Assembly: GCA_964291235.2 (NCBI GenBank)
Contig: OZ219815.1
Location: 896,001-960,000 of the forward strand
DNA from: Vicinamibacteria bacterium
GTDB taxonomy: Bacteria; Acidobacteriota; Vicinamibacteria; Marinacidobacterales; Marinacidobacteraceae
Reading direction: 5' to 3'
DNA: 64,000 nucleotides
Shown: positions 1-64,000 of the stretch, piece after piece
Position numbering within the stretch: the stretch's first letter is position 1
Layout: the number at the start of each line of letters is the position of its first letter
The notes under the pieces: generated by a model
The model's input: the letters and a program-made list of their open reading frames with translations, nothing else
Told to the model about the DNA's origin: nothing
Databases searched by the model: none
Translations under genes and position numbers: made by a program

Positions 1-418
1 GTCCGCCGTAGCGCAGGTAGATCTGCTCGTCCGGACTGACGATGAAGAAGTAGATGGAGTGATGCCAATCGAAGTCGTAGAGGCCGACGTCGATGGGACG
101 CATGTTCGTGATGCGGGCGCGGACGAAGCGTTCGAGCAGACGTCCCCTCTCGGAATCTCGCGGCGACAGCACAACCTGTGCGTCGAATCGTCGGCCGGTG
201 ATTCAGGGCGAGCAGCGGAATTCGACCAGTAACGGCCGTCCCGTCTCTTTCGCCAGCGCCAGCGCCTGCTCGTAGTTGCTCAGCCATTCGAGAGTGTCGT
301 CCTCGAGCGGCTGTCCCCCGGCCGCCGCCGAGTGTCCCGGACCGCTCAGCCCGACGAACAGGCCGGCAGCAGCGAGGAGCAGGGCGCCGGGGCCTCTGAC
401 CGATGTGTGTTGTTGCAT
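1..418 (-). CDS. Exported thioredoxin-fold selenoprotein (CxxU), resembling the Trx7/PDZ (seleno)protein family; runs off the window start
   Basis: GGAAGGA RBS precedes ATG 418, then a signal peptide and WLSNYEQALALAKETGRPLLVEFRC-S-P-TGA(205-203). The frame stays open after the TGA to base 1: ITGRRFDAQVVLSPRDSERGRLLERFVRARITNMRPIDVGLYDFDWHHSIYFFIVSPDEQIYLRYGG. Confidence 0.85.
164..185 (-). promoter_or_regulatory. Putative bacterial SECIS hairpin
   Basis: Minus strand reads CGAC-GCACA-GGT-TGTGC-T-GTCG: a stem with one bulged U and a GGU apical loop starting about 26 nt after the UGA, similar to the E. coli fdhF SECIS (GCAGGUCUGC). Confidence 0.75.
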
Positions 419-575
419 GGCAGTCCTTCCAGGTGCGGCACCCATCCCTGGCGGCGCGCCACCGGAGGCACCCCGATCAGCAGAAACGGAAAGCAGTTTC
501 TCGGTGCGGCGCCAGATTAGAGAGCGGGCGGTGCAGATGCAACCCGCGCTCGCGGCTGCCGTCCAGCTCCGCCGA

Positions 576-1136
576 CTAGTCCTCCGAACTCCCTACCACC
601 GCAAGGGACCCGGGATCGACGGATGGTCCGTCGCCGCGCGTCACCGGGACGCGGAGGGCGTCCACCATCGCGCACAACCGGTCGGTACAGGCCTGCGCAT
701 CCACCTGGACCCAGCTCCCGGGATCCGCGCGCACGACGCGGGCCGCGAAGAACGAACGGTCTTCGAAGCCCCAGGTGTACCAGCGGAGGTCGGGCTGAGA
801 GAGTTCGGTCGGGCTCGTCTGGCGCCAGGGCTTCGCCAATTCGATCCCGGGTGAAGGGGTGATGCGCGTCGGCAACTCGGTGTCGGGGGTGGCCTTCCCG
901 GTCACCTCTCTCGCGCGTTCCACATTGTCCATCGCGTAGGTGTGCCAGCCGGGCTCGTGCCAGACATCGACAATGAGCCAGTCGCCCTCGATCCGCGCCG
1001 CGTAGCTCGCCGCGAAGGTGTCGCCCAGCCAGACCTCCTGGCGTGCCGGTTCTCCGGTTTCCTGAGCGGCGGCGGTTGCTGCGATGCCGGCGAGCATCAG
1101 CACCGCCAACGCGTTTGCGGGGATCAGGTCTCTCAT
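576..1136 (-). CDS. Secreted DsbD N-terminal (alpha) domain-like protein
   Basis: Signal peptide ending AAAQ, PGWHTY motif, C-terminal Cys pair QACTDRLC. Confidence 0.65.
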   Translation of the reverse strand: MRDLIPANALAVLMLAGIAATAAAQETGEPARQEVWLGDTFAASYAARIEGDWLIVDVWHEPGWHTYAMDNVERAREVTGKATPDTELPTRITPSPGIELAKPWRQTSPTELSQPDLRWYTWGFEDRSFFAARVVRADPGSWVQVDAQACTDRLCAMVDALRVPVTRGDGPSVDPGSLAVVGSSED

Positions 1137-1184
1137 TGAATCGTTCCTGGCTGGTGTGGTGTTCCGGAAGTAGTGCGGGGCACC

Positions 1185-1270
1185 CAGAGCGGCCCGGTTC
1201 GCCCGGCGGGGGCGGTGCGAATCGGGAGGAATACCAAGTGTATTCCGACGGATGCCGAACGCCGAGCGCA
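1185..1270 (-). repeat. Degenerate remnant of the MITE family found at 59816-60000
   Basis: Reverse complement GTCGGAATACACTTGGTATTCCTCCC matches the MITE internal GTCGAAATACACCCGGTATTCCTCCC; flanks show weaker similarity. Confidence 0.6.
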
Positions 1271-1293
1271 GCGGCTATTCTCCCGGAGAGCAC

Positions 1294-1313
1294 TTGACAA
1301 ATATTTTTGTCAA
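1294..1313 (+). promoter_or_regulatory. Palindromic operator containing a TTGACA -35 element upstream of the ArsR-like regulator
   Basis: TTGACAAA-TATT-TTTGTCAA, a perfect 8-4-8 inverted repeat 18 nt upstream of the ATG. Confidence 0.7.
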
Positions 1314-1331
1314 TGCTTTGATCCGTAGCCC

Positions 1332-1934
1332 ATGCTCGACATCGCCGTCATCGAGGAACCGGTCGCCGCCGCGCTGACGCTGGACCCGAAGCGGGCCCGG
1401 CTGCTCGCGGAAATGGCGGAACCGGTGTCGGCCGCGACCCTGGCGGCCCGGGTCGGCCTCCCCCGCCAGAAGGTCAACTACCACGTGCGCACCCTCGAGA
1501 AACACGGGCTCGCGCGGGTCGTGGAAGAACGCCGTTGGGGCGGGCTGACCGAACGGCGGCTGGTGGCGACCGCCCGCTCCTACGTGGTGAGTCCGGCGGC
1601 CCTCGGCCCGCTGGCCAGCGACCCCGGACGGACGCGGGACCGGCTGTCCGCCGGCTACCTGATCGCCCTCGCCGCCCGCGTCGTGCGTGAGCTCAGTCAA
1701 TTCCTGCGGCGCGCCACCGAGACCGGCAAGCGGCTCGCCACCCTCTCGATCGATACCGAGGTCCGGTTCTCCTCCCCGGAGGCCCGGGCCCGGTTCAGCA
1801 GCGAACTCGTCGGCGCGATCACGGAACTCGTCCGGCGCTACCACGACGAATCCGTTCCCGGGGGGCGCAGCCACCGACTGGTGGTCGTCGCCTATCCGGC
1901 TCCGGCGGGCACTTCCGCCAAGGAAACATCATGA
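1332..1934 (+). CDS. ArsR-like winged helix-turn-helix transcriptional regulator
   Basis: SAATLAARVGLPRQKVNYHVRTLEKHGL HTH; ATGA overlap with the next gene. Confidence 0.85.
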   Translation: MLDIAVIEEPVAAALTLDPKRARLLAEMAEPVSAATLAARVGLPRQKVNYHVRTLEKHGLARVVEERRWGGLTERRLVATARSYVVSPAALGPLASDPGRTRDRLSAGYLIALAARVVRELSQFLRRATETGKRLATLSIDTEVRFSSPEARARFSSELVGAITELVRRYHDESVPGGRSHRLVVVAYPAPAGTSAKETS

Positions 1935-2731
1935 GCATCAAGCACGATCCATCCGGCCGCCGCTCGATCCAGGTCGAAGCCGAGGTCCCCGGCACGCCCG
2001 AGGAGGTGTGGGAGGCCATCGCCACCGGCCCCGGCATCGGTTCCTGGTTCTACCCGACCGACGTCGAGGAACGCGTCGGCGGCAGCCTCGCCTACCACAC
2101 CGGTTCCGAAATGGACCACATTCCGGCGAAGGTGACCGCCTGGGATCCGCCCCGGCGTTTCCGCCACGAGGGGAAGGACTGCGGAGCGGAGGGGCCGCCG
2201 ACCGCCACCGAGTGGACCATCGAGCCGCGCGCCGGGGGCCGCTGCCTCGTCCGCGTGGTGCACAGCCTGTTCGCGAGCACGGACGACTGGGACGACCAGC
2301 TCGAGAACTTCGAGAACGGATGGCCCCAGGCGCTCGCCATTCTGCGGCTCTACCTCACCCACTTCCGCGGTCAGCGCGCCACCATCGTCCGGGCCTACGG
2401 CGCCTTCGACGGTTCGGTGGAGGACTCCTGGAATGCCCTCCTCGCCACGCTCGATACCGGCGGGCTCGCACCTGGCGACCCCTGGGCGCTCCCCGATTCC
2501 GACGCCGGCAGCCTCGCGGGGGTTCTCGATGAACTCCGGCCCGAGGGCCTCCAGCCCTGCGTGCTGGTCCGCCTCGACCGGCCGGCGCCGGGCATCGCGG
2601 CGGCGTGCGCCTACAAGATCGCGGAGCGGGCGACCGTGGTCCTCAGCGTCTACTACTACGGCGACGAGGGGCCGGCGGCGGCCGGCGACGCCGCCGGATG
2701 GCAGGCCTGGATCGCGGCGCGCTTTCCGTAG
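1931..2731 (+). CDS. SRPBCC / AHSA1-like domain protein
   Basis: EVPGTPEEVWEAIATGPGIGSWF, VTAWDPPRRF and GWPQALAILRLYL motifs; commonly paired with ArsR regulators. Confidence 0.8.
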   Translation: MSIKHDPSGRRSIQVEAEVPGTPEEVWEAIATGPGIGSWFYPTDVEERVGGSLAYHTGSEMDHIPAKVTAWDPPRRFRHEGKDCGAEGPPTATEWTIEPRAGGRCLVRVVHSLFASTDDWDDQLENFENGWPQALAILRLYLTHFRGQRATIVRAYGAFDGSVEDSWNALLATLDTGGLAPGDPWALPDSDAGSLAGVLDELRPEGLQPCVLVRLDRPAPGIAAACAYKIAERATVVLSVYYYGDEGPAAAGDAAGWQAWIAARFP

Positions 2732-2732
2732 G

Positions 2733-2880
2733 CGGGATTTCTCCTGCTCACGGCGCCGAAATCGACGCCGGATGGTTCCCCTCTCGGCGGGCACCCGACC
2801 AGCCGTGATGTTGCAGAGGCACGGGAACGCCGGCCTCCAGGCCGGCACAGCCCGCCGCAGGCGGGCGGCGGGACGGACCT
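2733..2880 (+). repeat. REP-like dispersed palindromic element, copy A
   Basis: GGATGGTTCCCCTCTCGGC...GGGAACGCCGGCCTCCAGGCCGGCACAGCCCGCCGCAGGCGGGCGGCGGGACG; near-identical to 35855-36001. Confidence 0.85.
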
Positions 2881-2913
2881 TTGCGGCTACGGCGGCTTTA
2901 GGATTCAGCGGCC

Positions 2914-3579
2914 ATGAGAATCCGCGCCGGCCTCGTCCTCGCCACTGGCCTCCTCGCAACGTCCGCGGCAGCGCAGTCCGGCCTCAACCTCGAACGGCCC
3001 TCCCACTGGAACGCGCGCTACGACGACGGCACGACGGACACGGATCGCCGCTTCGTGGTGATGCGGCCCGGCTGGCACGTCTTCGCCGGCCCCGGCGGGC
3101 TCTTCTGGGACCCGGGCAGCTTTGCCTCGGGCGCCTACGGGGTCAGCAGCACCATCTTCCTGTTTCCGGAGGGCGACCCGGACCAGTCGGGCTCCATCCG
3201 CCTCGACAGCCCCTTCGGTCTCTTTCTTGCCGGCAGCGGCCTCGACGGTGACTCGGCCGGCTACGTCTCGTTCGAACTGCGGAACGATCGCCACTTCCGG
3301 ATCGCCAGGCACTCCGGAGGGAAGACCAGCGATCTCGTGCCCTGGACAGAGCACGACGCGGTCGCGGCGCTGGGCGCCGAGGCTGCGGGACCGGTCAAGA
3401 ACGTGCTCGCGGTGGACGTCCGCGGAGACCGCACGGTCTTCTATCTGAACGACGCCCAGATCGCGGAGCTGCCGGGGGACCAGGTTGCCCTCGACGGGGT
3501 GATCGGCGTCCGCGCGGGAGCGGGCCTCAGCATCCACGTGACCGAGGTGGATATCGGCCCGAACCGCCGCGCGGAATAG
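2914..3579 (+). CDS. Secreted hypothetical protein (possible LamG/concanavalin-like beta-sandwich)
   Basis: Signal peptide ending AAAQ, beta-strand-rich pattern, KNVLAVDVRGDRTVFYLND; fold is an inference. Confidence 0.6.
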   Translation: MRIRAGLVLATGLLATSAAAQSGLNLERPSHWNARYDDGTTDTDRRFVVMRPGWHVFAGPGGLFWDPGSFASGAYGVSSTIFLFPEGDPDQSGSIRLDSPFGLFLAGSGLDGDSAGYVSFELRNDRHFRIARHSGGKTSDLVPWTEHDAVAALGAEAAGPVKNVLAVDVRGDRTVFYLNDAQIAELPGDQVALDGVIGVRAGAGLSIHVTEVDIGPNRRAE

Positions 3580-3600
3580 CGCCGCCCGCCGGGATCTACC

Positions 3601-4782
3601 TTGAAAAAACGCACCTCGCCCGTGGAATTTCAAGGTAGGGGCCCGTCCCGGGTTCTGCCGGTGCTTCCCGGCGCGGCGGTCCTCGTGCTGCCCGGGTTGC
3701 TGCTGGCGCCATCCGGCGGGAGCGCCCAGGAGATGCAGGCGGTTCCGCTCGAGGCAACCGCCGAGACCAGTGCGAACGCGACCCTGGGGGATCTCGATGG
3801 GGACGGCGATCTCGACATCGTGCTCGCGAAGGGCCGGCACTGGCCGCTGAAGGACTGGGTGCTCCTGAACGACGGCTCGGGCGGTTTCGCCGAACGCCAC
3901 GAACTCCCGGGATCGGCGGACAACACCTACACCGCGGCGCTCGCCGATCTGGACGGGGACGGCGACCTCGACCTGGTGGTGGGCAACGACCGCCCCGACG
4001 ACAAGCGCGTCTATTTCGGGGACGGGGCGGGTTCCTTCGCGCTTGCCGGAACGTTCGGCGAGGCGTCGTGGCCCACGCGGAACGTCACCGTGGCCGACCT
4101 GAACGGCGACGACCGGCCCGAGATCGTCGTGGCCAACCGCGGCGGCGCCGAGAACCGCAGCGCCAACTACGTCTGTGTCAACGATGGATCCGGGGCGTTC
4201 CCCGACTGCCGGGTCCTGTCACGGAATTCGGCGACCTCCATCGGGGCGGCGGACCTCACCGGCGATGGGTTCCAGGACCTGTTCGTCCCGCACCGGGACG
4301 GCGGCCAGAGCTTTCTCTATGTGAATGACGGACACGGCGGCTTCTCCGAGACCCACGCGGTGGGCCCCGCCGAATCCGCCACCCGGGCGGTGACCTTCGG
4401 CGACCTGAACGGTGACGGGAGGCTCGACATCGTGCTGGGCGAGCAGCGCGGGGGCGGGGTGTGGCTCTACCGGGGCCGCGACGGCGTTACGTTCGAGGAA
4501 CGCCGGCAGATCGCGGACCCGTCCGACAACGCCTACTCGCTGGCGGTGGCCGACCTCGATGGCGACGGGGATCTGGATGTAGTGGTCGGCAACCGTGGAG
4601 CGCCCGGAGCGATTCTGGCGAACGACGGCTCCGGAACCTCCTTCACCCGGACCCCCTTCGGCGACGCCGAAGGCGCCATGTACGGGCTCGCGATCGGCGA
4701 CGTCAACGGCGACGGCGCGCTCGACATCGTCGCCGGGCGATCGGACGCGCCGAACACCCTCTATCTCGGCAGCAACCGTTAG
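3601..4782 (+). CDS. FG-GAP/VCBS repeat beta-propeller protein
   Basis: Seven D-x-[DNT]-G-D-x-x-x-[DE] Ca-binding repeats after a signal-like N-terminus; start codon uncertain. Confidence 0.85.
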   Translation: MKKRTSPVEFQGRGPSRVLPVLPGAAVLVLPGLLLAPSGGSAQEMQAVPLEATAETSANATLGDLDGDGDLDIVLAKGRHWPLKDWVLLNDGSGGFAERHELPGSADNTYTAALADLDGDGDLDLVVGNDRPDDKRVYFGDGAGSFALAGTFGEASWPTRNVTVADLNGDDRPEIVVANRGGAENRSANYVCVNDGSGAFPDCRVLSRNSATSIGAADLTGDGFQDLFVPHRDGGQSFLYVNDGHGGFSETHAVGPAESATRAVTFGDLNGDGRLDIVLGEQRGGGVWLYRGRDGVTFEERRQIADPSDNAYSLAVADLDGDGDLDVVVGNRGAPGAILANDGSGTSFTRTPFGDAEGAMYGLAIGDVNGDGALDIVAGRSDAPNTLYLGSNR

Positions 4783-4814
4783 TCGAAGCCGCGCCGAGCG
4801 GCGGGGGAAATTCC

Positions 4815-5924
4815 CTAACCGGGAACTCCCGGAGCGACGAATCGTCGCTGCCCCATCGCCTTCAGGTGCCGATAGTGCGATCGGAGCGCCGAAGCGAACG
4901 TGGGAAAGGACATGTAGCGAACCGAAAAGTCCCGGCAGGTCTCCTCAACGACGCGGCGGATGCGCGGATAGTGGAGATGGCACACATTGGGGAACAGATG
5001 ATGTTCGATCTGGGAATTCAGACCGCCGAGGTACCAGGCAGCCAGTCTGCTCCGGGGCGCGAAGTTCGCCGTGGTCTCCACTTCGTGAATGGCCCACTCC
5101 TTTTCGATCGCGCCGGACTTGGGGTCCGGTATCGGAAAGGTCGTGCCCTCCACCGTGTGAGCCAGCGAAAACACCGCGGCCAGGGTCACGCCGGCGATCA
5201 GGTTGATGAACAAGAAGACCGCCAGCACCTGCCACCAGCCGTTGAAAAAGAGCGGGAGCACCAGGGCGTAGCCGAGATAGAACAGCTTGGTCCCCCAGAA
5301 GGTTGCTTGCTGCGACGCGCTTGGCTTTGGCAGTGAGTAGTTGCCGATGCGCCCGGAGATGATCCTCTTGAAATCGCTGTAGATCACCTGCAGGGTCAAC
5401 ATGCTGTACATCGGATAGGCATACAGGTGCTGAAACCGGTGCCACGGCCGCCATTCCTGCAACTGGCTCCACCGCATGATGGCGTTGGTCTGAATGTCCG
5501 TGTCCATTTCCTCGACATTCGTATAGGTGTGATGGAGGACATTGTGCTTGTGCTGCCAGATCATCTGGCTGGCTCCGATGAAACTCGCGGTGGAGCCCAT
5601 CAGCCAGTTGATCTTCTTGTTGTCGCAATAGCTCCCGTGTGCGCCTTCGTGCACCAGATTGAAGCCGACCAGAACCAGGGCCTGCGAGAGGGCAAACGCC
5701 GCGATGATCGTCGAGATCACCGACGTGGAAAAGAAAACCAGGAAGATGTACGAAACGACCAGCGCCGTCAGGATGATTGCCGTCTTGGGCAGCATCCGCC
5801 AGCCTCCCGTTTTTCGGGTCTTGAGGTCCGGGAATCGCTCATGCACGCGTTTTTTGAGCGTGGCGTAAAAGCCTATGTCGCTGTCGAAGACGATCTTCTT
5901 GTAGGTTGTTTCTGCAGTTGACAT
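4815..5924 (-). CDS. Membrane fatty acid (acyl-CoA) desaturase
   Basis: His boxes HEGAH, HNVLHH and QIEHHLFP, plus transmembrane segments. Confidence 0.9.
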   Translation of the reverse strand: MSTAETTYKKIVFDSDIGFYATLKKRVHERFPDLKTRKTGGWRMLPKTAIILTALVVSYIFLVFFSTSVISTIIAAFALSQALVLVGFNLVHEGAHGSYCDNKKINWLMGSTASFIGASQMIWQHKHNVLHHTYTNVEEMDTDIQTNAIMRWSQLQEWRPWHRFQHLYAYPMYSMLTLQVIYSDFKRIISGRIGNYSLPKPSASQQATFWGTKLFYLGYALVLPLFFNGWWQVLAVFLFINLIAGVTLAAVFSLAHTVEGTTFPIPDPKSGAIEKEWAIHEVETTANFAPRSRLAAWYLGGLNSQIEHHLFPNVCHLHYPRIRRVVEETCRDFSVRYMSFPTFASALRSHYRHLKAMGQRRFVAPGVPG

Positions 5925-5991
5925 GAATTGACTACTCTCGATCTTGAGGGTTGTGCTGATGCGCCGGCCGTACCGGCGTCACTGGAACCGG

Positions 5992-7950
5992 CTACCGATC
6001 CCGTGACTCCCAGGCGTCTTTCCCGTAAAGCGTGAACTCGTCCACCTCGAACCAGAACGTTCCGAGTTCGGATTCGCCGCGCCGGGAGAGGTAGATCCCC
6101 GTGCAGTTGTTCCCGTCCCAGAGGGCGGCATCCTCGGGCACCGCGACGGGGACGAGTTCGTCCGCCGCGAGTTCCACGACCTGCCAGTCCTCCGAGATCC
6201 CCACTTCCCGCCCGAAATCGACCCCGCTGCAACGGAGGGTCAACTCGAAGGCGTGGCTTCCCCTGGCATGGAGCCGGATGCCGCCGAGTCCCTCCAGGCT
6301 GACCGGAACCCCGCCACGGTCGAACGGCTGGTACATCTGAGCCAGCGGGCCGCGGGCGGCGCCGGCCGCGAGCGTGCCGTCAACCCGCGCGGCGGCGGGA
6401 GTCGAGGCCGCGCCCCCGGCGGCGAGGGAGAGATCGGCGCTCGAGACGCCGTTCGTGAAGGTGTGCCAGCGGACCCCGGTGTGGGCGAAGAGGTCACCGT
6501 CTTCGAAATCATCGAAGGGCAGCACCTGATCGGCCGCAAACACCTCCGGAAATGGCGACGAGGACGACGTCGCGGCGGCCATGGTCGGGGCGATGCCGTC
6601 GCGGATCGCCACCAGGTGGTTTGTCGTGCGGATGAAGAGCTGCCCCTCGGAGATCGCCGGGGTGGCGAGACACACCTCGTCCATGGTGTTCGTCGCGAGT
6701 TCTTCGTACTCCGGGCCGGCGCGGATGACGAAGATGTCGCCGTCCTCGCTCGTCAGGTAGATGCGGCCGTCGGCCGCGACGGGCGAAGCGGTGTAGGCGC
6801 CGCCCCGCTGGCCGATGCGCCGCTTGTACACCCGCTCGCCGCTCGCGGCGTCGAAGACGGTGAGGACGCCGTTGGTCGCCACCACGTAGAGATAGCCCTG
6901 GTACACGAGCGGCGAGGCCATGTACGGCCCGTCGCGGGGCGAACTCCAGGCGACGTGGTCATTGGACCGCGTCCCTTCGGCCAGCGAGATGTCACCGCTC
7001 GCGCCGGTGCGGATCGCGAAGATCGGGCGGATCCGGTAACCGCTCGTCAGGTAGATGAGCTCCCCATCCACCACCGGGGTCGGGGTGGTGTTGAACGAGC
7101 TGCCCGACATGCGCCAGAGCTCCTCGCCCGTCATGGGGTCGTAGCCGAACATGGTGCCGGCGCCGTTCGTGATCAACTCGGTCCGCTCGGCTCCCGCGTG
7201 GACCGTGGGCGTCGAGAAGGCGGAGATCACGTCCCGCTCGGTCCGCCACACCTGCTCCCCACTGGCCACGTCGAAGGCGGCGATGAAGGAGCCTTCCTGC
7301 TGGTCGGCCTGCACGATCACCAGGTTCTCCCAGATGATCGGGGAACTGGCGGCCCCCCACTGGTAGGTGTCGTCGTAGGAGGCGCCCGAATCCAGCGGAC
7401 CGAGGTCCGCCTCCCAGAGGAGCGCTCCGTCGAAGTCGTAGAGAAACAGGTTGCCGGTGGCGACCAGCACCGCGACGTGTTTCCCGTCGGTAGCCGGCGT
7501 CGCCGAGGCGTAGCTGTTCTTGGGGTGGCGCTGGATTTCCGGAGCCTCGCTGACCGCTTCGCGCGCCCAGAGCACGTCTCCGCCCTGACGGTCGATCGCG
7601 TATACGAACCAGGTGTTCCGCTCGCGGTCGGAGCGGCGGTCGATCCGCCCGTCCGGCCCGTAGCGGAAGACCGGGTCCGGGTCGTCGCTCACCGCGGTGG
7701 TCACGAAGATGCGGTCACCCCAGATCACCGGGCTCGAGTGCCCGAGGCCCGGAATCCTGGCCTTCCAGAGGATGTTGTGCCCGGTCACCGCATCCCAGAG
7801 CGTCGGCGGATCCTGCCCGTCAGCCACCCCGGAAGCCAGCGGGCCCCGGAACGAGGGCCACTGGAACCGGTCCGTGTCGCCCTGGGCGCCGGCCGCGGTC
7901 GCGGCGCACAGACTCACGCAGCACGCGACAACAGTCAGGGCACGGTCCAT
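5992..7950 (-). CDS. PQQ-like (BamB-type) beta-propeller protein with a C-terminal CIA30/CBM11-like domain
   Basis: WPSFRGP...GLGHSSPVIWGDRIFVT and repeated S/TPV...G blades; C-terminal FDDFEDG...GIRLHARG...FEVDEFTLY. Confidence 0.8.
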   Translation of the reverse strand: MDRALTVVACCVSLCAATAAGAQGDTDRFQWPSFRGPLASGVADGQDPPTLWDAVTGHNILWKARIPGLGHSSPVIWGDRIFVTTAVSDDPDPVFRYGPDGRIDRRSDRERNTWFVYAIDRQGGDVLWAREAVSEAPEIQRHPKNSYASATPATDGKHVAVLVATGNLFLYDFDGALLWEADLGPLDSGASYDDTYQWGAASSPIIWENLVIVQADQQEGSFIAAFDVASGEQVWRTERDVISAFSTPTVHAGAERTELITNGAGTMFGYDPMTGEELWRMSGSSFNTTPTPVVDGELIYLTSGYRIRPIFAIRTGASGDISLAEGTRSNDHVAWSSPRDGPYMASPLVYQGYLYVVATNGVLTVFDAASGERVYKRRIGQRGGAYTASPVAADGRIYLTSEDGDIFVIRAGPEYEELATNTMDEVCLATPAISEGQLFIRTTNHLVAIRDGIAPTMAAATSSSSPFPEVFAADQVLPFDDFEDGDLFAHTGVRWHTFTNGVSSADLSLAAGGAASTPAAARVDGTLAAGAARGPLAQMYQPFDRGGVPVSLEGLGGIRLHARGSHAFELTLRCSGVDFGREVGISEDWQVVELAADELVPVAVPEDAALWDGNNCTGIYLSRRGESELGTFWFEVDEFTLYGKDAWESRDR

Positions 7951-8168
7951 CCGCAGCGTCTCCGGACCCCCCATCGTACCCGGGTCGGGCCCCCGAGGGA
8001 ACGCCGCGGTTCAGACCTGATCTTCGGACCGGCACCGCCGCCCGTCGGGATCTGGCATCCATTCGCGGCCCTCCTTCGCCGCCTCCGGAGGATCTTCGCG
8101 TCGTTTCCGCGCCTTTCCGGCGGACAATCAGACCGGGATGCCGCCGCATCCCCACGGGTGTCTTGAGC

Positions 8169-8579
8169 CTACCCGCGCCAGGGATTCACGATCTCGACTC
8201 CGGTTTTCGCGAAATCCGTTTCGTTACGAGTAACGACCGCAAGGCGGTGGTGGCGAGCGGTCGCGGCGATCAGCCCGTCGATGACCGGCAGGGTTGGGAG
8301 TTGCGCCGCCAGACACCCCCACGTATCGGCGACCACCGGGCTAACCGAAAGGACACGACCCTCAAACCAGCCCGGCAGCTCCGTCTCGAGCCACGCGGAG
8401 ATTCGATCCCGCCGGCGCCCCCGGGGCATGCCCTCGACGCCTTTCCGGATCTCGCCCAAGGTCAGCGAACTGAGGAACAACCCGTCCGGATGGGCAGCCT
8501 GAAACCAATCGAAGACCGGCGCGTGCGGACGGAGCTTGATGAGTTCCGAAACGGCGCAGGTATCGACGAGATAGCTCAC
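8169..8579 (-). CDS. vapC: Type II TA toxin, PIN domain (VapC family)
   Basis: YLVDTCAVSE, IDGLIAATA and VVTRNETDF motifs. Confidence 0.92.
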   Translation of the reverse strand: MSYLVDTCAVSELIKLRPHAPVFDWFQAAHPDGLFLSSLTLGEIRKGVEGMPRGRRRDRISAWLETELPGWFEGRVLSVSPVVADTWGCLAAQLPTLPVIDGLIAATARHHRLAVVTRNETDFAKTGVEIVNPWRG

Positions 8580-8845
8580 AGGTCCACGTCGCGCGGCAAC
8601 GAGCGGTCGCGCGCCAGCTTCAGGTCCGCTCCGGCCAGCGGAGAACGGGCGAGGAACTCCGCTAGTGACGAGGGCGGACGTTTCAGCCGGTCGTAGTCCT
8701 CGGGGGAAAGGAGAACCGCGGCGCGCCGTCCGTGAATCGTGATCGTTTGTGGACCCTGGGTGGAGGCGTCGCGCACCAGCGCACTAAAGCGCGCTTTCGC
8801 TTCCTGGACCTGCCAGACCCGCGGGCGCGTCCTGTATCTGACCAT
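8576..8845 (-). CDS. Phd/YefM family antitoxin
   Basis: WQVQEAKARFSALV...GPQTITIHGRRAAVLLSPEDY; overlaps the toxin start. Confidence 0.88.
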   Translation of the reverse strand: MVRYRTRPRVWQVQEAKARFSALVRDASTQGPQTITIHGRRAAVLLSPEDYDRLKRPPSSLAEFLARSPLAGADLKLARDRSLPRDVDL

Positions 8846-8864
8846 TCTGACCAGAATATCGTAG
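8836..8864 (-). promoter_or_regulatory. Probable TA operator overlapping the antitoxin start
   Basis: Minus strand TACGAT (-10-like) followed by two direct TGGTCAGA repeats; also the palindrome ATTCTG-AC-CAGAAT. Confidence 0.5.
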
Positions 8865-8974
8865 CCAGCCGCGCGCGGTGCGGCAACGCGAATTCCGCCG
8901 GTCTCGCACTGGTCGCGCGGACCAGTCATTCGCTGCGTTTCTAGACTCGGCGGTCCTCGCGGTCGGGAATCACA

Positions 8975-9193
8975 TCAGCTCTCCGATTCGGTGCGGGTTT
9001 TGTCGAGGACTCGCTCCGCCTGGCTGGGGGTCAGTTTGTCGGGCGGCCGACCGAACCATCTCTTGCACAGCGTGATTACGGACTTGTTGAGTTCTTCCTG
9101 TTTCTTCCTACTTAGGCTGTTGTACCAAGCGAGGGTATAGCTGCCACCCGCGATCGCTACGAGTGCAGCAATGGGAACCATTGGAATTACCAC
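8975..9193 (-). CDS. Small hypothetical protein with an N-terminal membrane anchor
   Basis: GGAGGG RBS before GTG 9193; hydrophobic VPIAALVAIAGGSYTLAW followed by a basic helical tail. Confidence 0.6.
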   Translation of the reverse strand: MVIPMVPIAALVAIAGGSYTLAWYNSLSRKKQEELNKSVITLCKRWFGRPPDKLTPSQAERVLDKTRTESES

Positions 9194-9272
9194 GTTACGT
9201 CCCTCCAGAGAGTGCGATTGACTCCACCTTCCGAATAGCCTCCCAAGTCTAGTTGATGACATTCTTGGGCAA

Positions 9273-9540
9273 TCAGGACTCGGCACCCTCAGCGACCGCC
9301 CGCTCAGCCAGAAACCGTGCCAACGGCTCAATGCGCTGCCCGCTGCTAGCTTCGTCCAGCGCGGCCATGTATTCCGCCCGGTGTTCCACCCGGATCACCG
9401 CCTAGGGATAACCACCAGAACACAGCATGAGGTTCATCAGGAAACGTGCGACGCGCCCGTTGCCATCGGGCCATGGATGGATGTAGCCGAGCGCCCAGTG
9501 ACCGAGCGCCGCACGCGCTGCGGGCTCCGGCTCGCTCAGA
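9273..9540 (-). pseudogene. Fic-domain protein C-terminal fragment
   Basis: EPEPAARAALGHWALGYIHPWPDGNGRVARFLMNLMLCSGGYP*AVIRVEHRAEYMAALDEAS: Fic motif present, premature TAG at 9404-9402, no N-terminus. Confidence 0.85.
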
Positions 9541-9709
9541 TCAGCTCCCTCAAGTAGAAGCAGGTGCCGAGAAACTCCGTGAAGAGCGTGACCCCATCAG
9601 CCAGGGTTGCGGGGCCCTCTAAAGATGCACAGTTGCTTGAAAACCTGCACTCCTCGCTTTCCGGGCACCAAACTGCCGTTGAAGACATGTGTGCCTGTTT
9701 GCTTCTAAT

Positions 9710-10885
9710 TCACTCCGGGCATTCGATCCCCGAGCTCTCAATCAGCCTTACCCACTCATCGGTGACTTCCCTCGCGTCCACCATCGCTGTCAGGCCACCG
9801 GAGAGACGCCGAAGCACTGGTCGGAGATCCCTCGACAGGTTTTGCAAGTTGAAGAGAATTCCGACCATGCCCTTCACCGCTTCAAGGCTTTCCGTGACAC
9901 TCGAAGCAAGAGTCCGCACCCTCGCGAAGAACTCGCATAGGGCCTCCCTTTCGCCCTCGCCACCCTCTCGAGCCTCCCTTGTTCCTCCGTCGATCAAAGT
10001 CCGAATGCCATCATCCACTACGTGGAGTTGCGACGCAAATTCGTGGCCGTGCCCAAAAATCCTATTCGCGGGTTCTTCAAGCTGTTGGGCCAGCTGACGA
10101 GCTACCTGCTTTCTGTAAACGAAATCCGCTGGACCGGCGGGTCGATTCGTGATCTTGTTTGTTGCGTCTCGCATTGCTTGACCGACTTCTTCTATGCACC
10201 CGGCGATGGACTCGCTCGTGTCCTTCCACTTAGGCATAGTTTCTTCGAGCCTAGCCAGGCGATCGATCAGTCCGAATGGCTCCTTCTCCGAACTGTCCCC
10301 ATCCTCCGCCAGAGGTGTTTCCATTCGTCGCGTCTCGTCTACCTGCTTGTTTTCTGAAATCAACCGTTTGGCAACCTCGTCTACAGCCCGGCGATACTCC
10401 TCCGTTTCAACCTCTTTGAACCGCCGTTCCCTCCAGTCCATATATTGGAATCGTCGCACCGATTCAAGCAGATCATCGTTGGGGGCAGCATCACTAAGAG
10501 ACGGCACATCAACGTAGTAGAGAGGCAGTATCAGTCCCCGTAATCCGGTTTCTTCCGCCTGCTGAGCAAAAGAGCGGAACTCTCGCCGACACTCGTCACT
10601 TAGCAGATAGCGCGGGGTAATCACAGCGATGAAGAAGGCCGCTGACTCCAGGAACTCATCAACCTTCTGCTTCCAATCATCACCCCACACAAGAGAAGTC
10701 TGGTCGAAGAACAACTGGATCTTCTCTCCGGTCAACATCTCATACTGAGCGACTACGTCTTCTGCCAGTACCCGTATGCGCCCGCGATCGGCGCGGTCAT
10801 CCGCGCGGACATAGGACCAGAATCCCCGTATTGGGCCCGAGTACGGCGTCCGATCTGGGGCGTTACGCCGCTTGCGCCGGGCCAT
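9710..10885 (-). CDS. TIR-domain protein with a C-terminal helical/coiled-coil domain
   Basis: GFWSYVRAD...FFDQTSLVWGDDW...FFIAVITPRYLLSDECRREF...ILPLYY; region is AT-richer than its flanks. Confidence 0.85.
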   Translation of the reverse strand: MARRKRRNAPDRTPYSGPIRGFWSYVRADDRADRGRIRVLAEDVVAQYEMLTGEKIQLFFDQTSLVWGDDWKQKVDEFLESAAFFIAVITPRYLLSDECRREFRSFAQQAEETGLRGLILPLYYVDVPSLSDAAPNDDLLESVRRFQYMDWRERRFKEVETEEYRRAVDEVAKRLISENKQVDETRRMETPLAEDGDSSEKEPFGLIDRLARLEETMPKWKDTSESIAGCIEEVGQAMRDATNKITNRPAGPADFVYRKQVARQLAQQLEEPANRIFGHGHEFASQLHVVDDGIRTLIDGGTREAREGGEGEREALCEFFARVRTLASSVTESLEAVKGMVGILFNLQNLSRDLRPVLRRLSGGLTAMVDAREVTDEWVRLIESSGIECPE

Positions 10886-11020
10886 TCAGCAACTTACTCC
10901 CGAGGACGCCGAGATGGAACGAATTCGCATGTCAAGAGGCAGGGATTGGACCTTGCGTCACCATATTCGGCACCAACGGCTTGTCGATGCGTAGCCCGGT
11001 TCTCTTGTATCTCTGTAGCA

Positions 11021-13213
11021 TTAGTCGCGCTCACGATTCCCGGCCATCGCTTCGAGCGCAGCCCGGGCCACGATGTCCCGGGGGGAAGCCATCGCGGCGG
11101 CTTCCTCGAGGACGGCGGCGGCCGCATCGCCACCGATCTCGCCGAGCGCGGTGACCGCGGCGGCCTGCGCCCGGTAGCTGGAGTCGCCGTGGAACCGCTC
11201 GGTCAGGAACTCGGCTCCCGCCGAGGCGCCCAACCGGGCGATCGCTGAAGTCCGCACGTCGGATTTCGCGTCCTCCATCGCGGCGGTCCGCAGGACCTCC
11301 GCATCCTCCGCGTCTCCCGGGTCGAGTCCGGCGACCGCCGCCTGGCGCACCGACCAGAAGGCGTCGCCCGCGAGCGCCCGACGAAGCGCCGCGCGGGCCT
11401 GGTCGCCGCCCATCTCGCCGAGCGCGACCGCCGCGCGCCGGCGTCCGGCGGCGTCGTCATCCGCGAGTTGCGCCATCCACTCCGCTTCCGATTTGTCGAT
11501 CCGAAGCACGGCGAGCAGCACATCGTCCGCGTCGAAGCGGACGTAGCGCGGTTCCTCGGCGGCCGGGAAGCTGAGGTGCTGCTCCCGGCCTTCCAACGTG
11601 AACGGATGGACCTCGGAATCCGACGCGGTCACCACCCGGACCGAGAGCGGGGCGCGGTACGCCTCCGGCACCGTGCCCATGCTGGCCTCCGGCCCCTGGA
11701 CCTGGCGGATATGCATCTCGACGGAATCCCCATCCCACTCCGAGGCGATCTCCAGCACCGGGTGGCCCGGACGGCGCAGCCACATGTCGATGAACCAGCG
11801 GATGTCCTGATCCACGGCCTCGGCGAAGGCGACGATGAAGTCCTCGGTGTCCACCGGCTGGAAGGAGTGCTTCTCCAGGAAGTGCTTGATGCCGGCCCGG
11901 AACTCCGCGTCGCCGGTTATGTGGCGGAGCAGCCGAATGAGCGCCGCGCCCTTCGGATAGGTGTGCGAATCGAAGTTGTCGTTCGGGCGGCGCCACTGAT
12001 TGGTGATGACCGGGCGGAGCACGGTCTGAGCCTGGCGGAGATAGGACTCGCGCTTCCGGCGCATGTTCTCGCCAGCTTCGTCGGGGCCCAGTTCGTAGGC
12101 GTGCCAGCGGTATTCGGAATAGGTCCCGAAGCTCTCGGTGAGCCACGTCTCGCCCCAGTCCCGGTAGGTGGTGAGGTCGCCCCACCAGTGGTGCGCGACC
12201 TCGTGGGCCACCAGGCCGTGGCTCGGAAAGTCCTGCTCGGCGCGCTCGTCGTGGATCGTGCTCTGCCCGAGCACCGTGGCGGTGGTGCTCTCGGCGCCGC
12301 CGCCGATTCCCGGGATCGTGATCTGGTCGTACTTGTTCCAGGGGTAGGGGACGCCGAACTCCTCGTCGAAGAAGGCCATCATCGCCGTCGTCTTGTGGAA
12401 GCTGCGGTGGGCGTCCTCGACGTCCTTCGGATAGACCCAGTAGTTCACCGGAATTTCGCCGTGGAAGTCCTCGATGACTTCATAGGGTCCGGCGACCAGC
12501 ACCGAGAGGTAGGTCGGATGGGGCTCGTCGAGCCGCCAGTGATGCGTCCTGGTCCCCGGGCGGGCTCCCTCGGTGATGCCGAGGAGCCGGCCGTTCGAGA
12601 GCACCTTCCAGTCCTCCCGCACGGTGGCGAGGAGCTCGAAGGTGGTCCGGTCCGCCGGGTGATCCACGGACGGGTACCAGTGGCGCGCGCCCTCGGGGAA
12701 CGAGAGGGTGTTGATGAGCTGGGGGTTGGCGTCGGTTTCGTCCTTGAAGTCGAGGCCGAGGTCGTAACTGGCCGGCATTCCGTACTGCGTCGCGTCCACG
12801 TCGATGCCGGACCCGCCGTAGTCGATGCTGAGTGTCAGCGTCTCGCCCGCCGCGAGCGGTTCAGCCAGGGTGATGGCCAGCGTTCCGCCCTCGTGGACGA
12901 AGTCGAGTTCGTCGTCGCCGGCGCGCACGGCGCGGACCTCGTAGGTCGCCGCGTCAAGGCCGATCTCGGTGATGTCCTCCTCGGCCTGGAGCCGGACATC
13001 CACGGTCCCGTCCATGCTCTTGGTGGTCTCGTCCAGGTCGAGCGCGACCCGGTAGTGGAGCACGTCGAACGGCTCGTCGCGCTGCTCCCGCACCGGCCAG
13101 TCGGAGCGGTCCTCGTAGGGGGATTCGGTCGCGGGTGGCTCGCCGCTGCCGCCGCCGCAGGCGATCAGGAAGAGCGACGCGACAGAGAGTCCGTGGGACC
13201 ACCGCGACAACAT
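11021..13213 (-). CDS. M1 family aminopeptidase lipoprotein with C-terminal HEAT repeats
   Basis: Lipobox LIAC, GGAES exopeptidase motif, HEVAH...E zinc motif, YPKG, HEAT repeats; start uncertain (up to 13303). Confidence 0.9.
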   Translation of the reverse strand: MLSRWSHGLSVASLFLIACGGGSGEPPATESPYEDRSDWPVREQRDEPFDVLHYRVALDLDETTKSMDGTVDVRLQAEEDITEIGLDAATYEVRAVRAGDDELDFVHEGGTLAITLAEPLAAGETLTLSIDYGGSGIDVDATQYGMPASYDLGLDFKDETDANPQLINTLSFPEGARHWYPSVDHPADRTTFELLATVREDWKVLSNGRLLGITEGARPGTRTHHWRLDEPHPTYLSVLVAGPYEVIEDFHGEIPVNYWVYPKDVEDAHRSFHKTTAMMAFFDEEFGVPYPWNKYDQITIPGIGGGAESTTATVLGQSTIHDERAEQDFPSHGLVAHEVAHHWWGDLTTYRDWGETWLTESFGTYSEYRWHAYELGPDEAGENMRRKRESYLRQAQTVLRPVITNQWRRPNDNFDSHTYPKGAALIRLLRHITGDAEFRAGIKHFLEKHSFQPVDTEDFIVAFAEAVDQDIRWFIDMWLRRPGHPVLEIASEWDGDSVEMHIRQVQGPEASMGTVPEAYRAPLSVRVVTASDSEVHPFTLEGREQHLSFPAAEEPRYVRFDADDVLLAVLRIDKSEAEWMAQLADDDAAGRRRAAVALGEMGGDQARAALRRALAGDAFWSVRQAAVAGLDPGDAEDAEVLRTAAMEDAKSDVRTSAIARLGASAGAEFLTERFHGDSSYRAQAAAVTALGEIGGDAAAAVLEEAAAMASPRDIVARAALEAMAGNRERD

Positions 13214-13372
13214 GGCGGCGGGAAACAAGCGAGTACCGATCAAGCGGAACATCGTACCCGGCGGTTTGCCGGACGAGCTCGACACGTTGGCGCGGATATC
13301 CATCTAGACGTCTACAGAATGTAATGTATCTCCACCATGGGATATCATCGCGGGAAGGAAGCGCACACCGTC

Positions 13373-13582
13373 ATGAGGAAGACCAGCGTGGAGATCGACG
13401 ATCGCCTGATCGCTCAGGCGAGGCGCCTTCTGGGGACCTCGTCAATCAAGGACACGATTGACGGCGCGCTGCGCGAGCTCCTAAGGAGAGAAGCGCAGCG
13501 CGAGGAGATCCGGGCGCTCACCAGAATGGACGGCCTCGACCTCGCGGACGAAAGCGTCATGGCGAAGGCGTGGCGCCGCTGA
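13373..13582 (+). CDS. vapB: VapB family antitoxin
   Basis: MRKTSVEIDDRLIAQARRLLG...DTIDGALRE ribbon-helix-helix pattern upstream of a PIN gene. Confidence 0.85.
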   Translation: MRKTSVEIDDRLIAQARRLLGTSSIKDTIDGALRELLRREAQREEIRALTRMDGLDLADESVMAKAWRR

Positions 13583-13598
13583 GCTTCCGTCTGGTCCG

Positions 13599-14006
13599 GT
13601 GCCCTACCTGCTCGACAAGAGCGCGCTGGCGCGCATGCCCCACCCCGCGGTGCGAGCCCGTCTCGAGCCCATCATCGAGGCTGGAGAGGCCGCCACGTGC
13701 GCGATCCTGGAGCTCGAGGTGCTCTACTCAACCCGGAACCAGACCGAACACGCGCAGGTGCGGACGCGGCGCAAACTGGCGTACCGGCGCGTCGAGCTGA
13801 CCGAAGCGATCTTCGAGCGGGCGATCTCCGTTCAGGGACTCCTCGCCGGACGCGGCCGTCACCGGCTACCGATACCCGATCTGATCATCGCGGCCGCGGC
13901 GGAATCGGCGGGCCTGACTGTGCTCCACTACGACACGGACTTCGATGCCATTGCGGCGGTCACCGGCCAGACGACGGAGTGGGTCGCGCCTCGCGGCTCG
14001 CTTTGA
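13599..14006 (+). CDS. vapC: PIN domain toxin (VapC family)
   Basis: YLLDKSA, DLIIAAAAE and VLHYDTDFD motifs. Confidence 0.9.
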   Translation: MPYLLDKSALARMPHPAVRARLEPIIEAGEAATCAILELEVLYSTRNQTEHAQVRTRRKLAYRRVELTEAIFERAISVQGLLAGRGRHRLPIPDLIIAAAAESAGLTVLHYDTDFDAIAAVTGQTTEWVAPRGSL

Positions 14007-14063
14007 TCGGGCCAGGGCGCTGCGGCGCCGCTTCCGGCGGCGACGCCCGCGCGGTCCGGCTCG

Positions 14064-16049
14064 TTACCTGCCGAGGTTGACGTCCACGCCGATGTGGACC
14101 GCGCGGGGGGTACCGAGGGTCTCGATCGGTGTGCGAGCCGAGATGATCTCGGCGTCAAGCAGGTTCTCTCCGGCGAGGAAGACGCCCCACTGGTCGTTCA
14201 CCGGATAGGCGACCCGCACGCCGAGGGAGGCGAAGCCCGCCATCGGCAGTTCGTTCCGGTCGTCCTCGAACTGGTCGCTCATGAACCGCAGATCGGCGCG
14301 GACCACCGCAGGACCCCGCCAGGTGACGCCCACCACTCCCTGATGCAGGGGAACCTGGGGGATGCGGAGCCCGGTCTCTTCCACCGACGTCGCCGAGTAC
14401 AGGTACGACGCGAAGACCTCGAGCTGGTCGCTTGCGTACGCGTACGCCTCGGCCTCGAAACCCCGCGCGGTGGAGCGGCCGATGTTCTGGCGCTGGCGAA
14501 AGACTCCCTCGTCGTTCACCTCGAGGGTGATGTTCCCGACCGTGTCACGAAGCGAGTTCCAGTAGGCGTTCCCGCGGATCAACAACATGTCCGTCGGATA
14601 GAAGTCCAATCCGGCTTCCACCCCGTAGAGCGACTCCTCGCCAAGCTGGTCGTTCGCGGCCACCCGGACGTTTCCCACCCGGAACGGCCGGTAGAGCTCA
14701 TTCAGCGAGGGGGCCCGGAAGCCGCGGTAGGCGGAGGCGCGCAGCGCCGCGCTGCGAACCACCCGGTAGTTGATCCCGATACGGGGATTGAGGCTCGCCT
14801 TGGTCCCCGCGTTCTGCCAGAGATCGACCCGGCCGTCGGCGAGCAGCTCCAGATCCGGGGTGAGGTCCAGGCTCTTTTGCACGAAACCGCCGAGCCGGTT
14901 CTGGGCGTGGTCGCCCCACGAGGTCCGCACCCAGTCGCCGCCCGCCTGCAGGCCCTCGCCGAGCCGGGCCGTGAAGACGCCCCCGACCCCGGAGTACTCG
15001 TACATCTGCTGGGACGTGGGGATTTCGCGGTCGCGGCCGGGGAGGATGCGCGAGAAATCACTGTTCAGGCGCGAGTCCTGGCCGAACATCCGCAGATCCC
15101 AGTTCTCCTGGGTGACGCCGCCCTCCAGCATCACCAGCCGCGAGCTGTTGATCTGGGTGGGCGTTCCGTTCCGGCGGTCTTCTTCGTAGTAGTTGACCGA
15201 GAAGTGGACCGGTCCGGAGGAGGCGCGGCCGACCATGGTGCGGAAGTCCACCCCGGCCGGCTGGTCCACCGACCCGCGCTCCGCCTCCCGGATCCGGTGG
15301 TAGCCCTCGCTGTTCAGCATCCGAGCCGCCCCCACGACGGAAATGCCGCCCACCTCGTCGGACCCGAACACCTCCGCGTCCTGAATCCCGAAGTTCCCGA
15401 GGCGGCCCCGGAAGCGAAGCTGGCCCGGCTCGGCGCGGCGCGACAGGAGCTGCACCGTCCCCCCGAGGGCGGAGCTTCCGTAGAGCGGACTCGCCGCGCC
15501 GCGCGCCACCTCGACGCGGTCGAGAAAGAGGGTCGGCAGGCGGTTCCAGTACACCCAGTTTCCGAACGGGTCGTTCAGCGGCACCCCATCCCACAGCACC
15601 AGGGTCCGGCTGGCGCCGCTCGGGCCGATCCCGCGCAGCGAGACACCCGTCGTGGTGGGGTGGGAAATGAAGCTGGTGTTCCGGCGGAAGAGCCCGAAGC
15701 CCGGCACCCGACTCAGCGCCTCGTCCACGAGGGCGCCCGGCGAGTCCGCGAGGTCCTCGCTGTCGAGCACGGTCACCAGGGCGACGGACTCCACGATGGT
15801 CTCCGCGCCGCGGCTCGCGGTCACCACGACGGTTTCGGCGTGGGTCGGGCGCTCGGCCTCCTGTTCGTCCTCGGCCTGTTCGTCTTCGATTTGCCGGGCT
15901 TCGCGGACGGAATCCGCGTCTTCGGGGTCATCCGGCGGAGGCTCCGCGGCCAGCGCGGGCGCGACGATGAAAAGACCCAGGCAGAACGCGATCAGGGGAA
16001 CTCGCCAGCCGGGAGGGCAAAGAAGGGGAGCAGCTTCGGTGCGATCCAT
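14064..16049 (-). CDS. TonB-dependent outer-membrane receptor
   Basis: TonB box ETVVVTASR, plug SLRGIG...RVEVARGAASPLYGSSALGG, barrel RGFRAPSLNELY and ENLLD. Confidence 0.9.
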   Translation of the reverse strand: MDRTEAAPLLCPPGWRVPLIAFCLGLFIVAPALAAEPPPDDPEDADSVREARQIEDEQAEDEQEAERPTHAETVVVTASRGAETIVESVALVTVLDSEDLADSPGALVDEALSRVPGFGLFRRNTSFISHPTTTGVSLRGIGPSGASRTLVLWDGVPLNDPFGNWVYWNRLPTLFLDRVEVARGAASPLYGSSALGGTVQLLSRRAEPGQLRFRGRLGNFGIQDAEVFGSDEVGGISVVGAARMLNSEGYHRIREAERGSVDQPAGVDFRTMVGRASSGPVHFSVNYYEEDRRNGTPTQINSSRLVMLEGGVTQENWDLRMFGQDSRLNSDFSRILPGRDREIPTSQQMYEYSGVGGVFTARLGEGLQAGGDWVRTSWGDHAQNRLGGFVQKSLDLTPDLELLADGRVDLWQNAGTKASLNPRIGINYRVVRSAALRASAYRGFRAPSLNELYRPFRVGNVRVAANDQLGEESLYGVEAGLDFYPTDMLLIRGNAYWNSLRDTVGNITLEVNDEGVFRQRQNIGRSTARGFEAEAYAYASDQLEVFASYLYSATSVEETGLRIPQVPLHQGVVGVTWRGPAVVRADLRFMSDQFEDDRNELPMAGFASLGVRVAYPVNDQWGVFLAGENLLDAEIISARTPIETLGTPRAVHIGVDVNLGR

Positions 16050-16109
16050 AGACAACCGGCGATGATAGCGGGCGCCGGGAGCTTCGGCGGGGTGACGATA
16101 CTCCCCGCC

Positions 16110-16952
16110 ATGCATCGCCTGCTCCTCGCCCCGCTTCTCCTCCTGACCGCGGCGCCGGCCGCCGCCCAACCGGAGGAATGGTCGCGGCCGTTCCCCGCGC
16201 ACCGGGTGATCGGCAACCTCTACTCGGTGGGAACCTACGATCTGGGGTGTTTTCTCATTGCGACGGAGGAAGGACACCTGCTCATCAACACCGGCCTCGC
16301 CGATTCGACCGCCCTCATTCGGGAGAACATCGAGTCCCTCGGCTTCCGGTTTGACGATATCCGCATCCTGCTCACCATGCAGGCCCACTACGACCACGTC
16401 GCCGCGTTCGCCGAGATCAAGGAGGCCACCGGCGCCCGGATGTGGGCGACCGCGGCGGACGCCCCGCTCCTCCGGGACGGCGGGGCCAGCGATCCCCATT
16501 TCAAGGGTGAGTACCCCTTCGCTCCGGTCGCGGTGGACCGCGTCCTCCGGGACAACGAGGTGATCGCGTTGGGCGGGGTTCGGCTGACGGTGGTCGAAAC
16601 GCCCGGGCACACCCCCGGGAGCGCCACCTACCTGATGACCGTCCGCGAGAACGGGCGCGACTACCGCGTCGCCATCGCCAACATGGGTTCCATGAACCCC
16701 GGGCTGCGACTCACGAAGGACCCGACGTACCCTGGGATTGCGGACGACTTCGCCAGGACCTTCCGGCGGCAGAAGCAGATGGAAGTGGACGTGTGGGTCG
16801 CGGCGCACGCTTCCCAGACCGGCCTCCACGACAAATACCGCCCGGGGGACCCCTATGACCCCGACACCTTCCGGGACCCCGAGGGCTTCCGGGAGCTTGT
16901 CGCGCACTACCAGGCGCTCTTCGAGAAACAGCTCGCCGCGGAGCGGCGGTGA
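16110..16952 (+). CDS. Subclass B3 metallo-beta-lactamase-like protein (Q116 variant)
   Basis: Signal peptide, PFPAHRVIGNLYSVGT, QAHYDH in place of HxHxDH, TPGHTPG, VWVAAH. Confidence 0.85.
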   Translation: MHRLLLAPLLLLTAAPAAAQPEEWSRPFPAHRVIGNLYSVGTYDLGCFLIATEEGHLLINTGLADSTALIRENIESLGFRFDDIRILLTMQAHYDHVAAFAEIKEATGARMWATAADAPLLRDGGASDPHFKGEYPFAPVAVDRVLRDNEVIALGGVRLTVVETPGHTPGSATYLMTVRENGRDYRVAIANMGSMNPGLRLTKDPTYPGIADDFARTFRRQKQMEVDVWVAAHASQTGLHDKYRPGDPYDPDTFRDPEGFRELVAHYQALFEKQLAAERR

Positions 16953-16962
16953 CGGGGGCGGA

Positions 16963-17721
16963 TTGACTGCGGACCCTGCGGTCGAAGCCGCGCGGCGGCT
17001 CGTCGGCGGCGCCTCGCGCATCGTCGGCTTCACCGGCGCCGGCATCTCGACCGAGTCGGGCGTCCCCGACTTCCGCAGTCCCGAGGGAGTCTGGGCCCGG
17101 AACCGGATCGTGGACTTCCAGGAGTTCGTCTCCAGCGAGGCGGGGCGCGTCGAGTACTGGCGCCAGAAAGCCGCCGCCTGGCCCGCGATGCGCGACGCGC
17201 AGCCGAACGCGGGTCACCACGCCTTTTTCGAACTTCATCGCCAGGGCCGGCTCGACGCGCTGGTCACGCAGAACATCGAGCGCCTTCACCAGCGATCGGG
17301 GCTCCCGGCCGACAAGGTCTTCGAGCTGCATGGGACCACGACCGAGGCGGCCTGCCTGACCTGCGACGACCGGATCTCCTCCGACGAGGCGTGCCGCCGC
17401 ATCGAGAACGGCGAAAAGGCGCCGCGCTGCCGGCAGTGCGGGGGGTTCCTGAAGCCCGCGACGATCTCCTTCGGGCAGGCGATGCCGCAGGATGTCGTGG
17501 AACGGGCGGTGGCGGCGGCCGAGGCGTGCGACCTGATGCTCGCGGTCGGCTCCTCGCTCGTGGTCGAGCCCGCCGCCTCGATCCCCCGCGTCGCCCGCTA
17601 CGCCGGAGCGCGGCTGATCATCGTGAATCGGGATCCGACGCCGCTCGATCGCTTCGCGGATGCGGTGGTGCGCGGCGAAATCGGCGCGGTGCTGCCGGAG
17701 CTGGTGCGCGGGATCGGGTAG
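16963..17721 (+). CDS. cobB: Sir2/CobB NAD-dependent protein deacylase
   Basis: FTGAGISTESGVPDFRS, TQNIE, ELHG, two CxxC pairs, GSSLVVEPAA; TTG start inferred. Confidence 0.88.
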   Translation: MTADPAVEAARRLVGGASRIVGFTGAGISTESGVPDFRSPEGVWARNRIVDFQEFVSSEAGRVEYWRQKAAAWPAMRDAQPNAGHHAFFELHRQGRLDALVTQNIERLHQRSGLPADKVFELHGTTTEAACLTCDDRISSDEACRRIENGEKAPRCRQCGGFLKPATISFGQAMPQDVVERAVAAAEACDLMLAVGSSLVVEPAASIPRVARYAGARLIIVNRDPTPLDRFADAVVRGEIGAVLPELVRGIG

Positions 17722-17750
17722 CTGGCGCGACCGAGGCTGCTGAGGTCCAC

Positions 17751-17922
17751 GCCGAGAGGGGAACCATCCTGACGCTGGGGGTTCCATCCCGCCGCCCGCC
17801 TGCGGCGGGCTGTGCCGATCTGGAGATCGGCGGTCCATTGCGGTCCCGGCCGGGCGTGCTGGTGGGGGGCGTCCCGCCGCCCGCCTGCGGCGGGCTGTGC
17901 CGGCCTGGAGGCCGGCGTTCCC
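17751..17922 (-). repeat. Two REP-like copies (17785-17836 variant; 17870-17922) between convergent genes
   Basis: Reverse complements of the copy A core; the variant has the stem GCCGATCT-GG-AGATCGGC. Confidence 0.85.
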
Positions 17923-17950
17923 AGCCAAGGCGCCATCCGAGCCAGCGGGG

Positions 17951-18739
17951 TTACGCGGTGTCCAGCACCTCGTTTACGAAGCGGCGCAGGAGGCTGGCGG
18001 CGCCCCGGGTCTCGGGCATGACGGCGCGGAGTTCTTCCAGCGAACTGGCGCCGGTCAGCGGAAGATACGGAGGGTAGGTGGCGATCCTCTGGATCAGATC
18101 CTCCTTGACCAGCTCCGGATGGAACTGGGTCGCGTAGATCGGTTTTCCCGGAAACGTCAGCGCTTCGTTTTCGATCGTGGCGCTCGAGGCGAGACTCACG
18201 GCCCCTTCGGGAAGTTCGTCCACGATGTCCTCGTGACCGATCACCACCGGAAAGCCGGCCCCGAGCGGACCGAAGACCGGATCCCGCCTCCCCGCTTCCG
18301 TCAGGTCCAGCGGAAGCACCCCCACTTCGGCACGGGCGTGATCGGTGACCACCCGGCCGCCGAGGGCCTTGGCCAGCGCCTGGAATCCCCAGCAGGAAGC
18401 GAAGGTCGGGATGGAATGCTCATGGAGGGCCTCCATCGCCCCGAGCGCCCCGGCGAGCCAGGGTCCACCCCGGACGACGGAGTGGTCGCCGCTCCCTCCG
18501 ATGAGGACGGCGTCGGCCGACCGGAGCCGGGAGAGCCCCGGAGATCCCCCCAGCAGGTCGAAGATCTCGAGCTGCTCACCGTCTATCCCGAGCGCGCGCC
18601 GGAAGGAATCGGCCTCGTGGGCCGCCACCCGATCGCCGGGCTCCCGCACCTGCAGCAGCAGGAAGCGCGATGGTTTCGGGCTCACGGATTCGAAGCTGGC
18701 GGAGCGGCCGGAGGAAACGAAGGACTCCGGGGCCGTCAC
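17951..18739 (-). CDS. Type 1 glutamine amidotransferase (GMP synthase-like)
   Basis: FASCWGFQ nucleophile elbow and TQFHPE catalytic motif. Confidence 0.88.
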   Translation of the reverse strand: MTAPESFVSSGRSASFESVSPKPSRFLLLQVREPGDRVAAHEADSFRRALGIDGEQLEIFDLLGGSPGLSRLRSADAVLIGGSGDHSVVRGGPWLAGALGAMEALHEHSIPTFASCWGFQALAKALGGRVVTDHARAEVGVLPLDLTEAGRRDPVFGPLGAGFPVVIGHEDIVDELPEGAVSLASSATIENEALTFPGKPIYATQFHPELVKEDLIQRIATYPPYLPLTGASSLEELRAVMPETRGAASLLRRFVNEVLDTA

Positions 18740-20267
18740 TCGGACGTATAGCGGCTCAGCAGGGGCTTGCCCGGAAACACGCCTTCCACGAGCGCTCCGT
18801 CCCGCACCACCGGGACGCCGTCCACCACCACGTGGGTGACCCCTTCGGAGAAGCTCATGTCGTCCTCGAAGTTCGCGGTGTCGATGATGGCGTCCGGATC
18901 GAACACGGCGATGTCGGCAATGGCGCCGACTTGGATCCGGCCTTTCCGCCGCATGAGGGGAGCGACTTCCTGAAGCCGCTCGGCCGGCAAGAGCGTGATC
19001 TTCTTGATCGCCTCGGGAAGCGACAGCACCCCCTGATCGCGGACATAGCGCCCGAGGACCCGGGAGAACGTGCCCGCCGAGCGCGGGTGGGCGCCGGGGG
19101 CGTAGGGCATGCCGTCCGAGGCCACCATTACGAACGGGAGTGCTGCATCGCCAGCTCGATCATCGCCGGGTCCATCATGTGCATGATCACCGTGCCCCCT
19201 TCCTCCTGGAAGAAGTTGAAGGTCTCCTCGGTGAGCCGCTCGCCGGTGTCCTGCCACTGGATGTCCTCGTAGGTCATCCCGAGTTTTTCCTGCCAGCCCT
19301 CGTCGAAGATCGCCGAGGAGATTCCCGTGGAGGCCGCGGTGTAGGGATAGGCCTCGGTGGTCACGTCCACGCCGGCGTCCCGGGCGCCCTTGATCAGGGC
19401 CAGGGTGACCGGCAGGTGGTGCAGGCTGGAACTGTTCAGGTGGACGATATGGAGCGGCGCTCCGGTGGCGGTGGCATTGGCGAGGACTTCCTGGATCGCG
19501 GACACCGCCATGTCGCGGACGTGGGTGTAGATCGGAACGTCGAGTTCCGCGGCCAGCTCGAAGATCCGGAAGATCTCCGTGTGGGTGGCGCCCGGGTAGT
19601 ACTGGTGCGGCATGCCGATTCCCAGTCCGCCGGCCCGGAGCTCGGCGGCGATGGCCTCATGGACCGTCTCGGCGTCCTCCACCGCGGCGTAGTTCGCTTC
19701 GCGGAGGAGGTTGGCGTGTTCGATTACCAGTTCGGCGCCGGTGCTCTCCGCGTCCAGGACCCCTTCCGCCACCTCGCTGACATCCGGAATCCCGAGCAGC
19801 CGCAGTCCCCCGTGGGACACCGAGGCGCCGTAGTGAACGATCGCGTCCCCGGCGCGGCTTTCGAGGAAACGGGCAACCCGCGGCACGCCGCCCTCCAGCT
19901 CCAGCGCGGTCGTCACTCCGTCCATCGCCTGGTACTTGTTCGCTTCGCCGGACTGTCCGTGTGCGTGGAGGTCAATGAACCCCGGGCTCACCACCTTTCC
20001 CGAGGCATCGAGCAGCGCGCCGCCCTGCTTCAGGCGGTTCTGGAGCACCTCGCGGGAGATCGCCACGATCTCGTTCCGGACCACTCCCACGTCGCGGACC
20101 GCGTCGAGTCCCGTTTCGGGATCGATGACGCGGCCACCGGTGATCACGAGGTCGAGATCGCGCTCCTGGGCCAGGAGCGCCGCCGGAAGCAGCAGAGCGA
20201 GGATAAGGGCGCCGGAGCGCCGGGAACGGCAGGAACGCATGGGTGCGGTTCTCCTTGTCGAAATCAT
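18736..20267 (-). CDS. N-acyl-D-amino-acid deacylase/amidohydrolase, frameshifted near 19135-19142
   Basis: PGFIDLHAH in ORF 19128-20402; VASDG, HPRSAGTF and KGRIQVGAIADIAVFDP in ORF 18736-19257. Confidence 0.85.
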
Positions 20268-20275
20268 CTTGAGGG

Positions 20276-22045
20276 CTATCTGGGAATCACCGGAAGCACC
20301 ACCCTCGAGGGGTGGTCCGCATCGTGGTAGATGGTGTTCGTCGCCACCACGCCCGGACGGTCCTCCATCATCTCCCTCCCGGTGTTTCCATTCGGGTACC
20401 ACTTCGGAAAACTCGAACTGGTGACGGTGAGCCGGATCCGCTGGCCCTTCAGGAAGACGTTGGACATCGGGTAGAGCTCGATCGTGTAGGGGACGATCTC
20501 GCCGGGGGTCAGCAGCACCGGTGCTTCATCCCCTTCCCGGTAGCGGGCACGCTGGATCATCTGGCGGAGCAGTTGCGAGTAGCCCGACTCGTGAACGGCG
20601 GTCATGGTGACCACCCAGTCGGTGTCCAGCGCGGACGAGGAGGCGAAGAACTCGACCCGCACGAAGCCGGTCACCTCGAGCGGAGCTTCGAGCGGCGTCG
20701 AGGTGTAGGTGAGGCTGACGCGATCGGCGGGTCCGTGATCCTGCGCTCCGCGCGGCTCCACAAAGAGGTCGCCGCCGATGGTCGGCGCCGGATTCCGGGG
20801 GTCGTACTCGTAGGAATCCGGGGTTTCGGAGCCCGACGGCGGGTCACGCGAGAGCACGCCGTCGTTGAGCGAATCGGCGCTCCCGGCGGGACCGGCCCGC
20901 AGGTACCACGCCTCCTCCTGCTGGCGGGCGAGCGGGAACTCGTTCTCCTCGCGCCAGACGTTGTCTCCCATCACGTAAATGAGGACCGGCGCCTCGTCCA
21001 TGATGCCGTTGTCGTGGCCCTTGAGGTGGTGGTCGAACCAGCGCAGGCGCAGCGCCAGGTCGTCGATGCTCGATCCCGGGAAGTTCATGTCGCCGACCCG
21101 GTCGTCGGAGGGCGGCCAGCCGTGGATCCAGGGCCCCACGATGAGCTTCTGCTGTCCCTTCCCGTTCGGTCCGCCGATCTCGTTCACCTCCTTGAAGTGG
21201 CGCACGGTGCCGTGGATGTGCCGGTCGTACCAGCCGCCGAGGTGATAGATGGGCACGTCGAACTTCTCGTATTGCTCGTCCACCGCGAGACGGCGCCAGT
21301 AGTCGTTGTAGTACGGGTTGCCGACGAGGTCGTTGTACATGTCCGAGAACATGCTCTCGGTGAACGAATCGCCCACCTCGCGGTGTTCGTCGTACCAGGA
21401 GGTCCACGCCTCGCCGGATCCCAGATAACCCCGGTGGCCCGGAACATTCATCCTCAGCGGCTTCACCATCTCTCGCTGAGTGAGCAGCCAGGTCGGCAGG
21501 ACCATGTGGAGCGCGCCGCCCTGCCAGAAGATGTCCCGGTAGCTGTTCGAGGCGTACTGCGAGCAGAACATCGCTTCGAGGTGCGGCGGTTGGGTGGGCG
21601 CGGTGAGGAGTTGATTCGCGCAGGTGAACGACAGCCCGTGCGTCCCCACCTTCCCGGTGGACATCGGGTGCGCCGCCGCCCACTCGATGGTGTCGTAGCC
21701 GTCCTGGCGTTCCCCCCAGCCCTCGTCCATGAGCCAGTAGTACTCCCCCTCGGACTCGTAGCGGCCGCGTTCGTCCTGGGCCATGGCGATGTACCCGCGG
21801 GCCGCGAAATACTCGGCGGAGGAGCGGGCGCAGGCGCCCTTGTTGTAGGGAGTGCGCTCGAGAACCACGGGAAACGGACCCGGCCCCTGTCCAAGCGGGG
21901 TGTAAACGTCGGTCGCGAGACGGGTGCCGTCCCGCATGGGAACCATCACCTGCTCGCAGGTCCAGTTCTGGGCGGCGCCGAGCGCCGGGAACCAGAGGAG
22001 ACAGACGGTTGCGCCAGCCAGACGGGTGGAGAGACGGGTCATCAC
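20276..22045 (-). CDS. CocE/NonD family hydrolase (S15)
   Basis: VPMRDGTRLATDVY, RTPY, QDERGRYESEG, GLSF nucleophile, GGWYD, GPWIHG. Confidence 0.92.
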   Translation of the reverse strand: MMTRLSTRLAGATVCLLWFPALGAAQNWTCEQVMVPMRDGTRLATDVYTPLGQGPGPFPVVLERTPYNKGACARSSAEYFAARGYIAMAQDERGRYESEGEYYWLMDEGWGERQDGYDTIEWAAAHPMSTGKVGTHGLSFTCANQLLTAPTQPPHLEAMFCSQYASNSYRDIFWQGGALHMVLPTWLLTQREMVKPLRMNVPGHRGYLGSGEAWTSWYDEHREVGDSFTESMFSDMYNDLVGNPYYNDYWRRLAVDEQYEKFDVPIYHLGGWYDRHIHGTVRHFKEVNEIGGPNGKGQQKLIVGPWIHGWPPSDDRVGDMNFPGSSIDDLALRLRWFDHHLKGHDNGIMDEAPVLIYVMGDNVWREENEFPLARQQEEAWYLRAGPAGSADSLNDGVLSRDPPSGSETPDSYEYDPRNPAPTIGGDLFVEPRGAQDHGPADRVSLTYTSTPLEAPLEVTGFVRVEFFASSSALDTDWVVTMTAVHESGYSQLLRQMIQRARYREGDEAPVLLTPGEIVPYTIELYPMSNVFLKGQRIRLTVTSSSFPKWYPNGNTGREMMEDRPGVVATNTIYHDADHPSRVVLPVIPR

Positions 22046-22171
22046 GACCTCCGTTGAGAAGCGGGGAAGGGTTTCAATCTTCCCACGCCCCTCAGGGCCG
22101 GACCAAATCGGGCAAAGCCGAACTCCCGGGTGTCCGGGAGGGACCGGGGCGCGGGCGGCGCTTCTCGCGCG

Positions 22172-24232
22172 TCAGCGGTCCAGCGCCTCCAGTTGCACGA
22201 AGTGGTCCACGTACCCCCGGTACCGGTTCCGGATGTCGCTGACGTATCGGGTGACTTCCGAACCCCGGACATAGCCGTGAGCCGCCCGGCTCGCGTACTC
22301 GGGTTCGCTCAGCTTGCGCATTGCCTCCTCGACGTGGCCGAACCAGAGCGAGCCGTCGAGCCCGAGTTGCCGCGCCAGGCGCCGGCCATCCCGCACGTGG
22401 CCGTAGCCGGCGTTATAGGAGGCCAGGGCGAACCAGAGCTGTTCGCCCGGGGGCAGGTCGGGGAACCGGTCCCGCGTCCAGGCGAGATAGCGGACCCCGG
22501 CGTCAATACCGACCTCGGGCTCGGCAAGCCGGTCCGGATCCACCCCGAGTTCCTCCGCCGTGCGGGGCATGATCTGGAGTAGCCCCCGCGCCCCCGCGTA
22601 GCTGACGGTCCGGGGGTTGAAGCCGCTCTCCTGGTACATCTGGGCGATGATCAGGCGCCAGTCGAAACCCTCCTCCTCGGCGACCGGCTTGACCAGGACG
22701 TCGTAACGCGAAAGCTCGTCCCCGGTGACCCGGTGCTCCCGCTGGCGTTCCTGGCGACGGCGATTCGCGAAGTACTTGTTGTAGAGGATGTTGAAGTCGA
22801 GGCCGCGATAGCCGGCGTTCAGGAAGGCGTCCAATTCCCGCTTCAGATCCTCACGCTCCGGACCCACCGCCCAGACGAGTTGCACCGTGGGTTCCACCGC
22901 GAGCCCCAGCTGCAGCCGCGGCTCGAAGGTCGCCGCGAGTTCGGCGCGGTGGCTGTCCACCAGGGTCACGTCCACTTCGCCCTCCGCCACCGCTGCCAGG
23001 ATGGCGTGACTGGAAAGCTGCGATGCCTCGACCTCGAAGTCCCCCTCGAGGCTTCCGAGCGTTGCCAGGTAACTCGTCGCCTCCGGGACCGTCACCGTGC
23101 GTCCGGCGAGGTCGGTCAATAGCGCGACCGGCTCCCCGGCGGTGACGAAGGTTTCCTGGATTTCGAGGTAATGACGGGTGAACAGCAGGCCCTCTGCGGC
23201 GCGCGCCGGCGTCTCGACCCAGCCGGCGGCCACCAGGTCCCCGCGCCCGGCGACGAGTCCCTCGACGAGTTCGGTGTGATCGCGGGCCACGATCACCGCC
23301 AGGTCCAGACCGCGAGCGTCCGCGAACATCCGCACCAGTTCGTACTCGAAGCCGAGCCGCTCGCCTCGCCACAGGTAGTGCGTCACCGGCGAGCTGATTG
23401 TCAGGAGCCGGAGCTGGCCCGACGCCTGGATCGCCTCCCAGTCACGGACTTCCGAAGGTTCGTCGGCGACGGTGTGGTGTTCCGTCAGGAAATCATCAAG
23501 TGTCTCCCGCAGGTCCGGGTTTTCCCGCCGCACCGCCCAGGCGATGCGCTGCGGTTCGGGAAGCTCCGCCAGTTTCTGGATTTCGGAGCTCGTCTGGACG
23601 ACGACCCGGGCGGCCGCTTCATCCATGATCGTGGTGTCGAAGGCGCCGTCTTCGATCAGCTCCTGGATGTTGAGGGGATCGAATACGCCGGCCACCTCAG
23701 CGCGCGGCGCATCCGGGTAGTGGGCGGTGAGGCTCTCCTCATAGGAGGTTCCGGCGGGAACACCGAAGACGCCTTCGCTGCGGCCGATGACCCATTCCCG
23801 CGAAATCGTGAGCGGGACGGTAAAGGCCACCCGCTGCTTGCGGGTCTCCGTAACCGTCAGGGTGGCGACGGCCACATCGGCGCGGCCCTCCTCGAGCGCC
23901 ACCAGCAATCCATCCACGTCGGGGGACACGGTCCACTCGGCGCGCAGGCCGTGGCGCTCGGCGAACCGTTCGGCGAGGAAGCGATAGCGCCCCTTGGACA
24001 ACCCCTGGGAGGGGAGGGTGTCGAACGCTTCGAAACCGTGCCGCACGAAGCGGATCACCCCCCGGTCCAGAATCGCCGGCCAGTCGTCCACGGTCCCCGC
24101 CGGAATCACCGACGGAGGGCCGTCCGCACTCTCGGGAGCGCCACACCCGGGCAGCAGGATCACGAGGAGCGGGAGCGCCGGCACCGCGGTCCCGAGGACC
24201 GCGCGCCAGCGCCGGGCTGTCATCTTCAACAT
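22172..24232 (-). CDS. mltF: MltF-like lytic transglycosylase with two SBP3 domains
   Basis: Two substrate-binding repeats, then YQESGF, GLLQIMP and ALASYNAG SLT motifs; lipobox LPGC. Confidence 0.85.
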   Translation of the reverse strand: MLKMTARRWRAVLGTAVPALPLLVILLPGCGAPESADGPPSVIPAGTVDDWPAILDRGVIRFVRHGFEAFDTLPSQGLSKGRYRFLAERFAERHGLRAEWTVSPDVDGLLVALEEGRADVAVATLTVTETRKQRVAFTVPLTISREWVIGRSEGVFGVPAGTSYEESLTAHYPDAPRAEVAGVFDPLNIQELIEDGAFDTTIMDEAAARVVVQTSSEIQKLAELPEPQRIAWAVRRENPDLRETLDDFLTEHHTVADEPSEVRDWEAIQASGQLRLLTISSPVTHYLWRGERLGFEYELVRMFADARGLDLAVIVARDHTELVEGLVAGRGDLVAAGWVETPARAAEGLLFTRHYLEIQETFVTAGEPVALLTDLAGRTVTVPEATSYLATLGSLEGDFEVEASQLSSHAILAAVAEGEVDVTLVDSHRAELAATFEPRLQLGLAVEPTVQLVWAVGPEREDLKRELDAFLNAGYRGLDFNILYNKYFANRRRQERQREHRVTGDELSRYDVLVKPVAEEEGFDWRLIIAQMYQESGFNPRTVSYAGARGLLQIMPRTAEELGVDPDRLAEPEVGIDAGVRYLAWTRDRFPDLPPGEQLWFALASYNAGYGHVRDGRRLARQLGLDGSLWFGHVEEAMRKLSEPEYASRAAHGYVRGSEVTRYVSDIRNRYRGYVDHFVQLEALDR

Positions 24233-24328
24233 CGCAAGCCTTGTGCGGCAGCGGCCCGTAGCCACGAGCCGCCTCGCGTTGTTTTCGCCGCCCGGAAGGC
24301 GACGATTCCCGAAGATTAGCGTCCCGTG

Positions 24329-24404
24329 TGGCGCGCCCTGAGGGATTCGAACCCCCGACCTACAGGTTCGTAGCCTGTTGCTCTATCCACTGAGCTAAGG
24401 GCGC
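24329..24404 (-). tRNA. tRNA-Arg(ACG)
   Basis: GCGCCCTTAGCTCAGTGGATAGAGCAACAGGCT-ACG-AACCTGTAGGTCGGGGGTTCGAATCCCTCAGGGCGCGCCA. Confidence 0.97.
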
Positions 24405-24443
24405 TTGCGACGCGGGGACCGGGCAATCTAGCAGGTTCCGTGC

Positions 24444-24488
24444 CGGATCGCCGGTCTTCCGATCGGCATCGTCCGGCGGGAAACGGGC
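24444..24488 (+). repeat. Degenerate REP-like copy
   Basis: GGATCGCCGGTCTTCCGATCGGCATCGTCCGGCGGGAAACGGGC aligns with the core GGAACGCCGGCCTCCAGGCCGGCACAGCCCGCCGCAGGCGGGC. Confidence 0.5.
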
Positions 24489-24528
24489 AAAGGGAGCGCT
24501 GTCGCCGCCGGCGGCGGCATCCGTTCCT

Positions 24529-25455
24529 TCAGGCAGCCGCGACCGGAGCCTCCATCCCCCGATGCGCCCAGCCCCGGGCCATCCGGGGGGTGCTCCAGGC
24601 GCTGACGAGGCGGGCGTCCGGAGTCAGGATCAGCAGCCCGGCCGTTCCCCCGAGCCGCGACCAGCAGGCGCCGAGGAGGGTGCGCGCCGCTTGTTCGGGA
24701 TCGTCTCCGGCTTCGATGCGGGCAAGCACCGCGCGGGCCATGGACAAGCGCGCAATGCCCTCTCCCCAGCCGGTGCTCGCCACGCCGCCAACCCGCGAAT
24801 CCGCGTAGAGCCCGGCGCCCGGCAGAGGAGTGTCTCCCACCCGGCCGGGACGCTTGTTCAGGGTCCCACCGGTCGATCCGGCGGCCGCGATCCGGCCGTC
24901 GCAATCGAGCGCCACGGCGCCGACGGTATCCCCGGGCGCGGGTTTCCGGCGGCGGGCCTGGTGCTCCCGCAGACGATTCACTTCGCGGGGCACCACGAGT
25001 TCTCCGGGGCCGATGGCCTCGAATCCCTGCTGGCGGGCGAACTCCTCGGCGCCCGGGCCGGCGAGCAGCACCTGCCCGGTCGTTTCGATGAGCCGCCGGG
25101 CCACCCGGACAGGGTTCCGGATCGTGTTCACGGCGGCCACCCCGCCCACCCGAAGGTCCTCACCGTCCATGATCGAGGCGTCGAGGACGGCCTCGCCGCG
25201 CCGGTTCAAGACGGATCCGGTGCCGGCATTGAGGGCCGGGTCGTCTTCGAGGTGGGTGACCACCGCCTCCACGGTGTCGAGCGCCGAGGCGCCGCGCTTC
25301 AGGAGGTCGAAGCCGAGCCGGACCGCCGCGAGGGAGCCCGCTTCATGAGCCTCCCGCTCCTCGGCGGGAATATCCCAGGCCCCTCCGTGAACCAGCAGGG
25401 CCGGCCCGGAGCCCGGGACAATTTCGCACTGGATCCGGGGCTCGTTCTTGCTCAC
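24529..25455 (-). CDS. iaaA: Isoaspartyl peptidase / L-asparaginase (Ntn hydrolase)
   Basis: LVHGGAW, DTVGAVALD, STGG, GRVGDTPLPGAG and STGWGE motifs. Confidence 0.9.
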   Translation of the reverse strand: MSKNEPRIQCEIVPGSGPALLVHGGAWDIPAEEREAHEAGSLAAVRLGFDLLKRGASALDTVEAVVTHLEDDPALNAGTGSVLNRRGEAVLDASIMDGEDLRVGGVAAVNTIRNPVRVARRLIETTGQVLLAGPGAEEFARQQGFEAIGPGELVVPREVNRLREHQARRRKPAPGDTVGAVALDCDGRIAAAGSTGGTLNKRPGRVGDTPLPGAGLYADSRVGGVASTGWGEGIARLSMARAVLARIEAGDDPEQAARTLLGACWSRLGGTAGLLILTPDARLVSAWSTPRMARGWAHRGMEAPVAAA

Positions 25456-25475
25456 CCGAAAAACCAAACCACGCC

Positions 25476-25550
25476 TGGTACCGCTACGGGGATTCGAACC
25501 CCGGTTTGATGGCTGAGAACCACCCGTCCTAACCCCTAGACGATAGCGGC
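25476..25550 (-). tRNA. tRNA-Glu(CTC)
   Basis: GCCGCTATCGTCTAGGGGTTAGGACGGGTGGTT-CTC-AGCCATCAAACCGGGGTTCGAATCCCCGTAGCGGTACCA. Confidence 0.97.
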
Positions 25551-25593
25551 ACCCGCAGGCGTGGGACCGCGGATTATACGGTTTCCGAATCGT

Positions 25594-26364
25594 TCACGCA
25601 TCCGCGACGCTGGTGGGGATGGTGAGATGCCAGTCGCCGGTGGAGGGCGCCGGAAGGTCGCGGTCGCCGCCCTGTCGCACCAGAACGCGCGCTCCGGAGC
25701 GGCCGGGAAGGAAACGGGCCAGATACAGCCCTCTGGCCAACAGCCGGTGCGGCGTTTCGAACTTCACCGACGTGGCGGAGGCGGCCGCCTGGAGGGTGCT
25801 CGCGGCAAGGAGAGCGGTCACGTCGGGTTCCTCGGGGGGGGCGATCCAGTACGGCACCGCCAGCGGGCCGGAGGCCGGAGGCTCGAACCGGCAACTGGCG
25901 ATCGGCTGGCCGCCGCGCGTCACATGGACCCCCGCCGCCGGCAGCGGCGCCCGATCCGGGAACCCGGCAACCGCGCCGAATGCCGGCCCGAGGCGTTCCC
26001 GGAGACTTTGCTCCTCGGCATCGGGCAACGGGCCCGGGATCACTTCGACGTTCCCCGGCGGCCGGGCGCGCGGCAGGAGGAGAGCGAGCAGGTTCCGGCG
26101 CAGCCAGCCGGGGCGTACCGGGCAGGAATAGCGCGGCAGGGGACCCGCGTCATCGAAACCGAGCGCGCGGAGATCCGGGATCAGGAAACTGGCGTCCTCT
26201 TCGAGGACCACGGCGGTGACGCCGGCGCTTCGGGACCAGGCGGCGAGCCGGGCCAGCCCTTCGCGACGCGACGCCTGCGGCGGAAGACGCAGCCCGCTGA
26301 GGAATTCTCCCGAGCCGGGAGGCGCGATCTGCCGGGTCAGCAGCGGCGCCGTGACGATTTCCAA
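25594..26364 (-). CDS. Hypothetical protein (possibly a degenerate GNAT-like fold)
   Basis: Fills the gap in a minus-strand operon; LRALGF and W-x-L-T terminus; function unclear. Confidence 0.45.
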   Translation of the reverse strand: MEIVTAPLLTRQIAPPGSGEFLSGLRLPPQASRREGLARLAAWSRSAGVTAVVLEEDASFLIPDLRALGFDDAGPLPRYSCPVRPGWLRRNLLALLLPRARPPGNVEVIPGPLPDAEEQSLRERLGPAFGAVAGFPDRAPLPAAGVHVTRGGQPIASCRFEPPASGPLAVPYWIAPPEEPDVTALLAASTLQAAASATSVKFETPHRLLARGLYLARFLPGRSGARVLVRQGGDRDLPAPSTGDWHLTIPTSVADA

Positions 26365-26436
26365 GCGGTTTCCCGGGTCTTCACTCGGGCTTCGGGAGGG
26401 GACTCGTGGGCCGGTTGTGAAATGCCTGCTGCCGGA

Positions 26437-26625
26437 TCAGTCCTCGGGGGGCATCAGGATCCCTAGAACGAGATAACACAGGATGCCGGGAAACGCCGCC
26501 GAACAGATGCTCACCAGAACGTAGAGAACCCGAAGCAGCGTCCGGTCCACGTTCCACCAGTCAGCCAGCCCGGCACAGACCCCCAGCACCATCCGCCCCT
26601 GGGATGGACGCACGAGTTTGGCCAT
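26437..26625 (-). CDS. pspC: PspC domain protein
   Basis: MAKLVRPSQGRMVLGVCAGLADWWNVDRTLLRVLYV...YLVLGILMP. Confidence 0.9.
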   Translation of the reverse strand: MAKLVRPSQGRMVLGVCAGLADWWNVDRTLLRVLYVLVSICSAAFPGILCYLVLGILMPPED

Positions 26626-26662
26626 TGTCTTCTCCCATCTACGAACTCTTGGGGGGGATGGT

Positions 26663-27511
26663 TCAACCGACCGGGGAGATGCCCGCCACCGACGCCAGGA
26701 TGGCGAGGGCGCTCGCCCCCACCAGCCCGAGGGCCCAGAGCGCGTGCCTGCCCCGTTCGGGGCTGAACGCGCCAAAGCGCGACGCCACCAGGTATCCACC
26801 GAGAAAACCGCCGAGATGGGCGGCATTGTCAATCCCCGGAATCAGCGCCCCGAAGATCCCGATGAAGATCACGTAGCGCCAGATCTGGCGCGCGAAATCC
26901 GAACTGGTGCGCCGCCCGAAATAGAGGAGCGCCCCGATCATGCCGCACAGTGAGGCCGACGCACCGACCGTGATTCCCGGCGCCCCTCCCAGGAAAGGAA
27001 TGGCGATCCCCGAAGCCCCCATGAAGGAGGAAAGCAGAAAACCGGTGACGGCCGAAACCTGGTAGATCACGAGCGCCCGGCTGGTCCCGAACATCTCCCC
27101 CACCGCCGGGAACAGGTTCCAGAGCCAGTACATGTTGAAGAAGATGTGAAGCAGCCCGCCGTGAAGCCAGCCCGCGCTCAGGACGGCGGACCACTTGCCG
27201 ACCCCGAATACCGGGATTCCTCCCGCGGCCCCCAGTCGATAGAGGATGCGGCCGTCCGGACTCAGGAAACCGAGGAGCCCCCGCATCTCGATGGCGCCGA
27301 TGCTCAACACCAGCGCCAGCAGGAACAGCCCGATGTTCGCGGCCAGCAGGATCTTCAGGACCCCGGCGGTATCGAAGCGCAGGAGACCGGCAAAGCCGAA
27401 GAGCCCCGGGTTCCGGCGGCCACAGGAAAGGCACTGCTGGTCATTGACGCCGACGAGCTGCCCGCACCCGGGACACAGGACAGCGCCCTCCCGCTTCGCG
27501 CCGAACACCAT
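26663..27511 (-). CDS. Rhomboid intramembrane serine protease with an N-terminal Zn ribbon
   Basis: CPGC/CLSC, HGGLLHIFFNM, GAS and DNAAHLGG motifs. Confidence 0.9.
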   Translation of the reverse strand: MVFGAKREGAVLCPGCGQLVGVNDQQCLSCGRRNPGLFGFAGLLRFDTAGVLKILLAANIGLFLLALVLSIGAIEMRGLLGFLSPDGRILYRLGAAGGIPVFGVGKWSAVLSAGWLHGGLLHIFFNMYWLWNLFPAVGEMFGTSRALVIYQVSAVTGFLLSSFMGASGIAIPFLGGAPGITVGASASLCGMIGALLYFGRRTSSDFARQIWRYVIFIGIFGALIPGIDNAAHLGGFLGGYLVASRFGAFSPERGRHALWALGLVGASALAILASVAGISPVG

Positions 27512-27515
27512 CGGC

Positions 27516-28643
27516 CTATTCTGACATCTCCCCGCCCCTCCCCCCCTGGGTGAAGAACGAGCGGACGGCGGCGGCAACCTGCCCCGCTTCTTCATCCGAG
27601 AGTCCGGGGTGGAGGGGAAGGCTCAACACCTCCCGGGCAGCCGCCTCCGCCTCCGGGCAGGCCGCAGCCGCCTCCGAAGCGCTTGCAAATGCCGCCTGTT
27701 CCGTGAGCGCGGCCGGATAGTGGACCAGGGTTTCGATCCCGGACCCGGCGAGGTGGCGCCGCAGCGCATCCCGCCGCGGGGTGCGGATCACGAACAGATG
27801 CGAGGACCCGTCCACCTCGCGCCCCGGGGTCACGACGCGCAGCGGCAGGCCGTCGAGCAACTCCCGGTAGCGGCGCGCCAGCGCGGCGCGCCTTCGGTTT
27901 CCCGCGGGGAGACCGGGCAGGCGCTGGTTGAGCACCGCTGCCTGGATTTCGTCGAGGCGGCTGTTCCAGCCCGGCGCGGCGTGGTGGTGGCGCTGCCCCT
28001 GTCCCCCGGAACGGAGGCTTCGGGCCCGCGCCGCGAGCCGCGCGTCCGCGGTCGCCACCAGGCCGGCGTCACCGAGCGAACCAAGATTCTTGGTGGGATA
28101 GAAGCTGAAGGCCGCGGCCGCGCCGAACGAACCGAGGGCCCGGCCCCGATGGCGCGCCCCGTGGGCCTGGCAGGCGTCTTCGATCACCGGGACTTCGTGG
28201 CCGGCCGCGGTCTCGAGCAGCCGCTCCCAGCCGGCGCCGGCGCCTCCGAAGATATGCACCGGAACGATCGCCCGAATGTTCCCCGCGGCGAGCGCCCGGG
28301 CGGCGGCATCGGCGTCGAGACAGAGGCTGCCGGCTTCGACGTCGGCAAAGACCGGGACTGCCCCGGCGTGCTGAATGCCGAGCGCCGTGTAACCGGTGGA
28401 AAACGCGGCCGTCAGGACGCGGTCACCGGAGCCGATACCGGCAGCGGCGAGCGCGATGGTGATGGCGTCCGTGCCCGAGGCCACGCCGACGGCGTGTTCG
28501 ACTCCGATCGCTTCACCGAAGGCCCGCTCGAACGCTTCCACCTCCGGACCGAGGACGAAACGCCCCGAGGCGAGCACCCGCTCCACGGCGGCCCGAACTC
28601 CGGAATCGGCGCCGGCCTCCAGCCGCTGAAAGGGGATTTTCAT
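27516..28643 (-). CDS. DegT/DnrJ/EryC1/StrS aminotransferase
   Basis: EDACQAHG, SFYPTKNLG and NSRLDEIQAA motifs. Confidence 0.92.
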   Translation of the reverse strand: MKIPFQRLEAGADSGVRAAVERVLASGRFVLGPEVEAFERAFGEAIGVEHAVGVASGTDAITIALAAAGIGSGDRVLTAAFSTGYTALGIQHAGAVPVFADVEAGSLCLDADAAARALAAGNIRAIVPVHIFGGAGAGWERLLETAAGHEVPVIEDACQAHGARHRGRALGSFGAAAAFSFYPTKNLGSLGDAGLVATADARLAARARSLRSGGQGQRHHHAAPGWNSRLDEIQAAVLNQRLPGLPAGNRRRAALARRYRELLDGLPLRVVTPGREVDGSSHLFVIRTPRRDALRRHLAGSGIETLVHYPAALTEQAAFASASEAAAACPEAEAAAREVLSLPLHPGLSDEEAGQVAAAVRSFFTQGGRGGEMSE

Positions 28644-29590
28644 GACGTTTCGGGCCGCATGGCGCGCACCGTCTCGGCCAAGCCGCGATCGAGGGCCCAC
28701 GCCGGCTCCCACCCCAGATCGCGGCGGATCGCCGACCAGTCCGCGTGGAAGTCACCGATCGCGATGTCCTCCAAGCCGCGCGGAAGCGCCGCAACCCGCA
28801 CGCGCGGCGCTTCGCCGAGGGCCCGGAAGACCGCCGCCGCGAATTCCCCGAGGCGCACCGGCGCCGCGCCCAGGTTCCAGGTCCCGGCGGGAGCCTCCGG
28901 CCGCCCGGCGCGCAGGAAAGCGTCCACCACGTCGTCTACGTAGTTGAAGTCCCGTACCAAATCGGAATCTCCCAGAATGGTGATTTCCCGCCCGGCGAGC
29001 GCATCGCCCACGAAGCGACCGGTCAGGCCGGTTGCCGGCCCGTCCGTCGGCAGTCCCGGCCCGTAGGTGTTCGTGAGCCGGAGGATGGAATACGGAGCCC
29101 CTCGCGCCGCCGCGCTGTGGCGCACGAGATGCTCCGCCGTCTCCTTGTGAACGGAATGGACATCGGGCGGGGCAAGCGGGTGGTCCTCCGCGGCAGGCAG
29201 GCTCTCGGCCCGCCCGTAGAGCTGACGCGTGCTCGCGAACACCACGCGTGCCCGCGGGGCTCGCTTCAGCACCGCGGCGAGAAGCGACACGGTCCCCATG
29301 ACGTTGTCCTCGAAGTCGGCCCGCGGCTGGTCCATGCTCCGGCGGTGGCCATTCGCCGCCGCGAGGTGGAAGACCGCGTCGGCTTCGGCGACCGCATCCC
29401 CGAGCGCTTCGCAGTCGCGCAGGTCTCCCCGCCGGCACCCGAGGTTCGGCGCGGGGAAATCCGGGCGGCAGCGGTCGAAACCGGTGACCCGCGCGCCGGC
29501 GGATGCAAGGTGCTCCGCGAGACGACTTCCGATGAAGCCCGCGGCGCCGGTAACGAGAACCCGGCGCCCGGTCCAGGCAGCGTGCATCAC
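28640..29590 (-). CDS. NAD-dependent epimerase/dehydratase (extended SDR)
   Basis: VTGAAGFIGS, LRLTNTYGP and RDFNYVDD motifs. Confidence 0.88.
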   Translation of the reverse strand: MMHAAWTGRRVLVTGAAGFIGSRLAEHLASAGARVTGFDRCRPDFPAPNLGCRRGDLRDCEALGDAVAEADAVFHLAAANGHRRSMDQPRADFEDNVMGTVSLLAAVLKRAPRARVVFASTRQLYGRAESLPAAEDHPLAPPDVHSVHKETAEHLVRHSAAARGAPYSILRLTNTYGPGLPTDGPATGLTGRFVGDALAGREITILGDSDLVRDFNYVDDVVDAFLRAGRPEAPAGTWNLGAAPVRLGEFAAAVFRALGEAPRVRVAALPRGLEDIAIGDFHADWSAIRRDLGWEPAWALDRGLAETVRAMRPETS

Positions 29591-29638
29591 GGGAACCGCG
29601 CGACCGCGTCTAGCGGGAAAGGCTCCCGCCTCGATTCG

Positions 29639-30541
29639 TCAACCGCCGCTCGCCGACAGAAAGGTTCGGAGGGCTCGCACACCCTCGCAGTTGACAAAAT
29701 CGGGGCCGAACCTCGCGAGCCGTTCCGCCATGACCCGGATCGCGTCGGGGTTGTTGTCCACCAGCACGAAGTCGCGCCGGTTCCGGGCCGCTGCCTCTCC
29801 GAACGAACCGGACCCGGCGAAGAAATCGAGCAGCAGATCTCCCGGGTTCGAATGAACGCGAACGATCCGCTCCAGAACCCCGAGGGGCTTTTGGGTCGCA
29901 TACCCCGTTCGTTCCTTGCCGGTGGGACTCACGATGGTGTTCCACCAGACATCCGTCGGGGTCTTGCCGCGGGCCGCCTTCTCGGCGCCGACGAGCGTCG
30001 GCGCCAGGTAGGGAATCCGATCAATCTCGTCGTAGTGGAAGGTGTATTCGTCAGGGTCCTTCGCATACCAGAGCAGGTTGTCGTGTTTCGGTGACCAGCG
30101 CTTCCGGCTCCGGGCCCCGTAGTCGTACGACCAGATGATCTCGTTGATGAAGGAATCCCGTCCGAAGATCTGATCCAGCAGCACCTTCGCGTAGTGGACC
30201 TCGCGGAAGTCCACGTGAAGAAAGAAGCTGCCGGTCGGGGTCAGTACTCGACGCGCCTCCTCCAGCCGGGGCTTCAAAAACCCCAGGTAATCGTCGTAGC
30301 GGTCGTCGAATCCCGTGGTGCCGAGGCGGACGGTGCGATAGCGGTTGCCGCCGAATCCGGTGCGATCCCCATCCCGGTCGCGGACGGTGCGGAGTCGGGT
30401 CCGCGCTTGTCGGCGATTCGTGTTGAACGGTGGATCAATGTAGATCAGCGAGAACGTGTCGTCGGTGAATCCCCGCAGGGTCTCGATGTTGTCGCCAAAG
30501 ACGATCTGCCGGCGCGGCGCAACGGAATTCAGGACCTCCAC
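29639..30541 (-). CDS. Site-specific DNA methyltransferase (N6A/N4C, beta class), apparently orphan
   Basis: IYIDPPFN, YATQKP and DFFAGSGS motifs; start uncertain. Confidence 0.9.
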   Translation of the reverse strand: MEVLNSVAPRRQIVFGDNIETLRGFTDDTFSLIYIDPPFNTNRRQARTRLRTVRDRDGDRTGFGGNRYRTVRLGTTGFDDRYDDYLGFLKPRLEEARRVLTPTGSFFLHVDFREVHYAKVLLDQIFGRDSFINEIIWSYDYGARSRKRWSPKHDNLLWYAKDPDEYTFHYDEIDRIPYLAPTLVGAEKAARGKTPTDVWWNTIVSPTGKERTGYATQKPLGVLERIVRVHSNPGDLLLDFFAGSGSFGEAAARNRRDFVLVDNNPDAIRVMAERLARFGPDFVNCEGVRALRTFLSASGG

Positions 30542-30681
30542 GGCCGACTTCGCTCCACGCGCTGAGGGTATCGCGGCCCGCGGGGCTTCACCGCACCGCG
30601 CCGTCCGATGGTCCGCGCCCCAGTGCGGTTGCATTCTCACCGAGACCGGTTGGCGCACCGTCCCGGGCTACCGTTCCCGGG

Positions 30682-31404
30682 ATGGACGCGGGCGCCGGAG
30701 AGGAGACCCGGGGCACGCTCTTCGTCGTCGCAACCCCGATCGGAAACCTGGAGGACCTCTCGCCGCGGGCGGTCCGGGTGCTCCGGGACGTGCCCTGGAT
30801 CGCTTGCGAAGACACCCGGGTCGCCCGGCGGCTCCGCACGCATTTCGGCCTCGGCGCCCGCCTCGTCTCCTGCCATGACCACAACGAGGACCGCCAGGTC
30901 GAATTTCTCCTCGGCCGGCTCCGCGGCGGGGAGGATCTGGCCCTGATCTGCGACGCCGGGACCCCGCTGATCTCGGATCCCGGCTACCGGGTGGTTCGGG
31001 CCGCCAGGATCCAGAACCTGCCGGTCCGTAGCGTGCCGGGGCCGTCGGCGGTGGCCTCGGCGCTTGCCGTGGCCGGCCTTCCGACGGACACCTTTACGTT
31101 CTTCGGCTTTCCGCCCGGAAGGCGCGGCGCCAAGCGGCGCGCATTTCTGGAACGGGCGGCAGAGGCGCCCGGGTCGCTCGTCTTCTTCGAGTCAGCGCGC
31201 CGCGCGGGCGGCCTGCTGGATGAGTTGGGAGAAGCCCTGGGTCCCCGCGAGGCCTCGGTCTCGCGCGAGATGACCAAGATCCATGAGGACCACTGGTTCG
31301 GCGTCCTGCCGGACCTCGCCCGGCGGGCGGCGCGCGAACCGCTCCGGGGGGAAGTGACGATCGTGGTGGCGCCGAGAGAACGCAGGAAGCGGGGACGCCC
31401 ATAG
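30682..31404 (+). CDS. rsmI: 16S rRNA (C1402-2'-O)-methyltransferase
   Basis: VATPIGNLEDLS, CEDTR, DAGTPLISDPG, REMTKIHE and RGEVTIV motifs. Confidence 0.95.
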   Translation: MDAGAGEETRGTLFVVATPIGNLEDLSPRAVRVLRDVPWIACEDTRVARRLRTHFGLGARLVSCHDHNEDRQVEFLLGRLRGGEDLALICDAGTPLISDPGYRVVRAARIQNLPVRSVPGPSAVASALAVAGLPTDTFTFFGFPPGRRGAKRRAFLERAAEAPGSLVFFESARRAGGLLDELGEALGPREASVSREMTKIHEDHWFGVLPDLARRAAREPLRGEVTIVVAPRERRKRGRP

Positions 31405-31499
31405 AATCCCGGCAAGGATGGGGATATCGACGGCGGGCTCTCGCTGCCCGCCCGCTCATCCGGCTTTCGCCCGGGCCAACCGGCGTGGGGCCCCCGACT

Positions 31500-32612
31500 A
31501 TGGACTTTCTGCTCGTTTACCCCGATCCACCGGAAACAGGATGTTTCCCGTTCTTTGACGCCACCGTCGCCGAGGCCGCGGCCCGGGCCGCGGCCTCTCT
31601 GGACCCGGGCGAACTTGTGGACTGGAGCGGGAACGGAGGGAGCGTCCCTCCCCTGGGGCGGGCCGGGGCCCGGGGCGCCATCCTGCCCCCGGGGACGGTC
31701 GCGCCGCCGATGGACGCAATCCGGAATCTGGTAGCCGCTGCCGACCGCCGGCCGCTGTGCCTCGAAAACACCGCGGGCCAGATCCTCGCCGTTGCCGGAA
31801 CCGCCGAATCCCTCGCACCGGCCGTGCGCCCCAGTTTCCGGGAGACCGTCAGGGCCCTGAATCCGGCGCCGTCCCCGGCGGGTGCGGTGGCGGGCCATAC
31901 CCGGGTCGAGGACGCCGCGACTTGGTCGGCAGCGATCCGGGAGTCCCAACGGCGTACCGCCAAGCGCTTCCTCGCGAGCGGAGTGCTCGTCGAAGACCCC
32001 GAAACGCTTTGGGCGGATCCGACCTGCAGCGCCGAGGCCGGCGCCCGGATCGGGCCCTCCGTGCGCCTCACCGGCAACACCTCCGTCGCCGCCGGGGCGG
32101 AGGTGGGCAGTTTCTGCCGACTCGAAAACACGGATATCGGGCCGGGGGCCCGCGTTCTCAGCCACTCGGTCCTTCTCGACAGTTCCATCGGGCGGGACGC
32201 CAAGGTGGGCCCCTTTGCCCACATCCGCCCGAATACCCGGCTCGAACCCGAGTCGTTCGCCGGCAGCTTCGTCGAGACCAAGAACGCGGTGCTCGCGAGG
32301 CGGGCCGCACTCCCCCACCTGTCCTACGTCGGGGACGCCGACGTGGGGGTTCGTGCGAACCTCGGCGCCGGAACCATCACCTGCAACTACGACGGACGCG
32401 GCAAACACCGCACGGTGGTGGAACCGGGGGCCTTCATCGGCAGCAACGCCATCCTGGTGGCGCCGGTCACCGTCGGGCGCCGGGCATTCGTCGCCGCGGG
32501 ATCGGTGATCGTCGAAGATGTCCCGGAGGGCGCACTCGCGATCGCCCGCGGCCGGCAGGCGGTAAAGCCGGGGCGGGCCGCGGGCCGTTTCGAGGGAGCC
32601 GACGAAGTCTGA
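31500..32612 (+). CDS. glmU: GlmU-like protein: intact acetyltransferase LbH domain, degenerate uridyltransferase domain
   Basis: GPFAHIRP, FVETK, HLSYVGDA and GAGTITCNYDG present; the N-terminus lacks LAAGxGTRM. Confidence 0.8.
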   Translation: MDFLLVYPDPPETGCFPFFDATVAEAAARAAASLDPGELVDWSGNGGSVPPLGRAGARGAILPPGTVAPPMDAIRNLVAAADRRPLCLENTAGQILAVAGTAESLAPAVRPSFRETVRALNPAPSPAGAVAGHTRVEDAATWSAAIRESQRRTAKRFLASGVLVEDPETLWADPTCSAEAGARIGPSVRLTGNTSVAAGAEVGSFCRLENTDIGPGARVLSHSVLLDSSIGRDAKVGPFAHIRPNTRLEPESFAGSFVETKNAVLARRAALPHLSYVGDADVGVRANLGAGTITCNYDGRGKHRTVVEPGAFIGSNAILVAPVTVGRRAFVAAGSVIVEDVPEGALAIARGRQAVKPGRAAGRFEGADEV

Positions 32613-33712
32613 GCGTTTCCGCCACCGCCGAGAGCCGGGAGCTTCCGGCGCTCTGGCACGAGATCCACGAACAGCCCGCAGCAGCCGCGCGCACCCTCGA
32701 AGCACTGGAGGCGGAAGCGCCGGAGCGCCTGGCGATCCTGCGGGACAAGTCCGTTCGCGCGCGCCGGCAGACACTGCTGGTCGGCTCCGGCACCAGTCGC
32801 CACGCCGCGGAAATCGCCGCCGGCTGGTTCAAGGAAGCCGGGCTGCCAACTTCTGTCTCCCCTGCCGGCGAGATTCACGGACCGTTGAGAGACCATGGCT
32901 GTGAAGGTGCGCTGATCGCCGTCACCCAGTCCGGGGCAACCGGCAGCGTGCTGCGGCTGCTCGACCAGGCCGGAGACGAGGGGATCTTCCGCGTCGTGGT
33001 CACGAACGAGCCGAAGAGCCCGGCAGTACGGCGGGCGGACATCTCCTACATAACCCGCGCGGGGGCCGAAACAGCAATCCCGGCCACCAAGAGCTTCACC
33101 TCGGCCCTCCTGGCGCTGCGGCTCTTCGGCAGCGAGTGGGCCACCGCCGCCCGCACGGGCGGGGCGCCGGCCCCACCCGGGATGGTGGAGACCCGCCCTG
33201 CCGCCCGCTTCCTTGAGGAGGCCGTTGGACACGGCCCCAGAATCGAGCGCTTCGTCAGCCGGATCGCCGCAGACCGGACGTGGTTCTTCCTTGGCTGTGG
33301 GCCTCTCCTGCCCCTGGCCGCGGAAGGAGCGCTCAAGATGATGGAAACCGCGGTGGTGCCGGCGATCGCGCTCCGCACCGAGGAACTGGTCCACGGCCCC
33401 CTCGCGCTGGTGGACCCCGAGACGCCCGTGGTGCTGCTCTCGGAACCCGGCGGGGTTTCCCGGGGAGAGGCCAAAGCCGTCGACGCGCTGGTGGGCGTGG
33501 GCGCACCGCTCCTCCGGCTCGCGACCGAAGACCCCGCCGGGGTGCCCGCCGGTCCGGGTACCGGGTGCACCATCGTTTCGGCGGGAGCCGCCTGGCTTCG
33601 TCCGTTCCAGGCCGCGCCGGTCCTGCAACTGCTTGCCTACTTCGCCGGGCGGCAACTCGGACGCGATGTGGACGCCCCCGCGGGGCTCCAGAAGGCGGTC
33701 CGTGACGACTGA
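32609..33712 (+). CDS. SIS-only GlmS-like sugar isomerase/deaminase
   Basis: EIHEQP, GSGTS, TQSGAT, ATKSFT, EGALKMME, HGP and PAGLQKAV motifs; no glutaminase domain; probable CTG start overlapping the glmU stop. Confidence 0.8.
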   Translation: MSVSATAESRELPALWHEIHEQPAAAARTLEALEAEAPERLAILRDKSVRARRQTLLVGSGTSRHAAEIAAGWFKEAGLPTSVSPAGEIHGPLRDHGCEGALIAVTQSGATGSVLRLLDQAGDEGIFRVVVTNEPKSPAVRRADISYITRAGAETAIPATKSFTSALLALRLFGSEWATAARTGGAPAPPGMVETRPAARFLEEAVGHGPRIERFVSRIAADRTWFFLGCGPLLPLAAEGALKMMETAVVPAIALRTEELVHGPLALVDPETPVVLLSEPGGVSRGEAKAVDALVGVGAPLLRLATEDPAGVPAGPGTGCTIVSAGAAWLRPFQAAPVLQLLAYFAGRQLGRDVDAPAGLQKAVRDD

Positions 33713-35853
33713 CCCATCCCCCCCCGAGAAGCATTCCGGGCACACCGTTCTCGACGGCCTGAACCCCTCCCAACGGGAAGCGGTTTCGGCCCCCGCCGGC
33801 CCCACCCTGGTGCTCGCCGGCGCCGGTTCGGGCAAGACCCGGGTGATCACCCACCGGATCGGGTGGCGGATGCTGGTCGATGGCGCGCCCGCCGATTCCA
33901 TCCTCGCGGTCACCTTCACGAACAAGGCGGCGCGGGAGATGCGCTCGCGGGTCGAGGCCCTGTGTTCCAGGGTGCACGAGACCGACAGCCGCCCCTGGGT
34001 TTCCACGTTTCACGCCTTCGGCCTGAACCTGCTGCGGCGCTTCGGCCGCGACATCGGCCTGACGGCCGGTTTCCCGGTATTCGGGGCCGACGAGAGCCGC
34101 GCCCTCGTCCGGCAGGTCGTGCGGGAACTGGCGATCGACGATGACCGGCTTCCGCTCGGCAGGCTCGTCCAGTTGATTTCCCGACTCCGGAACGCCGAGG
34201 CCTCCGGAGCCGCGTTTCACGGACCCCGGATCGCTCGCCTCGCCGACAACGTCCGGGAGGCAACGACCGTTTACCGGCAGAAGCTCTCCGAGTTGAAGGG
34301 GGTGGACTTCGACGACCTCCTGATCCGTTCCCTGGAACTCCTCGATGCTTCGGAGGCGGCCCGGTCCTTCGTCGCCCGGCGGGTGCGCCACCTGCTGATC
34401 GACGAATACCAGGACACCGGCCCCACCCAGCACCGGCTGGTCCTCCGACTTGCACCCCATCGCGATGTCTTCGTGGTCGGGGATGACGACCAGGCGATCT
34501 ATTCGTTTCGCGGGGCCGATTTCCGCAACATCCTGCGCTTCCGGGAGGACTTCGCGGGAGCGCGGGTGGTGCGCCTCGAGGACAACTACCGCTCCACGGC
34601 GGCGATCGTGAATGCCGCCAACGCGGTGATCCGGCGCAACCGCCGGCGCGACGGCAAGACGCTTCGTCCGCTGGGGGAGCAGGGGGAGCGGGCCACCTTC
34701 CGCTCCTTCGCCAGCGAAACCACCGAGGCGCAGCAGATCGCCATCAAAATCGCGGGTCAGGGAGAGGAGCGTGGCTCGACAGCGGTGCTCCTCCGGACGC
34801 GCGCCCAGACCCGGCCCTTCGAAGAGGCGTTCGCCGCCCACCGGATTCCCCATGTGATTGTCGGGGGGCTCCGCTTCTATGAGCGGCGTGAGGTGCTGGA
34901 CACGCTCGCCTGTGTCCGGGTCGCCGCGAACGCCGACGATGATTCCGGTTTCCGCCGGGCGGTGGCGGCGATTCCCCGCGGCGTCGGCCCGAAATCCCTC
35001 GACCGCATCGCCGAGCGCGCGACCGACGGACGGCACCTCGCTCCTGGCGGCGGCGGAGTGCACGGTGGCGGAGGACGGCCTTCCCGCCCGGGCCCTGAGC
35101 GGCCTCCGCGGCTTCGTGCAGGGGATCGCTGCCATCCGCCGCGCCATCCCGGAGGGGCCCGAGGCCGTCGTCCGCTCCGCGATGGCGGACACCGGCCTCG
35201 GCGCCTTCTTTCAGGAAAACGACCGGGAACGCTTCGACAACCTCGTCTCGCTGCGGAACGCCGCGCGGGAATTCGAACGCTCGAATGAGGGCGCGGCGGT
35301 TGACGCCTTTCTGGATCAGGTGAGTCTGCTGTCCGCGGAGGATCTGATGCCCGATAGCGGGGCGGACCCCGGCGTTCCGCCGGTCGCGGTGATGACGGTC
35401 CATGCCGCCAAGGGGCTCGAGTTCGATTCCGTTTTCCTGGCCGGTCTCTGGGAAGGGCTCTTTCCGCACGCGTTCTCGCTGGAGTCGGACCTCCAGCTGG
35501 AGGAGGAACGACGACTCTTTTACGTCGCCATGACGCGGGCCCGAAAACGCCTGCAGCTCTCGGCGGCGCCGGGCGGGGCGCCCTACCTGCGGTCGCGCGG
35601 CAGGGTCTCCCGCTTTCTCGGGGAGATTCCCCGGGAGCTGCTCGAGTCGCCGCGGACCGATGCGCGGACCATCCCCATCGCGGCGCCTCCGGCTACCGGA
35701 CGGTTCCGCAAGGGAGAAACGGTGCGCCATCACAAATTCGGGGTCGGCAAGATCGAATTGGTGGACCCGGACGGCAAGCGCGTCTCCGTCCGCTTCAAGT
35801 ACCACGGGCGCCGGCGACTGGTGCTCGAGTTCGCAAAGCTCGAACGCGTGTAA
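33702..35853 (+). CDS. uvrD: UvrD/PcrA helicase, frameshifted near 35021-35030
   Basis: LAGAGSGKT, TFTNKAA, DEYQD and GDDDQAIYSFRGA in the first frame; MTVHAAKGLEF, EEERRLFYVAMTRA and the C-terminal VRHHKFGVG domain in the second. Confidence 0.9.
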
Positions 35854-35854
35854 C

Positions 35855-36144
35855 CCGGGTTTCTCATACTTCCGGCGCAGAGATCGATGCGGGATGGTTC
35901 TCCTCTCGGCGGGAACCCGACCAGCCTTGATGTCGGACAGGCACGGGAACGCCGGCCTCCAGGCCGGCACAGCCCGCCGTAGGCGGGCGGCGGGACGGAC
36001 CTGGCTGGCCGGGATGGCTCCCTCTCTCGGAGAGGACCCCGTGAGCGCGAGCGGCGAGGAACCGCCCGCGGCGCTACGCGCCGCTGTGCCGGCCCCCACC
36101 GGGAGAACTGGCCTGGAGGTCGGCCCAGTTCTCCCGGTGGGGGC
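35855..36144 (+). repeat. REP-like element copy B plus a mosaic of hairpins
   Basis: Matches 2733-2880; followed by CGCGGCGCTACGCGCCGC (36067-36084) and a 20-bp perfect stem at 36092-36144. Confidence 0.85.
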
Positions 36145-36296
36145 TCCCGTGCCTACACGCTGTCCGTCCGGTCGGGGTCCGCGCCTGACGCGTTTCTCCC
36201 GACATCATCAACAGGTTGACGTGATCCGCGCGGCACCTTGGGCCATGAGGTATGAGAAATCCCGGCTAACCCGGGTTTCGCTCCCCGGCGGCCCGT

Positions 36297-36854
36297 CTAA
36301 GGAGCGCCGGCCAGCTCTTCGAGTTCGAATACCGCCGCGTAGGGGACCGCGGCCTCGGTGAGGAGCGCTCGGGCGCCCATCCCGCGATCCACCAGCGCCA
36401 CCGCTCCCACCACCTCGAAGCCAGCGTCGCGGGCCGCGTCCACCGCCGCGAGGGTGGACTTCCCGGTGGTCGCCGTGTCCTCCAGGATCACCGCCGCGCC
36501 GCCGGGGTCGTCGATCCCCTCGATGCGCTTGCCGCGGCCGTGACCCTTCGCCTCCTTGCGGACGAAGAATCCCGCCAAATCCCGGCCGGCGGCTTCCGCC
36601 GCCATCACCACGGCGGTGGTCAGGGGAATCGCCCCGGCGGCCATCCCGCCTACGGCCACTGCCCGGAACCCGCGACCGTCCATTGCCTCCAGGAGCACCC
36701 GGCCCACCAGCCCGGCGGCATCCGAACGCATCACGGTGAGCCGGGCGTCGATATAGACGTTCGAGCGGGCGCCGCTCGCCAGGGTGAACTCGCCGAACTT
36801 GACGGACTCCCGGCGCAGAATGGAGAGCAGGGCGGAACGGGGGTCGCCGGTCAC
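36297..36854 (-). CDS. pyrE: Orotate phosphoribosyltransferase
   Basis: GEFTLASG, YID, VRKEAKGHG and ILEDTATTGKS motifs. Confidence 0.93.
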   Translation of the reverse strand: MTGDPRSALLSILRRESVKFGEFTLASGARSNVYIDARLTVMRSDAAGLVGRVLLEAMDGRGFRAVAVGGMAAGAIPLTTAVVMAAEAAGRDLAGFFVRKEAKGHGRGKRIEGIDDPGGAAVILEDTATTGKSTLAAVDAARDAGFEVVGAVALVDRGMGARALLTEAAVPYAAVFELEELAGAP

Positions 36855-37566
36855 GGCGAAGCGGCGGCTTCGATGGCGGCGATGATCCACCGCGAAGGCA
36901 CTTCGACACCGTGCTGGTTCAGCAGGTTGTAGCGGATGAGGCTGAAGCGGTACTCGCGCGTTTCGCCTTCCTCCACAGTCCGCACCAGGACATCCTTCTC
37001 GGTGATGTTCCCGGAGAGGTAATCCACCGGCGCCTCCCGGAGCAGGCTTCGCTGGGCTCGCCGGCGTTCCTCATCGAGCGCCATCTGCACTTCGCTCAGC
37101 GACGAAACCAGTTGGCGGCGCTCGGCGCTGTGAGCGTCCCAGGCTGCCGCGATTTCACCCAGACGGCCTCCGATCGCGGCGTCCGGGTTTTGTTCGCGCC
37201 GATCCATGATCTGCGCGAGGGCATCCTGATTCGCCTGCCGAAAGTCGTAGAAGTTCTTGAACTGTTCGTCGCGCGCGGCCTCGCTGGCGCGCTCTTCCTC
37301 GCCTAGCTCGGGAACCCGATAGGGGCCCTCCGTGCCCGGGCCGATCTCCACGACCTCCCAGGACTCGACGGGACCTCCCGGGAACCGGGCCATCGAAAGG
37401 CCCCCGGCGCTCACCCGGTCCTCCTGACCCACCGCGCGGAAGAACTGCCCGATCAGGGTCTCCTCAGGGGCCGCCGAACAACCGGCGAGCGCGGTGGCGC
37501 CCGCCGTCGCGAGCGCGAGCAGCAGGACCCGGACAACCGGACGCCCGCGGACGCCTGGCGCTCCGG

Positions 37567-37570
<4 letters not shown>
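36851..37570 (-). CDS. Hypothetical lipoprotein
   Basis: Lipobox LAGC and central coiled coil; translationally coupled between gyrA and pyrE. Confidence 0.7.
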
Positions 37571-43859
<6,289 letters not shown>

Positions 43860-44400
43860 GGAGTGCTCTTTTCTGAATTACCAAGGGGCGGCGCGAGCCT
43901 TTGAAAATCTCTCGCGGATACCTACGGGGTCAGACACGCCCCGATAGAAAACTCTGGGGGATGCGCGGATCAGGCGAATCAATCGAAGGGGAGCCGTGAG
44001 AAGGGAATTATAGTGAGAAATAGGGGATGTTGAAAGTGTGGAAAGAACGTATAAGTCACTGAAAACAGGAATGTTTCAGGTCGATCGCATTGCTGGAGGA
44101 ATGCCCGTGGAGCCTTGGTTGCCTGGGGGTAGTCGGAGAAAGGGCCGCCGAGAGTCCCGACCGCACCCTGTTTTCCTCCGGAATCCCCTGGAATTCCCGG
44201 TGTTTTCCCCATGTTTTCCCGGTTGTTTTCCCCGGGATTTCTCATCTTGCCGCCCCCAGGGGTCGATGGAGGATGGTTCCCTTCTCGGTGGAAATCCCGC
44301 CAGCCTTGATGGCGCACCCGCACCGGCACCCTCACCGGGAGAACGGGGCTGGCCTCCGGGCCGGAACAGCCCGCGACAGGCGGGCGGCGAGTCGACGGGA
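43860..44400. other. oriC: Replication origin oriC (dnaA-dnaN intergenic)
   Basis: Minus strand CTTTCCACA-CTTTCAACA tandem DnaA boxes (44045-44028), a CCCC spacer and an AT-rich trio-like tract TATTTCTCACTATAATT; more degenerate TTTTCCCCR boxes at 44200-44235; gene orientation switches nearby. Confidence 0.8.
44271..44389 (+). repeat. Degenerate REP-like copy between the dnaA stop and oriC
   Basis: GGATGGTTCCCTTCTCGGTGG...CAGCCTTGATG and GCTGGCCTCCGGGCCGGAACAGCCCGCGACAGGCGGGCGGCG. Confidence 0.75.
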
Positions 44401-45867
44401 TCAGGCCAGCTTGCTGAGGAGACGCTTCAGCATCCTGTCCAGCCCCAGATCCCGCTGCCGCTGCTGCGCGATGCGGTGGACGGCGTAGGTCACGGTCGAA
44501 TGGTCGCGCCGGAACTCCCTGCCGATGTCCTGGAGGGTGCGTCCGGTCGTCTCGCGACAGAGGAACATCGCCACATGACGGGCCAGGACCAGCGCCTGCG
44601 AGCGCTGCGGCCCGCGGAGTCCGAGTGGCGCTACGCCGAAGTCCTTGGCCACCGCCAACTGCACCTCGTGAATCGAGGGACGACGCGTTCGTTGCGAGGG
44701 ATTCTTCGTAAGGACCCGGTCGAGGAGGGGTTGCGAGATCTCGATCCCCCTGGTGCGCGACTCGGACATGAGGTTCTTGAGGGGCCCCTCGAGTTCCGGA
44801 ACGCTGTTCTGGTAGCGGGACGCGAGGGTTTCCGGAACGCCGTCCGGTAGCTCTACTCCAAGGTCGGTTGCCTTCCGGCGGACGATGGCGGTCCTCGTCT
44901 CCCAATCGGGCGGACCAAGGTCGGTCGTGAGTCCGCACTCCAGGCGACTCTTGATGCGGGGGTCCAGGTTGTGGATGTCCCGGGGATGAGTGTCGGCGGT
45001 CAGCACCACCTGCCGGCCTCGCTGGGGTAGAGCGGTGAGCGCGTGGAAGAGTTCTGCCGCACTTCGACTGAAGCGATCGAGCCCGGGAATGAACTGGATG
45101 TCGTCCAGCAACAACAAGTCGAGGCTGGCGCACTCCTCGCGAAATCTGTCGAGATCGTTCTCCAGAGCCGCGGTCACCACATGGCGGCTGAACTCCACGC
45201 CCCTTGCATGGAAGACCCGTCGCTTCGGGTTCAGTTCCAGAAAACGCCGGGCGATGGAGTGGAGGAGATGTGTCTTTCCCAATCCAGCGTTTCCGTAGAT
45301 CAGGAGCGGGTTGTACGGGGAGTACTCGACCCCGGCGCCGCTCACGTCGAGGGCCGCACCATGAGCGCATCGATTCGTGGTGCCGACAACGAAGGACTCG
45401 AAAGAGAAATCCGGTCGAAGCCGATCGCTCCGGGACGCCAGCTCGCGGTTTTGCAGACGGTGATTGGTGGGCGTTTCCGCGGCGCTTCCGGAAGATTTGC
45501 GGGCCCCGTCGGAGTCCTCGGATATGGAGCAGCGAACCGAGGTCAGGGGCGAGCCGGCGGCTCTGAGCGCGCCGAGAATGCGGTCCCGATATTCCCTTTC
45601 GAGGCGCTTGGCGAACATGGCATTGGGGACCTGGATGACGACTGCGTCATCTTCGGCGCCCCCGAATTCCGTGGGTGCGAACCAGGTGTCGTATTCGCGG
45701 AGGGAGACGCCGGTCCTGATGACGGACAACACTCTCGTCCACGGGTCACCGGCCGTTTCCGGTGTCTCGACGACAGTTGATACGCGTGGGAGTGGGGACA
45801 AGAAGAGGCGAAAGATTGCGGCTGGTGGGCGCAGCCGTAGCTGAGACGAAAACGGGAAAAGAACCAC
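44401..45867 (-). CDS. dnaA: Chromosomal replication initiator DnaA
   Basis: YDTWF, FESFVVG, YNPLLIYGNAGLGKTHLL, LLDDIQF and RDHSTV motifs; start uncertain. Confidence 0.95.
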   Translation of the reverse strand: MVLFPFSSQLRLRPPAAIFRLFLSPLPRVSTVVETPETAGDPWTRVLSVIRTGVSLREYDTWFAPTEFGGAEDDAVVIQVPNAMFAKRLEREYRDRILGALRAAGSPLTSVRCSISEDSDGARKSSGSAAETPTNHRLQNRELASRSDRLRPDFSFESFVVGTTNRCAHGAALDVSGAGVEYSPYNPLLIYGNAGLGKTHLLHSIARRFLELNPKRRVFHARGVEFSRHVVTAALENDLDRFREECASLDLLLLDDIQFIPGLDRFSRSAAELFHALTALPQRGRQVVLTADTHPRDIHNLDPRIKSRLECGLTTDLGPPDWETRTAIVRRKATDLGVELPDGVPETLASRYQNSVPELEGPLKNLMSESRTRGIEISQPLLDRVLTKNPSQRTRRPSIHEVQLAVAKDFGVAPLGLRGPQRSQALVLARHVAMFLCRETTGRTLQDIGREFRRDHSTVTYAVHRIAQQRQRDLGLDRMLKRLLSKLA

Positions 45868-46258
45868 CCACCCGGCACGCGACTGCGCGGTTCTCGACGA
45901 CGGCGACGGAATGTAGCAACGCCCCTTCGGGGTGCGTCAACCGGTTTTGGACAATCCCAAGAACTCTCCGTGAAAAAACCCACACAGGAGAGCCCGGGCC
46001 AACGCTTTTGCGGCGTTCTCAGCCCACGGCCGGTCCCGGTACAGCCATTTCGGACGTTTGGCGCCAGAACAGCCCCTACCGGGAAAGGAACGCGTACAGC
46101 GCCATGGCAGGGCGACAGCGATGCGACGGAAACGGGGCACACTTTACGGGAAACACGTCTTGGCGGTATACTGTCTGGCTCGGTCTAGCGGCGCGGCAAG
46201 AGCATCGCCGCCTACCGAGTTTTTCTTTTAGATTCAAGGACTTGGAGAGGACAATCCC

Positions 46259-46393
46259 GTGAAACGGACGTTTCAGCCCAATAAGCGGCGGAGGAAGCGG
46301 AAGCACGGTTTCCGGGCACGGATGAGCACTCCAGGCGGCCGCGCGGTTCTCGCCCGCCGGCGTCGCCGGGGCCGCCGAAGGCTGTCGGCCTGA
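46259..46393 (+). CDS. rpmH: 50S ribosomal protein L34
   Basis: [44 protein letters not shown] (44 aa, GTG start, GAGAGG RBS); missing from the ORF track. Confidence 0.97.
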
Positions 46394-46473
46394 CGGCCGT
46401 CCGCCGCCCGGAACGCCGTGGAGGTGTGTCCTGTCTAGCGCAAGGGAACCATTGCGCTACCGGGGGCTCGATC

Positions 46474-46917
46474 ATGGCTGAGGACGGCGCGGCGGGTCGC
46501 CGCGCACCGCTCTCTACAGGCGGATGCGACGAAACGCTTCGTCGAGACCAGCGGATCGGGCGGTCCGCGGAGTTCCAAACGGTCCTGGCCCGGGGTTCGC
46601 GCGGTGTTTCCCGATACGTGGTGGCCCTCTGTCTGGCGGAAGCCGCGGGTGCCCGGCCGTCGCGTCTCGGGGTGGTTGCCAGCCGCAAGGTAGGAGGCGC
46701 CGTCCAGCGAACGCGGGCCAAGCGTTTGCTGCGGGAGGTGTACCGGCGGACGCCGGGACGTCCTCCCGGGGATCTCGTTCTGATTGCCCGTCGGGGGATC
46801 CAGGAAGCACCCTGGCCCGACCTCGTGCGGGCTTACCGGAAAGCCACCGGGATGGCGGCGGGCCAGAAGCGGCCGCGTCGCGCGACATCCGGGAGCGGGA
46901 AGCGGTCCAGGCGTTGA
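46474..46917 (+). CDS. rnpA: Ribonuclease P protein component
   Basis: [25 protein letters not shown]; synteny with rpmH. Confidence 0.92.
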
Positions 46918-46933
46918 AGCCGTCCGGCCTGCG

Positions 46934-47245
46934 ATGAACAGTTCGCCTCCCCGAAGCGCCGCAGCGAGCGAGCCGAACCGGTGGCGCGCCCTCGCCGGTA
47001 GTGTCCCCGCCGGGTTGTTCCTCGGCCTCATCCGGCTGTACCGGGTCGCGTTCAGCCCGCTGTTTGCGGGCGCGTGCCGGTTTCAGCCATCGTGCTCGCA
47101 TTACGCGGAAGAAGCCATCCGGACTCATGGGGCCGGACGCGGGGTCTTGCTGACTACCCGGCGTCTGCTGCGCTGCCACCCGTTTGGCGGATCCGGATAC
47201 GACGCGGTTCCCGCACCGGTGGTGCGGCGCAAATGGAGTAACTGA
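46934..47245 (+). CDS. yidD: Membrane protein insertion efficiency factor
   Basis: [11 protein letters not shown]...[11 protein letters not shown] motif. Confidence 0.93.
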
Positions 47246-47249
47246 AGTC

Positions 47250-49004
47250 ATGGAGCGGCGCGTTCTTCTCGCGTTCTTGCTGTCGTTCTTCGTCTTCTTG
47301 CTGTTCGTCCGGTTCTTCGGGCCGGAGAGTCCACCGCCGGGCACCGCGCCGCAGGAACAGCCACCCGCGACCACTACCGCCTCCTTGGCGACCCCCGACC
47401 CGGAGCCTGTTTCGACCGAGGCGGCGTCGGAGGCGGTTGCCACCGAAACCCGGGAAGCGGAGCGCGAGCAGGCAATTACGGTGGCGACCCGCCGTTATCG
47501 AGCGGAGTTTTCCAACCGGGGCGCCCGGCTCCTGAGCCTCCGGCTCGCTGAGCACACGGATTCGTTCGGCGCACCCCTCGAGGCGCTGCCGCAGGGCGAC
47601 GACCTGGTGAACTCGGTCCGGCCCCTCGACGTCGTTCTCCCGGGGGATCCGTCGCCGGCGCGTCTGACCGCGGCGCTTTACGAGGTAGCCGTGGACGGGC
47701 AGGTCCGCACCGGACCGGTTCGTCTCGACCTGAACCCGGGGGAGGCCCGCGAGATCGAGTTCCGCTGGGCGTCCGCCGACGGGCTCGAAGTCACGAAGAC
47801 CGTACGGGTTCGGGGTGACGACTACCGCATGGAGGTGACCGTCTCGGCGCGCCGCGGCGGTGCGGAGCAGCTGAAGGAGGTTCTGTTCGGTCCCGGGATC
47901 GAGAACGAGACCTCGGCCGGGAGATACCTCGGCGCCGAGCAGGGCGTGATCGAGACCGCAGGGGAAAGCCGGCTCTTTTCCTTCGCCGAGGCGGCCGACG
48001 GGGAGGCCGCGAGCCTGTCGGCCCAGGCGGTTGGCGTTTCGTCGCACTACTTCGCCGGGCTCCTGGTGGCTGCGCCCGGACAGCGCTACGAGGGAAGGCT
48101 CGAGGCGCTGACGATCCCCTGGGAGAGCTTCGAGGTTCCTCCTGAGGACGCAAGCGGCTCCCGCAACGTACTGGTAGCCCACCTCCGATCAGCGAACATC
48201 AGCGAATTCACGCTCTTCACCGGCCCCAAGCAGGTGGAACTACTGACCGACCTCGGGGTGGACATCGTCGAATTCGGCGCCTGGCTGCGTTTTCTGGTCG
48301 TCCCGATTCGGCAGGGTCTGCTCTGGGCGTATGGCCTGCTCGGGAACTACGGATGGGCGATCGTGCTGGTAACCGCGCTGATCAGCCTGCTGCTGGCTCC
48401 CCTGAAGCACTACAGCTACGTCTCCATCCGGCGGATGCAGAAGATCAGCCCGCAGGTGAAGCGGATTCAGGACAAGTACCGAGGCCTGAAACCGACGGAC
48501 CCAAAACGAAGCGAGATGAACCAGGAGATGGTTGCGCTTTATCGGGAGCACAACGTCTCGCCCATCGGCGGCTGCCTGCCCATGCTGCTGATGATTCCGT
48601 TCTTCTTCGCCTTCTACCGGTTGCTGGTGGTGTCCATCGAGCTCCGGCACGCTCCCTTTGTCTTCTGGGTGCAGGACCTGTCCCGTGAGGACCCCTACTT
48701 CATCCTGCCGATCCTGATGGGGGTCAGCCAACTGATCATGCAGCGCATGACCGCCACCCAGGCCGAGGGCATGCAGGCGAAGATCATGATGTTCATGCCC
48801 GTGGTGTTCACCCTGATCCTCGCCTGGGCGCCCTCCGGGCTGGTGCTCTACTGGTTTGCGAACAACCTGATCTCCATGGGACAACAGGCAGTGACCACCC
48901 GCATCATGGACCGCCGGGAGGCCGAAGCGAAGGCCGGCGAAGTCGTCGCTCAGGGAAAGCGAAAGAAGGGCGGTTCAGGCCGGAAGCTGACGGCCGGCAG
49001 GTGA
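47250..49004 (+). CDS. yidC: Membrane protein insertase
   Basis: FSNRGA, GNYGWAIV, GGCLPML, DPYFILP and PSGLVLYW motifs. Confidence 0.95.
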   Translation: MERRVLLAFLLSFFVFLLFVRFFGPESPPPGTAPQEQPPATTTASLATPDPEPVSTEAASEAVATETREAEREQAITVATRRYRAEFSNRGARLLSLRLAEHTDSFGAPLEALPQGDDLVNSVRPLDVVLPGDPSPARLTAALYEVAVDGQVRTGPVRLDLNPGEAREIEFRWASADGLEVTKTVRVRGDDYRMEVTVSARRGGAEQLKEVLFGPGIENETSAGRYLGAEQGVIETAGESRLFSFAEAADGEAASLSAQAVGVSSHYFAGLLVAAPGQRYEGRLEALTIPWESFEVPPEDASGSRNVLVAHLRSANISEFTLFTGPKQVELLTDLGVDIVEFGAWLRFLVVPIRQGLLWAYGLLGNYGWAIVLVTALISLLLAPLKHYSYVSIRRMQKISPQVKRIQDKYRGLKPTDPKRSEMNQEMVALYREHNVSPIGGCLPMLLMIPFFFAFYRLLVVSIELRHAPFVFWVQDLSREDPYFILPILMGVSQLIMQRMTATQAEGMQAKIMMFMPVVFTLILAWAPSGLVLYWFANNLISMGQQAVTTRIMDRREAEAKAGEVVAQGKRKKGGSGRKLTAGR

Positions 49005-49669
49005 GCGGCGGAACGGCCCCCGCGCCCGCGAACGCCCTTCACGAGGCGCTTGCCAGCATCGAGCCGCCGGTTTCGGCGGCAGTTCATGAGCGGTTGGCGC
49101 GGCTGTTCGGAATGCTGCAATCGTGGAAGAGCGCGGGGAGGGGCGCGGGAATCTCTGGATTCCGCTCACCCGATGAACTGGCGCGTCACTACTTTCGTGA
49201 GGCGCTACTCCTCGGGGATTTCCTTCCGGACCGAGGCCCTTTCCTCGACGTCGGGAGTGGAGGCGGAACCCCTGCGTTGCCGTTGGCAGTGGCGGGCGGC
49301 GGGGACTGGGTTCTTCTCGAACCGCGGCGCGCTCCGGCGGCTTTTCTGGACCTGGCCATCGAGGATCTCGGGTTGAATTCCCGGGTTCGCGTCGTTCGAC
49401 AAAGACTCAAGGACTTCTTGAAGTCTGAGGCGGGGCGAACCGAAATGCATAACTTCTCGGCGGTTACGATGCGCGCGGTAAAGCTGCAGGCGGCCGAGTG
49501 GGACATGCTCGCGGCAGGAATGTCCCCCGATGCCTCCGTGATCTGGCCAACCACCCGCGCGGCCAGGCAGCGGGCGGAACTTGCTGCCGGTCTCTTTGAC
49601 GAGACGTTCCGGGAGGCGGAACGAGGCGTCGTCTGGGTCGGACGCCTTCCCCGAAAGGACTCGCTCTGA
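49001..49669 (+). CDS. rsmG: 16S rRNA m7G527 methyltransferase (divergent)
   Basis: RHY..E.L and DVGSGGGTP motifs; position before parA. Confidence 0.75.
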   Translation: MSGGTAPAPANALHEALASIEPPVSAAVHERLARLFGMLQSWKSAGRGAGISGFRSPDELARHYFREALLLGDFLPDRGPFLDVGSGGGTPALPLAVAGGGDWVLLEPRRAPAAFLDLAIEDLGLNSRVRVVRQRLKDFLKSEAGRTEMHNFSAVTMRAVKLQAAEWDMLAAGMSPDASVIWPTTRAARQRAELAAGLFDETFREAERGVVWVGRLPRKDSL

Positions 49670-49677
49670 CCGATCGG

Positions 49678-49693
49678 TGTTTCACGTGAAACA
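49678..49693. promoter_or_regulatory. parS: parS centromere site
   Basis: Perfect palindrome TGTTTCACGTGAAACA immediately upstream of parA. Confidence 0.95.
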
Positions 49694-49738
49694 CACCTCA
49701 TCGCGGCCGGCCGAAGTGTTACCCTCGCTGCCCTCCGC

Positions 49739-50515
49739 ATGAGGATTTTGGCGGTCGTCAACCAGAAGGGTGGGGTTGGAAAGACCACCACGACGGTGAA
49801 TCTGGGCGCCGCCCTTGCGGCCAGTGGGCGCCGGTGCCTGGTCGTGGATCTGGATCCTCAAGCCAATCTCACCACCAGCTTGGGTCTTCAGATCACCGAG
49901 GACGGGTACAGCGTCTATGACGTGCTTGTGGACCGGGAACCGCTGACCCGAGCCGTGCTCGAAACCGGCGTAGCAAACCTGATCGCGTGTCCCGCCGATC
50001 CTTCACTGGCCGGCGCCGACCTGCAGATCGCGGCGGACGATCCGGACCCGCGACGACGCGCCCTGCGTCTCCGCCAGAGCCTTGCGGATTTCCGCCGGGC
50101 CGACCCCGCCACGGAATTCGCCTTGCTGGACTGTCCACCGTCCCTGGGACTGCTGACCGTCAACGCTCTCGTAGCCGCCCGGGCGATTCTGGTCCCGATG
50201 CAGTGCGAGTTCTTTGCGATGCAGGGCCTGTCCCGCTTGCTGGACACGGTGACTCGAATCGGACAAAGTTGGAACCCGGAACTTGAGTTGCTCGGCGTGC
50301 TCTTCACCATGGTGGACCGGCGCACGAAGCTCGCCCGCGAAGTCATCGACGAAGTACGGGACAAGCTCGGCGACCGGGTTTTCCGGGCGACCGTGCCCCG
50401 GTCGGTTCGCGTCGCGGAAGCTCCCTCCTATGGTGTTCCGTTGCAGGTGTACGAGCCGCGGTCCAGGGCGGCCGTCGCGTACGCAGAATTGGCGGAGGAG
50501 GTCTTGGCGCGGTGA
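49739..50515 (+). CDS. parA: Chromosome partitioning ATPase ParA/Soj
   Basis: NQKGGVGKTTT, DLDPQAN, DCPPSLG and EAPSYG motifs. Confidence 0.96.
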   Translation: MRILAVVNQKGGVGKTTTTVNLGAALAASGRRCLVVDLDPQANLTTSLGLQITEDGYSVYDVLVDREPLTRAVLETGVANLIACPADPSLAGADLQIAADDPDPRRRALRLRQSLADFRRADPATEFALLDCPPSLGLLTVNALVAARAILVPMQCEFFAMQGLSRLLDTVTRIGQSWNPELELLGVLFTMVDRRTKLAREVIDEVRDKLGDRVFRATVPRSVRVAEAPSYGVPLQVYEPRSRAAVAYAELAEEVLAR

Positions 50516-51372
50516 AACGGCGTGGTTTGGGCCGGGGCCTCGAGGCGCTGCTCCCCTCAGCGCCTCCCAGCGAAGGATTCCACTCGGTACCGACTGGCAG
50601 ACTGGTGCCGAACCCCGCGCAGCCGCGCTCGCAGATTGCGGCCGAGGATCTTGAGGGACTTTCTGCTTCCATTGCCGCGCGGGGAGTGATCGAACCGATC
50701 GTGGTCCGGCCCCAGGCGGGGGATTTCCAGATCATCGCCGGGGAACGCCGTTGGCGCGCCGCCCGTCTGGCTGGACTTGAGCGGGTTCCCGTCGTTGTCC
50801 GGGACGCCTCGGATGCGGAAGTGGGGCTGCTGGCGCTGGTCGAGAATCTCCAGCGCGAGGATCTCAATCCGATCGAGGAGGCGATGGCGTTCCGCCGGCT
50901 GGCCGATGCCGGCGGTTTGACCCACGACGCCATTGCTTCCGAGGTCGGACGAAGCCGGACGGCGGTCACCAACACGCTTCGCCTGCTGGAGCTGACGCCC
51001 CAGGTGCGAAGGCTGCTGGAAACGGGGCAATTGCGAGCCGCGGCCGCCCGGGCGCTGATTCCGCTCGACGCTGCGGCACAGGCTCAACTCGCGGCGGAGA
51101 TCGTGCGGGACGATCTTTCCGTCCGGGAAGTCGAACGGCGCGTCAAGCTCGCTCGGGAGGAGAGTCGAGGCGCCGAGGGCAAGCGGTCCCCACGATCCGG
51201 CCTGGACCCGAATACGCAGGACGCCCAGGAACGAATGCAGCGGGCCATCGGGTTTCCGACTCAGATCCGTCGCCGTGGCAAGGGCGGCGCGGTCCAGATA
51301 CAATTTTTCTCGGAGGATGACCTCCACCGCATTTTTGTTTTGTTGACCGGTGAACGGGAAGGAAGAGAGTAA
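50512..51372 (+). CDS. parB: Chromosome partitioning protein ParB
   Basis: GLGRGLEAL, GERRWRAA and ENLQREDLNPIEEA motifs. Confidence 0.96.
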   Translation: MKRRGLGRGLEALLPSAPPSEGFHSVPTGRLVPNPAQPRSQIAAEDLEGLSASIAARGVIEPIVVRPQAGDFQIIAGERRWRAARLAGLERVPVVVRDASDAEVGLLALVENLQREDLNPIEEAMAFRRLADAGGLTHDAIASEVGRSRTAVTNTLRLLELTPQVRRLLETGQLRAAAARALIPLDAAAQAQLAAEIVRDDLSVREVERRVKLAREESRGAEGKRSPRSGLDPNTQDAQERMQRAIGFPTQIRRRGKGGAVQIQFFSEDDLHRIFVLLTGEREGRE

Positions 51373-51376
51373 GACC

Positions 51377-51802
51377 ATGGCACGAGATGCATCGCGGGAT
51401 GCCCATAGTGGATACGTCGGGTCCGGATCGCGCCTCTCGGGGCGGCTGAACGCCCCGGGCCCGTTCAACGTCAACGGGGAATTCGTTGGGGAAATCCACT
51501 CCGAGGACGAGGTTTCGGTGGGCAACGCCGGGAAATTCGACGGCAGGATCTTCGCCCAGCGGGTGATCGTGGAAGGCGGCGGGCGGGTCAGCGGCGAGAT
51601 CGCGGCGCAGGACGTCATCGTCCATTCGGGAGGGTCCATCGCCGGAGTTGCGGTCCAGGCCGCCAACCTGACCCTCGAAGCCAAGAGCGATGCCGATGGT
51701 GCCCACTTCCAGGTCCACCGGAACTACCGGCGCGCTGCGCAAGCGGCGGGCGGCCCGTCCGAATCCCACGCGGCCGGCGAACCCGACAGCGCCAACGTTT
51801 AG
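51377..51802 (+). CDS. Bactofilin (polymer-forming cytoskeletal protein)
   Basis: VG.GSRLSGRL...VNGEFVGEI...VIVEG beta-helix pattern. Confidence 0.8.
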   Translation: MARDASRDAHSGYVGSGSRLSGRLNAPGPFNVNGEFVGEIHSEDEVSVGNAGKFDGRIFAQRVIVEGGGRVSGEIAAQDVIVHSGGSIAGVAVQAANLTLEAKSDADGAHFQVHRNYRRAAQAAGGPSESHAAGEPDSANV

Positions 51803-51962
51803 ATCGTTCCGGTTTCCTTGGCAAGCCCGGCGTCGGGTGATAGCCTTCCGGCCGTCCGTGGCGTAGCCCCGCACATCCTGCCGCCCTCGGTTTCCCGACT
51901 GGTTTTTTCCCGCTTCTGGTGGGGCGGCTCGCTTCCTTTGCCCCCCTCAGGCTGTAGGTTTC

Positions 51963-52391
51963 GTGACGATCATTCCTGATTTGACCGCCTTGATCGTATC
52001 CGCGATCGTGGTGTGTCTGACGCTGGTTCTGAAGCGTCAGTTTTTCGAACCGCTGGCGCGTGCAATGGAGGCGAGAGAACAGGAGGTTGGCGGAGCCCGC
52101 CAGGTCCGGGAGCAAGCCGAAGCCGACATCGGCGCCGCCGACACCCGGGTCGCGAACGCCGTTGCGGCGGTCCGCGAGGATGGGTATCGCGAGATGGATC
52201 GGATACGCCGCGAGGCCGGGGAGCGCGCCGAGGCAACACTGCTGGCCGCTCGGGAAGAAGCGGCGGCAACGGTGGAAGCAGGAACGGAGGCCCTCCGCGA
52301 GCAGGCGGCGCGCGCGGCTTCCGAGCTCGAAGCAACCGCGAACAGCCTGGCCAACGACCTCACCGCGAGGATCCTTCGCCGCGCCTCATGA
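51963..52391 (+). CDS. atpF2: ATP synthase F0 subunit b'
   Basis: N-terminal TM helix, FFEPLARAMEARE and coiled coil. Confidence 0.85.
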   Translation: MTIIPDLTALIVSAIVVCLTLVLKRQFFEPLARAMEAREQEVGGARQVREQAEADIGAADTRVANAVAAVREDGYREMDRIRREAGERAEATLLAAREEAAATVEAGTEALREQAARAASELEATANSLANDLTARILRRAS

Positions 52392-52996
52392 AGCGGGTTC
52401 GCCGAAACCGTCTTCCCGGGCGGAGAGCCATCTGGTCCGGCCTGCCGCGGCGGTTGGCGGTCGCCGGCTGCGCCGCTGTGCTTCTGATCGCCGCGGCGTC
52501 ACCGGCGTTCGCTGCCGAAGAGGGAGCGGCCTCGAATCTGCCGAAGATCGTCAACTTCACGATCCTCGCCGTCATTCTGGTGCTCGCACTTCGCAAGCCC
52601 CTCGCCGGGTACCTCGAGGCGCGTGCGCTCCAGATCCGGGAACAGCTCGCCGAGGCGCGGGCCAATCGCGAGGCGGCGGCGCGGCTGGCGGAAAGGGCGT
52701 CTCACCGGTCGGCGGCGCTCGACGATGAGGTCGAAGCGGCCCGAGCACGCATTGCCGAGGCCGCCAGCGCCGAAGGTCGGCGGATCGTGGCGGCCGCCGA
52801 AGAGCAGGCGAAGAAGATCCATGCCACGGCTCAGGCCGAATTGAAGAAGGAAGTTCGGGTCGCGGAGCGCCGGCTGGCCGCCGGCGCCGCCCAGGCGGCG
52901 GTACAGATCGCCCGGGCGCAACTGCGCGACACCATGTCCGAGGAAGACCACCAGCGTCTGCTGGATTCCGGAATGGCGGCGATTCGTCGCGATTGA
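52388..52996 (+). CDS. atpF: ATP synthase F0 subunit b with a signal-peptide-like N-terminal extension
   Basis: PAFA-AEEG, KIVNFTIL...RKPL and EDHQRLL motifs. Confidence 0.88.
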   Translation: MKRVRRNRLPGRRAIWSGLPRRLAVAGCAAVLLIAAASPAFAAEEGAASNLPKIVNFTILAVILVLALRKPLAGYLEARALQIREQLAEARANREAAARLAERASHRSAALDDEVEAARARIAEAASAEGRRIVAAAEEQAKKIHATAQAELKKEVRVAERRLAAGAAQAAVQIARAQLRDTMSEEDHQRLLDSGMAAIRRD

Positions 52997-53008
52997 GCAG
53001 GGATTGAA

Positions 53009-53557
53009 GTGCCGAGCGACGTAGCCCGCCACTACGCGCAGGTCCTTTTGGACATCGCGGTCACCGGCGGTGACGACGAAGCCAGCCTCTCGCGGCTGGC
53101 GGCCGGCATCGACGAGTTCGCCGCGGCGCTTGAGCGCTCACCGGAACTCGGCAAGGCGTTGACCTCGCCGGCGATCCCACGGGAGCGGCGGGCCGGGCTG
53201 GCCGGGACCGTGGCCAACCGGATCCTTCCGGACTCACGGCTGGCACAGTTCGTTTCGGTCATGGTGGCGCGGGAACGGTCGGATCACCTCGCGGAAACGG
53301 CGGCGGCGTTCCGGGCGGCGCTCGACAAGCATCGCGGGGTCGTGGAGGCGGAAGTGGTTTCGGCCCGTCCGCTCGACGAACGTGGCCGCGCGAGCCTTCG
53401 AGCGGCACTGGAAGCCGCGTTCTCCGGCACCCCCAGGCTTCGCTTCCGTGAGGATCCGGAGTTGCTGGGTGGGTTCGTCATGCGCATCGGGAACCGGATC
53501 TATGACGCCAGCGTGAGTCGCCAACTTGCCCGCTTTGAAGAGAAATACGGCTCCTAA
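53009..53557 (+). CDS. atpH: ATP synthase F1 delta
   Basis: VARHYAQ.L and DPELLGG..MRIGNRIYDASV motifs. Confidence 0.93.
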   Translation: MPSDVARHYAQVLLDIAVTGGDDEASLSRLAAGIDEFAAALERSPELGKALTSPAIPRERRAGLAGTVANRILPDSRLAQFVSVMVARERSDHLAETAAAFRAALDKHRGVVEAEVVSARPLDERGRASLRAALEAAFSGTPRLRFREDPELLGGFVMRIGNRIYDASVSRQLARFEEKYGS

Positions 53558-53600
53558 TCAACTATAAATCGCCTACAGTCAAAGAGTTACAGGATCAGCA

Positions 53601-55147
53601 ATGAGCATTCGAGCAGACGAAATCGCCGCCCTGCTGCGGGAACAGATCGCCGGCCACGAAACCGGCGTCGATGTCGCGGAAGTTGGAACCGTCGTCTCGT
53701 CGGGGGACGGCATCGCCCGCGTGCACGGCCTCGAAGGAGTCATGTACGGGGAACTCGTGGAACTGCCCCACGATGTTTACGGACTGGCGCTGAACCTGGA
53801 AGAAACGTCCGTGGGGCTCGTGCTCTTCGGCGACGTCACTTCGATCAAGGAGGGCGACACGGCCAAGCGGACCCGGCGGATCCTGCAGGTGCCGGTCGGC
53901 GAGGCGATGAAGGGCCGGGTGGTGGACGCCCTGGGCCGTCCACTCGATGGCAAGGGACCGATCGAGACCAGCGAGGCGGGCGCCGTGGAGCGAATCGCTC
54001 CCGGCATCGTGGCGAGGCAGCCGGTGAAAGAGCCGCTCCAGACCGGCGTCAAGGCGGTGGACGCCATGATCCCCATCGGCCGCGGCCAGCGCGAACTCAT
54101 CATTGGGGACCGCCAGACCGGGAAGACGGCGATCGCGGTGGACGCGATCATCAACCAGCGGGACACGGGAGTCGTCTGCGTTTACGTCGCGGTCGGCCAG
54201 AAACTCTCGACCGTTGCGCAGGTCGTCCGCAACCTTGAAGACCACGGAGCCCTGGACCACACGATCATCGTTTCCGCGTCGGCATCCGAGCCGGCGCCGC
54301 TGCAGTACCTCGCTCCCTACTCCGGATGCGCCATGGGTGAGTTCTTCATGGACAACGGCGGCCACGCCCTCTGCGTCTATGACGATCTCTCCAAGCACGC
54401 CGCTGCTTACCGGGAAATCTCGCTGCTTCTGCGGCGTCCTCCGGGCCGGGAGGCATACCCCGGCGACGTCTTCTATCTCCATTCGCGGCTGCTCGAACGC
54501 GCCGCCAAGCTCTCGGACAAACGCGGGGGCGGCTCGCTCACGGCATTCCCCTTTATCGAGACGCAGGCCGGCGACCTCTCGGCTTACGTTCCGACGAACG
54601 TGATCTCGATCACCGATGGACAGATCTATCTGGAAGGCGATCTGTTCAACGCCGGAATTCGGCCAGCCATCAACGTCGGCAACTCGGTGAGCCGGGTGGG
54701 AGGTTCGGCGCAGATCCGGGCGATGCGCCAGGTCGCCGGAACCATGCGGCTGCAGCTTGCCCAGTACCGGGAGATGGCCGCCTTCGCGCAGTTCGGATCG
54801 GATCTCGACAAGGCCACCCAGGCCCAGTTGGCCAAGGGAGAGCGCCTGACGGAAGTCCTCAAACAGGACCAATACGAGCCGCTGCCCGTCGAAAAGCAGG
54901 TGGCGATCATCTTTGCTGCCAACGAGGGCTTCCTGGACGATCTGGCCCCGGCCGACTGCGGGAGCTTCGAAAAGGGGCTGTACGGTTCCTCGAGAGCCGT
55001 CACCCGGACACGCTCGTCCGGGTTCGCGAAGAGCGAAAGCTGGACGATTCGTTGACGGCCGCGCTCCGTGAGGCGATCGCCGAGTTCAAGCGCGATGCGT
55101 TCCGCGCAGACGCCGCCGTCGAGGCGGGAGAGCCGGTCCCCGCCTAG
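53601..55147 (+). CDS. atpA: ATP synthase F1 alpha; one-base frameshift near 54984
   Basis: GDRQTGKT and [22 protein letters not shown]; the correct C-terminus FLESRHPD...[10 protein letters not shown] continues in another frame to TAG 55147. Confidence 0.95.
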
Positions 55148-55168
55148 GGGCCGGGCCACGGGCCACCC

Positions 55169-57500
<2,332 letters not shown>

Positions 57501-57517
57501 CGGCAGGAGTTTTCCCG

Positions 57518-57943
57518 ATGAGCGACTCCTCCCAGCTTCGGCTCGAGGTCATCACCCCGGGCGGCGTGGTCTTTCGTGACGACGTGGACTATGTGGAGGC
57601 CCCGGCAATCTTCGGTTACATCGGGATCCTTCCCGGTCACGCCCCGCTGCTCTATCAGATACGAAGCGGCCGTCTCCAGTACCGACAGGGTGAAACGGAC
57701 CATTTCCTGGCCGTGCACTGGGGGTTCCTCGAAGTGCTCGACGACACCGTGACGGTGCTTGCGGAAACCGCGGAACGGCCGGAGGACATCGACCTCGCCC
57801 GCGCCGAGGGCGCGCTCGAACGGGCGCAGGCCCGGCTCAAGGAGTTTGGAGCCGCCTACGACGTCGAACAAGCGCAGCAGGCGGTGGCTCGCGCGGAGGC
57901 CCGTCTCCGGGCCGCGGAGGCAGAAGCCAGCTCACAGTCGTAG
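57518..57943 (+). CDS. atpC: ATP synthase F1 epsilon
   Basis: LEVITP, GILPGHAP, GFLEV and IDLARA motifs. Confidence 0.95.
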   Translation: MSDSSQLRLEVITPGGVVFRDDVDYVEAPAIFGYIGILPGHAPLLYQIRSGRLQYRQGETDHFLAVHWGFLEVLDDTVTVLAETAERPEDIDLARAEGALERAQARLKEFGAAYDVEQAQQAVARAEARLRAAEAEASSQS

Positions 57944-57944
57944 A

Positions 57945-58472
57945 ATGGGCCGGATGCGCAACTGGGCTTTCGGCCGCCTGCCGGTCGTGTCCGCCGGACT
58001 CCTGGCCGGTTCGCTGCTTCCGGCCGCGCTCTGGGGTGGAGTCACGGAGCGCCCGCGGTCCGGGGCCGCGCCGCCCAGCGTTGCTCGCGAGACGCCCGCC
58101 GGGACGGCCCCCGCGGCCGACCCGAAGCTCACCCTCCGAGCTCCCCGGCAGTTGTTCCTCCGTCCGCGGATGCCCGGAGAATCGCGGCGGCCGGCGCTCG
58201 ACGTCCGGATCACCGCCCGTATCGAGGATCTGGACACCGCCGAGAATCTGGAGGACTACTACTGTCTGGAAGAAGTCTGGGACTGGGACGACGACACGGA
58301 ATCGGTGTATGAACCCGATTGCGATCCCTATGAGGAAGGCTCGGAGGTCGAGACCTACTTCTTCGGCAGCCACCGCTTCTCGTTGCCCGGCACCTATCGC
58401 GTCTGGTTGCGGCTCCAGCGGAGCGGAGAGACGGTCATCGCGGGCAACGTCACCGTCCGGATCCGCAATTAG
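57945..58472 (+). CDS. Secreted hypothetical protein with a PKD-like domain
   Basis: Signal peptide; YC...WDWDDDT...DC...HRFSLPGTYRV pattern. Confidence 0.7.
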   Translation: MGRMRNWAFGRLPVVSAGLLAGSLLPAALWGGVTERPRSGAAPPSVARETPAGTAPAADPKLTLRAPRQLFLRPRMPGESRRPALDVRITARIEDLDTAENLEDYYCLEEVWDWDDDTESVYEPDCDPYEEGSEVETYFFGSHRFSLPGTYRVWLRLQRSGETVIAGNVTVRIRN

Positions 58473-58475
58473 CGA

Positions 58476-58564
58476 CCCGTGGGGAAAGCGCCCCGCACCG
58501 TTGCCGGGCGGAGTCATGCGACCGGGTCCTGGCTTTTACGCGTGCGGGGCGCTTTCCCCACGGG
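58476..58564. repeat. Perfect 23-bp inverted repeat with a 43-nt loop
   Basis: CCCGTGGGGAAAGCGCCCCGCAC (58476-58498) pairs with GTGCGGGGCGCTTTCCCCACGGG (58542-58564). Confidence 0.9.
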
Positions 58565-58590
58565 ATGATGACGCCCACCCCTCCGCGCTG

Positions 58591-59345
58591 GGCGCCATCG
58601 GTTTTTGTGGGGAGGGGAAACCCCTCCCCACGCCCCTCCCCCGCGGCGCGTTGCGCCGCGAACGGACGCTGGTACGTTCGCCAACAGCCCGCCCGGCATT
58701 CCGCCAGTCCCAAAGGAATGTCAGTAAGAAACTCGTCGAAGCAGCGCCCCGCGCGGTCTCCGGGGAGAGGTGCGACGATCACCCTCGTTTCTTGTGGGGA
58801 GGGGAAACCCCTCCCCACGCCCCTCCCCCGCGGCGCGTTGCGCCGCGAATGGGCACCGGTACGTTCGTCAACAGTCCGCCCGGCATTCCACCGGTCCTAA
58901 GGAATGTCAGTAGGAAACCCGTCGAAGCAGCGCCCCGCGCTGTCTCCGGGGAGAGGTGCGACGATCACCCTCGTTTCTTGTGGGGAGGGGAAACCTCTCC
59001 CCACGCCCCTCCCCCGCGGCGCGTTGCGCCGCGAATGGGCACCGGTACGTTCGTCAACAGTCCGCCCGGCATTCCGCGAGTCCCAAAGGAATGTCAGTAG
59101 GAAACCCGTCGAAGCAGCGCCCCGCGCTGTCTCCGGGGAGAGGTGCGACGATCACCCTCGTTTTCTCCATTCACGGGGCGCTTTTGCCAAGGGGTGCTAA
59201 CACCTTGCATCGCGATCGGCGCCATCGTTTCTCTGGGAGGGGAGACCCCTTCCCGCGCCCCTCGCTCGCGGCGAGTTGCGCCGCGAGCAGACGGTGGTAC
59301 GGTCCGCAACAGTTCGCCCAACATTCCGCCCAACCCAAAGGAGCA
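58591..59345 (+). repeat. Tandem array of ~187-bp multi-hairpin units (3 full, 1 degenerate partial)
   Basis: GTGGGGAGGGGAAACC.CTCCCCAC begins at 58607, 58794 and 58980 (periods 187 and 186); degenerate copy at about 59218-59345. Confidence 0.95.
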
Positions 59346-59350
59346 TCGGT

Positions 59351-59809
59351 ATGAAAACACTTGTGACCTCAATCGTCGTGCTCGGTGTGGTGATGGCGCC
59401 CCTCCACGTCCACGCCGCATCTTGGGTGGTGGCGCCCACCATCCTGGAGGCGGCCGAAGTCGCGGCGGCCAGCGGTGCCTATCGCGCCCAGAACACGGCC
59501 GACATCACCACCGGTCAGATCCGCGAGGGCGACAAGAAGCGGAGCGCCATCGCATTCGCCCTGAGTGGCTTGCTCGCTTTCACCGGCGCAGCACTCTGGC
59601 GCAACTTGACTTGCCGGGGAGAAGGTGACGCACGGCACCTCGGCGAAGGACTCAAGACTCAGGTCGAATGCTACGACGCTGACGGTCAGCGATTGGGATG
59701 GGACACCCCCACAAAAGGCCTCTTTGGGGCCGGCGTCGCGCTCGAACTCGTCTCGCTGGGCTATCTCATCGCCCACATGCGGTCGGACGGCACATCGGAC
59801 GATCAATAG
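59351..59809 (+). CDS. Hypothetical exported/membrane protein, paralog 1
   Basis: AAAGGAG RBS, signal peptide, two hydrophobic helices flanking a Cys-x18-Cys loop. Confidence 0.8.
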   Translation: MKTLVTSIVVLGVVMAPLHVHAASWVVAPTILEAAEVAAASGAYRAQNTADITTGQIREGDKKRSAIAFALSGLLAFTGAALWRNLTCRGEGDARHLGEGLKTQVECYDADGQRLGWDTPTKGLFGAGVALELVSLGYLIAHMRSDGTSDDQ

Positions 59810-59815
59810 CAGGCC

Positions 59816-60000
59816 TAACAGCCTGTGGCAAAACCCCCGCGGCGTTTGAGCGGCGATGCATCCCGTCTGAACCGCGCCTCTACGAGGCGCTCTGCGTTGC
59901 GTTTCGGTCGAAATACACCCGGTATTCCTCCCTCACGCGCCTTGTCACACGGGCGCCTCGCCACTCTCGGCGCTCACGGGGGTTTCACCACAGGCTGTTA
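59816..60000. mobile_element. MITE (non-autonomous, 185 bp)
   Basis: Terminal inverted repeats TAACAGCCTGTGGCAAAACCCCCG and CGGGGGTTTCACCACAGGCTGTTA (22/24 match), TA at both ends, no transposase. Confidence 0.85.
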
Positions 60001-60062
60001 AGTTTCCGCGGACCAGCGGGCCGGTGCCCTCGGTTCTGCCCGCTGGAGGCATACTCCCCGCG

Positions 60063-60518
60063 ATGAAAAAATCTGTCGCGTCCGTCCTGGTGTTCAGCGT
60101 CCTGGTGGCGCCCCTCTACGCGGCCCCACCGGCGGGCGCCACGGCGCGGTCCATTCTGGAGACTGCCGAGGTCGCCGCGGCCAGTGGGGCCTATCGGGCC
60201 CAGAACACCACCACCATCACCACCGGCCGAATTCGGAACGACGACAAGAAGCGGAGCGCCATCGCCTACGGCCTGAGCGGCCTCATGGCGTTCACCGGCG
60301 CTGCGCTGTGGCGGTGGTTGCCGTGCCGAAACATCCCTGACGCGCCAACCAATAACGCCACGGAGAACACCAAGTACGTGAAGTGCTACAACGAGGACGG
60401 CCAGCGGAAGGGACTCGAGACCCCTACCAAGGCCTTGCTGGGGGCCGGGTTCGCGCTCGAACTCGTCTCCCTGGGGTACCTCATCGCCCACCTGACCTCG
60501 GACCGGGACGACCAGTAG
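60063..60518 (+). CDS. Hypothetical exported/membrane protein, paralog 2
   Basis: Shares AEVAAASGAYRAQNT, DKKRSAIA, AFTGAALWR and ALELVSLGYLIAH with paralog 1; Cys-x19-Cys loop. Confidence 0.8.
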   Translation: MKKSVASVLVFSVLVAPLYAAPPAGATARSILETAEVAAASGAYRAQNTTTITTGRIRNDDKKRSAIAYGLSGLMAFTGAALWRWLPCRNIPDAPTNNATENTKYVKCYNEDGQRKGLETPTKALLGAGFALELVSLGYLIAHLTSDRDDQ

Positions 60519-60560
60519 CGCCTCGCGCGGAACCCCCGGACGGTCTCGGCGCTCCGCCTC

Positions 60561-62111
60561 CTACCGCCGCGCGCCGGCCGCCTTGCGCTCCAGGTAGTCG
60601 TCGAGCCCCCGAAGCGGCGGGATGTGGTGGGGCATCAGCGGGTAGTCGGTGTCCACGAAGGGGGCCGGGTCGGTAGGAAGAAGCCCGCTTAGCCGGGCCT
60701 TGTCGGCCGCGTAGCGGGGATCGGCGGCGATGTTGTTCCACTCCTCCGGGTCGGTTTCGGTGTCGTAGAACTCTTCGCTGCCGTCGATGTAACGGATGTA
60801 GTGGAACCGCTCGTCCCGGATCGAGTACTCGGAGAACTGGTAGGTGGTGATGACGGGTCGATTCCAGACCGCCTCCGGATCTTCGAGGAGTGGCGTCAGA
60901 CTCCTGCCGTCGAGGCCGGCCTTTTCGGGGAGACCGGCGAGTTCCACCAGCGTGGGATAGAGATCGAGCAGGGACACCGTCCTCCCGGAACGGGTTCCCG
61001 CCGGGGTTCCTCCCGGGAGGCCGGCGGCTCCCTCGGGTACGCGCAGCATCAGGACGACGCGCGTGAGGTTTTCCCAGAGCGCGAATTTCCTCCAGTGTTC
61101 CTTCTCTCCAAGCTGCCACCCGTGGTCTGACCAGAGGACAACGATGGTGTTTTCGGCGTGCGGGCTGGCGTCGAGCGCATCGAGGAGGCGGCCGACCATC
61201 GCGTCGGCGAAGGCGATGGAAGCCAGGTAGCCCTGCACGCCCTGGCGCCACTGCTCCGCGTCCCGGACGTGCTCGTGGTAGTTCCCGCCCCGGAGAGCGA
61301 TCTCGACCCCTCGCTCGGGAACGTCCTCGAGGTCGCCCTCCAGGAGTGCGGGAAGCTGAATCCCGTCGAGCGGGAACATCTCGAAGTACTCCCGGGGGAC
61401 GTACCAGGGAAGGTGGGGCCGGTAGATGCCGACCGCGAGAAAGAACGGCTGCTCGTGCTGCCGCCGCAGGTGCTCGATGGCCCAGGCGACCGATTGGTAG
61501 TCGCCCATTTCCTCATCGGGAACGTCAAGCGGCGCCCAGTCGAAAGCGGTGTACATGTCCGGAAAAACCGGCATGTTCACCGCCCCTTGGCCCTCGGGGC
61601 GCGGGGACGGCGGCATGTGCTCCTCCTGCGACGGGAAATAGTCGTCCCACGACTGGGGATCGGGCTGGTTGTTGTGGAAGATCTTGCCGGCGCCGCCCAC
61701 CCAGTACCCGTGGTTCCCGAAGTAGCGCGGGAGGGTCACCGCTTCGGGGAGGACGTCGCGCCACCACTGGTAATTCGAGTACATGCCCGAGGTATAGGTG
61801 TGCTTCCCGGTGAGGAGCGCAGTGCGCGCCGGGTTACAGGAGGGAGAGGGCGTGAAGGCGCGGGTGAAGAGCATGCCTTCTTCGGCCAAGCGGGAGAGGC
61901 GCGGGGTCCGCGCCTGGGGATGCCCGCCGAGAGGCTCGATCCAGTCGTTCAGATCATCCACCGCGATGAACAGGACGTTCGGCCGAGGGGCAGGGGCGTC
62001 GTCCCCGGGCTCATCGACGGTGCACCCGGTGAGGAGAGGAAGCAGGATGACCGCAGCAAGGAAGGATGGCCGCCGGATCGCGGCCGGGGCGCGTCGCCGC
62101 GGGAGCTTCAC
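60561..62111 (-). CDS. Sulfatase (iduronate-2-sulfatase/choline-sulfatase-like), lipoprotein
   Basis: RPNVLFIAVDDL, formylglycine motif CNPARTALLTG, GKIFH, RPHLP, SDHG; lipobox LTGC. Confidence 0.92.
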   Translation of the reverse strand: MKLPRRRAPAAIRRPSFLAAVILLPLLTGCTVDEPGDDAPAPRPNVLFIAVDDLNDWIEPLGGHPQARTPRLSRLAEEGMLFTRAFTPSPSCNPARTALLTGKHTYTSGMYSNYQWWRDVLPEAVTLPRYFGNHGYWVGGAGKIFHNNQPDPQSWDDYFPSQEEHMPPSPRPEGQGAVNMPVFPDMYTAFDWAPLDVPDEEMGDYQSVAWAIEHLRRQHEQPFFLAVGIYRPHLPWYVPREYFEMFPLDGIQLPALLEGDLEDVPERGVEIALRGGNYHEHVRDAEQWRQGVQGYLASIAFADAMVGRLLDALDASPHAENTIVVLWSDHGWQLGEKEHWRKFALWENLTRVVLMLRVPEGAAGLPGGTPAGTRSGRTVSLLDLYPTLVELAGLPEKAGLDGRSLTPLLEDPEAVWNRPVITTYQFSEYSIRDERFHYIRYIDGSEEFYDTETDPEEWNNIAADPRYAADKARLSGLLPTDPAPFVDTDYPLMPHHIPPLRGLDDYLERKAAGARR

Positions 62112-64000
62112 GACCGCAGATAGTCGCAGGCGGCCTCGACGCTTGCCAACGGCAGCGAACAGACGCCTCCGCGGCACGGCAGGAAGGAGAGCTCCCCGTC
62201 GCCCCTGGATGCGGCTTCCTGGGCGGCGCGCACCGCGGGAAGGGCGCTCGGGCTCTCCTGCCGGGAATCCGCGAGGAGCACGACGGCTTCTTCCGAAGGC
62301 ACGCGCCACAGCCGACGGAGGGCCGCCCGGGTGTCTCGCGCGTCACCGCCTCCGACGACCACGATTTGCCGCGGCTCCGCCAGGAAGCGCGTCACGGCCG
62401 CGAGCATCGTGGGGAAGCCGACCGGGCTCTCGGCAGCCTGCGCAAAAAAAGCCGAAATGATGCCGCGCGCCGCTTCGCGCCGCCGCGCCTCGCCGGTAAG
62501 GGTCGCGAGGCGCAGCAGGGCGTCGGCCGCCGCCGCGTTGCCCGAGGGAAGGGCGCCGTCGTAACCGGAGCGCGTGCGAACCGGTAGCGGTTCGTGATCG
62601 TCCGCCGTCGTGTAAAAGCCGCCGCCCGGCGCTGCGAAGTGTTCATCCAGCAGGTCGGCCGTTTCTTCGGCGGCGCGGAGCCAGGTCTCGTCGCCGTCAC
62701 TCTCGAACAGGTCGAGAAGCGCCTGCAGCCAGAACGCATGGTCGTCAAGCATCGCGGGAACCTTCGCCTGTCCCCGATTCCAGACGGCGCGGTACCGTCC
62801 TCCGATCCGCAGGTGTTCGAGCAGGAAACGGCCGGCTCCTTGCGCTACGGAGAGAGCCTCGTCATCGCCGAGGGTGCGATGGGCGCGCGCGAATGCGGTG
62901 ACGGCGAGGGCGTTCCACGAGAGGAGCACCTTGTCATCGAGCCCCGGTCGCACCCGCTCGGCCCGGGCGGCGAGCAGCCGCGCTCTGGCCATCGCCAGCG
63001 CCGGGCCGATTTCAGAAAGCGGGGCGCCGAACTCCTGCGCCAGGGCGGCGTCGGCCGCTTTCCGGCGCAGGATGGTCCGGCCTTCCCAGTTCCCCTCGTA
63101 ACGAACGTCGTAGGCCGCCCGGAAGAGGGGCGCGTCCGATCCGAGCAGCGCGTCCACCTCCGTGGAGGTCCAGGTGTAGTAGCGCCCCTCCTCCCCCTCG
63201 GAATCGGCGTCGAGGGCCGAATAGAACGCTCCATCCGGGCTCAACATTTCGCCGCGCATCCACTCGAGGGTCCCTCGGGCGTCGTCCGCCAGGCGCGCGT
63301 CTCCCGTGATCCGGTGCGCCAGGAGGTACACCGGCACGAGCAGCGCGTTGTCGTACAGCATCTTCTCGAAATGGGGCGCCAGCCATTCCGCGTCGGTGGA
63401 ATAGCGGTGGAACCCTCCACCGAGCTGGTCGAAGAGCCCGCCGTCAGCCATCCTCCGCAGCGTGAACACCGACGCATCCAGTGCCTCCGAGCCCCCGTTC
63501 TCCAAGTGGTGGCGGAGCAACAGCGTCAGTTGACGGCTCGGCGGGAATTTGGGCGCCTGCCCGAATCCCCCGTGCACGCGGTCGTAAGAGTCGAGGAACT
63601 GCCTTACGGCGCGGCTGCCCAGCTCCGAGGTGATGAGCGTGCCCCGCGCCCCGAGGCGGCTGGGAAGCTCGGCCGCCTGGCGCAGGCGGTCGAGAAGGCG
63701 CGTTCCGCCCTGTAGGAGCTCCTTCCGCCGGGAGCGGTCCTGCCAGACGCCGGCAATGGCGGCGAGTAGGCGTGGGAAGCCGGGGCGTCCCCAGCGATCC
63801 TCCGGCGGGAAATACGTCCCGCCAAAGAAGGGCGTGTGGTCGGGCGCTACGAAGACCGTGAGCGGCCAGCCGCCGGCGCCGGTGGTTGCCTGGACGAAGG
63901 CCATGTAGATCTCGTCCACATCGGGTCGCTCTTCCCGGTCCACTTTCACCGGCACGAACGATTCGTTCATCACCCGGGCGATGCCGGCGTCCTCGAAGGA
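62108..64000 (-). CDS. YyaL/SPATA20-like thioredoxin + alpha/alpha-toroid protein (5' part outside the window)
   Basis: KVDREERPDVD, GGWPL, APKFP, PHFEKMLYDNA, DADSEGEEG and DDKVL motifs. Confidence 0.92.
   Translation of the reverse strand, partial: SFEDAGIARVMNESFVPVKVDREERPDVDEIYMAFVQATTGAGGWPLTVFVAPDHTPFFGGTYFPPEDRWGRPGFPRLLAAIAGVWQDRSRRKELLQGGTRLLDRLRQAAELPSRLGARGTLITSELGSRAVRQFLDSYDRVHGGFGQAPKFPPSRQLTLLLRHHLENGGSEALDASVFTLRRMADGGLFDQLGGGFHRYSTDAEWLAPHFEKMLYDNALLVPVYLLAHRITGDARLADDARGTLEWMRGEMLSPDGAFYSALDADSEGEEGRYYTWTSTEVDALLGSDAPLFRAAYDVRYEGNWEGRTILRRKAADAALAQEFGAPLSEIGPALAMARARLLAARAERVRPGLDDKVLLSWNALAVTAFARAHRTLGDDEALSVAQGAGRFLLEHLRIGGRYRAVWNRGQAKVPAMLDDHAFWLQALLDLFESDGDETWLRAAEETADLLDEHFAAPGGGFYTTADDHEPLPVRTRSGYDGALPSGNAAAADALLRLATLTGEARRREAARGIISAFFAQAAESPVGFPTMLAAVTRFLAEPRQIVVVGGGDARDTRAALRRLWRVPSEEAVVLLADSRQESPSALPAVRAAQEAASRGDGELSFLPCRGGVCSLPLASVEAACDYLRS

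What the first reader, a model, noticed from the sequence alone, without database searches (positions are those of the whole stretch)
1..418. Hidden selenoprotein: the UGA in a CxxU thioredoxin active site has a SECIS hairpin after it
Seen: the ORF track ends this gene at 80 aa, but the stop is TGA at exactly the second-cysteine position of a thioredoxin CxxC motif (FRC-S-P-U). The frame then continues for more than 65 protein-like codons to the window edge. A bulged stem-loop with a GGU apical loop (CGAC-GCACA-GGT-TGTGC-T-GTCG) lies about 26 nt downstream. Established: bacterial Sec insertion needs a SECIS just 3' of the UGA, bound by SelB. Inference: this is an exported (signal peptide) Sec-containing oxidoreductase resembling the Trx7/PDZ (seleno)protein family, and standard gene callers would split or truncate it.
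Basis: partly seen in the sequence, partly recalled or inferred. Interest (0 to 1): 0.85.

Follow-up and report, generated by a model that had tools for sequence, protein, structure and literature searches.

The report
Known Trx7/PDZ selenoprotein gene, confirmed

Summary
Confirmed. A minus-strand gene starts at window 418 (ATG) and runs off the window. In the genome it is 444 aa (435 from the likelier start), with a single in-frame TGA at window 203-205, in the motif FRC-S-P-U.

- **Family:** the read-through protein scores 377 bits against NCBIfam NF041199, "Trx7/PDZ domain-containing (seleno)protein" (cut-off 300).
- **Homologues:** in 80 related loci the aligned codon is TGA in 78 and Cys (TGC/TGT) in 2.
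- **SECIS:** the hairpin at window 164-185 (GGU loop, 26 nt after the UGA) meets the four published bSECIS constraints. It is paired in 95% of cells across 76 distinct sequences, has one covarying pair, and sits in a block of frozen synonymous sites.
- **Sec machinery:** the genome has tRNA-Sec, selA, selB and selD.
- **Sequencing error:** contigs of two other runs (from two studies) also read TGA.

The family has been in print since 2008, so this is a new member of a known kind.

I found three points in no searched paper:
- an invariant CxxCH motif (80 of 80 loci);
- a conserved adjacent nDsbD-like gene (77 of 80 loci, fused in one Cys-form homologue);
- a Trx domain whose predicted fold is closest to DsbD-type C-terminal domains.

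Together they suggest a periplasmic DsbD-like redox relay, possibly with haem.

The parts
1..418 (-). 5' part of the Trx7/PDZ selenoprotein gene. It starts at ATG 418-416 and continues beyond window base 1 to G000:C1:895111. The whole gene is L001:611-1945(-) counted from the upstream ATG at window 445.
   Evidence: NF041199 scores 377.2 bits against a cut-off of 300. There is a single in-frame TGA.
424..430 (-). Shine-Dalgarno-like GGAAGGA, 5 nt before ATG 418.
   Evidence: Read. The start choice fits the 435-aa close homologues. Inference.
314..418 (-). Probable signal peptide (MQQHTSVRGPGALLLAAAGLFVGLSGPGHSAAAGG).
   Evidence: Hydrophobic core and Ala-rich end judged by eye. Cys-form homologues P0055 and P0074 have similar short hydrophobic N-termini. 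No predictor was run.
212..214 (-). Codon of the first active-site Cys (C of CxxU).
   Evidence: Invariant C34 in alignment A3.
203..205 (-). TGA read as selenocysteine (U81 from ATG 445; U72 from ATG 418).
   Evidence: The aligned codon is TGA in 78 of 80 related loci and Cys in 2. Unchanged in contigs of runs X1, X4 and X5.
164..185 (-). bSECIS hairpin: lower stem CGAC/GUCG, bulged U, upper stem GCACA/UGUGC.
   Evidence: 95.0% of 684 cells paired, against at most 54.7% for slid partners. Pair 36-57 reads UA 37 / CG 25 / UG 5 / unpaired 9. Synonymous sites are frozen. -10 kcal/mol.
174..176 (-). Apical loop GGU (or the 5-nt loop A-GGU-U, as RNAalifold draws it).
   Evidence: Columns 45-47 are invariant in 79 of 79 sequences. 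RNAalifold keeps 4 bp with loop AGGUU.
576..1136 (-). Conserved partner gene: an exported nDsbD-like protein of 186 aa. The invariant Cys pair C150/C155 (QxCx4C) is at window 687-689 and 672-674.
   Evidence: A homologue lies adjacent on the same strand in 77 of 80 loci. Invariant Q117, C119, C124 in A4. The Pfam DsbD_N match is weak (E 0.0011, 19.4 bits, cut-off 25). It is fused to the C-terminus of Cys-form P0074.

Best explanation
The gene encodes an exported selenoprotein of the known Trx7/PDZ family.

During translation, the UGA at window 205-203 is decoded as selenocysteine. The hairpin at 185-164, with its GGU apical loop 26 nt after the UGA, acts as the bacterial SECIS that recruits SelB-GTP-Sec-tRNASec. 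The tRNA is made by the genome's own selC, selA and selD. This step is inferred from strong comparative evidence and has not been shown biochemically.

The product has a signal peptide, then a thioredoxin-fold domain with a C-S-P-U redox centre, then a linker carrying an invariant C-V-E-C-H motif, then two PDZ domains. There is no protease domain.

Proposed function (inference): a periplasmic selenol/thiol-disulfide oxidoreductase.
- Its Trx domain, which in the predicted model is closest to DsbD-type C-terminal domains, exchanges electrons with the adjacent nDsbD-like protein through that protein's invariant Cys pair.
- The PDZ tandem holds the client protein or peptide.
- The CxxCH may carry a covalently bound haem.
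For: **Sec codon**
- There is one in-frame TGA, and the frame is open on both sides of it.
- NF041199 matches residues 53-432 to profile positions 2-389 of 390, across the TGA, at 377.2 bits (cut-off 300).
- The aligned codon is TGA in 78 of 80 loci and TGC/TGT in 2. Cys forms P0055 and P0074 read RCAPC.
- The only other genome over the cut-off among 301 of the phylum (G110) also has 1 TGA.

**SECIS**
- The structure counts are given under parts.
- Codons +7 to +12 (GAC GCA CAG GTT GVG CTG, where V is mostly T) have synonymous entropy of 0-0.64 bit, against 1.0-1.7 bit at invariant residues elsewhere. They use codons that are rare elsewhere in this stretch: GCA in 76 of 77 Ala, GTT in 69 of 79 Val.
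- Mutual information between the two paired third positions is 0.541 bit. The next best of the other 84 third positions gives 0.247. The pairing holds in both GC3 halves.
- The two Cys-form loci lack the hairpin sequence.
- All four published bSECIS constraints are met: loop 3-9 nt, upper stem at least 4 bp, G in the first two loop positions, spacing 16-37 nt, and energy at or below -7.5 kcal/mol (legend of Fig. 2 of PMC13188914 read).

**Sec machinery**
- tRNA-Sec 69.7 bits (cut-off 47), and ARAGORN calls SeC(tca).
- selB 311.1 bits with its pieces (cut-off 242.25).
- selA 498.1 bits (cut-off 267.9).
- selD 249.5 bits (cut-off 125).

**Not a sequencing error**
- Contigs of X1, X4 and X5 cover window 1-280 with 0 differences.

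**Function**
- AF2 model: pLDDT 92.3, pTM 0.89.
- The Trx domain's best match is 3f9u_B, the C-terminal domain of an exported cytochrome c biogenesis-related protein: Z 14.2, rmsd 2.4, 119 aligned. It also matches cDsbD 1vrs_D at Z 9.2.
- The partner gene is adjacent in 77 of 80 loci and has an invariant Cys pair.
- C[VI]ECH is present in 80 of 80 loci.
- selA lies directly upstream of the gene in L096.
Against: - No protein-level evidence exists: no 75Se labelling and no mass spectrometry.
- The hairpin alone is not better than shuffled sequence, and the minimum-energy fold of the 86-nt stretch is a different structure.
- RNAalifold keeps only the 4-bp upper stem.
- 7 of the 9 pairs show no change on both sides, so covariation rests mainly on one pair. 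That pair is unpaired in 9 of 76 distinct sequences.
- No Rfam family matched.
- The sequences are related, so shuffle controls overstate the support.
- For function, the partner's DsbD_N match is below Pfam's cut-off and it has no NCBIfam name.
- No membrane DsbD/CcdA gene is at the locus; the one copy is about 750 kb away.
- No Pfam cytochrome domain is detected.
Confidence: 0.93

Rival explanations
1. The TGA is a real stop. The locus is either two separate genes (a 71-80 aa exported peptide and a 330-360 aa PDZ protein, as gene callers annotate it) or a pseudogene.
For: Public gene calls mostly start after the TGA: 118 of 120 listed homologues cover at most 81% of the query. TGA is an ordinary stop elsewhere in this genome; for example the HTH gene at 1332-1934 ends in TGA.
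Against: - The TGA sits inside a conserved active-site motif that the curated family model spans.
- It is kept in 78 of 80 loci down to about 45% protein identity and is replaced only by Cys codons.
- Both sides of the TGA are under protein-level conservation.
- A nonsense pseudogene would not keep the same TGA across orders.
Confidence: 0.03
2. The TGA is a sequencing or assembly error for TGC/TGT, and the protein is an ordinary CxxC protein.
For: Cys forms of the family exist: L078 (TGC), L117 (TGT), P0055 and P0074.
Against: - Contigs assembled from runs X4 and X5, from two studies, read the same letters over window 1-280 with 0 differences. X1 does too, but it may be the source of this DNA.
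- 78 independently assembled relatives have TGA.
- The frozen hairpin is present only in the TGA forms.
Confidence: 0.01
3. The UGA is read through, but not as Sec. It would be decoded as Cys, Trp or Gly by near-cognate or reassigned decoding, and the conserved hairpin would only stimulate read-through.
For: No protein-level data are available. The hairpin matched no curated RNA family.
Against: - A complete Sec machinery is present.
- Only this one TGA lies in the gene.
- The hairpin meets the bSECIS constraints, including the invariant GGU loop.
- selA is adjacent to the gene in L096.
- Other genes of the genome are open under table 11 with no stops inside.
Confidence: 0.03

Closest known systems
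NCBIfam NF041199, Trx7/PDZ domain-containing (seleno)protein. It is listed as 'PDZ domain-containing protein, pfam13899, CxxU' in PMC9312934. By list order (my inference), it is also the 'Putative secreted serine protease MucD' family of Zhang & Gladyshev 2008 (PMC2398784).
   Same: Same architecture (Thioredoxin_7 plus two PDZ domains), same CxxU motif with one Sec, and a score above the equivalog cut-off.
   Different: Nothing in the gene itself; it is a typical member. The passages I read in these papers give no function. They do not mention the CxxCH motif or the nDsbD-like neighbour.
DsbD electron relay of E. coli: the C-terminal Trx-like domain passes electrons to the N-terminal Ig-like domain (PDB 1VRS).
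   Same: - The predicted Trx domain is structurally closest to DsbD-type C-terminal domains: 3f9u_B at Z 14.2, 1vrs_D at Z 9.2, 6dnu_A at Z 7.9.
- The conserved neighbour resembles nDsbD, with a weak DsbD_N hit and an invariant Cys pair.
   Different: - The two domains are separate soluble proteins, or fused without a membrane domain in P0074.
- There is no DsbD_TM gene at the locus.
- The active site is CxxU, not CxxC.
- The partner's Cys spacing is Cx4C.
- PDZ domains and a CxxCH motif are added.
- The direction of electron flow is unknown.
MamP/MamE magnetochrome proteins (PDZ plus CXXCH haem domains; PDB 4JJ0).
   Same: Both are periplasmic proteins that combine PDZ domains with a CXXCH motif. 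The MamP PDZ is among the best structural matches: Z 11.2, rmsd 2.0, 84 aligned, 23% identity. The sequence hints are weak.
   Different: - Here there is a single CXXCH, placed before the PDZ domains.
- The NF040965 MamP model matches only at E 0.0034, far below its cut-off.
- There is no evidence of haem binding here.
- MamP has no Trx domain and no Sec.
E. coli fdhF-type bacterial SECIS and the bSECISearch consensus.
   Same: Both are a hairpin in the coding sequence just after the UGA, with a small apical loop that has G in its first positions. Here the spacing is 26 nt (allowed range 16-37) and the energy is -10 kcal/mol (limit -7.5).
   Different: The sequence is unrelated to fdhF (the comparison is from recall; fdhF was not fetched). 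The bulged U is on the 3' side of the stem. No Rfam model covers it.

Membership tests
NF041199 Trx7/PDZ (seleno)protein | Whole-protein score at or above the curated equivalog cut-off (300 bits) | tested here: met
   377.2 bits, E 8.4e-113, residues 53-432 matched to profile positions 2-389 of 390.
NF041199 Trx7/PDZ (seleno)protein | Thioredoxin_7 domain followed by PDZ domains | tested here: met
   PF13899 34.1 bits; PF13180 40.4 bits (2 stretches); PF17820 30.5 bits (2 stretches). The AF2 model shows a Trx fold and two PDZ folds.
NF041199 Trx7/PDZ (seleno)protein | CxxU or CxxC redox motif at the Trx active site | tested here: met
   The window reads C-S-P-U. 78 of 80 loci have CxxU and 2 have CxxC.
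Bacterial selenoprotein gene | In-frame UGA aligned with Cys in homologues, with conservation on both sides | tested here: met
Bacterial selenoprotein gene | bSECIS hairpin meeting the consensus constraints (loop 3-9 nt, upper stem at least 4 bp, G in the first two loop positions, 16-37 nt from the UGA, energy at or below -7.5 kcal/mol) | tested here: met
   Loop GGU or AGGUU, upper stem 4-5 bp, 26 nt spacing, -10 kcal/mol. Constraints read in PMC13188914. Conserved and partly covarying. bSECISearch itself was not run.
Bacterial selenoprotein gene | Genome encodes tRNA-Sec, SelA, SelB and SelD | tested here: met
   All four score above curated cut-offs.
Bacterial selenoprotein gene | Selenium shown in the protein | not testable with these tools
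   Needs 75Se labelling or mass spectrometry.
DsbD-like gamma/alpha thiol-disulfide relay | Trx-like domain of the cDsbD type | tested here: met
   VIA-align: 3f9u_B Z 14.2 (rmsd 2.4, 119 aligned); 1vrs_D Z 9.2 (rmsd 2.5, 105 aligned). General thioredoxins also score Z 8-12.
DsbD-like gamma/alpha thiol-disulfide relay | nDsbD-type partner domain with a redox Cys pair | tested here: inconclusive
   PF11412 DsbD_N E 0.0011, 19.4 bits, below the cut-off of 25. The Cys pair is invariant in 52 of 52 sequences. The partner's fold was not predicted.
DsbD-like gamma/alpha thiol-disulfide relay | Membrane electron-transfer domain (DsbD_TM) fused or adjacent | tested here: not met
   The genome has a single PF02683 match, at G000:C1:146163-146822, about 750 kb away. 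None was seen among the 10 flanking ORFs scanned from 5 loci.
c-type cytochrome (haem c protein) | CXXCH motif in an exported protein | tested here: met
   C[VI]ECH in 80 of 80 loci. C165, E167, C168 and H169 are invariant in A3. Export is judged by eye only.
c-type cytochrome (haem c protein) | Recognisable cytochrome c domain | tested here: not met
   No cytochrome family among the Pfam hits at E up to 1. No cytochrome among the 50 VIA rows, though residues 148-194 were barely tested by that search.
c-type cytochrome (haem c protein) | Cytochrome c maturation genes in the genome | tested here: met
   PF01578 matches at 130.9 and 102.5 bits.
c-type cytochrome (haem c protein) | Covalently bound haem | not testable with these tools
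   Needs haem staining or spectroscopy of the expressed protein.
HtrA/DegP/MucD serine protease | Trypsin-like protease domain with a catalytic triad | tested here: not met
   No trypsin or peptidase family in Pfam. TIGR02037 scores 27.1 bits against a cut-off of 416.2, covering only the PDZ part. Matches to DegP/DegQ structures cover the PDZ region, with TM 0.15-0.29.

The most novel reading that the evidence does not exclude
The Trx7/PDZ family could be a haem-c-carrying selenoprotein. Together with its adjacent nDsbD-like partner it would form a soluble, membrane-independent DsbD-like relay. The invariant CxxCH haem would link one-electron periplasmic carriers to the Cys-Sec redox centre, and the PDZ tandem would select client proteins. 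That would be a cytochrome-driven (seleno)disulfide reductase of a kind not yet described.
Probability: 0.15. Interest if true: 0.7.

Novelty: new member of a known kind. Interest (0 to 1): 0.3.

Why it matters
For genome annotation it is a clean worked example. A curated family model plus Sec machinery rescues a gene that ordinary callers cut at the UGA; 118 of 120 listed database homologues are truncated.

For biology, the family has no known function. Three observations made here turn "unknown redox protein" into a testable hypothesis:
- an invariant CxxCH motif;
- a nearly universal adjacent nDsbD-like partner, fused in one homologue;
- a DsbD-C-terminal-like Trx fold.

The hypothesis is a periplasmic DsbD-like electron relay with a selenocysteine centre and possibly a haem.

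The very strongly conserved bSECIS is nearly identical from Vicinamibacteria to Bryobacterales and to MAGs labelled as other phyla. It could seed a covariance model for finding such genes.

Tried and rejected
- **Single-sequence folding** as evidence for the SECIS. It is no better than shuffles, so I relied on comparative data instead.
- **Rfam scan** of window 1-600 at E up to 10. It gave only two chance hits with E above 8 and no SECIS family.
- **GC3 bias** as an explanation for the C-G/U-A covariation. Rejected: mutual information is 0.541 bit against at most 0.247 for any other third position, and the pairing holds in both GC3 halves.
- **Phylum scan with NF041199.** 2 of 301 genomes are over the cut-off. 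The count includes the unpublished genomes G024, G152 and G049, none of them over the cut-off. The other matches are PDZ domains of unrelated proteins.
- **Clustering of stop-to-stop ORFs** in the flanks of 80 loci. It was swamped by low-complexity alternative frames of high-GC DNA and gave nothing usable beyond the two genes.
- **Pfam scan of 10 flanking ORFs** from 5 loci. No third conserved neighbour emerged (selA once; otherwise peptidases, PgpA, a PQQ dehydrogenase, a carbamoyltransferase).
- **Foldseek against PDB.** Only PDZ-tandem proteases matched, with low TM.
- **PDB sequence search.** Only weak PDZ matches, best E 0.008.
- **Complex prediction** of the Trx part with the partner. 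The job was not accepted, so binding is untested.
- **ESM Atlas look-up** of the CxxCH region. Not accepted.
- **Earlier scan notes.** None exist for this genome.
- **RNA run X17.** One contig of a roughly 92%-alike relative spans the TGA unchanged. It is only a hint of transcription, because DNA can be present in RNA libraries.

Full report
**Observation.** The feature is on the minus strand.
- One search lists ORF 203..445(-), 80 aa, ending ...GRPLLVEFRCSP before a TGA at window 205-203.
- Reading TGA as U, the same frame stays open for 67 more codons to the window edge.
- The window is G000:C1:896001-960000. In the flanking DNA (L001) the frame closes after 444 codons, with that one TGA as the only irregularity.
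- The likelier start is ATG 418-416. It has GGAAGGA 5 nt upstream, and the close homologues L058, L061 and L062 are 435 aa with 71 residues before the Sec. This places Sec at residue 72 of the precursor.

**What the protein is.**
- Pfam finds Thioredoxin_7 (34.1 bits) and two PDZ domains (PDZ_2 40.4 bits, PDZ_6 30.5 bits).
- NCBIfam's equivalog model NF041199, "Trx7/PDZ domain-containing (seleno)protein", matches residues 53-432 to 2-389 of its 390 positions at 377.2 bits (cut-off 300).
[quoted passage not shown] It also appears as "PDZ domain-containing protein, pfam13899, CxxU" in PMC9312934 (passage read). Both credit Zhang & Gladyshev 2008.
- In the 2008 paper (PMC2398784, passages read), Table 4 lists a "Putative secreted serine protease MucD" family with 2 selenoproteins and 12 Cys homologues, and the Discussion notes its CxxU motif. 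Equating the two names rests on identical list order and is my inference.
- Supplements were closed and may hold more.

**Is the TGA a Sec codon?**
- A database search gave 285 relatives among 8000 candidates scored. Of the 120 listed, 118 cover at most 81% of the query and begin after the TGA, so they are truncated gene calls. P0055 and P0074 are full length and read RCAPC.
- A scan of one genome per species gave 203 confirmed relatives, of which the best 80 were kept. The codon aligned to the window's TGA is TGA in 78 of the 80 and TGC or TGT in the other two, L078 and L117.
- Among 301 genomes sampled from the phylum, only G000 and G110 pass the family cut-off, each with one TGA. The sample includes three unpublished genomes that are non-carriers.
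- The genome has tRNA-Sec (69.7 bits, cut-off 47; ARAGORN calls SeC, anticodon tca), selB (311.1 bits with its pieces), selA (498.1 bits) and selD (249.5 bits).
- Contigs of runs X4 and X5, from two studies, read the same letters over window 1-280 with no difference. X1 does too, but it may be the source of this DNA. Sequencing error is therefore excluded as far as contigs can show.

**The SECIS.**

*Single sequence.* On its own the hairpin is unremarkable (figures under observation check).

*Pairing across relatives.* I aligned 79 sequences, 76 of them distinct, from 15 nt before the TGA to 87 nt after it; the alignment has no gaps (A2).
- None of 500 shuffles reached the observed pairing or covariation score.
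- Pair 36-57 reads U-A in 37, C-G in 25, U-G in 5 and unpaired in 9. Pair 41-51 has 2 double changes.
- The remaining pairs vary on one side only, never vary, or depart only by unpaired cells, so they say little.
- RNAalifold keeps only the 4-bp upper stem with loop A-GGU-U.

*Frozen synonymous sites.* Codons +7 to +12 after the TGA are almost frozen at synonymous sites, at 0-0.64 bit. They use GCA for Ala (76 of 77) and GTT for Val (69 of 79). Invariant residues elsewhere in the stretch show 1.0-1.7 bit.

*GC3 control.* The covarying columns are both third codon positions, so I tested whether GC3 bias could explain them.
- Their mutual information is 0.541 bit, against at most 0.247 for any other third position.
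- The pairing holds in both GC3 halves.

*Other checks.*
- The two Cys-form loci have different codons here and no hairpin.
- The element meets the published consensus constraints (Fig. 2 legend of PMC13188914): loop 3-9 nt, upper stem at least 4 bp, G in the first two loop positions, 16-37 nt spacing, energy at or below -7.5 kcal/mol.
- Rfam has no matching family.

**Beyond the finding: anatomy and likely function.**

*Structure.*
- An AF2 model of the mature protein, built from a 62-sequence alignment, is confident: pLDDT 92.3, pTM 0.89.
- Foldseek sees only the PDZ tandem, matching DegQ, DegP and RseP at E about 1e-7 and TM 0.15-0.3. That explains the old "MucD" label.
- There is no protease domain.
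- The search that does not lean on Foldseek places the Trx domain nearest to 3f9u_B, the C-terminal domain of an exported cytochrome c biogenesis-related (DsbD-type) protein: Z 14.2, rmsd 2.4, 119 aligned. cDsbD also matches (1vrs_D Z 9.2; 6dnu_A Z 7.9), as does DsbH.
- The best PDZ match is MamP: Z 11.2, rmsd 2.0, 84 aligned.

*Partner gene.*
- The gene just upstream in the window (576-1136, minus strand; 186 aa; signal-peptide-like N-terminus) has a homologue on the same strand next to the Trx7/PDZ gene in 77 of 80 loci. L061, L062 and L126 gave no hit.
- It lies upstream in the closest Vicinamibacteria relatives and directly downstream in the others.
- In 5 of 6 loci mapped with a crude ORF picker, the two ORFs abut or overlap.
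- In the Cys-form P0074 the homologous sequence is fused to the C-terminus.
- The partner has an invariant Q-x-C-x4-C in 52 of 52 sequences. Its DsbD_N match is weak and below cut-off, and it has no NCBIfam name.

*CxxCH motif.*
- All 80 loci carry C-[VI]-E-C-H between the Trx and PDZ parts: 74 CVECH and 6 CIECH.
- In this genome it is at P0002 residues 209-213, outside the window at L001:1321-1307(-).
- This is the haem-c attachment motif, and the genome has cytochrome c assembly genes. However, no cytochrome domain is recognised.

*Searches for these points in print.* Searches for these features together with the family returned only the reviews, and the passages I read do not connect them.

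**Mechanism proposed.**
- *Strongly supported:* SelB-dependent insertion of Sec at UGA 205-203, directed by the hairpin at 185-164.
- *Inferred:*
  - export to the periplasm;
  - a Cys-Sec redox centre on a DsbD-gamma-like Trx domain that exchanges electrons with the nDsbD-like partner;
  - PDZ domains that bind clients.
- *Speculative:* haem on the CxxCH.
- The only DsbD_TM gene is about 750 kb away, so the electron source is open.
- Binding of the two proteins could not be tested here.

**Verdict.** Novelty is low: this is a typical member of a catalogued selenoprotein family. The partner gene, the CxxCH motif and the fold assignment are modest new leads on a family of unknown function.

Noticed in passing
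L001:1307-1321(-) (G000:C1:895807-895821, outside the window): The invariant C-V-E-C-H (CxxCH) motif between the Trx and PDZ parts. It is present in 80 of 80 related loci. A possible haem-c site.
   Followed up: partly
window 576-1136 (-): An nDsbD-like exported protein with an invariant QxCx4C. It is adjacent to the selenoprotein gene in 77 of 80 loci. The gene order is flipped between the closest Vicinamibacteria relatives (upstream) and all others (downstream). It is fused in P0074.
   Followed up: partly
L096:1480-2856 (+): In this Bryobacterales locus, selA (PF03841, 417 bits) lies directly upstream of the Trx7/PDZ gene.
   Followed up: no
L069:4287-5600 (+): The partner ORF in this locus is 438 aa and carries EF-hand matches at residues 350-386. 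Database protein P0069 (774 aa) also lists EF-hand families.
   Followed up: no
L068:2860-3582 (+): This relative's reading frame stops after 240 residues even with the Sec TGA read through. It could be a second stop, a frameshift or an assembly error.
   Followed up: no
G000:C1:1307759-1308700 (+): The selD match lies in a 795-aa open frame, much longer than the 311-position model. It may be a fusion protein. selA is about 6 kb away.
   Followed up: no
window 1332-2731 (+): Divergent from the partner gene are an ArsR/HTH_20-type regulator (45.8 bits) and an AHSA1/SRPBCC protein (42.8 bits), with overlapping stop and start.
   Followed up: no
L082, L091, L092, L127 (labelled Acidimicrobiia); L078, L117, L126 (Nitrospirales); L098 (Planctomycetota); L093 (Hydrogenedentota); L123 (Brocadiaceae): Family members sit in MAGs labelled with phyla other than Acidobacteriota. 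This could reflect lateral transfer or binning errors. The nearly identical SECIS in most of the Sec forms among them is notable.
   Followed up: no

Follow-up and report, generated by a model that had tools for sequence, protein, structure and literature searches.

The window, that is, the whole stretch of 64,000 nucleotides that was analysed, carries the genes atpH-A-G-D-C at 53009-57943, with Pfam matches for atpG and atpD. They are followed by a last gene on the + strand, called as an ORF of 175 aa (57945-58472) and closed by a TAG stop codon at 58470-58472. This upstream ORF has no Pfam or NCBIfam match, and tblastn finds its orthologs in the genus. The next ORF on the + strand (59351-59809; 152 aa) is preceded by AAGGAG at 59338-59343 and is present in all 16 genomes of the genus. 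It belongs to no known family, has a hydrophobic N-terminal leader as judged by eye only, and is accompanied by a tandem paralog at 60063-60518. The two ORFs are separated by 881 nt in this genome, and a codon-usage gene caller places no gene between 58472 and 59363. The same caller rejected as coding an ORF that runs through the array at 58036-59100.

The gap between the two ORFs is occupied by a tandem array. Tandem Repeats Finder reports 3.0 copies with a period of 186 nt at 58601-59163 (94% matches, score 1014), and a repeat search of the region gives start-to-start spacings of 187 and 186 nt, in agreement with the tandem units of about 187 nt described in the initial annotation. Compared with unit 2, unit 3 is 97% identical, unit 1 is 92% identical, and the first 108 nt of a fourth copy are 78% identical. 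Aligned over 59174-59356 against 58545-58731, this fourth copy shows 76% identity, and it reaches the start codon of the next gene. The two outer full copies are 69-76% alike. The three young units are 92-97% alike as wholes, so the array has no unique spacers and is not a CRISPR locus, as had been stated before. Additionally, no reading frame is kept across the units, since 187 is not a multiple of three.

The 881 nt consist of a full copy of a repeat element, a 22-nt copy of a ribosome-site region with a dead start codon, two short copies of the element, and lastly a full but diverged copy, at whose end stand the live AAGGAG and ATG. The first copy (58473-58710, + strand) was delimited by own-genome and genus alignments and contains, in order, the left terminal repeat or arm, a loop, an inverted arm, the palindromes HP2 and HP3, a C-rich linker, HP4, and a decayed right terminal repeat (CGCCAACAGCCCGCC); nhmmer places it at C1:954444-954679 with 179.9 bits. 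The left arm, which is the left terminal inverted repeat (CCCGTGGGGAAAGCGCCCCGCAC; 58476-58498), forms a perfect 23-bp stem with the internal inverted arm at 58542-58564 across a 43-nt loop, so that the perfect inverted repeat reported ahead of the array is confirmed. Exact or near-exact copies of this arm occur at 38 places in the genome. The HP2 palindrome (GATGACGCCCA...TGGGCGCCATC) is followed by GGTTTTTG, together at 58567-58599.

The young amplified core extends over 58595-59163 and comprises units at 58595-58781, 58782-58967, and 58968-59154, together with the stretch that follows. Within each core unit, HP3, the linker, and HP4 are followed by a remnant of the right terminal repeat, by a duplicate of the downstream 5'UTR, and, along with some of the loop, by a decayed left arm. 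HP3 (GTGGGGAGGGGAAACCCCTCCCCAC), located by an inverted-pair search and in the sequence, lies at 58607-58631 and again at 58794-58818 and 58980-59004. Together with its linker, it displays four G-runs on the - strand (GGGGGAGGGGCGTGGGGAGGGG), which is a G-quadruplex-type motif, and this four-run tract is found on the - strand of every copy. HP4 (CGCGGCGC gtt GCGCCGCG; 58642-58660) is present in all units. The copy of the downstream ribosome-site region with its dead start codon was aligned at 58711-58732 (AAAGGAATGTCAGTAAG, against AAAGGAGCATCGGTATG at 59337-59353) and is seen again in units 2 and 3. The fourth copy (59104-59350), diverged and of full length, scores 84.5 bits against the profile and includes a decayed left arm (59104-59127), a decayed inverted arm (59174-59200), the counterparts HP2', HP3', and HP4', a terminal-repeat remnant, and the live 5'UTR. 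Its inverted arm, 81% complementary to 58469-58495, is the decayed arm that had been noticed ahead of unit 4.

A dispersed mosaic element and its target sites

The genome of 3.45 Mb (2 contigs, 68% GC) contains many pieces of this array. With unit 2 as the query, 22 matches were found, and outside the locus only the first 65-75 nt or so are matched; a full-length match of the 187-nt unit occurs at this locus only. With the whole region as the query, a 200-nt block (58469-58669), made up of the 23-bp hairpin preceding the array and the first third of the unit, matches at about 15 further loci. In relatives, the element extends about 45 nt further, and its closing letters, GTTTCACCACAGGCTG, are its first 16-20 nt inverted; therefore, the full element measures about 245 nt. 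Its order is as follows: left terminal repeat (the left arm), a variable loop of about 45 nt, inverted internal arm, HP2, HP3 (GTGGGGAGGGGAAACCCCTCCCCAC), linker ACCCCACCCC, HP4 (CGCGGCGCnnnGCGCCGCG), and right terminal repeat, with terminal inverted repeats of the form (G/A)CAGCCYGTGG(nn)AAA. Hairpin 1 (two 23-nt arms with a 43-nt spacer) also stands alone at several sites. On the basis of these sequence comparisons, the units are best regarded as pieces of a dispersed element and not as a locus-specific RNA.

The element is matched in 14 of the 15 other genomes of the genus. Among 9 genomes from the remaining genera of the family, 2 have a match, and none of the 16 genomes from other families of the order has one. 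Among the matches listed, at least 35-37 fall in each of two relatives, G001 and G013. Public contigs with matches are assigned to Candidatus Marinacidobacterium, Vicinamibacteria, and Acidobacteria MAGs; a literature search under the name "Marinacidobacterium" found nothing. Relatives of the element with the same ends are 96 and 178 nt long. Tandem arrangement is also not confined to the window. For instance, three head-to-tail elements with a period near 176 nt and with junctions that lack the right terminal repeat lie at C2:473783-474315, and several pairs of matches in relatives are spaced 178-303 nt from start to start.

The terminal repeats lead to a much larger set of sequences. The motif CAGCCYGTGGnnAA with at most one mismatch has 221 matches in this genome, against 57 in a reversed-genome control. 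These repeats form 66 inverted pairs less than 400 nt apart, with a modal length of about 178 nt (25 of them), and the pairs enclose several unrelated inner sequences. Their flanks read YTAR on both sides (CTAG/CTAG in 11, CTAG/CTAA in 7, and TTAA/TTAA in 6), a pattern that fits duplication of a TA dinucleotide around elements whose termini are a purine and a pyrimidine. A target duplication of 3 or 4 bp was considered and rejected, as the flanks often differ outside the central TA (CTAG/CTAA in 7 of 66).

Comparison of filled and empty sites gives the same picture. At C2:1132163, the empty site reads ..CATT-TA-AGCTC.. and the filled one ..T-TA-[element]-TA-AGCTC..; the site is empty in 14 other genomes (TT-TA-AGCTC or close variants, with flanks 4-15 nt apart). 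At C1:693290, the empty ..GCC-TA-GATGTTG.. corresponds to TA-[element]-TA-GATGTTG, which is filled in this genome and three relatives and empty in 12. These two are the clean cases. A third site, C1:979050, holds the element in this genome alone; it is empty in 14 others, and G002 gives no clear state. The right junction fits either a TA duplication with an adjacent 20-nt loss or an 8-nt duplication, and the site was left out of the evidence for TA duplication as ambiguous. The site of the array itself holds, in G015, a different MITE of 280 nt with the same terminal repeats, lying between TA-containing flanks where G007 reads CAA.

Many of these ends lie directly behind genes. Using the calls of the codon-usage caller (2,627 genes, 86% coding), the distance from the end of a MITE to the 3' end of a gene equals 1 in 32 of 70 cases; there, the stop codon is formed by the three bases next to the terminal repeat. 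C1:693290 illustrates the arrangement: its TAG on the other strand is the stop codon of an adjoining 373-aa gene, and in the filled state the stop codon consists of TA and the first G of the element. In other words, insertion in the TA of TAA or TAG rebuilds the stop codon because the first base of the element is a purine. Among 15 mosaic copies, 10 have a co-oriented gene on the left-arm side, which in 9 of them ends within 12 nt of the arm, and 5 have a converging gene on the right side; for a comparison of orientations, this sample is small. Copies would accumulate right behind genes because, at 68% GC and with short spacers, the TA of stop codons is among the few sites that are available and harmless. 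YTAR sites with their TA are rare at this GC content, a stop codon supplies one, and the purine terminus restores the stop, so that insertions of this type would be tolerated. The bacterial MITE literature searched does not emphasise stop-codon targeting, which may still be in print elsewhere.

Candidate mobilisers and comparison with known repeats

Bacterial MITEs of less than 200 bp with terminal repeats, a terminal TA, and target duplications are among those outlined in PMC2229807, and the accounts in PMC2229807 and PMC3049150 link RUP to IS630-Spn1, its proposed mobiliser at TA sites. The transposase acting on the present element is probably of the IS630/Tc1-mariner type, a class assignment that rests on the TA duplication and on this precedent. 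No DDE_3 (IS630-type) match occurs in the own genome; of the 16 genomes of the genus, 6 contain such matches. Twelve IS630-type loci were fetched from relatives, and the MITE repeat is the end of the IS630-type element at none of them; at four of these loci, the ends of the insertion sequence were recovered (TACATAGCGCC.., GTGTGGTGTCCCGCAAAT.., GTGTCGTGTCA). The IS630-type copies inspected in G004, G013, and G001 have terminal repeats other than those of the MITE. Each of them occupies the TA of a YTAR site, with MITE ends on both sides in G004 and G013 and a single one alongside in G001. The own genome has no inverted pair of terminal repeats 0.7-3 kb apart around a gene, and its four pairs spaced by more than 400 nt are explained by the array at C2:473755 and by chance. 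An autonomous partner with matching terminal repeats was thus found neither in the own genome nor at the IS630-type loci of relatives.

Another possible mobiliser is a REP-associated tyrosine transposase (RAYT). The initial annotation had offered a REP/BIME-like cluster as one identity of the array and had proposed a search for an associated HUH nuclease. The own genome encodes a single RAYT, at C1:16193-16924; it scores 92 bits with NF047646 (cut-off 80), matches Y1_Tnp in Pfam, and has 4er8 TnpArep as its closest relative of solved structure. The array might then be a REPIN cluster spread as single-stranded DNA by this enzyme. Hairpin 1 does resemble a REP doublet and is found by itself at several sites, a substrate in single-stranded form would agree with the one-sided G.T-compatible mismatches, and the RAYT gene is itself flanked on both sides by inverted tandem arrays (3.3 and 5.1 copies), so arrays belong to that system here. 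However, the flanking arrays consist of another unit of 120/121 nt, in which the CCCGTGG arm was not found, and the elements studied here possess terminal inverted repeats and TA target duplications. To our knowledge, REPs have no bounding terminal inverted repeats and cause no target duplication. Spread by the RAYT is therefore very unlikely. What survives of the earlier proposal is a cluster of a dispersed, palindrome-rich intergenic repeat; its ends and its target duplication are those of a MITE and not of a RAYT-type REP.

Read as a MITE, the element has several counterparts. Correia/NEMIS of Neisseria, ERIC/RU-1 of enterobacteria, and RUP of S. pneumoniae, linked to IS630-Spn1, share with it a small size, the absence of coding sequence, terminal inverted repeats, and a terminal TA with duplication, as far as the description in PMC2229807 extends. 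The same source describes for them copies scattered in large number between genes, long stem-loops in their transcripts, and filled/empty polymorphism, which are likewise common features. Unlike these families, with which it has no sequence relation, the present element is longer (about 245 nt) and mosaic, and it adds a third internal arm, three palindromes, and a G-quadruplex-type tract. It further differs from them in that no partner transposase with matching ends was found in the searches above, in that about half of the ends of its family abut a stop codon, and in that the array in the window includes a host 5'UTR.

The BOX element of S. pneumoniae (boxA-boxB(n)-boxC) is likewise modular and dispersed, repeats its inner part in variable tandem number, and folds as RNA, in the account available from PMC3049150. 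The likeness is one of description; the repeated module of BOX belongs to the element at many loci, whereas the 187-nt unit spans two copies and a host 5'UTR and occurs at this locus only. REP/BIME/REPIN systems with their RAYT have in common with the element GC-rich imperfect palindromes, inverted pairs, intergenic clusters, and a RAYT in the genome, and differ in the points given above. MIRU of mycobacteria are intercistronic tandem units of 40-100 bp that are not known to derive from a transposon bounded by terminal inverted repeats. Like the array, they lie in tandem between genes of the same direction in a GC-rich genome, reach the stop and start signals on either side, and are candidates for copy-number variation. 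The units described here are longer (187 nt) and come from an element with terminal inverted repeats, and their copy-number variation is a candidate property only.

The locus in related genomes and the probable growth of the array

Of the other 15 genus genomes, 10 have no element here, and their two ORFs are separated by just 38-69 nt. One decayed copy of the element stands behind the stop codon in G001 (183 nt), G013 (117 nt), and G004, and the last of these carries an extra, different MITE at a TA 24 nt past the right-hand TA of the first. G015 has the 280-nt MITE mentioned above, and G006 is unresolved at this locus. Among the genus genomes compared, amplification into four units is found only in the own genome. 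At the left junction, the window reads TAG-CGACCC and G001 and G004 read TGA-CAGCCC, and we only infer an ancestral TA there because these letters differ. Roughly one and the same segment, comprising the inverted arm and HP2, is missing from the inner units of the array and from the single copies in G001 and G004. This may reflect a shared deletion or repeated loss of the hairpin; the alignment fits both, and the loop resembles the flank of HP2.

The array is, with a probability of roughly 80%, a local head-to-tail amplification of a non-autonomous transposon (MITE) specific to this genus and its family. The element would belong to a new MITE family of the TA type, that is, to a known kind of selfish DNA, and is probably not a new RNA gene. 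The element of about 245 nt inserts at the TA of YTAR sites and duplicates this dinucleotide. In the history proposed here, one copy would have inserted behind the stop codon of the gene after atpC in a common ancestor of this lineage and three sister species. In the lineage of the own genome only, the element would then have been duplicated in an older step together with the adjoining 5'UTR of the next gene. A recent step would have triplicated a 187-nt segment lying across two copies. The 5'UTR of the host is found inside the repeat unit, and therefore transposition of the element alone would not copy the unit.

The junction of the three young units lies within a TCGTTT(C)T repeat, which is present in the loop of the last copy and ahead of HP3. 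Replication slippage or template switching at the short TCGTTT repeat, aided by the hairpins and the G-quadruplex-type tract, may have started the amplification, and unequal homologous recombination may have continued it after slippage. Such an array could also influence expression, for example, by attenuation or processing of the transcript that in relatives crosses a 40-nt gap.

The form of the array could in principle be owed to assembly, through a repeat that was collapsed or expanded, and short-read contigs do break inside it, with none spanning the whole. This is extremely improbable, as the three units differ at 17 columns, the genome is assembled into 2 contigs, and contigs of three runs from one study agree without a single difference with stretches specific to one unit, some of which cross unit borders (58947-59035, 59006-59158, and 59134-59481); run X5, from a second study, matched only other stretches. 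In a comparison covering 58200-59600, short-read contigs from four runs of two studies show 0 differences at 58633-58785, 58820-58971, 59006-59158, and 59134-59481; the runs are not independent because they may include the source sample. One odd short-read joint, leading from 58978 back to 58547 with 9 extra letters, has 6-8 mismatches to either side and seems to stem from a different locus or organism.

Understood as a MITE that was locally amplified, the striking structured array amounts to selfish DNA and local duplication, and this explanation spares a false lead to an RNA gene. Beyond the single locus, it brings to light a MITE superfamily, rich and so far without annotation, in a genus of uncultivated acidobacteria and provides clean cases of TA insertion in stop codons with the stop regenerated. 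It also shows how MITEs can drag a host 5'UTR into tandem arrays within an operon. In practice, a family model would mask dozens of intergenic sites per genome and explain ORF calls such as that at 58036-59100.

Folding and strand asymmetry

The unit has a minimum-free-energy fold of -93.7 kcal/mol on the + strand (z -5.07 against shuffles) and of -96.2 kcal/mol on the - strand (z -3.63), and the stems named in the initial annotation are present in this fold. That annotation had also placed the differences between units mostly in loops, or else in stems where pairing is kept through G-U. The first part stands: 17 columns vary among the three units, and 12 of them are unpaired in the consensus fold, though only 34% of all columns are unpaired. 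The second applies just once: of the five variable columns that are paired, one alone retains its pairing across the three units, by way of G-U. Three units of such recent origin cannot show covariation.

The family as a whole is more informative. The alignment comprises 65 copies, of which 14 belong to the own genome and 51 to relatives. In it, 92.4% of the cells of the four palindromes are paired, and sliding the partners lowers this share to 39-61%; for HP4 the share is 98.8%. Both sides have changed in 26 of 57 stem pairs, compared with 13.3 in shuffles, and in 11 of 13 pairs of HP2; HP3 is invariant in this set because the 51 copies from relatives were picked by the exact HP3-linker pattern. 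High pairing and two-sided changes together indicate that the palindromes are maintained. The label "structure-selected", given earlier to the array, is thus partly borne out for the family and not shown for the array itself.

Maintained folds raise the question of whether the units and dispersed copies are a functional structured RNA, either a 3'UTR stabiliser or terminator cassette or an antisense RNA, which is kept for its fold and of which the array supplies several doses. Besides the stability and pairing described above, this proposal can draw on the one-sided wobble, on the greater stability of the - strand in 62 of 65 copies, on the position of most copies directly behind a co-oriented gene, and on a T-rich tract after HP2 (GGTTTTTG in the window and TCTTTC in most copies). 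The SPRITE repeats of pneumococcus, terminator-like repeats near 3' ends as presented in PMC3049150, would be a precedent. On the other hand, the copies are insertion polymorphisms with TA duplications, and the same terminal repeats enclose unrelated inner sequences. The inner units of the array have neither the partner arm of hairpin 1 nor HP2, and therefore the fold is not kept within the array. Upkeep of palindromes is equally expected for repeats bound by a transposase and for DNA hairpins, and read-through from neighbouring genes reaches the better-folding strand less often than the other (5 of 15 copies against 10 of 15).

Searches for RNA signals point the same way. The Rfam comparison proposed earlier, run with Rfam 15 and a permissive E value on 57500-60500, gave no family at E < 0.5 and two chance-level matches only, the best being mir-431 with 24 bits (gathering 70; E 0.56) and ar14 with 20.5 bits (gathering 58.8; E 0.62). 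A consensus scan of 58300-59500 found no promoter-like and no terminator-like site, the terminator scan allowing loops of 3-8 nt only, for which HP2 would not qualify. A structured RNA is therefore an unlikely explanation. The "undescribed multicopy structured RNA" suggested at the outset finds no Rfam match and no promoter-like site, shows presence/absence polymorphism with target duplications, and has unit borders set by the duplication of a 5'UTR; the suggestion is without support.

Within the MITE reading, an asymmetry between the strands calls for attention. Non-Watson-Crick cells on the + strand comprise 161 A.C and 26 G.U, and of 65 copies, 62 fold more stably as the - strand under RNA parameters and 63 under DNA parameters. 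The outer arm of hairpin 1 follows the terminal-repeat consensus GTGGTGAAA and the inner arm keeps CTTTCCCCAC; this part of the asymmetry may arise because the outer arm is held to that consensus. G-rich strands generally fold better. The constraint on the terminal repeat and G-richness explain a part only, and selection on hairpins in read-through RNA does not account for the rest, because read-through from a neighbouring gene is more frequent on the + strand.

Such an asymmetry is not expected of a simple cut-and-paste MITE, which may leave room for a strand-specific role of RNA or of single-stranded DNA. Accordingly, the mosaic element could be more than a passive MITE: its - strand could be active as a single-stranded DNA intermediate or as an antisense or convergent transcript, copies at stop codons could have been adopted as 3'-end or insulator cassettes, and the array of four units could act as a read-through valve of variable copy number between the atp operon and the two small membrane-protein paralogs. 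This extended role is improbable. Three points deserve renewed attention: pairing that favours one strand, the preference for stop codons, and another two abundant repeats of the own genome.

Common ends and borders of the element superfamily

The mosaic MITE that makes up the array belongs to a superfamily of short elements whose common features are CAGCCYGTGG terminal repeats and flanks of the form YTAR, and which occupy 66 sites in the genome of this bacterium, among them C1:124772-124950, C1:386780-386958 and C1:622126-622304. The most frequent length is 178 nt; other members measure about 40, 62, 75, 96, 112, 196 or 232 nt. In this genome, about half of the element ends adjoin a stop codon.

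The borders of these elements also receive other mobile DNA. In two further genomes of the genus, IS630-type insertion sequences (loci L119, G004:C1:121344-124778, and L128, G013:C4:666125-669565) have precisely the TA of a TTAA or CTAG sequence as their insertion point, with two back-to-back MITE ends around them. MITE borders therefore serve as landing sites for more TA-targeting elements.

Transposase-associated repeats and a widespread 16-mer

The only REP-associated tyrosine transposase gene of this genome (243 aa) lies outside the window and is located with its flanking arrays at G000:C1:15737-17618 (positions 640-2521 of locus L021). On both sides the gene is bordered by a 120/121-nt hairpin unit repeated in inverted tandem arrays, with 3.3 copies upstream and 5.1 downstream; this repeat is of another family than the MITE of the 187-nt array.

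Several distinct repeat families of this genome contain the 16-mer CCACCGGGAGAACTGG, which occurs on both strands at about 190 places with at most two mismatches, about 120 of them exact, and usually follows CCC. Direct doublets and inverted pairs of it are also found, and in some mosaic MITE copies it lies in the loops of HP2 and HP4. Within the window it is present at about 36096-36140 and about 44332 (G000:C1:932096, 932125 and 940332). In public genomes, a search for exact matches to an 18-mer returned at least 143 loci, and nearly all of the 80 matches listed were MAGs of the same acidobacterial group. Possible readings of the 16-mer are a nested mini-insertion and a binding site for a protein.

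The G-rich strand of the units and the genes downstream

On the minus strand, every array unit carries four runs of at least four G (GGGGGAGGGGCGTGGGGAGGGG), which constitute a G-quadruplex-type motif as judged from sequence (58621-58642, 58808-58829 and 58994-59015). Hairpin HP3 would be in competition with this predicted motif. One of the G runs is interrupted in unit 3, where C has changed to T on the plus strand.

The array is followed by tandem paralogs encoding a protein of about 150 aa (59351-59809 and 60063-60518), which match no known family and bear a putative hydrophobic N-terminal leader, read by eye. They occur as a pair or more in 16 of 16 genomes of the genus, and in gene order the atp operon is followed by a 175-aa unknown ORF and then directly by these paralogs. 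A further left end of the MITE superfamily, CTAACAGCCTGTGGCAAAACCCCCGCGG, is located at 59810-59850, directly 3' of the stop of the 152-aa gene.
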